Assembly (NCBI GenBank): GCA_046497275.1
Contig: JAWOFX010000175.1
Span: forward strand, 1,993-33,992
Length of the DNA: 32,000 nucleotides
Reading direction: 5' to 3'
Source of the DNA: Promethearchaeia archaeon
GTDB lineage: Archaea > Asgardarchaeota > Lokiarchaeia > Sigyniarchaeales > SOKP01
Both the position numbers and the translations under genes were made by a program. The notes beneath the pieces are model-generated. The model did not search any database, had not been told where the DNA came from, and saw only the letters and a list, made by a program, of their open reading frames with translations. Of the stretch, positions 1-32,000 are shown piece by piece (position 1 is the first letter of the stretch; each line of letters begins with the position of its first letter).

Positions 1-107
1 GTGTTTTGAGTAATGAAAAAATTCAAAATATCTCTATTAAATGCTTCTTGGACCAATTCCTTAAAATTATCCGTTTTTTCGGTAAAGTTCAAAATAATTC
101 TTTTCAT
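1..107 (-). CDS. Partial CDS (N-terminus only, runs off the left edge), hypothetical protein
   Basis: Minus-strand ATG at 107 opens MKRIILNFTEKTDNFKELVQEAFNRDILNFFITQN with no stop before position 1. It is divergent from the Snf7 gene and too short for the ORF track. Confidence 0.5.
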   Translation of the reverse strand, partial: MKRIILNFTEKTDNFKELVQEAFNRDILNFFITQN

Positions 108-242
108 AACTTTCAAATTTTGGTCTATATTAATTTTTTTTACTTATAATAATTTTATTTTTTTGATAATTGAAGTTTTTCCAAAAATAATTTTAAATTT
201 CTGGATTTATAATTATATAACTAGAGTAAAAAATAATCATAT

Positions 243-248
243 AGGTGA
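243..248 (+). promoter_or_regulatory. Shine-Dalgarno-like AGGTGA ahead of the proposed ATC start of Snf7
   Basis: AGGTGA matches the archaeal anti-SD complement (GGAGGTGA) and lies 7 nt before ATC at 256. GTGA/GGTGA-type sites also precede the peptidase, SAF-subunit and RidA genes in this window. Confidence 0.6.
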
Positions 249-255
249 CTAAAAA

Positions 256-906
256 ATCGGTCTTAAAGATAAACTTTTCCCAAAGAAGGGAAGTGACAAA
301 GATATCACAATAACCAAAGCGAAAAGCCATATTCGAAAACTTGCATTGATGAACAAAAATTACACTAAACGAGCTGAGATCAGTAGAAAGAATGCTAAAA
401 TTGCCTTGAAGCGTGGTGAAAAAAATAGAGCAAAGAACTATTTAATACAATATAAAAGTTATCAAAATAAAATTGACCGAACAAATAATATTCGGTCAAA
501 AATAGAAAGACAAATTCAAGCAATAGAAGAAGGGCAATTGGTTTCTCAAACTGGAGATCTAATGGGCGGAATGAGAGATGAACTTAAAGAAATTGCTACT
601 ACTGCATCACCTACCAGAGCAGCGGAAATAAATGAAGATGCTGAATTATATGTCACTGAAATAGAGGAAGCTGCAGAAATATTAGCTGGAGATCCAGAAA
701 TTGATTTGGCTATTGATGTGAATGATGAATTAGAACAATTAGAGACGGAAATGTTGCTTGAGCAAGGAGGCACAATGCCTGAAGTCCCTTCAGACGAATT
801 ACAATATATCTCTGAATTTGATACGGAATTAGAAGAACCTGAACTTCAAGATAAAGAAAAGTTAGAGAAAGAAATTGAAAAGTTAAGAAAAGAATTAGAA
901 GAATAA
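256..906 (+). CDS. snf7: ESCRT-III / Snf7-family protein, Vps20/32/60 class (about 216 aa; proposed non-canonical ATC start, ORF track starts at TTG 346)
   Basis: Basic N-terminal helical hairpin (AKIALKRGEKNRAKNYLIQYKSYQNKIDRTNNIRSKIERQIQAIE), acidic C-terminal half, MPEVPSD (MIM2-like) and a terminal amphipathic helix LEKEIEKLRKELEE. The in-frame upstream extension IGLKDKLFPKKGS resembles the typical MG-x-F-x-K Snf7 N-terminus. Confidence 0.88.
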   Translation: MGLKDKLFPKKGSDKDITITKAKSHIRKLALMNKNYTKRAEISRKNAKIALKRGEKNRAKNYLIQYKSYQNKIDRTNNIRSKIERQIQAIEEGQLVSQTGDLMGGMRDELKEIATTASPTRAAEINEDAELYVTEIEEAAEILAGDPEIDLAIDVNDELEQLETEMLLEQGGTMPEVPSDELQYISEFDTELEEPELQDKEKLEKEIEKLRKELEE

Positions 907-1012
907 ATTCATAAATCTCTCATTTTTCATACTATATATTCCTTCTTTATTTAAATTCTTTAATAACCCTAATTTAAATCTTATAGATTTCATTGAAAAT
1001 TGAAAGATAGAA

Positions 1013-2038
1013 TTATTTGAAACTTCTTAGTGCAAAAACCATATTATTTAATTTCCGTATGGTAATCTCATAGGCAAAATTCTCTTCGAATGCATCCTTT
1101 AGGGGTTTAAATCCACAATCTGGTTTAATAATTAAATTTTCTTCTCCATATAATTCAATTGCTTTCTTTATAGTTTGTTTAATTGTTGAAGTCTCCTCAA
1201 CGTAATCTTCTATTTTACCATCTTTTTTTGGTTTAATCTTTGTTTCTACTGCCCCAAATCCAAGAAATTTATCATGCTGTTCAAAATGTGATTTTTCAAA
1301 AATGTCATAATTCTGTTCATTTGTTTGAAATTCATGATCTAAGATATTCACATTTGTTTCTAAGAGAATATCTCTCAAATTTGGGTTTAATTGACCACAG
1401 ACATGAATTGAAGAAAAACTAGATATACCTGAAATTGCTTTATTTAAGATCTCGATAATAAAATCTTTTGAATGAAACATTGTTCTTCGACCTACAATGA
1501 GACCTAAAATTGGCTCATCCATTGAGATAATATCGATACCCATATCATTATAAGCTTTTCCAATTTGTTTCATTATTTCTGCTAATTTCTCAACGATCCA
1601 TCCAACCATAATCGCTTTTGGTTCCTTAAAGAGCATAGGTTTTTTTCCCTCAGCCAAAGATCCTTTTAAAATGATCTCACTAGCTAAGGTAAATGGTCCA
1701 GTTAAACATGCTTTAGTTCCCTTGATTTTCTGTTTAAGAGTAGGATTATTATTCAAATATTCAACCAAAAATGTTCCATATTCTAAAGCAACGGATTTTT
1801 TTGGAAGCTCAAAATCACCATTTAAAAAAAATTGGTTATTATTCTCTTGTAGTTCTGGAATTGTTTGGGATAATGGGGTTAAAAATTGAGAGATCATTGA
1901 AACCAATTGCGGATAACATGGGAAATCGATTCCAATATTGATTTGGTCCTGAAAAGCGCGCTCCATGTTGACTGGGGTATTTTCCAAGGGGATACTCCCT
2001 ACAACCGTTGTTGATAACCCAAGATCTTCCACTTTCAT
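1013..2038 (-). CDS. metE: Cobalamin-independent methionine synthase, catalytic-domain-only (core MetE) family
   Basis: 341 aa with TTVVGSIP at the N-terminus, KACLTGPFTLA, ISMDEP, and Zn ligands in IHVCG (HxC), DHEF (E) and PDCGF (C). It lacks the folate-binding N-terminal half. Confidence 0.8.
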   Translation of the reverse strand: MKVEDLGLSTTVVGSIPLENTPVNMERAFQDQINIGIDFPCYPQLVSMISQFLTPLSQTIPELQENNNQFFLNGDFELPKKSVALEYGTFLVEYLNNNPTLKQKIKGTKACLTGPFTLASEIILKGSLAEGKKPMLFKEPKAIMVGWIVEKLAEIMKQIGKAYNDMGIDIISMDEPILGLIVGRRTMFHSKDFIIEILNKAISGISSFSSIHVCGQLNPNLRDILLETNVNILDHEFQTNEQNYDIFEKSHFEQHDKFLGFGAVETKIKPKKDGKIEDYVEETSTIKQTIKKAIELYGEENLIIKPDCGFKPLKDAFEENFAYEITIRKLNNMVFALRSFK

Positions 2039-2092
2039 AAATAAAATAAGGTTTATCTAAATTTAAAATTTAATTATAAAATAATAAAAAAA

Positions 2093-4246
2093 TTAGCTAA
2101 AATATTTCTTATTATCAAACTTGCGCCCAATATTTCGTATCGACTCATCCTCTCTGATTCGACCATCTAGATTTCGAATTTTTTTATTTATTATGTAGAG
2201 GTCTTGCTTAAGATTTTTAAACGCTCTTAAATAATCCACTTCAGTGATTTTTCCTTCATCAAACTTGGAATCTAAGTTTTTTAAAGTTTCAATAATACTG
2301 AATCTTTCTTTTTTTAATTCGAGCATATGTTCTTGGTTTTCATCTTTTTCTTCAAAAAGACCATCGTTTTGATACTTGCTTGGATCAAATGATAAATCAT
2401 TATCTCTAAAAAATTCTGATAGATAATTTCGATTATAATCATGAATAGAAGGATTATTCCTATTTGTATTATATAATGATTCAGAAGATCGATTTAATGA
2501 TTCTGCGTTTATAAAATCGCTCAAAGCTCTGTCAAGATTACTCTTCACATTATATCCTTCTTTTTGAGCTCGTTCCAATTTTTTCATCAAAATATTCTTA
2601 TCTTCAGGATTTAATGGATTTGGTTGGTTTCTAGCAAAAATTCGTGAATCGTAATTCTGATATCTATTTGGATATAATATATTTTGGAATTGGAAATTGT
2701 TTGGATCATTAACATAATTCGGATGATTTTGATATTGATGAGGATATTGATGGGGGTATGAGGAGACCGGTTGATAGAGGTGGGGCTGATTATTTTGAAG
2801 AGTTGAATATTCTTGTGAATAAGGCGGTATATTATAGGGATTTATAAAATAATTTGGTGGAGGGGTTGAATTTTGGTTATAATGTTGATTCTGATTATTT
2901 CCTCGAAAATAATCATTTTGAGGAGGAAAAGTATTATTATTGTGATAACTATTGGGAGAATTTTGAAACCTAGTAGTTCTTTGGTGTTGAAGACCTAAAT
3001 GATCTGAGTCGAAATTTTTCTCATTATTGAGTTTGCATTTTAAACTGAAGAACGAATTGATTCCATCTTCGATAAAATTCTTTAAATTCGTAAGATCTAT
3101 TTTTAAATTTTCAATTATATTAGCAGATTTTTTGTCATAAATAGCAGTTTCATCGAAATTTCTTGCGAGTAAAATATATTCAATAACTCTTGAAATTGCT
3201 TTATTTGGGAGAGAAAATTCATATTCCCCATAGGCGAATTTTACAAAAAGTCTTTTGAATAACTTTCCTTTTTCTTTGATTCTCTGAAGATCATCTACAG
3301 GGGCTTTAAATATTAGTTCTTGCTTTGTCTTTAATAATCCATATTCATGAACAAATGATAAATCTAAATTGGTAATAAATAAGATGCCTTTATTTCTTTT
3401 GAATATATCTTGGTAATTTGTACCATTGGATAATTTAGCATTGATCGCATAAACTGGTTTTTCATCTTCTGCTAAATTTATAAACCTTTTGTACTCAGTA
3501 AAATATTTATTAATCTTTTCGATAAATGAGAGGTTTTTTTTTATAGAATCGATATCTTTATTCATTGATTCTATATTACTTTCAATAAAATCTCTAATTG
3601 ATTGATTACTTCTATATAGATTTTCTAATATTCCTTCAATAATTCTTATGCTAGTATTAGGTTGAGAATAAATGTCAAAAAAGTATTCTTTATTAAGCGA
3701 AAGGTGATGAAAATGAATACTTATTTTCTCCATCATTTGATCTTCAATATATTTCACAAGTTTAAACAAAGAAAGGAGTTCTGCTTCCATTTTAGGGAAA
3801 TGATAGCATTTTATAGGTGGAGCTCTTGCTTTTTTTATTTTTTGTCTTAACACATAAAGTCCATTAACAAGATCCCTGAGAGGATCGATAAAATTTCGTG
3901 TTTCTTTAATTAATTCTAAAAAAGACTGTTCTAATTTTTCTTTTTTTTCATAAATATTAATAATCCGATGAGAATGGCATTTTGGACAAGATTTAATATA
4001 TTGTGTGATCTGGATTACATTATCACTCTCACAGTCTTTACATATTTTTATTGTTTCACCTTTCTTAGAATCGGATTCCTTTATGTCTATATTTTTTGAA
4101 TTACAATCTTGGCATACAAATGTTTCTACTTTATCATCATCTAAACAATCAGAGCAACAACTAGCACCACAATTCTCACAATAATAAGCTAAAGGCTCTC
4201 TTCCTTGGCAGAATCTACAGAAATTTTCTGATTTATGCTCTGACAT
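2093..4246 (-). CDS. Multidomain protein: CxxC Zn fingers, coiled coil, PH-like fold, N/Q/P/Y low-complexity region, C-terminal steadiness-box/SHOCT-like hairpin (putative ESCRT-associated adaptor)
   Basis: 717-aa ORF with ATG and upstream AAAGGT. Six CxxC pairs lie in residues 10-90. The domain assignments are by visual pattern only; the CDS itself is secure, its function is not. Confidence 0.6.
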   Translation of the reverse strand: MSEHKSENFCRFCQGREPLAYYCENCGASCCSDCLDDDKVETFVCQDCNSKNIDIKESDSKKGETIKICKDCESDNVIQITQYIKSCPKCHSHRIINIYEKKEKLEQSFLELIKETRNFIDPLRDLVNGLYVLRQKIKKARAPPIKCYHFPKMEAELLSLFKLVKYIEDQMMEKISIHFHHLSLNKEYFFDIYSQPNTSIRIIEGILENLYRSNQSIRDFIESNIESMNKDIDSIKKNLSFIEKINKYFTEYKRFINLAEDEKPVYAINAKLSNGTNYQDIFKRNKGILFITNLDLSFVHEYGLLKTKQELIFKAPVDDLQRIKEKGKLFKRLFVKFAYGEYEFSLPNKAISRVIEYILLARNFDETAIYDKKSANIIENLKIDLTNLKNFIEDGINSFFSLKCKLNNEKNFDSDHLGLQHQRTTRFQNSPNSYHNNNTFPPQNDYFRGNNQNQHYNQNSTPPPNYFINPYNIPPYSQEYSTLQNNQPHLYQPVSSYPHQYPHQYQNHPNYVNDPNNFQFQNILYPNRYQNYDSRIFARNQPNPLNPEDKNILMKKLERAQKEGYNVKSNLDRALSDFINAESLNRSSESLYNTNRNNPSIHDYNRNYLSEFFRDNDLSFDPSKYQNDGLFEEKDENQEHMLELKKERFSIIETLKNLDSKFDEGKITEVDYLRAFKNLKQDLYIINKKIRNLDGRIREDESIRNIGRKFDNKKYFS

Positions 4247-4490
4247 TTTAATATTTACCTTTATATGTGAAGAAAGTGTTTTATACCAAATCGCTTTATT
4301 ATAAGAAGGAGAGGTATATTTTTATTTAACTATGTTATTTGAATATTACGTTTTTAACTTCAATAAAACGGAAGATTAAACCTATATTTATGAAAATAAT
4401 ATAATTTAGAAATTGTAAAAACAATCCCGATCGATGTGAAAATGAATAGTTCTTAATTTTAAATTATAGGAAATTTAAAATTCAGAGGGA

Positions 4491-4784
4491 CTATTTTACT
4501 ATTTTTATTTTCTCCCCTAATGCTTGTCCAGGGAGTCCCGCTTTTTTAAAATAAGCACGAACAGCACCATTATTCCCATGTGCGCGGGTTATTTGTCCTT
4601 TTAACTCTTTTCCACTTGGACTATACCATACGACTGTTCTTCCAATAAGTTTATTTGCTACTTTCCTTGTATTTATATTTGGAAACACTAGTACGCATTG
4701 TTTAGGATGAATTACATGTCGTGATCTTCTGTAATTTGCTATCCTACCCTCCATGCCAATAATCGTTGTTTTACTTTTACTCAT
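4491..4784 (-). CDS. rpl35ae: 50S ribosomal protein L35Ae (eL33)
   Basis: 97-aa basic protein with NYRRSRH, LIGRTVVWYSPSGKELKGQITRAHGNNGAVRAYF and GLPGQALG. Confidence 0.95.
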   Translation of the reverse strand: MSKSKTTIIGMEGRIANYRRSRHVIHPKQCVLVFPNINTRKVANKLIGRTVVWYSPSGKELKGQITRAHGNNGAVRAYFKKAGLPGQALGEKIKIVK

Positions 4785-4864
4785 AATATTATCGTTCTTT
4801 TCTTACTAATTAAGAAACAAAATACTTAAAAAAATAAAAAATTAATTATTATCCTAATGGAATC

Positions 4865-6268
4865 ATGAAAGTCTCGTTTTCAAAAATTAAAATTACTCCA
4901 AATGATTATATAGGAATGCCCATGGCAGGATATTCGCGTCCTGATCCATGTTTAGGAAAGTTAGATGATATTTTTGCATATGGTGTATTAATAGAGCAAG
5001 AGAAATCAGATGAAAATAACAAGTTTCTTTTATTACTTTCTTTCGATCTCCTAAAAATTCCAATCTCAATTGCCACTTATTTTAAAGAAAAAATTGAAAA
5101 AAACTTCAAGGGAATAAAAGAGAAGAATATTCTAATTCATGCTACGCACACGCATTCTGCTCCAGATCTAACAGGAGAGTTTCATTGGCCTGGTGGTACT
5201 TTAGCAGTCGTTAAGGGTATCATGTTTGGAATAAATCAAAACGATAAATTTATAGTATGGATTGGAGATCAGATTCTTAAGTTAGTCGATCATTTATTAA
5301 ATTCATTACAAAACTCCAAAATTTCATGGATCAAGAAAGTTTTCAATCCAGATATAGTAATTAATCGAAGACATCCCTTAAGAAAACCTAAGCCGGAACT
5401 TGGAGTGATTTCCTTTAAAGATCTCGATAATAACATAATAGGATTGATTATAAATTATGCTTGTCATCCTACTACCTTATCTTTATTCAATAATAAGCTA
5501 TCAGCAGATTTTCCGGGGAGAATCGTCTCAGAAATCTCAGAAATTACTAATGGAAAAACAAAATGCATATACTTCAACGGTCCAGCAGGGGATTTAAATC
5601 CAATCACCACATGTGGAACAGATTATGAAGCTTTGAAAGATAATAAAAGTCCTATTTATACCCAATTCGGAACGTACAGACATACAAAAAAACTTGGTTT
5701 TCAAATAGCTGAAGAAGCTTTAAAACTAGCGGAATCAATCCCATCAAACAATTACTATGAAAATATCACATTCCAATTATATATTAAAAATATTTTAGTC
5801 CCTCTAAAAGATCCTAAATATTTTACCTCTTCATGGTTTCAAAATAAGTTATTATACATAATCAAAAAGTATGTTTTATTATCTGTGATCTTAAGTCTCT
5901 ATGAAAAGATTAATTTCCCAATTTTTAAAATTAAGAAAAAGAGAAAACACATTTTTGCGGAAACACTTGTCCAATATATTGATTTTACTGTTCAGAATAC
6001 AACTAAAAAGAGAAAATTCACTATTTTTACAGTACCAGGCGAGCTCTTTGAGGAGATAGGAAGGGATCTTATTGAAGAGTCTCCTGTTGGTACTAGTAAT
6101 AGTTTTTTATTTCAAAATTCTAATGATTGGATAGCATATCTTTTTCCAATTAAAGAATATATACAGATTGGAGGGTATGAACCTGTTGCTAGTTTTGGAC
6201 CTTTGTGCGGTTTTTATATAGAAAGAGAGATGTTAGATTTTTTTAAAGATATCAAAACACTCTTATAA
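4865..6268 (+). CDS. Neutral/alkaline ceramidase-like metal-dependent amidohydrolase
   Basis: Motifs MPMAGY, LSFDLL, HATHTHSAP, NYACHPT, LSADFPG, GPAGDLNP, VPGELFEEIG and GGYE match the neutral ceramidase N-terminal domain family. Confidence 0.72.
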   Translation: MKVSFSKIKITPNDYIGMPMAGYSRPDPCLGKLDDIFAYGVLIEQEKSDENNKFLLLLSFDLLKIPISIATYFKEKIEKNFKGIKEKNILIHATHTHSAPDLTGEFHWPGGTLAVVKGIMFGINQNDKFIVWIGDQILKLVDHLLNSLQNSKISWIKKVFNPDIVINRRHPLRKPKPELGVISFKDLDNNIIGLIINYACHPTTLSLFNNKLSADFPGRIVSEISEITNGKTKCIYFNGPAGDLNPITTCGTDYEALKDNKSPIYTQFGTYRHTKKLGFQIAEEALKLAESIPSNNYYENITFQLYIKNILVPLKDPKYFTSSWFQNKLLYIIKKYVLLSVILSLYEKINFPIFKIKKKRKHIFAETLVQYIDFTVQNTTKKRKFTIFTVPGELFEEIGRDLIEESPVGTSNSFLFQNSNDWIAYLFPIKEYIQIGGYEPVASFGPLCGFYIEREMLDFFKDIKTLL

Positions 6269-6320
6269 GTTTCAAGATATAATATTAGGCTTTCAGTTCA
6301 ATATTTAGAGATTCTTATAT

Positions 6321-7592
6321 TCACATATCTGAACTAAAATAGCTTGTTTTTTTTGGAAACATAATTTCAATCAATGATTCTGATGAATCCTTTACAATAG
6401 CATCCTTTAAGATATAATTTATTTCCTCAAAAGTACGATCTCCCAGTAATAATTTATATAAAAACCCATTTGGAATCCTAAGATCCGTATTTTGGAGATC
6501 TGGATAACCTTTATCTAAAAAAATTGTTTCAATTATGCTATTTTTAATTATTAATTTCACAGTTTCTTGATAATCACTTATTATTACATCTTTGTTTAAA
6601 GTTTTATATTCTGAATTTGCTAATCTCTTTTCTAATATTTTTTTCATTACTTGAAAGAATTTGGAAAGATCTGGAATTTTTACTTGCCAACCATAACTAG
6701 AAAGAGGAGTGCCGCCTAAGGATTTTATGTGGTTAAATAATGAGGAGGTTTCACTAACACTCAGAATCAATAAATCTTCTTTGGAATAATTTGCTATCTT
6801 AATTATATATTGCAGTAAAGTATTCATTTGTTTTTGATTTAAATTTGGACCTACTATTTCATAACACTGATTATCATAACTCAACCCTAACGAGAAGTAG
6901 CTGCTTTTTTTACCATCTTTTTCTAAAATATAAGTAGAACGAATTTCTGCGTTATAAATATCATTTAAATATTTAAATTTAAAGCAATCCGGATCAAATT
7001 TATTAAAAATATAAAAATCTGAATAGAATTCATAATATTTCGATTGAATAAAATTTAGATCATTTATATTAGCTTTTCTAATTTTAATATCTTTAAAATT
7101 TGAGTGGGGAATGTTTGAGATTGGTATTTGTATTCGTTCATCTAAAGAAGATACGAATACATAACCTAATTTGCGATAATAAAAAGGGATTCCTCTTATT
7201 ACTGAAAAAATATATTCTCTTTCACGCATTATTCTTTCATATAATTGGTTTAAAATCCTAATAAATCCCCTTCCCCGATATTTTTCAATTGTTCCAACAA
7301 ACTCCATTTCACATATATTTAAATCTATATTTTCAATCTGCCATTTTAAAGGAGCTAAACATAGAGAAGAGACCATTCTATTTTTTTCATCATCCTTGAT
7401 ATATAACCACATAATATCATTTCTTGTAGGATGTTCTAAAAATATACGGCGAATATAGGTATTCAAGATCTCTTCATGATGAACTTCCATATTTAAATTT
7501 ATAATTGCTTCCAACTGTTCTTTATTATCTTCAGCAATATGAATGCTAAAATTAGTATCAATTTTTTCGCTATATCCTTTTTTAAATTTCAT
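6321..7592 (-). CDS. GNAT acetyltransferase, Eis-like (GNAT plus C-terminal SCP2-like region)
   Basis: 423 aa; acetyl-CoA motif A in MEFVGTIEKYRGRGF and GIPFYYRKLGY; size and C-terminus fit the Eis type. Confidence 0.75.
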   Translation of the reverse strand: MKFKKGYSEKIDTNFSIHIAEDNKEQLEAIINLNMEVHHEEILNTYIRRIFLEHPTRNDIMWLYIKDDEKNRMVSSLCLAPLKWQIENIDLNICEMEFVGTIEKYRGRGFIRILNQLYERIMREREYIFSVIRGIPFYYRKLGYVFVSSLDERIQIPISNIPHSNFKDIKIRKANINDLNFIQSKYYEFYSDFYIFNKFDPDCFKFKYLNDIYNAEIRSTYILEKDGKKSSYFSLGLSYDNQCYEIVGPNLNQKQMNTLLQYIIKIANYSKEDLLILSVSETSSLFNHIKSLGGTPLSSYGWQVKIPDLSKFFQVMKKILEKRLANSEYKTLNKDVIISDYQETVKLIIKNSIIETIFLDKGYPDLQNTDLRIPNGFLYKLLLGDRTFEEINYILKDAIVKDSSESLIEIMFPKKTSYFSSDM

Positions 7593-7724
7593 TTTTTTAT
7601 GTTTAATATTATAAATTTAAAGAAAGATAGGATCGTAAATCTTTTTTAGATTTTAGTTTTTATTAGATAAATTATAAAAAAAGTGGGGAAAAGTTAGAGG
7701 ATATAATTTCTTTGAAATATGTTG

Positions 7725-8924
7725 CTACACTATTAATTCATATGCTTTTTTCCAAGCGTCTTTATTGATTTTATTAAACTTTTCCATGAAATCATCTTCC
7801 TTGAGATTTTCTTCTTGTTCAACAAGATCTCTGACATTTAAATAAATTTTTCTTTCCAAAGCATCAAATTCATTCATATAAGTTAACTTTTCTTTTTCAT
7901 TGACTTGCTTTTTGAAAGGTTCGATAAATTTTTCATGTTTTATCCAAAACCAATCTTCATCTTTTTTCTCATACGGACCTGGAGGGTTTACTTTTTGATC
8001 TTGTATCGGAAATGTATAAGGTTTATACATACTCAAACAAGGATGGTTGCTTCCTGTAAACCAATGAATTGATTTTTTCTCAGGAGGTTTTAAATGCGAA
8101 ACTTGAGAACCCACAGATTCAAAAGCACCATGCATACATATTCCAGCTTCATGCTCTCGCAAGAATTCCATCATCATATCAACTGTAATAGATCCTGCAG
8201 CATCAGTTAATAATTCTGTTGATTTTACTACTCGTGGAGTTAAAGGGATATTATCCCCGATAACTTTCGATTTGGCAAAAGTCTTAGCAAAATCAAAATC
8301 ATCATCATCTTTGCAATATTCGTTTTCAATAGCATGTTGAATAATCCCTTCTCTTCTCATGTCTCCCTTACCGCGAATTGATAAGCTATTAGATATAGCC
8401 CTTACATCCTTTACTTCCTCGACGATCCACCATTTATCAGATGTCTCTAATACATATGCTTCTTGATGATCTGCTATAATATAGGAATTATGATATAACA
8501 TTTTTCCGTTATATGCACAATTACCGCCTTGATTGTATTTTTCAAGAAGATCTATTATTGTATCAAGCGCACATTCTGCCGTTTTACATCGTTCTAATCC
8601 CAATCGTAAAAGATCCATCCCAAGTAATCCAGTTTTTCTTATTTTTTCTTTAGTATATACCGCCTCGTTGCCGATGGTTACCCCAAACTCGTTGGTACCC
8701 ATCTCCGCCCCCCACATCCACCACGGTTGGCTTAAAAGTACAGCATAGGTTTCTTTTACCTGAGGTATAGATATATAAGTGCATTCTACTTCATCTTCCT
8801 CATGAGTTCTGCGCGGTTGATGTGTTATTAATTGCACTTCATCACTCAGACGGTCACTATTTTTCCCAAAGATCGTATACTCATCTAAGGAAGCGTTTGG
8901 TAAGGATATTAAGGTATCACACAT
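7725..8924 (-). CDS. Peptidase C69 / secernin-like Ntn-hydrolase
   Basis: ATG at 8924 gives M-C-D-T-L (N-terminal Cys nucleophile), preceded by GTGA. Motifs FGKNSDR, PWWMWGAEMGTNEFGVTIGNEAV, GLLGMDLLRLGLER and QGG. Confidence 0.85.
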   Translation of the reverse strand: MCDTLISLPNASLDEYTIFGKNSDRLSDEVQLITHQPRRTHEEDEVECTYISIPQVKETYAVLLSQPWWMWGAEMGTNEFGVTIGNEAVYTKEKIRKTGLLGMDLLRLGLERCKTAECALDTIIDLLEKYNQGGNCAYNGKMLYHNSYIIADHQEAYVLETSDKWWIVEEVKDVRAISNSLSIRGKGDMRREGIIQHAIENEYCKDDDDFDFAKTFAKSKVIGDNIPLTPRVVKSTELLTDAAGSITVDMMMEFLREHEAGICMHGAFESVGSQVSHLKPPEKKSIHWFTGSNHPCLSMYKPYTFPIQDQKVNPPGPYEKKDEDWFWIKHEKFIEPFKKQVNEKEKLTYMNEFDALERKIYLNVRDLVEQEENLKEDDFMEKFNKINKDAWKKAYELIV

Positions 8925-9122
8925 AATTATCACATCGTGAAGTTTTAGAATTAATTAATTATCTTTTATTTGTTTTTAATTAGAATTGCAGTTTCTATAT
9001 TATATTATTAATCATTATTTTCTATTAACAAGAGTCCCAAATGAATAAAAATGAAATTGAGTAATTTTTATTCATTTTTCAAAGATTTTCAGTAGTAATT
9101 ATTTTGAAATCTTCTATTTGGG

Positions 9123-10313
9123 TTATTTTAAGGTTTCATGAAAAATTGAAAAAGGTGCGGCTGTGGATCTCCAGATTGCGATATCCTCAAATCCTAATAT
9201 TTCTGCAAAAGTTTTTTTTCCATTACACGTCTTTTTAACTTTTTCCCATAAATTTATTGCAACATCTTCTACTTTTTTGTCTTTCGTGATAATTGTGCTC
9301 GCATCAATATCAATATTGCTTGCCATCCAATCACAAGTCTTCGGATTTCCACAAATTTTAATTACGGGAGAAACGGGGTTTCCACAGGGACTCCCTCTTC
9401 CGGTAGTCATAATAATAATCTGCGCCCCTGCCGCTGCCAATCCTGTCATGCTTTCAACGTCCAAACCTGGTTCTATCATCAGCCAGAGACCTTTATCCTT
9501 AGGTTTTTCTGAATATTCTAATATTCCTTCAATTTGTGCGGTTCCCGCTTTCGCAATAGTACCTAATGATTTTTCCTCAATAGTGGTTAATCCCCCTTCT
9601 ATATTTCCAGGAGTTGGTTGAATTCCCCGAAAATCTATCCCAATTTTCATAGTGTTATTTAGAAAAGTATCTATAGTCTCTCTTATCTTCTCCGCAACTT
9701 TATCACTCTTAGCTCGTTCCATAAGAAGATGTTCCGTGCCTACCCATTCGGTAAATTCAGGTAGGATTGAGGTACCTCCCAGCTCCACGACTTTGTCTGA
9801 GACTATTCCTACAGCAGGATTTGCAGTAATCCCTGAGATTGAATCGGATCCTCCACATTCGAGACCTAAAATTAAATTAGAGAAATCAAAGGGCTCTCTT
9901 TTCAATTCTTTAGCTTCCTCAGCCATTTTCTGACCAATTGTGATGCCTTTATCGATAGCAGCAGTTGTCCCTCCTTGGACGTCTTGGACATCAAAATATT
10001 CTATAGGTTTTTTAGATCTTTTAATTTGCTTTCCAATTAGTTTACTCGTTATATTTTCACACCCAAGGCCGACTACAACTGTTCCAAAAACATTAGGATT
10101 TTTGCCTAATCCCACTAAAGTTCTTAAAGTATATGAAAAATCCGGTCCAAACTGTCCACACCCAAGTGGATGGGTAATCGCCACGGAATTATCAACCTTT
10201 TGTGATATTTGATCAACGACATGATTTACGCAAACCACAGATGAAATTATTGCGATTTTATTCCTGATTCCAATTTCTCCTTTCGGTCGCTCATATCCCA
10301 TGAATTCTTCCAT
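9123..10313 (-). CDS. UxaA/GarD-family dehydratase (altronate/galactarate dehydratase-like), large subunit
   Basis: GYERPKGEIGIRNK, HPLGCGQ, VGLGCE, LECGGSDSISGITANPAVG, PTPGNIEGGLTTIEEKSLG and FTTGRG-like MTTGRGSP. The start is placed at ATG 10313, which overlaps the small-subunit stop (TAATG) and follows GGAGGAGGT. Confidence 0.85.
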   Translation of the reverse strand: MEEFMGYERPKGEIGIRNKIAIISSVVCVNHVVDQISQKVDNSVAITHPLGCGQFGPDFSYTLRTLVGLGKNPNVFGTVVVGLGCENITSKLIGKQIKRSKKPIEYFDVQDVQGGTTAAIDKGITIGQKMAEEAKELKREPFDFSNLILGLECGGSDSISGITANPAVGIVSDKVVELGGTSILPEFTEWVGTEHLLMERAKSDKVAEKIRETIDTFLNNTMKIGIDFRGIQPTPGNIEGGLTTIEEKSLGTIAKAGTAQIEGILEYSEKPKDKGLWLMIEPGLDVESMTGLAAAGAQIIIMTTGRGSPCGNPVSPVIKICGNPKTCDWMASNIDIDASTIITKDKKVEDVAINLWEKVKKTCNGKKTFAEILGFEDIAIWRSTAAPFSIFHETLK

Positions 10314-10591
10314 TATTGTGCTACCTCCTCCAAATAATGACTTGTTATATTGTGCGTATGAATCCATTCTCCGATAGCAATTTCCTCAGTAGCAATACCA
10401 ATTATTTGTCCGTATTTTATAATTTTTTCTCCTTTTGTTATATTGCTGAGAGCAAATTTATGACCTAAAGGGATTTTCTGTTTAATATTGATTGATTTAT
10501 CATTAAATTTTAATAACCTACCCTTATCAATTTCTTCCAAAGAAGTTGCACAATTATCTATTTCATCCATAATTATAAATTTATTCGGCAT
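10313..10591 (-). CDS. UxaA-family SAF-domain small subunit
   Basis: 92 aa with DNCATSL, IPLGHKFAL, IIKYGQIIG and GEWIHTHN, typical of the UxaA N-terminal SAF domain. Confidence 0.88.
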   Translation of the reverse strand: MPNKFIIMDEIDNCATSLEEIDKGRLLKFNDKSINIKQKIPLGHKFALSNITKGEKIIKYGQIIGIATEEIAIGEWIHTHNITSHYLEEVAQ

Positions 10592-10759
10592 TTATTTTCA
10601 CTTGTATAAAAATATTGATTTTATTTAATTTCTATATTTTAAAATGATATATTTATCTTTTAGATTTATATTAAATCTTAGTATAATTTCCTATAATATC
10701 TTTTTATATTTTACATTATATTATATTAAGTAAAAATCATAAAATTCATTATAATAGAA

Positions 10760-11488
10760 ATGGTTGATTCGAAATCGAATGTCTTAAGTGAGTCTAAAAA
10801 AGATAAATTAAAGGAATATATTGAAAAGAAAACAGATGTAGTTGAAGCTTTAAATTCACTTATCCGCATCAGGATACTTATATTATTATGGGCATATAAA
10901 GAACAAAGTGTGAATGATTTATGTGAGAAATTAGGTAAAAGCTGGCCTACTGTGAATAAGCATCTTAAAATATTAAAAAAAGAAGGATTATTAGATTTAC
11001 GAGAAGTGAAATCACCGGGACCAAGAGATAAAAAATTATATTCTGCGAACCCAGATTTAATCAAATATACACGATTAGGATTTGAATTTTTAGATTTAGA
11101 TCCCGAGGATGTAGTAGAAATTTTGCAAGAGGATGTTAAATCTGATGGAATCACATTGGAAATAATACAAAGAATTTTTGATGACTTAATCCCTTATCAC
11201 CAAGAGCTAGAAAGAAAATTAAAAGAAATTGAGCTCACTAATGAAGCACTCAAAAATTTCTATGAAAAATCTCATGTAAATTATTATGTGGAAATTCTAG
11301 ATGAGGAAGAATTTGATTATTACTTTCAAAGATACAAAGAATTTTTAAACGATATGGAACAATATAAAGCAAAACGGAGAAAACAAAAAGGAAAAGAAGT
11401 GAATGAAAAGCCATATGCGGCTTTTCACGTAATTTTGCCTTTAAAAAAAGTTCAAGAGGCTCGTTTTAAGCGTTACTGGAATACTTGA
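10760..11488 (+). CDS. ArsR/SmtB-family winged-HTH transcriptional regulator with C-terminal extension
   Basis: RIRILILL...SVNDLCEKLGKSWPTVNKHLKILKKEGLL followed by wing KLY. It is divergent from the uxaA pair and upstream of aor. Confidence 0.82.
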   Translation: MVDSKSNVLSESKKDKLKEYIEKKTDVVEALNSLIRIRILILLWAYKEQSVNDLCEKLGKSWPTVNKHLKILKKEGLLDLREVKSPGPRDKKLYSANPDLIKYTRLGFEFLDLDPEDVVEILQEDVKSDGITLEIIQRIFDDLIPYHQELERKLKEIELTNEALKNFYEKSHVNYYVEILDEEEFDYYFQRYKEFLNDMEQYKAKRRKQKGKEVNEKPYAAFHVILPLKKVQEARFKRYWNT

Positions 11489-11853
11489 TTCTTAAATCTT
11501 AGAATTCTCCATATTATTTTAAAATATTTTTTGAATTATTGTAGATTCTAAAACACTGTTTGTGTTAAATTTCTTATATCTAAAAACTTGAAAAAGTATA
11601 TTCCAATTTTATCGAATAGAAATAGATAAAATTAATAGAAAATTTTAATATATAGATTTCAATAAATTTTTTATATAAATTAAATATCGAATTTGAAATT
11701 TGCATCAAAACTGTTGATATACTAAGATTGAAGATTTCTGACAGAATTGAAAAATTATGAGCAATTATAATTACTTTACATAACCGTTTGAAAAAGATAA
11801 TTATAAAAAGTATTCGATAGAATAGATAATAAAAAAATTTTAGAGTATACAAA

Positions 11854-13692
11854 ATGACAGGCTATATGGGAAAGATTTTATGGGTAGATTTGTCAAATGA
11901 AACCTTTGAGGAGCAAGAGATACAAGAGAAAATATATCGTGAATATTATGGCGGATATGGGCTTGCAGCTAAATTGTTATATGAAAACATGAAACCTAAA
12001 TTGGATTCTTTAAGTCCAGAAGCATTGTTAGGTTTTTTTCCTGGTTTATTAACTGGTTCTTCAGCCTCCTTAACAGGCAGATTTATGGTTGCCGGAAAGT
12101 CCCCTTTGACAGGAACATGGGGAGATGCGAATTGTGGCGGATATTTTGGACCTGAAATTAAGAAATGCGGATATGATGGCATAATTTTAAAGGGAAAAGC
12201 CTCATCACCGAAATATATTGCTCTCATTGATGGTGAAGCTAAAATTGTGGATGCATCTCAATTATGGGGTTTAGATGGCGTCGAAGTAGAGGAAAAATTG
12301 CTAGAAAAACATCCGAAATCTAAAATTGCGAGTATTGGTCAAGCAGGTGAAAACGTATCGTTAATTTCGGGAATTATTACTGATAAGGGAAGAATTGCAG
12401 CACGATCAGGCTTAGGCGCGATTATGGGGTCAAAAAAGGTCAAAGCAATTGTTCTCAAAGGAGATAAAAAAATCCAAGTTGCAGATAATAATTTAATTCT
12501 TGAAAATGCAAAAGATTATAACAAGGGAGTACAAGAAGCGGAGGCTGGTGCGATATTTTTATGGAAATCTTTGGGAACTCCGTGGCAAAACGACGTAAAT
12601 ACGAAGTTAGGAGATACACCAATTAAAAATTGGGGTGGAAATTCAGATGATCATTTTCCATTAGAAAATGTAGAACCTATCACGGGTCCAGAAATTAATA
12701 AATATAAAGAAAAAGAATATGGATGCTTTGCATGCCCTGTACGTTGTGGAGGGATTGTAAAAGTACCAGAAGCCGGCATTGAAGAGAGTCATCTTCCAGA
12801 ATATGAAACATGTGGGGCATTTGGCCATATGCTTTTGAATAATGACTTGATGTCTATATTTAAATTAAATGATCTCTGCAATAGAGCTGGAATGGATACA
12901 ATCTCAGCAGGGGGTACAATAGCATTTGCAGTTGAATGTTTTGAAAATGGAATTATTGGTTTGGATGATACAGAAGGGCTCATGTTAAAATGGGGAAATT
13001 CAGATGCTTATGTTGAATTATTGAAAAAAATGATAAATCGTCAAGGTATTGGTGATATTTTAGCAGATGGAAGTAAAAAAGCCTCGGAACAAATTGGCAA
13101 AGGAAGTGAAAAATATGCTATCCATTCATTAGGTCAAGAATTGGCAATGCATTCTCCAAAATATTATGACTCTATGGGTACCACCTATGCATTTGATCCC
13201 ACTCCCGGAAGACATACAGCAGCAGGACTTGATATGTTCTTATCAGGACCCTTATCGCGCTCTAATGGATATATCGAAGGGTTTCAACTTCCAAGAAAGT
13301 ATAAAAGAAAACCAAAACCACGAGCAGAAGCGTTTAAAATGGTTGTCGGACTTGCTCAATCTCTTAGCTGTTTAGGTGTATGTCAATTTACACTTTACTT
13401 TCAGAAATATCCGTTACTGGAATTTATCAAAGGAGTTACAGGGTGGGATATCGGTGTTAATGAATTAATAAAAACAGGTCTAAGAATTCAAAATTTAAGA
13501 GAAGCGTTCACTCTGAGAGAAGGAGTTGAGATTGCAGATAATGAAATACCAAAAAGAGCTGTGGGGATTAACTATAAGAATGAATATGAGCGTTTATGCC
13601 AAGAATTAGGTTGGAATCCTGAAAATGGATATCCTTTAAAAGAAACTCTTCAAGATTTAAATCTTGATTTTGTAATTGATACACTATATTAA
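11854..13692 (+). CDS. aor: Tungsten-type aldehyde:ferredoxin oxidoreductase family protein
   Basis: 612 aa with GKILWVDLS, KSPLTG, ANCGG, AARSGLGAIMGSKKVKAI, CFACPVRC (4Fe-4S), PEYET, GMDTISAG and GVCQF. Confidence 0.92.
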   Translation: MTGYMGKILWVDLSNETFEEQEIQEKIYREYYGGYGLAAKLLYENMKPKLDSLSPEALLGFFPGLLTGSSASLTGRFMVAGKSPLTGTWGDANCGGYFGPEIKKCGYDGIILKGKASSPKYIALIDGEAKIVDASQLWGLDGVEVEEKLLEKHPKSKIASIGQAGENVSLISGIITDKGRIAARSGLGAIMGSKKVKAIVLKGDKKIQVADNNLILENAKDYNKGVQEAEAGAIFLWKSLGTPWQNDVNTKLGDTPIKNWGGNSDDHFPLENVEPITGPEINKYKEKEYGCFACPVRCGGIVKVPEAGIEESHLPEYETCGAFGHMLLNNDLMSIFKLNDLCNRAGMDTISAGGTIAFAVECFENGIIGLDDTEGLMLKWGNSDAYVELLKKMINRQGIGDILADGSKKASEQIGKGSEKYAIHSLGQELAMHSPKYYDSMGTTYAFDPTPGRHTAAGLDMFLSGPLSRSNGYIEGFQLPRKYKRKPKPRAEAFKMVVGLAQSLSCLGVCQFTLYFQKYPLLEFIKGVTGWDIGVNELIKTGLRIQNLREAFTLREGVEIADNEIPKRAVGINYKNEYERLCQELGWNPENGYPLKETLQDLNLDFVIDTLY

Positions 13693-13693
13693 A

Positions 13694-13718
13694 TTTATTT
13701 TTTTCTCTTTATTTTTTT
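13694..13718 (+). terminator. Oligo(T) archaeal terminator candidate after aor
   Basis: TTTATTTTTTTCTCTTTATTTTTTT immediately follows the TAA. An A-rich tract near 13777-13801 gives the equivalent signal for the convergent aminotransferase. Confidence 0.45.
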
Positions 13719-13802
13719 AATTTTAAGCAGTATTAATCAAATAGCAATTTAAATTCTCTATTTCTAGAGATCTTGTAAATAAAAGTAGTAAAATGAAAAA
13801 AT

Positions 13803-15221
13803 TTAGTATTTTGGTATTAGATTTAGTATTTTATCAAAAGCTTCTACGAATTTATCATTTTCATCACATGTATGCTGGAAACACGTAAAAGCTCTATTTC
13901 CATATTTCGTAATTATTCCTTCAGACAAAAGAACCGTTGCGATATCATCAACACATTTTTTTCTGAATACGGCTTTTGGTATATTATTTGCATCTCTTAT
14001 ATCCATAGCAACGGGAGAGTAAGTCTCATAATGAATACATGATTTATAATTATAGGCGAAATATGGGCGTTCATGCTCTTCGAATAGTTTATTAAGTTTC
14101 TTTACTAAATCATCCCCAGCTTTAGCTGCTTTCTCTACTGCATTAGTTTCTTCTATTAGTTTGATTGTCCAGTATGTGGCTGCTACAGAAAGAGGGTTCC
14201 CCCTAATGGTTCCCCCGATAAACGCATGTTTTCCTCCCGTTTCTACATCTCCAGTAAACAAGTCCATTATTTCTTTTCTTCCTCCAATTGCTCCTGTTGA
14301 TGGGTATCCGTGTGTAAGAATCTTCCCAAACACTGTAATATCAGGTTTAACTCCAAAATAGTCTTGTGCTCCACCTAATCCCATTCTAAACCCAGTCACT
14401 ACCTCGTCAAAAATTAATAAGACCTCATACTCATCGCATAATTCCCTTATTTGCTTATTAAAATCAGGTGGTATTGGGATTGATCCAGATTCTGCTCCAA
14501 GTGGTTCTACTAAAACTGCCGCTACTCCCGCTCGTTTTTCACTATATTTCTTTAAGGCTTCTTCTAATGCATCAATATCCGCCGGAGGAATACTTACAGT
14601 GTCTTTATAACAACCCCGAGGTATTCCATCAGCTTCCATTGTCCCTGAATAAGGAATATGGATGTCAGTCATTAATTGATCACTCCATCCATGATAAGAT
14701 CCGCTAAATTTAATAATTTTATCTTTCCCTGTATAAACGCGAGCAAGGCGTATAGCTGCCATATCTGCTTCAGTTCCCGATTGAAAATAAGTCACTTTTT
14801 CTACAGAGGGGACATGCTTCGTGAGAAGTTGGAGTGCTTTGAGTTCTATTTCAGTATTCCAGTAGGTATTCGGATCAAGATCATCTAGAAGTTTCTGCAT
14901 TTCCTCCCTTAATGGGGGATATGAATGCCCTAAAATACACGCACCAGCACTCATCAAATAATCAATATATTCATTATTATCCACGTCCCACATCCTTGTA
15001 CCTAAATTCTTTTTCATCGTTATTGCGAACGGATCTTTAATGACTAACTGATGTTGCGTACCCCCAGGAATCAGGTCTTTAATTTTTTCATAGATCTCAC
15101 TAGATTTCGGGGCTTTTTGAGTAATTTTCTTTCTAACTTTTGACATTTCCTCTTCAGGGATACCTTTACAAGGATTTTCAGTTATAACCTTTAATCGTTT
15201 TCTAATCTCTTCATATTCCAT
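13803..15221 (-). CDS. Class III PLP aminotransferase (glutamate-1-semialdehyde aminomutase-like)
   Basis: WDVDNNEYIDY, SGTEADMAAIRLAR, SYHG, FDEVVTGFR and PLP lysine in FGKIL. ATG at 15221 (alternative TTG at 15227). It differs from HemL signature segments (GGTQHQ, GKILTHGYP). Confidence 0.85.
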   Translation of the reverse strand: MEYEEIRKRLKVITENPCKGIPEEEMSKVRKKITQKAPKSSEIYEKIKDLIPGGTQHQLVIKDPFAITMKKNLGTRMWDVDNNEYIDYLMSAGACILGHSYPPLREEMQKLLDDLDPNTYWNTEIELKALQLLTKHVPSVEKVTYFQSGTEADMAAIRLARVYTGKDKIIKFSGSYHGWSDQLMTDIHIPYSGTMEADGIPRGCYKDTVSIPPADIDALEEALKKYSEKRAGVAAVLVEPLGAESGSIPIPPDFNKQIRELCDEYEVLLIFDEVVTGFRMGLGGAQDYFGVKPDITVFGKILTHGYPSTGAIGGRKEIMDLFTGDVETGGKHAFIGGTIRGNPLSVAATYWTIKLIEETNAVEKAAKAGDDLVKKLNKLFEEHERPYFAYNYKSCIHYETYSPVAMDIRDANNIPKAVFRKKCVDDIATVLLSEGIITKYGNRAFTCFQHTCDENDKFVEAFDKILNLIPKY

Positions 15222-15285
15222 TTTCAAATAACCTTTATTATTAATTTTTTTTAATTATTCATTTTATATTCTAAATTATATGTTT

Positions 15286-16995
15286 TTAGGAGCGTCTTAT
15301 TCTCAAATGTGAAGCTTTTGGGTCAATGACCAAGTCAATAACCATTGCTTCCTTTGAATTAAGTCCTTCTTCTATTCCAGATTTCAAATCTTTATATTTC
15401 TCTATCCTTAAAGATTTAATATCCATTCCGTTTGCAATGTTTGCAAAATTAGTATCATAAAACTTTGCTAGATCTCTGCCTTTACGTGAGAGAACGTCTT
15501 GTACGTTTCCTAAATTTCTATCATTGAATACAAAGAATGAAATCGGTAAATCATGTTCTTTGACGGTATCTAAAGCGTAAAGAACCATCAAGAAACTACT
15601 GTCCCCAACTATGTTTATAATCTTTTTATCTTGTTTTAATAATTGAGCTGCCAGACTTGCATTGGGACCATATCCCATTCCAGCGACCCCACCAGCTCCA
15701 TAAATTTGACCCGGATATTTTGATTGAAATAATTTAGTAAACCACATACGATTATTACCTGCGTCAAGAACTAATAAATCATCTTCCGTTGTTAATTCAT
15801 TGAACAATTTTACTATACTTTCTGGTTGGATTGGATCTTCTGTATCATTGTAATGCTCACTCGTAAAAAACTCAAATTTTGGATCTTGCTTCAATTCTTT
15901 CAATTTGGATATTCTCTCATTTACATTATAAGGAAAATAGTTAATTTTAGCCTTTATTTTATCAATGATTTTTTTTAATGCTATTTTTGCATCCGAGGTT
16001 ACTGCGATATTTGCAGGATAAGTCCACGCGGCATTCCGCGGTTCAATATCAATATGAATAAGTTTCTGTTTTTTTACATTGATAAATTCAGGGCTACAAT
16101 TATTTGTATTATCTGGTGCCAAACAGGTTCCAACTGCTAAAATTAAATCTGCATTTTGTATTCGATTATCAGCTAATTCTTGACCAAAACTAGCCATCAC
16201 TCCTAAAGCAAGGTCATGTGTTTCTGGAATAATTGCTTTTCCCATATAGGAGGTAGCGACAGGCATTCCTATTAGTTCCGCTAACTCCTTTACTTCTTCA
16301 TAGGCACCAGAAGCATGCGTCCCTCTCCCACAAATCATAACTGGACTTGCAGCTGCAATCAATACATTTGCTATTTTTTCTGCATCCAAATTTGATATGC
16401 TTGGTGGACTCACATCAAGATGACCTTCAATAGAATATAATGGTACCTCCATTTCGTCTTCTTCCACAACAGATGTCATAATATTCCACCTGGTAATCAC
16501 GCATGCAGGTCCTGGACGTCCAGTAGTTGCATGTTTAATAGCCATTTGAACAGCATATGGTAATTCTTGCGGTACATTTGCGAAAGCAGTATATTTTGTC
16601 ATAGACCTATACATATTTAGCAAATCAACTGTTCCGTATTCACCAGTCCCACTCTGATAGCACGCTTGAAGACTATTCCCATGATAATCCGACATTTCTG
16701 TTAAAATTACCATGGGAACACCAGCATGATAAGCTTCCACTATTCCTAACCCTCCATTTGTAGCCATGAATACTCCCTGTCCAATTACAATAGCAGGTTT
16801 TCGGGTAAGCCGACCATGCATGTCAGCCATAATTGATGCAGATGCCTCATGATGAGTAATAATAGTGGTGAATTGATCACTTCTTTTATAGAACTCTTCT
16901 AATAAGAAATTTGAAACTCCTCCCGGTAGTCCAAATACGTATTTAATCCCAGCATCATACACAGTATCACAAATCATATCTATAACTCTACGCAT
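15286..16995 (-). CDS. Thiamine diphosphate-dependent enzyme, acetolactate synthase/POX-like family
   Basis: VFGLPGG, catalytic Glu in HHEASA, GRPGP, central domain ICGRG, HIDIEP, and a ThDP-binding motif GDSSF...ND. ATG preceded by AAGGAG. Confidence 0.85.
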   Translation of the reverse strand: MRRVIDMICDTVYDAGIKYVFGLPGGVSNFLLEEFYKRSDQFTTIITHHEASASIMADMHGRLTRKPAIVIGQGVFMATNGGLGIVEAYHAGVPMVILTEMSDYHGNSLQACYQSGTGEYGTVDLLNMYRSMTKYTAFANVPQELPYAVQMAIKHATTGRPGPACVITRWNIMTSVVEEDEMEVPLYSIEGHLDVSPPSISNLDAEKIANVLIAAASPVMICGRGTHASGAYEEVKELAELIGMPVATSYMGKAIIPETHDLALGVMASFGQELADNRIQNADLILAVGTCLAPDNTNNCSPEFINVKKQKLIHIDIEPRNAAWTYPANIAVTSDAKIALKKIIDKIKAKINYFPYNVNERISKLKELKQDPKFEFFTSEHYNDTEDPIQPESIVKLFNELTTEDDLLVLDAGNNRMWFTKLFQSKYPGQIYGAGGVAGMGYGPNASLAAQLLKQDKKIINIVGDSSFLMVLYALDTVKEHDLPISFFVFNDRNLGNVQDVLSRKGRDLAKFYDTNFANIANGMDIKSLRIEKYKDLKSGIEEGLNSKEAMVIDLVIDPKASHLRIRRS

Positions 16996-17192
16996 TTTGT
17001 ATCTCCTTTTTCATTAATATTAATCTATTTTAAATAGAGAATAATTCATATATATATAAAAAAATTATATTTAATTTTTTGATATAATTCTTTTAATTAT
17101 TATTTTACTTAAAATTTATTGATATAATAATATTATCTTTGTTATTCTATTAAATGAATATTTAATATAGATATTAATTGGGAAATTAAATT

Positions 17193-18833
17193 ATGAATAT
17201 TTTAATCAAGAACGGATTAATTATTGATGGTACGGGGTCTGAAGGGTATAATAGCGATTTGTTAATACGAAATGATGAAATAGTTGAAATAAGTACTCAG
17301 ATCACTGATTCTCAAGCAGAAATAATAGATGCTAAGGGTCTGATTATTGCTCCAGGATTTATTGATATGCATAATCATGCAGATTTAAATATTTTCGAGG
17401 CAAATGAGGCTATAGCTTTTATAAAACAAGGACTAACCACGATAACTGCGGGGATGTGTGGAATTGGAATAGCACCTGCAAATGAAAAAGTCAAAAACTA
17501 TTATTATAAGTTCGCAAGCAAGGCTTTTTGTTCAAAACCAGAATTATATGATAATTATAGATTATTATTTGAAGCTTTGGAAAAAAAAGGGATTGGAATT
17601 AATCTATGCTTTTTTATACCTCAAGGAAATATTAGAGCATGTGCGTTAGGAACGGAAAGCCGAGACCCAACTGAAAGCGAAATGGAAAAGATGAAACAAA
17701 TAGTTGAGGAGAATATGAAGGCAGGAGCATTCGGAATGTCAACGGGCTTAGTTTACCCTCCAGGTTCAGAAAGCAGCACAGAAGAATTGATTGAATTATC
17801 AAAAATTGTAAGTAAATATGATGGAATTTATGACTCACATATGAGAAATGAGGGTGCTGGGATAATCGATATCGGCATGAAAGAATTAATTACTATTGCA
17901 CGAGAAGCGAATGTTAAAGCACATATCTCACATTGGAGTGTGATTAGCAATTATAATATAGAGGATTTGACAAAAGAAGCTATAGATTATATGAATCAAG
18001 CTCGATCTGAAGGATTGAAAATTACAGCTGATACTACAGTATATGATGATGGATTTACCAGTTTATCGCTCGTTCTGTTACCCACATGGGTTTTTAATAA
18101 TTTTGAGGAAAATCTTACAAATCCCTTAATTCGAAAACAGATTCAAGAAGAGGTGTTTGATAAACTTTATTCTATGTTTATCGCTCAAGCGCCATTTTAC
18201 ATTAAAATAATTCCAAAATTCATATTAAAGAAAATCATTTTTTCGAAAATGGCTAAAAACGTATGGGTTTTAAATACCTTAAAGAACCAAGAGTTGGTAG
18301 GACAGACAGTATATGATATTCTTTCCTCTCAATATCCCTCAAAAAGCCTAGAAGATGCATTATTAGATTTTATTAAAGACCAAGAGGGAGGGATTATGAT
18401 ACGAATACTTAGTAAAGATGAAGAGAAAAGTGTTATTCCTCTCTTCAAACAAGAGTATGTTGCACCCTCGTCTGATGCGATTCCCTTGACGGAGGGTAAT
18501 ACGCACCCAAGAACATATAATGCATTCCCTCGCGTTATAGCACGATGGGTTAAGGAAAAGAAATATCTCTCATTAGAAGAAGCTATAAGAAAAATGACTT
18601 CTTTACCAGCATCAATTTTAGGTTTAAAAGACAGAGGAATTATCAAAAAAGGATATAAAGCAGATATTGTAATTTTTGACTACGATAAAATCCAAGATAG
18701 AGGGACTATGGAAAACGGAAAAGAATTCCCAGATGGCATAAATTATGTAATTATAAACGGAGATTTAACTATTAAACAAGAAGAATATCTAGGAAATTAT
18801 CCTGGATTAATATTTAAAAATAACAAAGAATAG
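17193..18833 (+). CDS. N-acyl-D-amino-acid deacylase (D-aminoacylase) family amidohydrolase
   Basis: IKNGLIIDGTG, PGFIDMHNHAD, GMCG, GMSTGLVYPPG, SHMRNE, HISH, SSDA, HPRTY and GYKADIVIFD. Confidence 0.88.
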   Translation: MNILIKNGLIIDGTGSEGYNSDLLIRNDEIVEISTQITDSQAEIIDAKGLIIAPGFIDMHNHADLNIFEANEAIAFIKQGLTTITAGMCGIGIAPANEKVKNYYYKFASKAFCSKPELYDNYRLLFEALEKKGIGINLCFFIPQGNIRACALGTESRDPTESEMEKMKQIVEENMKAGAFGMSTGLVYPPGSESSTEELIELSKIVSKYDGIYDSHMRNEGAGIIDIGMKELITIAREANVKAHISHWSVISNYNIEDLTKEAIDYMNQARSEGLKITADTTVYDDGFTSLSLVLLPTWVFNNFEENLTNPLIRKQIQEEVFDKLYSMFIAQAPFYIKIIPKFILKKIIFSKMAKNVWVLNTLKNQELVGQTVYDILSSQYPSKSLEDALLDFIKDQEGGIMIRILSKDEEKSVIPLFKQEYVAPSSDAIPLTEGNTHPRTYNAFPRVIARWVKEKKYLSLEEAIRKMTSLPASILGLKDRGIIKKGYKADIVIFDYDKIQDRGTMENGKEFPDGINYVIINGDLTIKQEEYLGNYPGLIFKNNKE

Positions 18834-18912
18834 ATCTTATATTTAAGCGAAAGAGAACATCAGATTGAAATCTTTAAATATTAAATAAGCATCTTATTTT
18901 ATATCAAAAAAA

Positions 18913-20136
18913 GTGAGATATATGAAAGCATTATATTTTGAGATTCCTAGATATTTAGAACTTAAACAGAAAATAATTCAAGATCCTACTTTCAATGTGA
19001 AAGCATATGATTTAGTAGAATATTCAGAAAATTTTGAGGAACCAGAATTAATAAACGAGAATTGGATTAAAATAAAAGTAAAGCTAGGTGGAATTTGCGG
19101 AACAGACATGCATACTATGAACATACAACAATCAATGGCACTTTCACCGTTTTCTTCATTTCCTGCAGTGCCTGGTCATGAAATTGTTGGGGAGATCGTA
19201 GAGATTGGAAAAAATGTTGACAATCTTCAAATAGGGGATAGAGTTATTTGCGATACCAATCTTTGCTGCGAGGTTAGAGGTTTAGAGCCATGTCCTCAAT
19301 GTCTTGCTGGAGATTATAATCTATGTGCAAACCTCGATAAAGGGGATATTTCACCTGGAATAACTTTTGGGTATTGTAAGGATACAGGTGGAGGTTGGGG
19401 TGAATATGTTATTGCGCATCATAATTATGTCTATAAATTACCTGAGAATTTAACGTGGAAACAGGCTTTAATTGCTGAACCGGTTTCTTGTGCTCTCCAT
19501 GGAATTTTAAAACATAAACCAGAAGAAAATGATACCTGTGTCGTGATAGGATGTGGAACGATTGGATTGTCTGTGATAACTACATTAAAAGCTTTAGGTG
19601 CGAATAGAATATATGCGACTGCGCGTTATGATTTTCAAGGGGAACTTGCAAAGAAACTCGGTGCTGATGAAGTTTTTATCACTAAAAAAGATCTACATAT
19701 TAAGAAACTTGCACGAAAATTGGACTCGAGGATTTTATCACCCCCATTGGAAGCTGCCTATCCAATAGGAGGAGGAGGTGATATAGTTTATGATTCAGTT
19801 GGAAATGCCAGTTCTATCGAAGATTCTCTAAGATTAGTTAAAACGAAGGGAATTCTCCTTCTGATTGGTTATCCTAGTAATATTGAAGTTGATTGGACAC
19901 CTTTAATTTCAAAGGAAGTATCAATCATCTCTTCAAATATTTTTGGCCATGAAATATTTGAGGGTGAGAGAAAGCGAACTATGGAGATTGCCTTAGATCT
20001 TATTTCCTCTCAGAAAGTAAACGTTGATCCGTTTGTCACTCACAGCTTAAGTTTAGAAAATTATAAGCAAGCTTTAGAAATAGCAAATAATAAGAGTCAG
20101 TATGAAGCAGTGAAAGTTGCCTTCGAATATGAGTGA
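18913..20136 (+). CDS. Zn-dependent medium-chain dehydrogenase (threonine/sorbitol dehydrogenase-like)
   Basis: GICGTD, GHE, structural Zn cysteines (CCEVRGLEPCPQC...NLC), EPVSCALH and GCGTIG. GTG start at 18913 or ATG at 18922. Confidence 0.88.
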   Translation: MRYMKALYFEIPRYLELKQKIIQDPTFNVKAYDLVEYSENFEEPELINENWIKIKVKLGGICGTDMHTMNIQQSMALSPFSSFPAVPGHEIVGEIVEIGKNVDNLQIGDRVICDTNLCCEVRGLEPCPQCLAGDYNLCANLDKGDISPGITFGYCKDTGGGWGEYVIAHHNYVYKLPENLTWKQALIAEPVSCALHGILKHKPEENDTCVVIGCGTIGLSVITTLKALGANRIYATARYDFQGELAKKLGADEVFITKKDLHIKKLARKLDSRILSPPLEAAYPIGGGGDIVYDSVGNASSIEDSLRLVKTKGILLLIGYPSNIEVDWTPLISKEVSIISSNIFGHEIFEGERKRTMEIALDLISSQKVNVDPFVTHSLSLENYKQALEIANNKSQYEAVKVAFEYE

Positions 20137-20328
20137 AGAGAACATATTTTTCGTAATGTTCAACTAATTCATTTGCATTTATTTTATTTGAGAATCCTTA
20201 TCCTCTAAATTTTTTATCTTATAGAAATTTTAATAGATCAATTTATTAGAAAAATTTAATAAATGTTTGAACTAAATTTCTTATATAAATTATTTTTTAA
20301 CAAAAAAAAAAAAATTGGTTTAGATAAT

Positions 20329-21774
20329 ATGAGTGATGTAAAAGAATCACAGGAATTTAAGTATTCATTTGGAGTTCATGCAAGTTATGGATTAGGGGGG
20401 TTTCTAGACAATTTCATTCAAGCGGCGTTTACAACGAGGCTATTTTACTATTATCTGGTTGTCTTAAATCTTGATTTCCTTTATTTAGGTATTGCCTACG
20501 GTATATTTGGCGTTTGGAACATGGTAAACGACGTTGTACTCGGCAATTTATCCGATAGGAAATATAAATGGACTAGCAAATGGGGAAGACGATTTCCATG
20601 GTTTACATTTGGAATTTTGACCTACGCTGTATCATATTGGGCTTTATTTGCTGCTCCTTTTGCGTCTGGTGCCACTCAACAACTTGGAAAATTCTTATGG
20701 TGTTTAATTACCTTAATCGTGTTTGAACTCTTATTTTCCCTGTGGCAAATTAATTGGCTTTCTATCTTTCCAGATAAATATCGAACAACCAGAGAAAGAA
20801 ATAGAATTGGTGTATGGACAACAATTTGGGGGGTGTTAGGAATAGTTTTAGGTGTTCTTATTCCTCCATTAGTAATGACAGATTATCTACCTAAATTTGA
20901 CTATTTACTCTCCGGATTGGTTGTTGCAATCGTCACCTTAGTGGCAGCCGTCGCATCTATTCCTGGAATGCGTGAGGATAAAGAATTAATAGACAGACAA
21001 CTTGATATTTTAGAGAGAAAAGAAGAGAAGGAAAAGGAATCGTTTGTTCAGATTCTGAAATCTTGTTTGGGTGATAAAAATTTTCTAGCCTACGTTCTAA
21101 CATATATGGGTCATCAAGTAATGACTGTATTCTTATTAGGTCTCTTGCCTTTCTGGAATACAGTTGTAATTGGTTCAAGTGATCCAGATACCGAGCTCGT
21201 GATGGGTATTTTCTTTTTAATAGCGGTACTTGCAGGAACACCATTCTGGAGTTTTATTGGCAGAAAATTAGGGAACAAAAAAGCATTTATATTAGGCACA
21301 TTCATAACAACATGGTTATTTATACCCTTATGGTTTGTTGGAGTGGGACCTCTTGTTGGAGATTTAGCATTATATTTTACTGCTATTATCCTCGCCTTAA
21401 TAGGTTTTGGAATAGGAGCTATTTGGACTCTAATGTATCCTTGCTTTTCCGATGTAATGGATAATATAGTTGTAAGATCAGAGGAACGAAAAGAGGGAGC
21501 TTATACTGGGATTAGAACATTTTTTGGAAGGTTTTCATTTGTTCTTCAAGCGTTATTCTTCTCTTTAATTCTTTGGGGAACTGGTTTCAATCCATATGTT
21601 CTTGATCCAACTGATCCGCAACCAGCAAGTGCGTTAATTGGACTTCGAGTCTTATTTTCATTGATACCACAAATTTTCTATTTCATTGGATTCTTGCTAA
21701 TGTGGAAAGTCTATGACTTAGATATGGCTTGTGTAGCCAAGAATAGAGAATTGTTAGAACAAAAAATCTTATAA
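20329..21774 (+). CDS. MFS transporter, GPH/MelB-like (glycoside-pentoside-hexuronide) family
   Basis: About 12 hydrophobic segments with WNMVNDVVLGNLSDR, SKWGRRFPW, ERKEGAYTG and QPASALIGLR. The ATG at 20329 is preferred because the extension from 20263 looks like AT-rich intergenic DNA. Confidence 0.88.
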   Translation: MSDVKESQEFKYSFGVHASYGLGGFLDNFIQAAFTTRLFYYYLVVLNLDFLYLGIAYGIFGVWNMVNDVVLGNLSDRKYKWTSKWGRRFPWFTFGILTYAVSYWALFAAPFASGATQQLGKFLWCLITLIVFELLFSLWQINWLSIFPDKYRTTRERNRIGVWTTIWGVLGIVLGVLIPPLVMTDYLPKFDYLLSGLVVAIVTLVAAVASIPGMREDKELIDRQLDILERKEEKEKESFVQILKSCLGDKNFLAYVLTYMGHQVMTVFLLGLLPFWNTVVIGSSDPDTELVMGIFFLIAVLAGTPFWSFIGRKLGNKKAFILGTFITTWLFIPLWFVGVGPLVGDLALYFTAIILALIGFGIGAIWTLMYPCFSDVMDNIVVRSEERKEGAYTGIRTFFGRFSFVLQALFFSLILWGTGFNPYVLDPTDPQPASALIGLRVLFSLIPQIFYFIGFLLMWKVYDLDMACVAKNRELLEQKIL

Positions 21775-21779
21775 TAAAA

Positions 21780-21840
21780 TTTCCATCTTTTTTTTATTTT
21801 TTATATCTAGTTGTGAAAATTAAGTGTAAAATAAAAAAAA
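21780..21840. terminator. Bidirectional oligo(T) terminator candidate between the GPH transporter and ridA
   Basis: Long T tracts on the plus strand after the transporter stop and an A tract (21826-21840) just before the end of convergent ridA. Confidence 0.4.
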
Positions 21841-21854
21841 GAGTATAGATTTAG

Positions 21855-22235
21855 TTAGAGCATTGCGATTACATCAATTTCTAGTTTCATTATAGCTACA
21901 GGTAAGTCTGCCACTTCTATGGTGGTTCTTGCGGGATAAGCATCTTCTACTCCATTTTCATTAAAGAATTTCTTATATGCGCGATTCATTTTTCCAAAAT
22001 TCCCCATATCGTTTAAATAGACGGTTACTTTTACGATATCGGATACTTTTGCTCCCGCCGCTTCCAAGATGGTTTTAATATTTTCAAAGGTAGATAATGT
22101 TTGATCTTTTATATCATCAGATCCCGGTTTTGGTCCTTGCCCAGATACAAAAATAAGATTGCCAACTTTAATTGCAGGACTATATGGGCCGGCAGTTGCG
22201 GAATCTGGTGGCTTAATGATTTCTTTTTCAACCAT
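21855..22235 (-). CDS. ridA: RidA/YjgF enamine-imine deaminase
   Basis: GPYSPA, FVSGQ, F..MN..Y, catalytic Arg in PART, and KLEID. Confidence 0.9.
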   Translation of the reverse strand: MVEKEIIKPPDSATAGPYSPAIKVGNLIFVSGQGPKPGSDDIKDQTLSTFENIKTILEAAGAKVSDIVKVTVYLNDMGNFGKMNRAYKKFFNENGVEDAYPARTTIEVADLPVAIMKLEIDVIAML

Positions 22236-22257
22236 ATTTATATATCACTTTTTTTAT

Positions 22258-23343
22258 TTAATAATTTTTACCTCGTGCTAGGATCGGCCATTTTCCTATA
22301 TATTCTCCATTTTTGACCACGTGAATATAATCGTGAATATTTACGGTTGGGCATATATGTGCGGGAATAAGTTCCACTTTATCACCAATCTCCAATTGAT
22401 CTTTGGAACTTGCCTTAAATTGACTATGTTCCTCAGTTATTACTCTAAAATTTGCTCTTTGCAATCCTTTAAATTCAGGTCTTCCATCTCCAGTGGAGAA
22501 TGCTTTTATGCCAGCATCTAGAGTATAGAGCCGTTTGCCAGTGTTACTTTGGACTGTCCCTAGGACCGTCACAGCGGTTTCAAATTCAGGAACCACTCTC
22601 TTAATATGTTCGTCTCCAAATATATATGTACCAGGTTGGATTTCAGTTATCCCATCCACTTTAGCAGAAAACATAAAAGTTCCCGAACCTGAAGCACTTA
22701 AATAATCTATATTAAACCCATTTTTGTTTATCAAATCCCGGGTTGCAACTAATTCGTGCATCGCTTCTTCAGTTTGTTCTTTTCTCAAATCATAATCAGT
22801 TTGTGGGGTGAGATGTCCCTCATATCCTTGAAGTCCGACAAGTCTCAATCTTGGTTGACTTTTAATAAAGTTTGCTAATTCTAGCGCAGGTTCTCCCGAT
22901 TTTACACCCGTTCTTCCCATTCCTAAATCAATATCTATTAAGACTTCTAATTCTACATTTGATTTTTTTGCCCATTGACTTAGATCTGATATATTCTTTT
23001 TCGAATCAACAACACAGCGAGTTAATGTATATTTATTGAGTTTCATTAATCGTTGAATATGATTAGGAACAATTACTTGATTGGCAATTAAAAGATCATC
23101 AAACCCACCTTGGGCGTAAACTTCAGCTTCTCCTACTTTTGCAACGGCAATCCCTTTCGCGGCTGATCCTGCGATTCTTATTTGTATATGAGCGACTAAT
23201 GGGATTTTCGCAGTTTTTACATGTTGTCGTAAATTTACACCAGTTCCTTTGACAAACTCTGCCATGTATCTCATATTTTTTTCCATTTTATCATAATTTA
23301 GCACGAGAGCAGGAGTGGGGATTTCTTTTTTCCAATTTTCCAA
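22258..23343 (-). CDS. Fold-type III PLP enzyme, D-threonine aldolase / DSD1 D-serine dehydratase family
   Basis: TPALVLN, RQHVKTAK (PLP Lys), DIDLGMGRTGV, GYEGH, EIQPGTY, LDAGIKA, TEEH and metal-binding HIC in PAHICPTVN. TTG start preceded by AAAGGT. Confidence 0.88.
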   Translation of the reverse strand: MENWKKEIPTPALVLNYDKMEKNMRYMAEFVKGTGVNLRQHVKTAKIPLVAHIQIRIAGSAAKGIAVAKVGEAEVYAQGGFDDLLIANQVIVPNHIQRLMKLNKYTLTRCVVDSKKNISDLSQWAKKSNVELEVLIDIDLGMGRTGVKSGEPALELANFIKSQPRLRLVGLQGYEGHLTPQTDYDLRKEQTEEAMHELVATRDLINKNGFNIDYLSASGSGTFMFSAKVDGITEIQPGTYIFGDEHIKRVVPEFETAVTVLGTVQSNTGKRLYTLDAGIKAFSTGDGRPEFKGLQRANFRVITEEHSQFKASSKDQLEIGDKVELIPAHICPTVNIHDYIHVVKNGEYIGKWPILARGKNY

Positions 23344-23578
23344 ATTCTATTACCTTTTTTCATTAAAATCGATTAGTATATTTTGATAAAATCTAAATTT
23401 ATAATTAAAATTATTGATAAAAGTTCTAGATAATTTTTTTTACATATTGGAATGCAATGAATTCAAAATGTTTCAATTGAATCCAGATAAAATAGTTTTT
23501 TTAAAATATCTCCTCTTGAAATAATTTATAATCTTAGATTAATTCACTACTAATAACTATAAAGTTGGGAATTATACT

Positions 23579-24625
23579 ATGAGAATAATTGATCTCAGAT
23601 CTGATACCTTTACAAAACCAAATGAAGAAATGTGGAAAAGATTAAGAGCGTTAGATAATTCAGAAATTGGAGATGATGTATATGGAGAAGATCCAACAGT
23701 AAATGCCTTGGAAGAGAAAGCAGCAAAGATGATAGGGAAGGAGGGCGCTTTATATGTCACTTCTGGAACCCAAGGTAATCTAGTCTCTCTCATGGCACAT
23801 ACGAATCCCGATGATACAATCTTAGTCGAAGAATTAAGTCATATTTTTCAAAATGAGATAACTAGTGCTACTCAAATCGCACGATTAAAAGTTAGAACAT
23901 ATTCATCAAATAGGGGAGTTCCAAAACTCAAGGATCTTTCGAAGAGTATTGAAAAAACTAAAAAAAATCCCTCTCCTTTGAAAGTTATTGTTTCGGAAAA
24001 TACACATAATTATCATGGGGGAGCAATAATAAAACCAGAGATATTAAAAGACATTAATAAAATAGCCAAAAAATATGAATTAAAATTGCATTTAGATGGA
24101 GCAAGAATATTTAATGCCGCTGTTGGTCTTGATATAAAAGTAACCGAATTAACACAACATGCTGATAGTATTATGTTTTGCTTATCTAAAGGTCTTTCCT
24201 GTCCTGTAGGATCTTTAGTAGCTGGCTCAAAAAGCTTTATTTCTAAAGCGAGGAAATACAGAAAAATGGTAGGAGGAGGAATGCGACAAGCAGGAATAAT
24301 TGCTTCATTTGGATTAGATGCATTGGAGACAAAATGGATACAAAGATTGGAAGAGGATCATATAAATGCAACATTTTTAGCTAATGGAATGAAAAATCTG
24401 AATCTCCCGATAGAAATAAATAAACCAGATAGTAATATGGTTATAGTTTCTATTCCAAAAGAGCTAAGAATTGGAAAAGTAATAAGAATACTAGGAAATG
24501 ACGGAATATTAGCTTTACCTATTGATAAGCAAAAGATTAGGTTTGTAACTCATTTTGGGATAGATCAAGACGATATCGAATATACTTTAAGGAAGATGGA
24601 AATGATCCTACCGCAGTTTTTTTAA
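23579..24625 (+). CDS. ltaE: Low-specificity L-threonine aldolase
   Basis: IDLRSDT, GDDVYGEDPT, SGTQGN, ENTHN, HLDGARIFNA, CLSKGL (PLP Lys) and GGGMRQAG. Confidence 0.93.
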   Translation: MRIIDLRSDTFTKPNEEMWKRLRALDNSEIGDDVYGEDPTVNALEEKAAKMIGKEGALYVTSGTQGNLVSLMAHTNPDDTILVEELSHIFQNEITSATQIARLKVRTYSSNRGVPKLKDLSKSIEKTKKNPSPLKVIVSENTHNYHGGAIIKPEILKDINKIAKKYELKLHLDGARIFNAAVGLDIKVTELTQHADSIMFCLSKGLSCPVGSLVAGSKSFISKARKYRKMVGGGMRQAGIIASFGLDALETKWIQRLEEDHINATFLANGMKNLNLPIEINKPDSNMVIVSIPKELRIGKVIRILGNDGILALPIDKQKIRFVTHFGIDQDDIEYTLRKMEMILPQFF

Positions 24626-24818
24626 TTATTGATATTGGTTTTAAGAAATTTTTATTATCCTAAAAATTACGTTAAAAAAAACTTTAATTATTTTCTAGAA
24701 TATAGATTTAATTTCTCTTTAATAGAATTATATTTTTAAAAAATTGGTTTAAAATAATATAAAATATTTACTCTTTTTAGGAATAATTGAAAGGGATAGA
24801 TATTAATTTAAAGACTGA

Positions 24819-26615
24819 TTGAATTTGAGTAATAAAAAAGATAAAGTTTGGATTTTAACATTTGAATATAAAGGTATAGCGAAAGTTGGTGGATTAGGGG
24901 AGGTTCCAGCAAATCAAGCATTAAGCTTAAAAGATTACTATAATTTTCAAGTATTTATCCCATCTCACGGACAATTGGAAAGAATAGAAAAAGAATACCT
25001 AGTTAAAAAATTACCTATTGAATGTTTTGGTGAGATTCAGCTTAGATCTCAAGGGATTTATAATATAAAGGGCAATTATGAAATCGGATTCTATAAATTC
25101 AAATTAAATGGTATAGAGATAATATTATTAAAGGGAGAGAATGAATTTACAGAACAATTTCTCGATGATAATGGAGTATATAATCCAGATACATTTGAAG
25201 GAAAATTAGCCCTTTATACTAAAGGGATGCAGTGTTATTTAAGTTCTCTAATAAGTAATAATAAAGAAAATATACCTGATATTGTTCATCTTCATGATTT
25301 CCACGCGGTAATCCCATATATTTCAATGAAACAAGAACTTTTTAGAAATAATCTTGAAATACCTTCAATCATCACAATTCACCTTTTAACTTGGCCGAGG
25401 TATGATTTAGAATTTTTAAGAAACTGTGGAATAGATGATACTCCAATAAAGATAAGACGTGAAGGAGGAATGGAAGAGATGACAATTGAAGAGATCTTTC
25501 ATCTATTGAGTACTTCAGAAGAAAAAAAGGATAAAAAACCTCCTACAATGGAAAAGATCGGTGCATTTATATGCGACTTAGTTATCTCAGTTAGTAAATC
25601 TTATTTAGAATCTGAGATCATCCCAAATCTAGGAGATAATTTAATCAAGTATAAAGCGGATTTTGTTTGGAATGGTTCTGATTGGGATTACTATGAGATG
25701 AGAAAAAAAGTTCTTAACGATTTAGAGAAAGATATAAGAGATTATTTACATATTCCGCCCGACCAAGAGATTAAACGGTATCATATGAAAGATTTTCTTT
25801 TAACTTATAAGATAGGTAATTTAGATCAAAGTCCATTGATAAATTCTAAAAAAATATTACATAAAATCAATCAAATCTCCAATGGAAATCAATTTGTAAG
25901 GAATGGGAGGATTAAAGCATTTAATGAATCGGGGCCATTAGCTATTACAACAGGTCGTATTTCAAAGCAAAAAGGGTTCGAAATCATTTTAGAGTCTATT
26001 CCAAAGATTATAAAAGTAATTCCCGATGCCAAATTTCTATTTCTTATTTTACCAACAGAATATAGTATTGACAAAATTGAAGAATATTCTCAATATGTTA
26101 AAAAATATCAAAATAATTTAAGAATAATTTTCGGGGTCGCATCTGATATATTTAATTTAGCTCATTTAAGTGCAGATGTGTATTGTGCATTATCTCGCTG
26201 GGAACCTTTTGGTATTATCGCATTAGAGGCAATGGCATCAAAATTACCAGTTATTGCTACGAAAGTTGGAGGATTACAAGAATCTGTCATAGATATCAGG
26301 AAAGATTCAGAGAAAGGCACGGGGATATTAATTAATAAACATGATAAAGAGGATTTTATTGCTGCTGTAATGTCCATTTTTCAATTATCAAATTTAAATG
26401 AAACATTCAAAAAGAGTAATAAAATTGATTCAGAGTTGATTAAAAAAATTCCAGATAAAGAAATTAGAAAACTTGCCAAAGAAAATCCTAGTTATTATAC
26501 TAAAATGAAAGAGAACTGCTATAAAAGAGTTGAAGATCAATTTCGATGGACAGAAGTTTCGAAAAGATTGCGAATGTTATATGAGCAAATAATAAATTTT
26601 CATAAATATCCTTAA
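24819..26615 (+). CDS. glgA: Glycogen/starch synthase (GT5-type glycosyltransferase)
   Basis: ADP/UDP-glucose-binding KVGGLGEV, HLHDFH, TIH, GRISKQKG, SRWEPFGIIALEAMA and TKVGGL. TTG start. Confidence 0.82.
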   Translation: MNLSNKKDKVWILTFEYKGIAKVGGLGEVPANQALSLKDYYNFQVFIPSHGQLERIEKEYLVKKLPIECFGEIQLRSQGIYNIKGNYEIGFYKFKLNGIEIILLKGENEFTEQFLDDNGVYNPDTFEGKLALYTKGMQCYLSSLISNNKENIPDIVHLHDFHAVIPYISMKQELFRNNLEIPSIITIHLLTWPRYDLEFLRNCGIDDTPIKIRREGGMEEMTIEEIFHLLSTSEEKKDKKPPTMEKIGAFICDLVISVSKSYLESEIIPNLGDNLIKYKADFVWNGSDWDYYEMRKKVLNDLEKDIRDYLHIPPDQEIKRYHMKDFLLTYKIGNLDQSPLINSKKILHKINQISNGNQFVRNGRIKAFNESGPLAITTGRISKQKGFEIILESIPKIIKVIPDAKFLFLILPTEYSIDKIEEYSQYVKKYQNNLRIIFGVASDIFNLAHLSADVYCALSRWEPFGIIALEAMASKLPVIATKVGGLQESVIDIRKDSEKGTGILINKHDKEDFIAAVMSIFQLSNLNETFKKSNKIDSELIKKIPDKEIRKLAKENPSYYTKMKENCYKRVEDQFRWTEVSKRLRMLYEQIINFHKYP

Positions 26616-26631
26616 AAAACGGGTTAAAACC

Positions 26632-27795
26632 TTGGTATATTCAAAAAAACTTGCTTATCTCATTCTAAGCACAGTTCTGGTTTTTAATATCATTGGTATG
26701 GCAATTTATTCTTACATTGGACGATATCTTTTAATTTTAGGGACGGCAAAAATTGTAATACAAATCATTGTCACATTACTTCCGTTCTCATCTTTTATTT
26801 TTCCTCCTATTTTTGGCAAATTATCAGATAAATTTCAAAATCGTAGATTATTCATATTAATCGGCGCTTTAAGTTTACCAATAATATTTGTTTTATTTTT
26901 ATTTATTACAAATTTGATTTTAATTATTATTTTGGTCTTATTATACGGAATATGTAGCTCTCTGATAGGATTGAATTTTATTTTATATCAAGAAGTCGTC
27001 TTTAATGATCAAAAATATATTTCATACTATAATTCGATGATAGTTTTAGGCTGGTTTTTTGGGGCTCAGCTATGTGGAATCTTTATTGATATGTTTGGGA
27101 TTAATAATTTATTTCTTTTTCTTCTTATTTTTTCATTTTTGGAATTAGCATTAACATTATTACTCAAGGAGGAAAGAGAACTTATTCTAAAAGGCTTTGA
27201 CAAATATCACACAAAATATAATCTAAAACTTTTTGACCAAGAAATAGAACTTTCAATCAGTAGATCTATATATTATGCTTTATTCTTTCGAAATTTCGGT
27301 ATTAGACCGATAATGTCTATTCTTACGATTATTATGGCATTTCATTTATCAACAGATTTAGAAATTGGATTTTTAGTGGGTTTTAATCCATTGATCCAAT
27401 TCTTTTTGATGATTTTAATGGGAAAAATAATTTCAAAAAAGAATGAAAAATCTTTCATGGTTATTGGATATTTATTGAGCGGGGTAGTTATTTTAGGATA
27501 TATTCTTTCTTTTAATTTTTTTCATTATTTAATTTTTCAAATTCTTGTTTCTTTTAGTTATTCAATGTTTTGGTCAGCTACACATTTCTATATCGCCCAA
27601 AATACTACACCAGAAAACAAGGGACAATTTGTTAGTCTTGCTAATTCAAGTTTTTACCTAGGCAGTTTTATAGGAGGATTATTTTTTAGTGGTGTTTTAG
27701 CAATTTTTCCGGATTATTCTATCGCAATGATTCCGCTAATAATATTCCCAATAATTTCTGCTTTAATAATCAGTATAAGATTTAAGAATATTTAA
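26632..27795 (+). CDS. MFS transporter
   Basis: About 12 hydrophobic segments, motif A in FGKLSDKFQNRR, and PENKGQ in the C-terminal half. TTG start 16 nt after the glgA stop. Confidence 0.85.
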   Translation: MVYSKKLAYLILSTVLVFNIIGMAIYSYIGRYLLILGTAKIVIQIIVTLLPFSSFIFPPIFGKLSDKFQNRRLFILIGALSLPIIFVLFLFITNLILIIILVLLYGICSSLIGLNFILYQEVVFNDQKYISYYNSMIVLGWFFGAQLCGIFIDMFGINNLFLFLLIFSFLELALTLLLKEERELILKGFDKYHTKYNLKLFDQEIELSISRSIYYALFFRNFGIRPIMSILTIIMAFHLSTDLEIGFLVGFNPLIQFFLMILMGKIISKKNEKSFMVIGYLLSGVVILGYILSFNFFHYLIFQILVSFSYSMFWSATHFYIAQNTTPENKGQFVSLANSSFYLGSFIGGLFFSGVLAIFPDYSIAMIPLIIFPIISALIISIRFKNI

Positions 27796-27808
27796 AAATT
27801 TGAATATT

Positions 27809-27829
27809 AAAAAAAGAGAAAAAAGAGAA
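27809..27829 (-). terminator. Oligo(T) terminator candidate after the enoyl-CoA hydratase gene
   Basis: The plus-strand A-rich tract AAAAAAAGAGAAAAAAGAGAA reads as a pyrimidine/T tract on the minus strand just past the stop. Confidence 0.4.
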
Positions 27830-27841
27830 TTGATAAAGTTT

Positions 27842-28666
27842 TTATTTCCATTTCCATGTGGGCTTTTTCTTCATCATTCTACTTAGTGCTCCCGCAGTTG
27901 CATCTTTAGTTTGGAGCAATTGCGAGCTTACTAAGGTTTCAAGCTCTAAACCTAAAGCTATATCCTTTCCATAACAATCATCGATTAATTTCTTTGCAAG
28001 ACCGACCGCGAGTGGACCACTATCAACAAGTTCCTCAATATAATCATTTATAATGGAATCTAAATCATTAATGTCTTTCGCGACACGATTCACGACTCCT
28101 AAACGATATGCTTCATTCCCATCGAATCGTCTTCCCGTAAGAATAATATCCTTAGCGCTCTGAATGCCGCAAATTCTAACTGTTCGAATTGTACCACCCA
28201 CATCTGGATTCATTCCAATCTTTGTTTCAAGCATGCTAAAGAGTGCTGATTCAGTGCAGAATCTAAAATCACAGGCCATTGATAGTTCAAATGCCATACC
28301 AAAACAAACACCATTAATTCGAGCAATTACAGGTTTTTCCATCTTTTCTATTTTGGTAAAAATGGGATGTATCCAGGTATTTGCAAAATAGCGAAAGTTT
28401 CTTGGAATTTTTAAATCTGGTAATACTCCTTCGGGGGCATTGCCACTGCCAGTGAGAAAGTTTAAATCAATACCAGAACTAAAAAGATCATCTCCCCCAG
28501 TAATAATAACTACTCGAGCTTTTGTTCTTTCAACTTTATCAATAGCATCTTTTAAACCTTGCATGATTTCATAATTCATCGCATTCTTCTTATCCAAACG
28601 ATTCAATTTAATCGTTGTAACAGTTTTTTGTTCATTTTCTTCGATAATTATAGCTTCATTACTCAA
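27842..28666 (-). CDS. Enoyl-CoA hydratase/isomerase (crotonase) family protein
   Basis: LNRLDKKNAMN, FSSGIDL, GVCFGMAFELSMACDFR and LETKIGMNPDVGG; both crotonase catalytic Glu positions appear present. TTG start. Confidence 0.9.
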   Translation of the reverse strand: MSNEAIIIEENEQKTVTTIKLNRLDKKNAMNYEIMQGLKDAIDKVERTKARVVIITGGDDLFSSGIDLNFLTGSGNAPEGVLPDLKIPRNFRYFANTWIHPIFTKIEKMEKPVIARINGVCFGMAFELSMACDFRFCTESALFSMLETKIGMNPDVGGTIRTVRICGIQSAKDIILTGRRFDGNEAYRLGVVNRVAKDINDLDSIINDYIEELVDSGPLAVGLAKKLIDDCYGKDIALGLELETLVSSQLLQTKDATAGALSRMMKKKPTWKWK

Positions 28667-28801
28667 AAAGGTTCACATCTGTTCTTATTTTAATTTTTAT
28701 TATATTATTAAATAATGATTTAAACAAAAAGTTATATTAATATTTACACTTTTAAGGTAAAAATTAGGCGTTCGAGGAATCTGTTGATTAATTAGATGTC
28801 T

Positions 28802-30790
28802 TTATTTATACCAAAAAGGATATAAATTTTGAATTATCGCATTTTTTTTATCAGGGATGATCTCAACTGATTTTTTTATCCAATCGGAAATCCATTGATA
28901 TTTTTGTTTGAATCGAGAGTCCATGAAAATTATAGATCCTTTATCTGTAAGTTTTCGTATCGGTCTTCCTGACGCTTGATTAGCTCTCTGCATTGCAGGG
29001 TAAAGATAAGCGAAATTCCATCCTTGCTTGTCAAATACTTTATCATAATAAGATATTTTCGCATTAATTCGAGGTGTGGGAAGGTGATATGGAACTCCTA
29101 CAATTATAACTCCATTCATAGTTTCTCCCGGATAATCTTCTCCTTCTGAATTCCTTCCTCCACAAACTCCCAAAAGTACACCTCCTTTATCTTGAGATTT
29201 TGACATCGATTTAAAATCTTCGATCATTAGTGAGTTTTCAGAAGCAGAAAATCCGGGTTCTTCAAAAAATAGTTTTTTATTATTGTGTTTAACAATATCC
29301 ATTACATTATTGTCGAGAAGTGCATTTAATACTTTATATGATGCACAAAAAATTCCTACGTTTGCTGGAGTACAATAAAGGACCTCATCGATTTTTTCTA
29401 TAATTTTTTTATACATTGAAGTAGTTCTATTTTCTCTTCTTGTATCTATTCCCTCTGTTATCAGTACTTTAATATTCTTTTTCAAAAAGGGAGATTTAGC
29501 AATAATTGCTTTATACGATTTCCCACTTTGGTTTAATCCTAATAAATTATTATATACATAAGGATTGACCGTTCCAGAAAGATGAAGACTAGCATAACAA
29601 GACTTTAATATAGGAATTGAAATTTCTCTTGGATCTAATGCTATAATTTCCAAAGAAATGTTTCTCTTTTCATTTTTACTCGAAATATTATAGGAAAAGA
29701 AATAACTTTCCAGAGGTTGTGATTCGATCCACTTATACCAAAAATCTGCCAAACTCCCCAAATAATCTCTGGAAATCTCTCCATTTGATACTCTCTCTTC
29801 GTGAATGGAAGTGCTCAAATCGTATAAATCCGTTAAAAAATTTTTAAATTCTGCCACATCATTTAATCCCATTTTGATAATAATTTCATTGAGTAATTTT
29901 TGAGGATTAATTGCTTTTTCATTTACACTTAAAGATTTTTTTTTTTTATCTAAATGAGTGAGTAGAATATTAACAAATCTCTGCATTATTGAACGAGCCC
30001 TATATAACTCCAAGTCGCGAAGACATAATCTTAATGAATAGGGGGAAATCCTAGATGAATTGATTTCAGTGGCAACATCAATCACATTATGGCATTCATC
30101 AATTACTAAAATACAATCTTTTAGTTCTTTACCTATAAATTTTAGGAAAGATTGTCGTATAAATGGATTGAAAATCCACTGATAATTAGAAATCACGACT
30201 CTCATATCTTGGAGAAGAAATTTACTTAAGAAATAGGGACATAATTTTTTCTCCTTACAAATATCAATAAGAACATCAGCATCAAACGGGATACTAAATT
30301 TTTCCGGTGAGATGAGAATAGGTTTATCGACTTTGTCTTTCTTATTAAGAAGATTTAAAAAATGTATACAGTTTTTATTTTTCCTCAAATCGTTACATAC
30401 TGACATAGATTCCCTGGGATCGGCTTTAAGGGATAGAAGGGTCTCGTTTAAGCACATTTCATTTCTCCCCCTAATCGATAAGCCATTAATTTTCAAAGAA
30501 CTGTTTTTTTGTGATAAAAAATCTGAGATTTTAATTAATTCCTTTATAACTCTTGTATTTTGAGAGTGTGTGCGGCAGAGATATAAGATTTTCAAATCAT
30601 TCTCAATAGCAACAGATAAGAGTGCACTTAAGGCGATAACCGTTTTTCCAGTTCCATTTGGAGCAAGTAATAAGATATTCTTTTTTTTTCGGATACTATT
30701 TTCTATCTGCTTTATTATGTGTTCTTGAGAAATTCTGAACTCATCATAAGGAAAAAATTGAGGATATTGTATATTTCTCCACCAAGTAAT
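28802..30790 (-). CDS. xpd: XPD/Rad3-family 4Fe-4S SF2 DNA helicase (about 662 aa; proposed ATT start, ORF track starts at TTG 30595)
   Basis: Q-motif region FFPYDEFRISQ and Walker A APNGTGKT lie upstream of the tracked ORF, in frame. Also CRTHSQ, four FeS cysteines, IDECHN, SGTV, GRNSEGEDY and QASGRPIR. Confidence 0.92.
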   Translation of the reverse strand: MTWWRNIQYPQFFPYDEFRISQEHIIKQIENSIRKKKNILLLAPNGTGKTVIALSALLSVAIENDLKILYLCRTHSQNTRVIKELIKISDFLSQKNSSLKINGLSIRGRNEMCLNETLLSLKADPRESMSVCNDLRKNKNCIHFLNLLNKKDKVDKPILISPEKFSIPFDADVLIDICKEKKLCPYFLSKFLLQDMRVVISNYQWIFNPFIRQSFLKFIGKELKDCILVIDECHNVIDVATEINSSRISPYSLRLCLRDLELYRARSIMQRFVNILLTHLDKKKKSLSVNEKAINPQKLLNEIIIKMGLNDVAEFKNFLTDLYDLSTSIHEERVSNGEISRDYLGSLADFWYKWIESQPLESYFFSYNISSKNEKRNISLEIIALDPREISIPILKSCYASLHLSGTVNPYVYNNLLGLNQSGKSYKAIIAKSPFLKKNIKVLITEGIDTRRENRTTSMYKKIIEKIDEVLYCTPANVGIFCASYKVLNALLDNNVMDIVKHNNKKLFFEEPGFSASENSLMIEDFKSMSKSQDKGGVLLGVCGGRNSEGEDYPGETMNGVIIVGVPYHLPTPRINAKISYYDKVFDKQGWNFAYLYPAMQRANQASGRPIRKLTDKGSIIFMDSRFKQKYQWISDWIKKSVEIIPDKKNAIIQNLYPFWYK

Positions 30791-30960
30791 CTATATTAAT
30801 CTTAGAATAATATATACTTTATAATTCTCAAAGTGTTTAAAATTTATTTATTAATCTTGTTTACGAGATTTTTAAATTTTTTTAGATTATTTGATAATTA
30901 AAAATATTTTTATTTTATATGAATCAATTAGAAGTATAACTAAACAATGGTTATTAGAAT

Positions 30961-31848
30961 ATGAGTGATGAAGTAGAAGATGATGAATATTTATCAATTA
31001 GAGAACTATTTTCAGAAAGATTATTAAGAGATTTAATCCTATTCCTGAGCTTAGTTGTATTCATTATATCACAAGAATGGGAGAATATTTTACTTTTATT
31101 ATTTCCATTAATTTCATTCTCATATTCCATATTTTTTAGACTGCTGGATGAGAATAAATGGCGAACTAAATTTCATAATAGTCCAATAGTATATAATCCA
31201 TTGGGATCAGAACGCAAGCATGCAAACCGATTTATATTTTCGGCACTTTTGCTTTCTATTATTCTTTTTTGGTTCGGAGCAGAATCAATTTATCATCCTC
31301 AGTTAATTGACAATTATAGCCTCTTTTTCTTGATATTGTTTTTTTTCATCTACACTTTTACATATTTTTGGATATTTATTGATCTATGGAAATATTGTAG
31401 GATTAAAATTGAAGTTAAAAAAGAAATTGGACCAGAAATTAAAAATATTGAACATTATAGCCAATTATTCCAAGTTTTAAGAGTGAACGTTTTCAAAAGA
31501 ATAATTTATATTAGTCTTTTTAGCTTTCTCGCATTGAATGTATTAAATTTGCTACTCATTTTATTTTTATATAATGGAATTATGCCCGGATTTAATATTC
31601 CTTTACCAGGAACGGGTTTAGAAGGTTCAGAACCTCTTAGATTGCACTTTTTTGTATATATTCTTTTAATTATACCCCCTATAATTAGCTTTTTATTGCT
31701 TCTGATGGCATATAAAGATATTAATAAAATTGAAATTGATAAATTGGAGGAAGTTATTAATAGAATTCCCGAGAAATTACGTTTAATCCTTTTGGAACAA
31801 ATAAAAATACTTAACAATAAGTTAATACAAGATTTGGATATAGAATAA
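30961..31848 (+). CDS. Hypothetical polytopic membrane protein
   Basis: 295-aa ATG ORF divergent from xpd with about 6 hydrophobic segments and charged termini. No family recognised. Confidence 0.65.
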   Translation: MSDEVEDDEYLSIRELFSERLLRDLILFLSLVVFIISQEWENILLLLFPLISFSYSIFFRLLDENKWRTKFHNSPIVYNPLGSERKHANRFIFSALLLSIILFWFGAESIYHPQLIDNYSLFFLILFFFIYTFTYFWIFIDLWKYCRIKIEVKKEIGPEIKNIEHYSQLFQVLRVNVFKRIIYISLFSFLALNVLNLLLILFLYNGIMPGFNIPLPGTGLEGSEPLRLHFFVYILLIIPPIISFLLLLMAYKDINKIEIDKLEEVINRIPEKLRLILLEQIKILNNKLIQDLDIE

Positions 31849-32000
31849 AATTATTTACTAACCTTATTATAAATAGTGATGGAGATAATTTTGGTGTTTT
31901 TAGACATAAAGCTAAAAAAATTTTTATAATACTTATTATATAAATAGGTTAATGTTAAAAAGCAAAAATAAGTGAATTCCTCTAATATGAAAAATCAGGA

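Follow-up and report, generated by a model that had tools for sequence, protein, structure and literature searches.

Among described archaeal ESCRT-III proteins, CHMP4-7 of Lokiarchaeum GC14_75 (KKK44605.1; PDB 9FN1) has been shown to form helical tubes and to deform vesicles in vitro, and its structural model starts at residue 15 (PMC11791191). Eukaryotic Snf7 carries an N-terminal membrane-insertion motif (Buchkovich et al. 2013, as cited in PMC11804906). Reviews of archaeal initiation list AUG, GUG, and UUG only, and describe Shine-Dalgarno (SD) sequences as not prevalent in the cultured Lokiarchaeon (PMC7531240). In Haloferax, Ribo-seq returned near-cognate codons at ~30% of the putative alternative sites, and these were set aside (PMC7261190). 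For an Asgard (Kariarchaeaceae) tubulin, AtubA, a 'rare ATT start codon' with a ribosome-binding site at a plausible distance has been proposed (PMC13394414). We found no systematic description of AUH starts in Asgard archaea in the literature that was searched. In bacteria such starts are well known, NCBI table 11 lists ATT, ATC, and ATA, and the Escherichia coli infC gene, which encodes IF3, starts at AUU and is autoregulated.

Here we analyse an ESCRT-III gene in a 32,000-nt stretch of DNA, referred to as the window; all coordinates are positions in it. The encoded protein shares the M-G-L-K-x-K-L-F-P motif and the arrangement of helices with GC14_75 CHMP4-7 and resembles it in having an acidic helical C-terminus; it differs in being known here from sequence and a model, while the Lokiarchaeum protein has been characterized biochemically in vitro (PMC11791191). 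As in eukaryotic Snf7/CHMP4 and Vps20/CHMP6, a short hydrophobic-basic N-terminal segment stands ahead of helix α1, and its Gly2 is nearly invariant, as it is in Vps20/CHMP6. Unlike the eukaryotic motif, the segment contains a conserved proline (L-F-P-K-K), and in Asgard archaea membrane insertion, like any N-terminal modification, is putative. The case resembles AtubA in that an Asgard eukaryotic-signature protein was deposited with too short an N-terminus, which an upstream near-cognate start restores. AtubA is a single case from Heimdallarchaeia that was argued from completeness of the fold, whereas the evidence presented here is comparative, selection-based, and genome-wide.

Results

An SD-led ATC codon at the 5' end of the ESCRT-III frame

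The frame of the ESCRT-III gene reads TAA (250-252), AAA (253-255), ATC (256-258) and then GGT CTT AAA GAT AAA CTT TTC CCA AAG AAG, and it is open from ATC 256 to TAA 904-906. Between TAA 250-252 and position 346 there is no in-frame ATG, GTG, or TTG; the first canonical codon is TTG 346, directly followed by ATG 349. The features of the locus are as follows.

207..221, + strand: A/T-rich TATA-like element TTTATAATTATATAA, ~35-49 nt upstream of the ATC, read by eye
243..248, + strand: Shine-Dalgarno sequence AGGTGA, matching the complement of the 16S 3' end
250..252, + strand: in-frame TAA that closes the frame upstream, from reading of the sequence
256..258, + strand: ATC, proposed initiation codon (orthologue starts, Met1 of PDB 9FN1, second strain)
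256..906, + strand: full ESCRT-IIIB (CHMP4-7, Vps20/32/60-like) coding sequence, 216 codons plus TAA (Pfam, 9FN1, orthologues)
259..291, + strand: N-terminal motif G-L-K-D-K-L-F-P-K-K-G (α0, presumed membrane-binding tip; conservation and model)
292..411, + strand: predicted helix α1, residues 13-52 of the ESCRT-III hairpin (AlphaFold2 model maf9bcb051c0b)
331..333, + strand: ATT, start of the public 191-aa call, residue 26 within α1, rejected as the true start
346..351, + strand: TTG 346 and ATG 349, first canonical starts, residues 31 and 32 in mid α1 (open reading frame)

The AGGTGA at 243-248 is separated from ATC 256 by a spacer of 7 nt (249-255). It is complementary over 6 nt to the 3' end of the genome's own 16S rRNA, which reads GGATCACCTCCT (two 16S 3' ends), and its spacer falls inside the spacing peak of SD-led ATG genes in this genome. 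This arrangement, namely the TAA, the ATC preceded at 7 nt by AGGTGA, and the lack of a canonical start before 346, had been described in an earlier note and was confirmed in every detail. The genome makes modest but real use of SD sequences, with a match of at least 6 nt ahead of 4.8% of 946 unambiguous ATG starts compared with 1.65% of internal ATGs. By a histogram count, ~2.5% of non-shadow ORFs (~57 of 2311) have at least 31 codons ahead of their first canonical start. Because a pre-start stretch of this length (~2.5%) and an SD of at least 6 nt (1.65% at internal ATGs) are both rare, the arrangement around the ATC is unlikely to have arisen by chance.

The ESCRT-IIIB orthologues of five sister species have comparable TATA-like runs, which lie ~43-60 nt ahead of their starts. 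If the run at 207-221 serves as a promoter, the mRNA would carry a short leader of ~15-25 nt that includes the SD. Two other routes into the frame were considered and rejected. A frameshift, or an upstream ATG in another frame, is unlikely, as no ATG occurs in any frame within ~55 nt upstream. Read-through of a stop codon is also unlikely, as genes of this kind are bounded by all three stop codons and their domains begin right after the stops.

The locus was recovered from a second strain by searching metagenome contigs with a degenerate DNA pattern; it lies on an 8.5-kb JGI metagenome contig that was independently assembled (Ga0209918_1002548). This contig is among those that underlie the public 185-aa call discussed below. 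Aligned with the window over ~800 bases, it shows 7 differences, of which 5 are synonymous. The two sequences are identical from well upstream through AGGTGACTAAAAAATCGGT, the ATC included, and the sole difference inside the N-terminal extension is synonymous.

The product of the full frame is a predicted B-type ESCRT-III subunit

The 216-codon product matches the Pfam Snf7 profile PF03357 with 45.5 bits (cut-off 27.3), residues 23-182 corresponding to profile positions 7-171. The match begins at profile position 7 for the form that starts at the ATC and at position 23 for the short form, a gain of 16 positions. Alignment with chain U of PDB 9FN1, the Lokiarchaeum GC14_75 CHMP4-7, gave an E-value of 4.5e-93 and pairs residues 1-215 with 1-217; the ATC codon aligns with Met1 of this chain and the extension with its residues 1-31. 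The E-value against the Heimdall ESCRT-IIIB 9FTL was 3e-4, and the closest named homologue is a 'Vps20/32/60-like protein (ESCRT-III)'. The second Snf7 gene of the genome, on contig C39, is an A-type paralogue with 23% identity that starts ATG-GGA. Apart from this distant Snf7-family match, no further close copy of the ESCRT-IIIB gene was found in the 98.9%-complete genome. Judged from these alignments, the gene product is the B-type (CHMP4-7, Vps20/32/60-like) ESCRT-III subunit of a Loki-type Asgard archaeon.

An AlphaFold2 model built on 29 homologues (maf9bcb051c0b; mean pLDDT 62, a moderate confidence, with 66-84 in the hairpin and 66-81 in blocks of α1) places helices at residues 13-52, 56-116, 120-143, 156-169, and 198-215, and a short helix at 4-7. 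The predicted layout is that of the ESCRT-III fold, an α1-α2/3 hairpin followed by shorter helices. The G-L-K-D-K-L-F-P-K-K segment ahead of α1 is present only with translation from 256, and the membrane-binding role of this α0 tip is presumed from eukaryotic Snf7/Vps20. At the other end of the protein, the conserved C-terminal helix 198-215 would be compatible with a putative Vps4-binding motif; among the proteins compared here, polymerization, membrane binding and deformation, and interaction with Vps4 are in vitro findings for the GC14_75 orthologue (PMC11791191).

Public gene calls give shorter products. One, P0003, has 191 aa, reads ATT 331 as methionine, and begins MRKLALMNKNY; the other has 185 aa and starts at ATG 349. 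Both starts fall inside predicted α1 (residues 13-52), and these calls bear out the earlier expectation that automated annotation would cut off the N-terminal tip and about half of helix 1. We rejected ATT 331 as the true start because no SD stands ahead of it and conserved coding sequence continues upstream.

Start codons of orthologues and selection on the extension

A search of 41 related genomes yielded ESCRT-IIIB orthologues in 40, with alignments that begin at query residues 1-7. In the 26 orthologues with a locatable N-terminal motif, the start was taken as the codon before G-[LI]-K-x-K-L-F-P. This codon, homologous to ATC 256, is ATG in 16, ATA in five, TTG in three, GTG in one, and ATC in one, and the conserved G-L-K-x-K-L-F-P-K-K directly follows it; none of the orthologues begins at the position of 346/349. 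ATA is the start in four species of the same genus as the window genome (G003, G004, G005, and G006). In these an in-frame stop lies 1-2 codons upstream of the ATA and GGTGA or GGTGG lies 6 nt upstream, the stop in three of the four being the TGA inside GGTGA. None of the four has another, canonical start to offer.

The orthologues in general usually have an in-frame stop 1-3 codons ahead of the start, which in several is again the TGA inside GGTGA. The orthologues of genus g1 retain GGTGA or AGGTG 6-9 nt ahead of the start, and of the DNA upstream it is the SD alone that is conserved. Comparison by eye revealed no clear contrast in SD between ATH- and ATG-started orthologues, both of which carry GGTG/GTGA-type motifs.

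Comparison of the species with ATC, ATA, and TTG starts gave pN/pS values of 0.07-0.32 for codons 2-30, with synonymous sites saturated (pS 0.65-1.27), and of 0.07-0.18 for the next 120 codons of the gene. Purifying selection on codons 2-30 is the same as on the remainder of the gene. L7, F8, P9, and K11 occur without exception in 29 homologues, and conservation reaches at least 90% at G2, K4, and K6. The earlier proposal that the real N-terminus lies at ATC 256 is in agreement with the orthologue starts, the purifying selection, and the alignments with 9FN1 and Pfam. Together these comparisons indicate that the ESCRT-IIIB of this archaeon very probably starts at ATC 256 and that the start is SD-led.

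On the ESCRT-IIIB gene tree the start codon changed ~9 times, always within family f1, and all 6 sequences from families f2 and f3 have ATG. Sister sequences on the tree can differ in start codon, as in the pairs G000 (ATC) with G002 (TTG) and G001 (ATG) with G003 (ATA). The tree shows the start codon to be labile in evolution where near-cognate starts are common.

Near-cognate start codons across the genome

The genome comprises 3.85 Mb with 30.4% G+C. Long gaps between the upstream stop and the first canonical start form a fat tail in the distribution, with at least 40 codons in 37 of 2311 non-shadow ORFs. In most coding-like cases with such long pre-start stretches, an ATT, ATA, or ATC lies no more than three codons from the stop and the DNA upstream is A/T-rich; ~ten of the coding-like cases have an SD of at least 6 nt. 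A codon-usage log-odds score separated coding from non-coding DNA only faintly (+0.20 vs -0.14 bits per codon), and it was replaced by an SD-anchored census, the extents of Pfam domains, and series of orthologues.

The census counted codons that follow a 6-mer SD with a spacer of 4-9 nt, are followed by at least 100 open codons, and have a stop no more than 12 codons upstream. Sites found, by codon, were as follows.

ATG: 66 sites
TTG: 20 sites
ATT: 18 sites
GTG: 5 sites
ATA: 5 sites
ATC: 1 site (this ESCRT-IIIB gene), of 739 ATC sites
The other 55 sense codons together: 55 of 27,614 sites

Among the matches to other codons, many immediately adjoin ATH starts. A control with the reversed motif returned 11 sites for ATG and 6 for ATT. 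In these SD-led long ORFs, ATT is ~6-fold enriched over other non-start codons, and it acts like TTG, as a genuine SD-led start codon of this genome. ATC as a class, the rarest of these codons, is not enriched in the census of this genome (1 of 739). Its competence as a start rests on comparative data, which point to ATC at the head of V-ATPase D in three genera and of aIF1 in one.

Domain extents lead to further genes of this kind. In genes for an E2, a thiolase, an Arf-like GTPase, a pirin, an FAD oxidoreductase, and an ABC ATPase, the Pfam domain begins ahead of the first canonical start; the upstream parts include the P-loop of the Arf-like GTPase and the dinucleotide-binding motif of the FAD oxidoreductase. 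Within the window, an XPD gene on the minus strand has ATT at 30790-30788 directly after a TAG, and its Walker A motif lies upstream of the first canonical start. No initiator tRNA was found in the assembly, from which ARAGORN gives 13-26 tRNAs, none with a CAU anticodon, and matches to anticodon-loop patterns were unconvincing.

Near-cognate start codons across family f1

The gene for V-ATPase D, whose product begins x-S-F-R-E-I-K-P-T-K, starts at ACG directly after a TGA in this genome. Other genera of family f1 have ATT (six genomes), ATC (three), or ATA (one) at this position, which brings the f1 genomes with ATT, ATC, ATA, or ACG to 11, this one included. In the neighbouring families sampled (f2 and f4) the codon is ATG, GTG, or TTG. 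The E2 gene (x-R-E-E-T-D-Y) has an ATT start after (T)GGTGA in six f1 genomes.

The gene for aIF1, a factor for start-codon fidelity, reads TGA AAA TTC AAA ATT in this genome, and no canonical codon occurs in it until past the C-P-V-C zinc knuckle. The aIF1 start is ATT in most f1 genomes and ATC in one. Two f2 genomes have ATA, and the other f2, f3, and f4 genomes with a readable start have ATG or TTG. Considering these series of orthologues, the ESCRT-IIIB gene is one clear instance of a wider use of near-cognate starts in family f1.

Alternative explanations for the ATC codon

The automated callers chose starts at 331 or 346/349, and ATG 349 is a strong codon. Were translation to begin at ATT 331 (191 aa) or at TTG 346 / ATG 349 (185-186 aa), positions 256-330 would be an untranslated leader. 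However, this supposed leader evolves as protein-coding DNA, with pN/pS of 0.07-0.32 and saturated synonymous sites, and it encodes the invariant L7, F8, P9, and K11 and its translation can be aligned to residues 1-31 of a homologue whose structure is solved. There is no SD ahead of 331, 346, or 349, the Met encoded at 349 has no counterpart in the sister species G006 and G005, and each of the three starts would open the protein inside α1. We consider a downstream start very unlikely. It is likewise highly improbable that the gene has recently lost its start through a change from ATG or ATA to ATC and is now silent, or makes only a truncated product, as it decays into a pseudogene. In model bacteria ATC starts are very weak, and this is the sole ATC in the strict SD census of the genome, as such a loss would have it. 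Against it, two strains that are 7 differences apart, 5 of them synonymous, both keep the ATC and an intact frame; a similarly weak ATA is kept in four sister species with an intact extension under selection; the essential V-ATPase D starts at ATC in three other f1 genera; and no other close copy was found in this 98.9%-complete genome.

An in-frame ORF at 13-252 (79 codons) ends directly ahead of the ATC, and reinitiating ribosomes are known to accept weak start codons, so ribosomes that stop at TAA 250-252 might restart 3 nt further on. This ORF is, however, low in complexity and A/T-rich and includes the TATA-like element. Orthologues have no comparable upstream ORF, their frames being closed 1-20 codons upstream at varying positions and by varying stop codons, and the upstream feature that is conserved is the SD. 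Termination-reinitiation thus seems extremely unlikely. A true ATG that was misread in sequencing or assembly would take only a single-base difference, and the site comes after a run of six A. Because the same bases, with ATC rather than ATG, stand in the JGI contig, which was assembled independently from a distinct strain, the codon is not an assembly error; moreover, the sister species have ATA at this position, not ATG. The chance of such an error is vanishingly small, and we retain ATC 256 as the start.

Discussion

A weak ATC can be tolerated here because family f1 uses SD-led AUU, AUA, and AUC, and occasionally ACG, as starts in many genes, including that for aIF1. Initiation at the ESCRT-IIIB gene could proceed as follows. 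The small ribosomal subunit would dock on AGGUGA (243-248) through the 3' end of its 16S rRNA, and this pairing would put AUC 256-258, 7 nt downstream, in the P site. There the initiator Met-tRNA would presumably start translation despite the mismatch at the third position. The predicted product has 216 residues, with the N-terminus Met-Gly-Leu-Lys-Asp-Lys-Leu-Phe-Pro-Lys-Lys, and would comprise the α0 tip, a complete α1, and the ESCRT-III hairpin; its Met-Gly N-terminus would permit removal of the methionine. AUC starts are very inefficient in E. coli, and by this comparison the yield from the AUC could be low. The weak codon probably lowers the yield of the B subunit compared with the A subunit, which starts at ATG; more speculatively, ESCRT-IIIB output may respond to the level of aIF1.

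This scheme is akin to the AUH starts of bacteria, where a near-cognate codon is read by initiator tRNA after an SD. The AUU start of aIF1 in this lineage parallels that of infC, as both are genes for a fidelity factor that begin with a near-cognate codon. The archaeal case differs in its machinery, which is eukaryote-like (aIF1, aIF1A, and aIF2) and does not involve bacterial IF3. It also differs in that the codons are spread over many ordinary genes and drift between ATG, ATA, ATC, and TTG among species, and no feedback on ESCRT-IIIB is implied. To our knowledge ESCRT-IIIB has no role in translation. By analogy, an autoregulated weak start of the infC/eIF1 type would fit the aIF1 of this genome and not its ESCRT-IIIB.

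A broader reading, to which we give somewhat less than an even chance, is that family f1, a family of Lokiarchaeia, has a lineage trait of lowered start stringency. SD-dependent initiation at AUU, AUA, AUC, and ACG would then be routine, perhaps in ~1/5 of the strongly SD-led genes of this genome, with aIF1, itself started at AUU, as the set-point. Drift of the ESCRT-IIIB start between ATG, ATA, ATC, and TTG would set the dose of the filament-nucleating B subunit against that of the ATG-started A subunit. The set of genes with near-cognate starts offers a natural system for studying how aIF1 and the SD interaction jointly set start-codon fidelity.

For annotation, gene finders run on such genomes should also accept an ATT, ATA, or ATC start that follows a ribosome-binding site of the GGTGA type. 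The re-annotation of ESCRT-IIIB is correct and useful in itself, and it is one case of the lineage-wide use of near-cognate starts. The fragments of 185-191 aa would mislead anyone who clones or models these proteins or counts 'membrane-anchor-less' Asgard ESCRT-III proteins. In the sister species with ATA starts, the ESCRT-IIIB entries of public sets are probably shortened in the same way.

Candidate non-canonical starts in the window and across the genome

Several genes of G000, the genome to which the window belongs, have reading frames that extend 5' of their first ATG, GTG or TTG (C and L numbers denote its contigs and extracted loci).

28802-30790, - strand: XPD/Rad3-like helicase
G000:C118:66902-67234, + strand (locus L105, 1414-1746): aIF1 (SUI1) gene
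G000:C139:11172-11822, + strand (locus L039/L047): V-ATPase subunit D
L033, L036, L037, L040, L041 and L043: genes with Pfam domain onset 5' of the first canonical codon

In the helicase, 65 open codons precede the first canonical start, and this stretch includes the Walker A motif (A-P-N-G-T-G-K-T). An ATT at 30790-30788 (-) is the likely start codon because it sits immediately 3' of an in-frame TAG. The aIF1 gene has no canonical start 5' of its C-P-V-C zinc knuckle; from the sequence, translation likely begins at an ATT that follows TGA-AAA-TTC-AAA. This codon is kept as ATT or ATC in most of f1, the genome's own family, and is ATA in two genomes of the neighbouring family f2. By analogy, an ATT start here would resemble the AUU autoregulation of infC.

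For V-ATPase subunit D the apparent start is an ACG immediately 3' of a TGA, with GGTGA 9 nt 5' of the ACG. Within f1, the corresponding codon of the orthologues is ATT, ATC, ATA or ATG; in neighbouring families it is ATG, GTG or TTG. The six remaining genes encode an E2 ubiquitin-conjugating enzyme, a thiolase, an Arf-like GTPase, pirin, an FAD oxidoreductase and an ABC ATPase. Pfam domains begin upstream of the first canonical codon in all six, each of which has an ATT or ATA shortly 3' of an in-frame stop.

G000:C39:10270-10902, + strand (locus L002, 1423-2055): A-type ESCRT-III paralogue

The two ESCRT-III genes differ in this respect: the A-type paralogue has a canonical ATG-GGA start (N-terminus M-G-F-L-K-D), whereas an ATC start is proposed for the B-type gene. 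No clear Shine-Dalgarno sequence was seen before the A-type start.

tRNA genes

ARAGORN found only 13-26 tRNA genes in the whole genome, which is rated 98.9% complete. None had a CAU anticodon, and simple anticodon-loop patterns likewise gave no convincing candidate for the initiator tRNA. It may be that tRNA genes contain unusual introns or were left out of the assembly.

Neighbours of ESCRT-IIIB

1013-2038, - strand: 341-aa putative MetE-like/methyltransferase-fold protein
2093-4246, - strand: ORF of 717 aa, oriented convergently to the ESCRT-IIIB/MetE-like pair

A Pfam search with the 717-aa ORF returned no match. Its N-terminus contains CxxC zinc-ribbon-like repeats, followed by a long, low-complexity, N/Q/P/Y-rich middle and a coiled-coil-like tail at the C-terminus. 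The 341-aa protein weakly matches the catalytic domain of cobalamin-independent methionine synthase, and also URO-D. At least one relative (G018, locus L013) likewise has an ORF that is convergent with ESCRT-IIIB and lies immediately downstream of it.

Follow-up and report, generated by a model that had tools for sequence, protein, structure and literature searches.

No known organisms are more closely related to eukaryotes than the Asgard archaea. To our knowledge, ESCRT-0, Vps37, and a full Vps36 are missing from them, which raises the question of how their ESCRT machinery is directed to membranes and cargo. The obvious candidate for this function is Znr_CC_PH_SB, which is nearly universal in the Asgard phylum and is known so far from computation and one yeast two-hybrid hint.

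Makarova et al. 2024 (mBio, PMC10936438) described Znr_CC_PH_SB, also written Znr_PH_CC_SB (asCOG cog.011556), as an Asgard-specific "likely ESCRT-I component" that is "likely ancestral in Asgardarchaeota" and consists of three zinc modules, a coiled coil, PH, and SB (steadiness box). In Table S2 of that work, the gene order of Lokiarchaeum GC14_75 is PepD(C69) - L35Ae - cog.011556 - MetE - Vps20/ESCRT-III. A RING-CC-PH-SB scheme was already present in Hatano et al. 2022 (PMC9192718), where a supplementary figure labels the finger 'RING', the Thorarchaeota protein ThorAB25_08990, labelled 'SB', was cloned for yeast two-hybrid analysis, and the SB protein that occurs on its own in Loki- and Thorarchaeota is said, from the two-hybrid work, to be one that 'may interact with Vps28'. 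The motifs of the Znr_CC_PH_SB family are visible by eye in the ThorAB25_08990 sequence given there, and its probable membership rests on these; a short-peptide look-up of it in our protein set gave no exact match.

The window, a 32,000-nt stretch of Lokiarchaeia DNA, contains an uninterrupted ORF of 717 codons on the minus strand (the initial annotation gave no strand), near an ESCRT-III gene on the plus strand. The features are as follows.

256-906, plus strand: ESCRT-III (Snf7 family) gene (Pfam Snf7, E 1.6e-11)
2093-4246, minus strand: Znr_CC_PH_SB family protein gene (P0001), 717 aa (ORF and translation, homologues, published gene order)
3977-4219, minus strand: zinc module, residues 10-90, with eight Cys in a RING/B-box1-like arrangement (C10...C48) followed by a four-Cys zinc ribbon (C69...C90) (invariant Cys, Pfam, PDB profile)
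3494-3955, minus strand: helical region, residues 98-251, three long helices 98-141, 153-184, and 197-251 (AlphaFold2, pLDDT 94-98)
3137-3475, minus strand: PH domain of GRAM/GLUE type, residues 258-370, seven strands and a capping helix
2978-3091, minus strand: long helix after the PH domain, residues 386-423 (AlphaFold2, pLDDT about 95-98)
2354-2971, minus strand: N/Q/P/Y-rich disordered linker, residues 426-631, with short helices 547-562 and 570-579 (pLDDT <50, composition)
2114-2353, minus strand: helical hairpin, residues 632-711, steadiness-box-like and predicted to bind Vps28 (Pfam, PDB profile, hhalign, complex model)

The start codon is sound, with M1 invariant across 65 diverse homologues. 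More than 260 full-length homologues (45-96% identity) were found, and every named one is from an Asgard archaeon. A search of 1.84 billion representatives returned only 128 matches, which represent 50%-identity clusters and whose taxa are not readable from that library, as it carries no names. The initial annotation had proposed searching Asgard proteomes for the same architecture; a family match was present in 264 of 301 genomes sampled inside the Asgard phylum (85/90 of the high-quality ones). Given these homologues, cluster representatives, and genome matches, the ORF is far from a chance ORF. No second copy of the whole protein was found in its own genome. Pfam matches of the whole query were all below the curated cut-offs, NCBIfam gave no match, a phmmer search of PDB sequences with the full-length protein was of no use, and feature searches with residues 1-100 and 96-256 gave no usable match.

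The gene order in the window (C69 peptidase, L35Ae, the 717-aa gene, MetE, ESCRT-III) was the same as that in Lokiarchaeum GC14_75, and orthology to As_004-p_01543 of that genome is set by this identical order rather than by alignment. The protein carries the modules of cog.011556, that is, six CxxC pairs, a long helical region, a PH domain, and, with moderate support, a steadiness box, and the family is widespread in and, by its named matches, restricted to Asgard archaea. Module order is likewise common to both, as is the predicted role, that of an ESCRT-I-type component whose PH domain associates with membranes. Nothing categorical separates the 717-aa protein from the Lokiarchaeum member; the N/Q/P/Y-rich linker is longer here (717 aa vs 650 aa in total), and the first eight Cys appear, by profile only, nearer to a RING/B-box cross-brace than to two separate zinc ribbons. 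We consider it likely that the gene is the Lokiarchaeia copy of Znr_CC_PH_SB and encodes an ESCRT-I-type membrane adaptor. The initial annotation had not recognised the architecture and had named it the best candidate for an undescribed system, which was wrong in view of Makarova et al. 2024 and Hatano et al. 2022: the protein is a known, barely tested candidate, not a new system. We found no experimental work on this protein or its Lokiarchaeia orthologues.

The modules themselves were where the initial annotation had placed them, as the AlphaFold2 model (pLDDT above 90 for residues 10-420 and close to 95 for 632-705) and the searches agreed. The Zn-finger array consists of six CxxC pairs (C10/13, 23/26, 31/34, 45/48, 69/72, and 87/90), and all 12 Cys are invariant in the 65 homologues. 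The first eight are spaced C-x2-C-x9-C-x2-C-x4-C-x2-C-x10-C-x2-C, compatible with a cross-brace finger. Pfam zf-B_box matched 18 of the 65 members and the ANCHR-like B-box 7. The best matches of the zinc profile among PDB sequences were RING fingers (RNF4, 8e-6; also RING2/BMI1, TRIM21, and COP1) and TRIM B-boxes (TRIM2, 6e-5; also TIF1-beta, TRIM3, MID1, and PML). These profile matches suggest a RING/B-box-like finger for the first eight Cys.

The helical/coiled-coil region, noted initially at about residues 96-255, was modelled as the three long helices listed above and matched no Pfam family. The beta-rich segment that follows was indeed modelled as a PH fold, with seven strands at 264-345 and a helix at 348-362. 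Its structural match to GLUE was comparable to its matches with GRAM and bacterial PH domains. A Pfam search of the query's own PH domain gave no match, and the fold says nothing of lipid specificity; conserved basic residues lie around its KxKG...KKK strands. Vps36_ESCRT-II matched 12 of the 65 members, the query not being among them. The PH profile had only insignificant matches among PDB sequences (Vps36 GLUE, E 0.57; a spurious PDK1 kinase). Disorder of the N/Q/P/Y-rich stretch was borne out by low pLDDT over 426-631 and by composition, residues 421-545 (125 residues) containing 26 N, 18 P, 17 Q, and 15 Y. Across the family, the linker spans 17-412 residues and is N/P/S/Q/Y-rich. The motifs PPxY, P[ST]xP, and YPxL are not conserved in it (9-17 of 65 members); P[ST]xP occurs in only 13 of the 65 and is absent from the query.

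The terminal hairpin was modelled as helices 632-663 and 669-711. Vps23_core (PF09454) scored 16.2 bits with the whole protein and 20.3 bits with the hairpin fragment (E 5.4e-4), against a gathering cut-off of 26.8. Among 58 hairpins of the family, Vps23_core was the most frequent specific Pfam match (40/58, best 6.1e-6, all below the curated cut-off), and generic coiled-coil families also matched (APG6_N 44/58; SHOCT 9/58), as did CdvA (8/58). In the PDB profile search, the top matches were designed coiled coils, and the sole natural matches spanning the whole hairpin were yeast Vps23 (0.008) and TSG101 (0.033). Alignment with hhalign also related the hairpin to the Asgard Vps28 N-terminal hairpin (E 4.2e-5). 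Thus, the steadiness-box reading of the initial annotation holds, and the hairpin appears best matched by the Vps23 steadiness box, with moderate rather than strong support; a SHOCT reading was discarded on the count of 9/58 against 40/58.

The own genome encodes Vps28, Vps22, Vps25, Vps4, and two ESCRT-III genes. We modelled residues 625-712 in complex with residues 1-110 of this Vps28, and the ipSAE was 0.79, compared with 0.05 for the best of three controls; the contacts agreed by at least 97% between runs, and the partner had a pLDDT of 83. Of 80 solved complexes, 58 attain the mark applied here, and of 110 mismatched pairs, 2 do; these rates apply only roughly because own alignments were used. 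The model speaks for binding between the hairpin and the Vps28 of its own genome; its score may reflect resemblance to solved ESCRT-I headpieces, and what it shows is therefore likeness, not binding. Other SB candidates in this genome were a disordered SB protein of 592 aa and a third, weaker match (E 4.5e-4), and no further clear SB gene was found beyond these two. A search of the genome for UEV (PF05743) gave no match and was uninformative, since the control also matched nowhere. A 311-aa zinc-ribbon gene beside Vps28 was considered as a Vps23-like partner and rejected, as its product is a multi-pass membrane protein.

The product of the ESCRT-III gene at 256-906 is, by eye, an orthologue of Lokiarch_16760 'ESCRT3A', as judged against the sequence given in Supplementary Data 1 of Hatano et al. 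(PMC9192718). In all five genomes compared, which represent four families and carry just one to four Snf7 genes apiece, a Snf7/ESCRT-III gene is found at a distance of 0.4-8 kb from the family gene; in Thor-type genomes the two genes adjoin. One Lokiarchaeia genome kept the order L35Ae - gene - MetE with no Snf7 gene called within 7 kb on either side. The link to ESCRT is supported by this gene neighbourhood together with the complex model.

These features point to a likely mechanism, every step of which we infer. The rigid N-terminal half, composed of a RING/B-box-like two-zinc finger, a zinc ribbon, a three-helix bundle, and a GRAM/GLUE-type PH domain, would act as a head that recognises membranes and/or cargo. 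It would be joined by a flexible, low-complexity tether some 200 residues long to the C-terminal steadiness-box hairpin, which may plug into the Vps28 N-terminal hairpin in the manner of Vps23 or Vps37 in the eukaryotic ESCRT-I headpiece. Via Vps28, the site would be handed to ESCRT-II (Vps22/Vps25) and then to ESCRT-III and Vps4; the ESCRT-IIIA gene is the conserved neighbour of the putative adaptor gene.

CdvA recruits CdvB, and this offers a model for direct ESCRT-III recruitment, in which the head or hairpin would bind ESCRT-IIIA itself, bypassing ESCRT-I/II, and Vps28 binding would be secondary or absent. That the conserved neighbour is ESCRT-III rather than Vps28, directly adjoining in Thor-type genomes, is consistent with such a route, as are the CdvA matches in eight hairpins, SB and the CdvA hairpin being considered related. 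However, the Vps28 complex model passed strongly and the two-hybrid summary of Hatano et al. (PMC9192718) points to Vps28, so that we regard this route as quite improbable. The zinc module might alternatively recruit an Asgard E2 or bind ubiquitin as the main activity of a TRIM-like ubiquitin ligase or ubiquitin binder, with the SB targeting the protein to ESCRT-I or marking it for regulation. The RING and B-box matches in PDB and Pfam, the eight-Cys spacing, and the 'RING' label in the supplementary figure of Hatano et al. argue for this, and the order of zinc finger and long helices is reminiscent of the RBCC arrangement of TRIM proteins and, with weak profile matches, the B-box of ANCHR (ZFYVE19). 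These scores are modest and driven by Cys spacing, however, and the strand-knuckle-strand pattern in the model also fits the sequential zinc ribbons of Makarova et al. (PMC10936438). Unlike in TRIM/RBCC proteins, the zinc ligands are all Cys, there are no proven E3 features, and PH and SB follow the helices where TRIM proteins usually carry C-terminal domains such as PRY/SPRY. We therefore consider it quite improbable that ubiquitin ligation or binding is the main activity; it and the adaptor function are not mutually exclusive.

More remote from ESCRT would be a generic zinc-ribbon protein that oligomerises through a tail of SHOCT-like or simple coiled-coil type and whose ESCRT-like matches were helical-hairpin noise. 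The query's Pfam matches, all sub-threshold, the coiled-coil and SHOCT matches of the hairpins, and the designed coiled coils heading the PDB profile list would fit such a protein. It is nevertheless very unlikely in view of the predominance of Vps23_core over SHOCT, the restriction of natural full-hairpin PDB matches to Vps23 and TSG101, the hhalign tie to the Vps28 hairpin, the ESCRT-III linkage across four families, the existence of an EAP30-fused form in one lineage, and the fact that all named matches and sampled genomes belong to Asgard archaea, which carry ESCRT. The Foldseek ranking raised one more candidate, a guanine-nucleotide exchange factor for Asgard small GTPases in which the helical bundle and PH domain would mimic Dbl-family RhoGEFs: the top matches of the whole model were DH-PH tandems (Asef, 4e-6; Ephexin4, Vav1, collybistin, and Dbs), and a Roadblock-Arf/Ras GTPase gene adjoins one distant homologue. 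However, TM-scores of these matches are 0.14-0.19 by query. Alignments that extend into the helices mostly fit poorly (rmsd 8-15 A); those with a closer fit (4.6-6.9 A over 165-171 residues) take in only about 60 helical residues beyond PH, and good alignments are confined to the PH domain. The three long helices do not look like a DH fold, and no RhoGEF is among the 25 Pfam families listed for the 65 members. This candidate was dropped as extremely unlikely because its helices superpose so poorly.

The preferred reading, an ESCRT-I-type membrane adaptor, can be compared with the eukaryotic ESCRT proteins, of which the initial annotation had suggested a mosaic of ESCRT-0, -I, and -II. The domain reading behind that proposal holds, but the ESCRT-0/FYVE analogy is weak: EEA1 FYVE reached only E 0.07 in the zinc profile search (RNF4, 8e-6), VHS and FYVE are absent from the Pfam matches listed for the query and the 65 members, and the query has no P[ST]xP. 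A FYVE or ESCRT-0 assignment was rejected on these grounds. Vps23/TSG101 and Vps37 have no counterpart of the zinc/helical/PH head. Unlike Vps23/TSG101, the protein begins with the zinc module and has no UEV domain, which appears neither in the query's Pfam matches nor among the 25 families listed for the members. In the AlphaFold2 model, the disordered linker directly precedes the hairpin, in contrast to the coiled-coil stalk of Vps23/Vps37-type ESCRT-I subunits.

As a member of a described family, this protein is well resolved: its domain boundaries are clear, its own genome supplies a modelled Vps28 partner, and ESCRT-IIIA is encoded next to it as a conserved neighbour, which together make bench tests straightforward. 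To the published description, the present analysis adds the Vps28 complex model, the ESCRT-III linkage in five of five genomes, the spread over 264 of 301 genomes, and the RING/B-box likeness.

The protein appears to share with Vps36/EAP45 a GLUE-like PH domain, zinc fingers, and a probable role in membrane and/or cargo recognition upstream of ESCRT-III. Its zinc fingers precede the PH domain instead of being inserted as in Vps36, and by profile they do not appear to be of NZF type. The EAP30 winged-helix core of Vps36 is absent from the query (no Pfam match); only a variant (P0221) in one small lineage, family f23, has the same head fused to the ESCRT-II EAP30 core in place of SB. This fusion fits a targeting cassette that feeds ESCRT. 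Tentatively, and with the odds against it, the zinc/helical/PH head might be a swappable cassette that provides Asgard ESCRT with its missing front end for recognising membranes and cargo (possibly ubiquitin), serves in Lokiarchaeia as the main SB partner of Vps28, and was re-plugged onto an EAP30 core in one lineage; Vps36 (GLUE + EAP30) could then descend from, or be assembled like, such a fusion.

The P0001 gene (window 2093-4246, minus strand) is an uninterrupted open reading frame of 717 codons, which confirms the 717-aa protein of the initial annotation. By word-indexed search, over 260 full-length relatives were recovered at 45-96% identity; every named one came from Asgard archaea (Lokiarchaeota/Promethearchaeota, and a small number under the names Thor-, Heimdall- or Hodarchaeota), the database annotation being 'hypothetical' or 'B-box zinc finger protein'. 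When 1.84 billion cluster representatives were searched exhaustively with HMMER, 128 of them matched. A profile of 65 diverse members was positive in 264 of 301 sampled genomes of the phylum, and in 85 of the 90 high-quality genomes among them. M1 and all 12 Cys of the six CxxC pairs are invariant among these 65 members. Given these relatives, representatives, genomes and invariant residues, we conclude that the frame is a real gene and not a chance ORF.

The architecture was initially regarded as undescribed. It is that of Znr_CC_PH_SB (cog.011556), reported as three zinc ribbons, coiled coil, PH, and steadiness box (SB), a family that eukaryotes lack, that several Asgard lineages carry and that is probably ancestral; the authors called it a likely ESCRT-I component with a PH domain expected to be membrane-associated (Makarova et al. 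2024, PMC10936438). Their Table S2 lists PepD(C69) - L35Ae - cog.011556 - MetE - Vps20/ESCRT-III for Lokiarchaeum GC14_75, the same gene order as in the window. A 2023 preprint had already used cog.011556 as a 'Steadiness/Vps23 box' asCOG. In a supplementary domain-schematic figure, RING, CC and PH labels were placed on Asgard ESCRT-I-like proteins, and the clone list includes ThorAB25_08990, labelled 'SB' and located next to ESCRT3A, Vps4, Vps25 and Vps22 (Hatano et al. 2022, PMC9192718). Read by eye, the printed sequence of this clone has the hallmarks of the Znr_CC_PH_SB family: CxxC array, PH motif 'G-T-L-F-I-T-N' and hairpin. Thus, both architecture and proposed role are in the literature, the system cannot be called undescribed, and P0001 belongs to a family defined by computation, for which experimental data are minimal.

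The AlphaFold2 model of P0001, built on the 65-sequence alignment, had very high confidence at residues 10-420 and 632-705 and none at 426-631. It reproduced the module order read initially (zinc, helical, PH, disordered, hairpin):

Residues 10-97: zinc module, short strands with CxxC knuckles
Residues 98-141, 153-184 and 197-251: three long helices
Residues 264-362: PH-type segment, seven strands and a capping helix
Residues 386-423: further long helix
Residues 426-631: N/P/Q/Y-rich disordered linker (model and composition)
Residues 632-663 and 669-711: C-terminal helical hairpin

Across the 65 members the linker ranges from 17 to 412 residues and is conserved in composition only, with PPxY or P[ST]xP motifs in a minority. 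Independent structural support for every module, together with its residue limits, is an addition of this analysis.

The zinc profile (residues 5-100) matched RING domains (RNF4, 8e-6; RING2/BMI1, TRIM21, COP1) and TRIM-type B-boxes (TRIM2, 6e-5; TRIM3, TIF1-beta, MID1, PML), whereas FYVE scored only 0.07, so the proposed ESCRT-0 analogy could not be maintained. In Pfam, zf-B_box matched 18/65 members and the ANCHR-like B-box 7/65. Cys 1-8 follow the spacing of a B-box1/RING-like cross-brace, Cys 9-12 that of a zinc ribbon. This sequence evidence suggests a RING/B-box-like first finger, a lead added here to the published description.

Folded in isolation, the PH domain reached pLDDT 88. This model matched Lam6 (1.7e-4) and the yeast Vps36 GLUE domain (2.4e-4) in the PDB (TM 0.53-0.59), and GRAM-domain proteins among Swiss-Prot models (sterol glucosyltransferases, GEM, Ysp2/Lam, Aster, TBC1D8/9, myotubularin). 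Sequence matches in the family were to bPH_3 (24/65), GRAM (20/65) and the Vps36 GLUE family (12/65); P0001's own sequence matched none of these three. By structure, GLUE, GRAM and bacterial PH domains match about equally well. Structure and family sequence matches together establish a PH fold of GRAM/GLUE/bacterial-PH-like subtype.

On isolated hairpins, Vps23_core was the commonest specific Pfam family (40/58; best E 6.1e-6, all below the curated cut-off); generic coiled-coil families, SHOCT (9/58) and CdvA (8/58) also matched. SHOCT, part of the contrary outcome named in the initial annotation, is a weaker reading of the hairpin than Vps23_core. Among PDB sequences, a profile search aligned just two natural proteins over the full hairpin, yeast Vps23 (E 0.008) and TSG101 (E 0.033). 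The window's genome (G000) has a Vps28 gene, and hhalign comparison with an Asgard Vps28 alignment matched the hairpin to the N-terminal one of Vps28 (probability 70%, E 4.2e-5). Modelled as a complex, Vps28 residues 1-110 and P0001 625-712 gave ipSAE 0.79 (best of three controls, 0.05), contacts agreeing at least 97% between runs and partner pLDDT 83; the mark used is reached by 58/80 solved complexes and 2/110 mismatched pairs, counts that are only rough for self-made alignments. Because ESCRT-I headpieces are solved structures, this passed model, also an addition of this analysis, shows likeness to them, Vps28 binding being a prediction. For the free-standing steadiness-box protein of Loki- and Thorarchaeota, yeast two-hybrid assays were taken to suggest a possible interaction with Vps28 (Hatano et al. 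2022, PMC9192718).

The window's genome encodes a second clear SB protein (592 aa, L010:259-2037, G000:C24), nearly all E/K/P-rich and disordered, whose C-terminal hairpin matches the SB profile (E 1.1e-8), and a weaker third match (E 4.5e-4). The 592-aa protein could supply a third hairpin, in a Vps37- or Mvb12-like role, to an ESCRT-I headpiece formed with Vps28 and P0001. A Vps28 C-terminal-domain match (E 4.4e-5; L001, G000:C127:1114-1392, minus strand) lies in a 793-aa open frame that probably belongs to the large, multidomain class of Vps28-C proteins described for Asgard archaea (Makarova et al. 2024, PMC10936438). Directly upstream of Vps28 and co-directed is a 311-aa protein (L007:7439-8374, G000:C33) with an N-terminal zinc ribbon, its sole Pfam match, and several predicted membrane-spanning stretches; in Hodarchaeia, ESCRT/ubiquitin genes reportedly have Yip1-like proteins in their vicinity.

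P0001 is flanked by MetE-like and ribosomal protein L35Ae genes, with an ESCRT-III (Snf7) gene two genes away and a C69 peptidase gene farther out. By eye, the ESCRT-III product closely resembles Lokiarch_16760 'ESCRT3A' (Hatano Supplementary Data 1), and from this likeness appears to be one of two core subunits and no extra paralogue; the other gene is on another contig with Vps22, Vps25 and Vps4. Family-gene positions were compared with all Snf7 matches in five genomes of four families: Snf7 lay 0.4-8 kb away in 5/5, kin genomes not being independent, and directly adjoined in both genomes of family f9, with only 1-4 Snf7 genes per genome of 2.6-4.5 Mb. In a sixth genome, also of Lokiarchaeia, the order L35Ae - gene - MetE is preserved, and no Snf7 gene was called in the 7 kb inspected on each side. 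How widely the family and this linkage occur is added here.

In all three sampled genomes of another family, f23, the zinc/helical/PH head is joined to an EAP30 (Vps22/36-type) winged-helix core (E 1.8e-11) replacing linker and steadiness box, a Vps36-like architecture found in only three 90%-identity clusters:

L003:1641-3446: EAP30-fused variant P0221
L018 (G053:C138:81900-86702), L019 and L020: associated loci

Some 7-9 kb away are a stand-alone Vps22 gene and a distinct short ORF, the hairpin of which matches the family SB profile (E 1e-15); a Snf7 gene is also near.

Other readings of P0001 were weighed. The gene neighbourhood would suit a CdvA-like protein recruiting ESCRT-III directly, which we consider unlikely. 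A TRIM-like E3, whose sole basis is the RING/B-box profile of the zinc finger, is improbable and would itself be compatible with an adaptor role. That P0001 is a coiled-coil protein outside ESCRT is very doubtful, being hard to reconcile with the ESCRT-III linkage, the EAP30-fused variant and the Vps28 results. Least credible is a DH-PH-like protein: this likeness ranked top in Foldseek but was mostly lost on re-alignment (8-15 Å for most alignments including helices), and the few at 4.6-6.9 Å extend the PH-domain match by just ~60 helical residues. The initial interpretation is supported in part: its modules hold, and so does its ESCRT link, which the Vps28 model and the ESCRT-III linkage support.

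The window's ESCRT-III frame (253-906, plus strand) is open upstream of its first ATG/TTG at 346. Residues encoded from 256, I-G-L-K-D-K-L-F-P-K-K, match the Lokiarch_16760 ESCRT3A N-terminus (M-G-L-K-K-K-L-F-P-R-K-K), which suggests that the true start is probably the non-canonical Ile codon at 256; standard ORF calling probably removes ~30 residues. In a distant Asgard genome the family gene P0162 has a Roadblock-Arf/Ras small-GTPase fusion on one side and a ribophorin-I-like gene, then glycosyltransferases, on the other, a trafficking/glycosylation-flavoured neighbourhood (L017:4757-5704 and 8889-10673). A 467-aa ORF at window 4865-6268 (plus strand) has a sub-threshold match to the neutral/alkaline ceramidase N-terminal domain (E 3.3e-6; 26.5 bits vs cut-off 32.1), which is unusual for an archaeon.

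Follow-up and report, generated by a model that had tools for sequence, protein, structure and literature searches.

A Lokiarchaeial zinc-ribbon and PH-domain protein of the Znr_CC_PH_SB family ends in an ESCRT-I steadiness box with predicted docking on Vps28

In the window that was analyzed, a stretch of 32,000 nucleotides, a minus-strand ORF encodes a Lokiarchaeial protein of 717 amino acids (P0001; Table 1). A MetE-like gene and, convergent with the ORF, a Snf7/ESCRT-III gene are found on one side and genes for L35Ae and a C69 peptidase on the other, and Rfam and tRNA scans of the whole window found nothing. NCBIfam gave no match to the 717-aa protein or to its C-terminus. The protein has more than 247 full-length homologs in Lokiarchaeia with 46–96% identity, and the family is present in 223 of 301 sampled genomes of the phylum and in 58 of 70 genera. 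The gene order in the window agrees with that of the cog.011556 locus of Lokiarchaeum GC14_75, which reads PepD(C69) - L35Ae - cog.011556 - MetE - Vps20 (Makarova et al., 2024; PMC10936438), the equivalent of the window's Snf7 gene being named Vps20 in the GC14_75 table. Based on architecture and gene order, the 717-aa protein is an ortholog of the Asgard protein Znr_CC_PH_SB, or Znr_PH_CC_SB (cog.011556), which was described in mBio and, on the basis of sequence and model comparisons, suggested to be a likely part of ESCRT-I (Makarova et al., 2024; PMC10936438).

The protein starts with three zinc ribbons. Twelve Cys residues (C10, 13, 23, 26, 31, 34, 45, 48, 69, 72, 87 and 90) are invariant across 52 diverse members and fall into three CxxC...CxxC sets, and the region is modeled as beta-rich (pLDDT 91–96) and shows a weak Pfam match to zf-B_box. 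The region that follows is modeled with helices at residues 98–141, 153–184 and 197–251 (pLDDT ~98) and precedes a PH-fold domain with seven strands and a capping helix in the model, the beta-sandwich covering residues 264–345. Foldseek with the N-terminal model matched proteins that contain PH domains, among them the PH-like domain of Lam6, and among 71 relatives that were scanned bPH_3 was found in 20 and GRAM in 9. The apparent likeness of this model to DH-PH and dynamin-like proteins reached a TM of only ~0.25 with an rmsd of ~20 Å; it was read as a sign of a PH fold with helices, and not of a RhoGEF or dynamin relationship. From residue 428 onward the model pLDDT is <50. The linker sequence between residues 436 and 620 (composition N37, P19, Y18, Q16) contains PPNY at 463–466, and a linker motif of the YNRNYLSEFF form is kept in 100 of 121 family members. 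The protein end follows the pattern [KR][KR]?[YF][FY][ST] in 83 of 121 Lokiarchaeial members.

Table 1. Features of the 717-aa protein gene and its neighbors, in positions of the window
Feature	Position	Strand	Basis
Snf7/ESCRT-III gene, convergent with the family gene	346..906	+	Pfam Snf7, E 1.6e-11
MetE-like gene	1013-2038		
Znr_CC_PH_SB-family gene (cog.011556 ortholog)	2093..4246	-	ORF list, homologs, gene order
C-terminal tail GRKFDNKKYFS (residues 707-717)	2096..2128	-	Conservation
SB helix 2 (residues 669-714)	2105..2242	-	AlphaFold2, complex prediction
Hairpin turn E-G-K-I-T (residues 664-668)	2243..2257	-	AlphaFold2, conservation
SB helix 1 (residues 628-663)	2258..2365	-	AlphaFold2; with helix 2 aligned to Vps23_core HMM positions 2-51
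N/Q/P/Y-rich, probably disordered linker (residues 436-626)	2369..2941	-	Composition, pLDDT
Linker motif YNRNYLSEFF (residues 604-613)	2408..2437	-	Conservation
PH-fold domain (residues 264-362)	3161..3457	-	Model, Foldseek, relatives' Pfam
Long helical/coiled-coil region (residues 98-256)	3479..3955	-	Structure model
Three Cys4 zinc ribbons (residues 7-97)	3956..4228	-	Invariant Cys, beta-rich model
L35Ae gene	4491-4784		
C69 peptidase gene	7725-8933		

The steadiness box (SB) is an antiparallel two-helix module of ~60–90 residues, and ESCRT-I subunits assemble their headpiece through such boxes. Helical hairpins, on the other hand, are common folds. A sequence-only reading of this DNA had quoted a 46-residue peptide at 2171-2308, without giving a strand, and had compared it to the SB. 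The peptide is real, as the reverse complement of this segment translates to exactly these residues; the plus strand gives only stops, which places the peptide on the minus strand, where it corresponds to residues 647–692 of the ORF and covers only the inner part of a longer hairpin. AlphaFold2 with an alignment of 32 sequences folds residues 628–714 into two helices of 36 and 46 residues, a hairpin spanning 87 residues with a mean pLDDT of 86 and of ~98 in its core. Of 121 full-length family members, 114 have the turn motif G-x-[ILVM]-[ST]-x2-3-[DE]-[YF], and G46 and I48 (alignment A1 numbering) are nearly invariant at the turn. In a Foldseek search of 350,542 PDB chains the best matches were the Vps23 C-terminal, the Vps28 N-terminal and human ESCRT-I headpiece chains (2f6m_C, 2f66_A, 2p22_B, 2caz_D/A and 6vme), which superpose with an rmsd of 0.5–0.8 Å over 57–61 columns (TMt 0.74–0.91, probability ~1.0).

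At the sequence level the top Pfam match of the C-terminus is Vps23_core, with residues 630–679 aligned to HMM positions 2–51 (20.3 bits, E 5.5e-4). This score, obtained on the C-terminal 98 residues (620–717), and that of the whole protein (16.2 bits) lie under the gathering score of 26.8 bits, which is an operational threshold and no property of the fold. Sub-threshold matches to Vps23_core recur in 26 of 32 non-redundant members, with a best E of 5e-5. When the family profile was compared to 177,635 distinct PDB sequences, ranks 1–3 were taken by the yeast Vps23 core (2f66_A, 2p22_A and 2caz_A; E 0.015–0.025), aligned without gaps across 57–63 residues, and in the HMMER alignment to yeast Vps23 the G-x-I turn falls where the earlier alignment by eye had put it. 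Three of the next four ranks are Vps28 N-terminal headpiece constructs (E 0.07–0.12), preceded by the unrelated Tektin-3. Taken one by one, the matches to PDB sequences and in Foldseek have marginal E-values (0.015–0.5), as the module is short, yet the two rankings, together with the turn motif in most of the family, take the likeness to the SB beyond chance.

The strongest sequence relationship is to Asgard proteins. When 1.84 billion representatives were searched exhaustively with the hairpin profile, 133 matches were obtained at E<=1e-3, and among the 71 of these that were scanned Vps23_core was found in 24, UQ_con in 15 and UEV in 12. The Asgard UEV-Vps23 proteins P0188 and P0189 were retrieved at E ~1e-7 and themselves exceed the Vps23_core gathering score (31.8 and 28.6 bits). 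In hhalign the hairpin matches the SBs of Asgard UEV-Vps23 with 98.5% probability (E 3.1e-15) over 63 columns without gaps, and it matches the Vps28 N-terminal hairpin at E 2e-4 with the register unchanged. Human TSG101 was absent from the PDB sequence search with the hairpin profile at E<=10, and no evident eukaryote-type protein was seen among the 133 matches of the representative search, which carries no annotation. As TSG101 and eukaryotic Vps23 were not retrieved, the link to eukaryotes goes through the marginal E-values of yeast Vps23, the structure, and transitive homology via Asgard UEV-Vps23.

The main alternative named by the sequence-only reading was SHOCT (PF09851), a short C-terminal oligomerization module unrelated to ESCRT, whose G-x-I-x-x-x-[DE]-Y turn is similar and which matches the bare 46-mer weakly (12.9 bits, E ~0.1, HMM positions 2–22 of 28) and 7 of 32 family members (best E 0.0038). 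It does not hold that place: Vps23_core scores more on the same 46-mer (14.5 bits), spans both helices and matches far more members, while SHOCT covers ~20 residues at the turn, never reaches its 27-bit threshold, is not listed for the 98-aa or the full-length protein and lies outside the top 25 families among the exhaustive-search matches. The Asgard UEV-Vps23 protein P0168 likewise gives a weak SHOCT match (14.5 bits), which indicates that SB turns are generally prone to this cross-match, and SHOCT has 28 residues compared with helices of 36 and 46 here. With the structural and profile–profile evidence also favoring ESCRT-I hairpins, the SHOCT reading is extremely improbable and was rejected on scores and coverage. 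Four independent tests (Pfam, the family profile against PDB sequences, Foldseek, and the exhaustive search followed by hhalign) agree that the hairpin at residues 628–714 is a genuine steadiness box of ESCRT-I. A family with this SB and a likely ESCRT-I role had already been proposed in 2024, which makes the recognition of the peptide a correct rediscovery in a known family (Makarova et al., 2024; PMC10936438). What is new beyond that work is the controlled co-folding with Vps28, the linker and tail motifs, and the number of distant genomes with an adjacent Snf7 gene.

The suggestion that the hairpin could pair with that of Vps28 is in line with the complex prediction. The SB and residues 1–95 of the genome's Vps28 are predicted to form a heterodimer with a score of 0.78, whereas the best of three controls scored 0.00. 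Two of three runs gave 0.78 and one gave 0.00; contact agreement between runs was at least 38% and partner pLDDT at least 65. Of 80 solved complexes 58 attain the 0.78 mark, as do 2 of 110 mismatched pairs, counts which are only rough as custom alignments were used, and the score may reflect memory since the Vps23-C:Vps28-N complex was already solved (2F6M, 2F66, 2P22 and 6VME). The face predicted to contact Vps28 is formed by residues 669–688 (A1 numbering 50–69), in helix 2.

The genome also encodes Vps28, Vps22, Vps25, Vps4, Snf7, ubiquitin and an E2. In the whole genome PF09454 finds only the 717-aa gene, with no second gene of the Vps23_core type, and a search with UEV PF05743 returned only noise (E 0.126). 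The UQ_con matches comprise a free-standing E2 and a triple UBC-like protein of 578 aa that has no SB, and no UEV-SB fusion was found in the genome. A paralogous C-terminal hairpin is present at about residues 525–592 of P0258, a 592-aa E/K/P-rich protein on contig C24 (E 1.4e-5). The 717-aa gene stands apart from the genome's Vps22/25/4 cluster. In five of five distant contiguous genomes a Snf7 gene is found no more than 10 kb from the family gene, and in three of these the two are immediate neighbors.

These data bear on two further readings. One option is that the hairpin is an SB-like or CdvA-like antiparallel coiled coil that only homo-oligomerizes or stabilizes its own protein, with no Vps28-containing ESCRT-I. 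Weak matches to CdvA (PF18822) are seen in 8 of 32 members (best E 0.0089) and in 3 of the 71 search matches; they fit the similarity between SBs and CdvA that has been noted (Makarova et al., 2024; PMC10936438), and not CdvA membership. One complex run scored 0.00, and the gene lies outside the Vps22/25/4 cluster. However, the nearest sequence relatives are Vps23-type SBs, the other two runs scored well above the controls, and the conserved Snf7 adjacency ties the gene to ESCRT. In addition, a different protein, a free-standing Lokiarchaeial SB protein, was reported to interact with Vps28 and Vps22 in yeast two-hybrid experiments (Hatano et al., 2022; PMC9192718). We regard this option as quite unlikely.

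Somewhat better placed, and still unlikely, is that the SB is a true one whose main partner is another SB-bearing protein instead of Vps28, with the C24 paralogue and the SB-like N-terminal extensions of Vps22 or Vps25 as candidates, which would give a direct link to ESCRT-II or ESCRT-III. The paralogous hairpin and the conserved Snf7 neighbor are consistent with this, as are the SB-like segments reported in Asgard Vps22 and Vps25 (Makarova et al., 2024; PMC10936438) and the yeast two-hybrid interaction of the Loki SB with Vps22 (Hatano et al., 2022; PMC9192718). Yet the pairing with Vps28 scored well, and as the eukaryotic headpiece is made of three hairpins such partners may add to Vps28 and not replace it.

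The reading that we favor, and consider quite probable, is that the hairpin is the SB that ends the multidomain Asgard-specific adaptor Znr_CC_PH_SB and docks on Vps28, as the in-silico complex prediction suggests. In this mechanism the SB would pack, mainly via helix 2, onto helix 1 and the turn of the Vps28 N-terminal hairpin, and the Vps28 C-terminal domain would then link to ESCRT-II (Vps22/Vps25) and onward to ESCRT-III and Vps4. The zinc ribbons and the PH domain, held on a long disordered linker, may supply membrane and possibly cargo recognition and so stand in for the UEV domain that eukaryotic Vps23 has; both the membrane-binding function of the PH domain and a role for the zinc ribbons are putative. 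A more far-reaching proposal, which we find possible but doubtful, is that Lokiarchaeial Znr_CC_PH_SB, with no UEV-SB fusion found in the genome here, is a functional Vps23 equivalent, an ESCRT-I subunit anchored to the membrane by its PH domain and perhaps reading ubiquitin or cargo through a zinc ribbon. It would form a headpiece with Vps28, possibly joined by the E/K/P-rich C24 paralogue as a third hairpin of the Vps37 kind, and through its conserved tail or its linker motif it would be coupled to the dedicated Vps20-type ESCRT-III of the adjoining gene. The result would be a second ESCRT-I-to-III route, partly autonomous and older than eukaryotes.

ESCRT-I is a eukaryotic signature system whose origin has been traced to Asgard archaea. 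A true SB with predicted Vps28 docking in a widespread, single-copy Asgard protein speaks for an Asgard ESCRT-I that had adaptors besides UEV-Vps23, in this instance an adaptor made of zinc ribbons and a PH domain. Experimental work could start from the residues predicted to contact Vps28, from the tail motif or from the linkage to Snf7.

Compared with known systems, SHOCT shares the turn and the C-terminal position, but its match is sub-threshold and confined to the turn, and the present hairpin has three times the length and is homologous to Vps23-type SBs. The SB of eukaryotic Vps23/TSG101 (PF09454; 2F66, 2F6M, 2CAZ, 2P22 and 6VME) is likewise a hairpin of two C-terminal helices around a G-x-[IV] turn, superposes closely and packs on the Vps28 N-terminal hairpin, as is predicted here. 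The 717-aa protein differs in its longer helices, its sub-threshold Pfam score and the extra conserved tail after helix 2. It has neither a UEV domain nor the arrangement of a P-rich region followed by a stalk, no Vps37/Mvb12-type stalk partner was identified for it, and its SB follows a disordered linker whereas that of Vps23 follows a coiled-coil stalk. Asgard UEV-Vps23 (cog.005825, 'E2 fused to Vps23 core domain'; Hatano et al., 2022, PMC9192718; Lu et al., 2023, preprint) has a homologous SB in a protein of ~250 residues with a UEV/E2-like ubiquitin-binding N-terminus, in contrast to the zinc ribbons, helical region and PH domain here. With the Znr_CC_PH_SB family (PMC10936438) there is no essential difference: the three zinc ribbons, the helical/coiled-coil region, the PH domain and the C-terminal SB are the same, as are the GC14_75 neighbors (C69 peptidase, L35Ae, MetE-like and Vps20/Snf7) and the wide spread in the phylum. 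The 717-aa protein is its ortholog in another Lokiarchaeial genome, and the finding adds a further ortholog and in-silico detail, and no new kind of system.

The 46-residue peptide that the sequence-only reading had placed at 2171-2308 was confirmed as an exact translation of the reverse complement; the plus strand there is full of stops. It corresponds to residues 647-692 of the product of a minus-strand ORF (2093..4246; 717 aa), in a window with a G+C content of ~30% that also encodes the ribosomal protein L35Ae, a gene that assigns the DNA to an archaeon. Full-length homologs of the protein (about 650-745 aa, 46-96% identical) number more than 247; they come from Lokiarchaeia/Promethearchaeota metagenome bins and bear no annotation beyond 'hypothetical' or 'B-box zinc finger protein'.

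That reading had taken the C-terminal hairpin for an ESCRT-I-type steadiness box (SB), with SHOCT (PF09851) as the main alternative. In the Pfam scan the best match on the C-terminal 98 residues is Vps23_core (20.3 bits, below the Pfam threshold of 26.8 bits; E 5.5e-4), which aligns residues 630-679 with HMM positions 2-51. SHOCT was matched there only by the bare 46-mer, at 12.9 bits vs 14.5 bits for Vps23_core. When the 32 non-redundant family C-termini of our alignment were scanned singly, Vps23_core was found in 26 (best E 5e-5), CdvA in 8 and SHOCT in 7 (best E 0.0038). Searching all PDB sequences with the profile of this alignment gave yeast Vps23 core constructs as the top three matches (E 0.015-0.025), and Vps28 N-terminal headpiece constructs took three of the next four places (E 0.07-0.12), behind one unrelated Tektin-3 match. 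Both helices and the G-x-I turn are covered by the headpiece alignments, which have no gaps over their 57-63 residues. AlphaFold2 (AF2), run on the same alignment, predicts a helix at 628-663, a five-residue turn and a second helix at 669-714 (mean pLDDT 86, core about 98). The top Foldseek matches among 350,542 PDB chains are Vps23-C, Vps28-N and human ESCRT-I headpiece chains (rmsd 0.5-0.8 Å, TMt up to 0.91), with weak E-values, as expected for a 60-residue hairpin.

The decisive test between SB and SHOCT is an exhaustive profile search of 1.84 billion representatives, which gave 133 matches (E<=1e-3), almost all of them at the C-terminal end of the protein. Vps23_core occurs in 24 of the 71 matches scanned with Pfam (best 1.4e-7), together with bPH_3 (20), UQ_con (15), UEV (12) and GRAM (9); SHOCT is outside the top 25 families of that scan. 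Among the proteins retrieved are two Asgard UEV-Vps23 proteins, P0188 and P0189 (E about 1e-7), with UQ_con/UEV N-termini and a C-terminal Vps23_core above threshold (31.8 and 28.6 bits). In profile-profile comparison our alignment matches 15 Asgard UEV-Vps23 hairpins with 98.5% probability (E 3.1e-15, 63 gapless columns) and the Vps28 N-terminal hairpin in the same register (E 2e-4). The SB assignment therefore stands, and the homology of the hairpin to the SB is secure. SHOCT, with its lower score and fewer members, was rejected; its likeness is limited to the turn and is weakly present in a true UEV-Vps23 protein (P0168) too.

Modeling the SB with the Vps28 of the genome, as had been suggested, used Vps28 residues 1-95 and SB residues 627-717, each as an alignment. 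The pair scored 0.78, compared to 0.00 for the best of three controls, although one of its three runs scored 0.00; contact agreement between runs was at least 38% and partner pLDDT at least 65. Of 80 solved complexes 58 reach this mark, as do 2 of 110 mismatched pairs; these counts apply only roughly, since our own alignments were used. The predicted interface sets Vps28 residues 9-25 and 33-42 against SB residues 662-663 and 669-688. Since Vps23-C:Vps28-N is itself a solved complex, the result shows a resemblance to that complex and may reflect its memorization by the predictor, which falls short of proving binding by the 717-aa protein. On this prediction, it is plausible that the protein is an ESCRT-I headpiece subunit that pairs with Vps28.

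The genome (3.85 Mb, completeness about 99%) encodes further ESCRT proteins. Vps22, Vps25, Vps4 and Snf7 are found together on contig C39, where the ESCRT-II domain of the Vps25 homolog (303 aa, L009:7911-8822, minus) is preceded by an N-terminal extension, a charged coiled coil of about 130 residues; SB-like segments were reported in Asgard Vps25 (Makarova et al., PMC10936438). Vps28 (214 aa, contig C33) scores 23.9 bits, slightly below Pfam's 24.5, and its relatives carry PF03997. Ubiquitin and an E2 are encoded, and no UEV-SB fusion was found in the genome searches. A 578-aa protein (C45, L011:1405-3141, plus) with three UBC/UEV/RWD-like repeats, weak UQ_con matches and a C-terminal Cys-rich finger, without SB, may be the ubiquitin-binding UEV-type protein, separate from any SB. 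The hairpin-core profile has one significant paralogue in the genome (E 1.4e-5): P0258, a 592-aa, E/K/P-rich, mostly low-complexity protein with a C-terminal SB-like hairpin (C24, L006:8667-10445, plus). Encoded directly behind rpS13-S4-S11, P0258 belongs to a separate Lokiarchaeial family (P0218, P0232-P0234, P0239, P0246) and is a candidate for a third subunit of the headpiece. A weaker match is the C-terminal end of a 466-aa protein (C158, L004:1495-2895, minus). This protein carries an IFT52 GIFT domain at its N-terminus (E 4e-12, above the Pfam threshold), followed by an acidic linker and a hairpin with the same turn, G-K-M-D-E-N-D-Y, and also matches the Vps28 N-terminal region weakly.

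Outside the hairpin, 12 cysteines, arranged as three CxxC...CxxC sets, are invariant in 52 diverse members. The AF2 model of residues 1-435 is confident (pLDDT 91.8, pTM 0.80), and its best Foldseek matches contain PH domains: DH-PH RhoGEFs and dynamin stalk-PH rank first (window 2966-4228, minus; E 3e-6 to 1e-4), and the Lam6 PH-like domain is also found. The global TM of the DH-PH and dynamin matches is low (about 0.25, rmsd about 20 Å), so no more than a PH fold with helices is read from the model; its helical-module-plus-PH arrangement is reminiscent of these proteins, a resemblance without shown relationship. Among 121 members, 100 have a Y-x-R-N-H-L-S-E-F-F-type motif in the linker, 83 a C-terminal tail [KR][KR]?[YF][FY][ST] behind helix 2 and 56 a PPxY in the linker; non-Lokiarchaeial Asgard clades have another conserved tail, ...Y-x-L-x-N-N. 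P[ST]AP is absent from the 717-aa protein. The tail and linker motifs are possible short linear interaction motifs, and no mention of them or of the PPxY was found in the literature text and supplements searched.

Features of the 717-aa protein outside the hairpin
Feature	Residues	Window	Strand	Source
Beta-rich Zn module	1-97			AF2 model
Long helices	98-251			AF2 model
Seven-strand sandwich + capping helix	264-362			AF2 model
Further helix	386-427			AF2 model
N/Q/P/Y-rich linker, probably disordered	436-626	2369-2941	minus	
PPNY (PPxY-type) in this linker	463-466			
Linker motif YNRNYLSEFF	604-613	2408-2437	minus	
Terminal tail GRKFDNKKYFS		2096-2128	minus	

Across the phylum, the N-terminal profile has matches in 223 of 301 sampled genomes, in 73 of 90 high-quality genomes and in 58 of 70 genera; most genomes have one copy. 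Five distant genomes, picked by contiguity alone, all have a Snf7 gene <=10 kb from the family gene, and in three of them the two genes are convergent and directly adjacent; the Snf7 pairing seen in the window is therefore old. The Pfam match of the window Snf7 ORF (plus strand, TTG start at 346, to 906) begins only at model position 23, and its N-terminal helix may start upstream of the listed ORF.

The same architecture was described by Makarova et al. (2024; PMC10936438) as the Asgard-specific family Znr_CC_PH_SB / Znr_PH_CC_SB (cog.011556). The authors regard it as 'a likely ESCRT-I component' that is probably ancestral in Asgardarchaeota, and they expect its PH domain to associate with membranes. 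By yeast two-hybrid, a Lokiarchaeial SB protein was reported to interact with Vps28 and Vps22 (Hatano et al., 2022; PMC9192718), yet that protein is free-standing and is not the 717-aa protein. In Lokiarchaeum GC14_75 the gene order is PepD(C69) - L35Ae - cog.011556 - MetE - Vps20 (PMC10936438); the window shares these genes and their order, with two additional genes between L35Ae and the peptidase. Based on the shared architecture and gene order, our finding is a rediscovery of this family; since both the family and the SB in it had already been published, the novelty of the finding is low.
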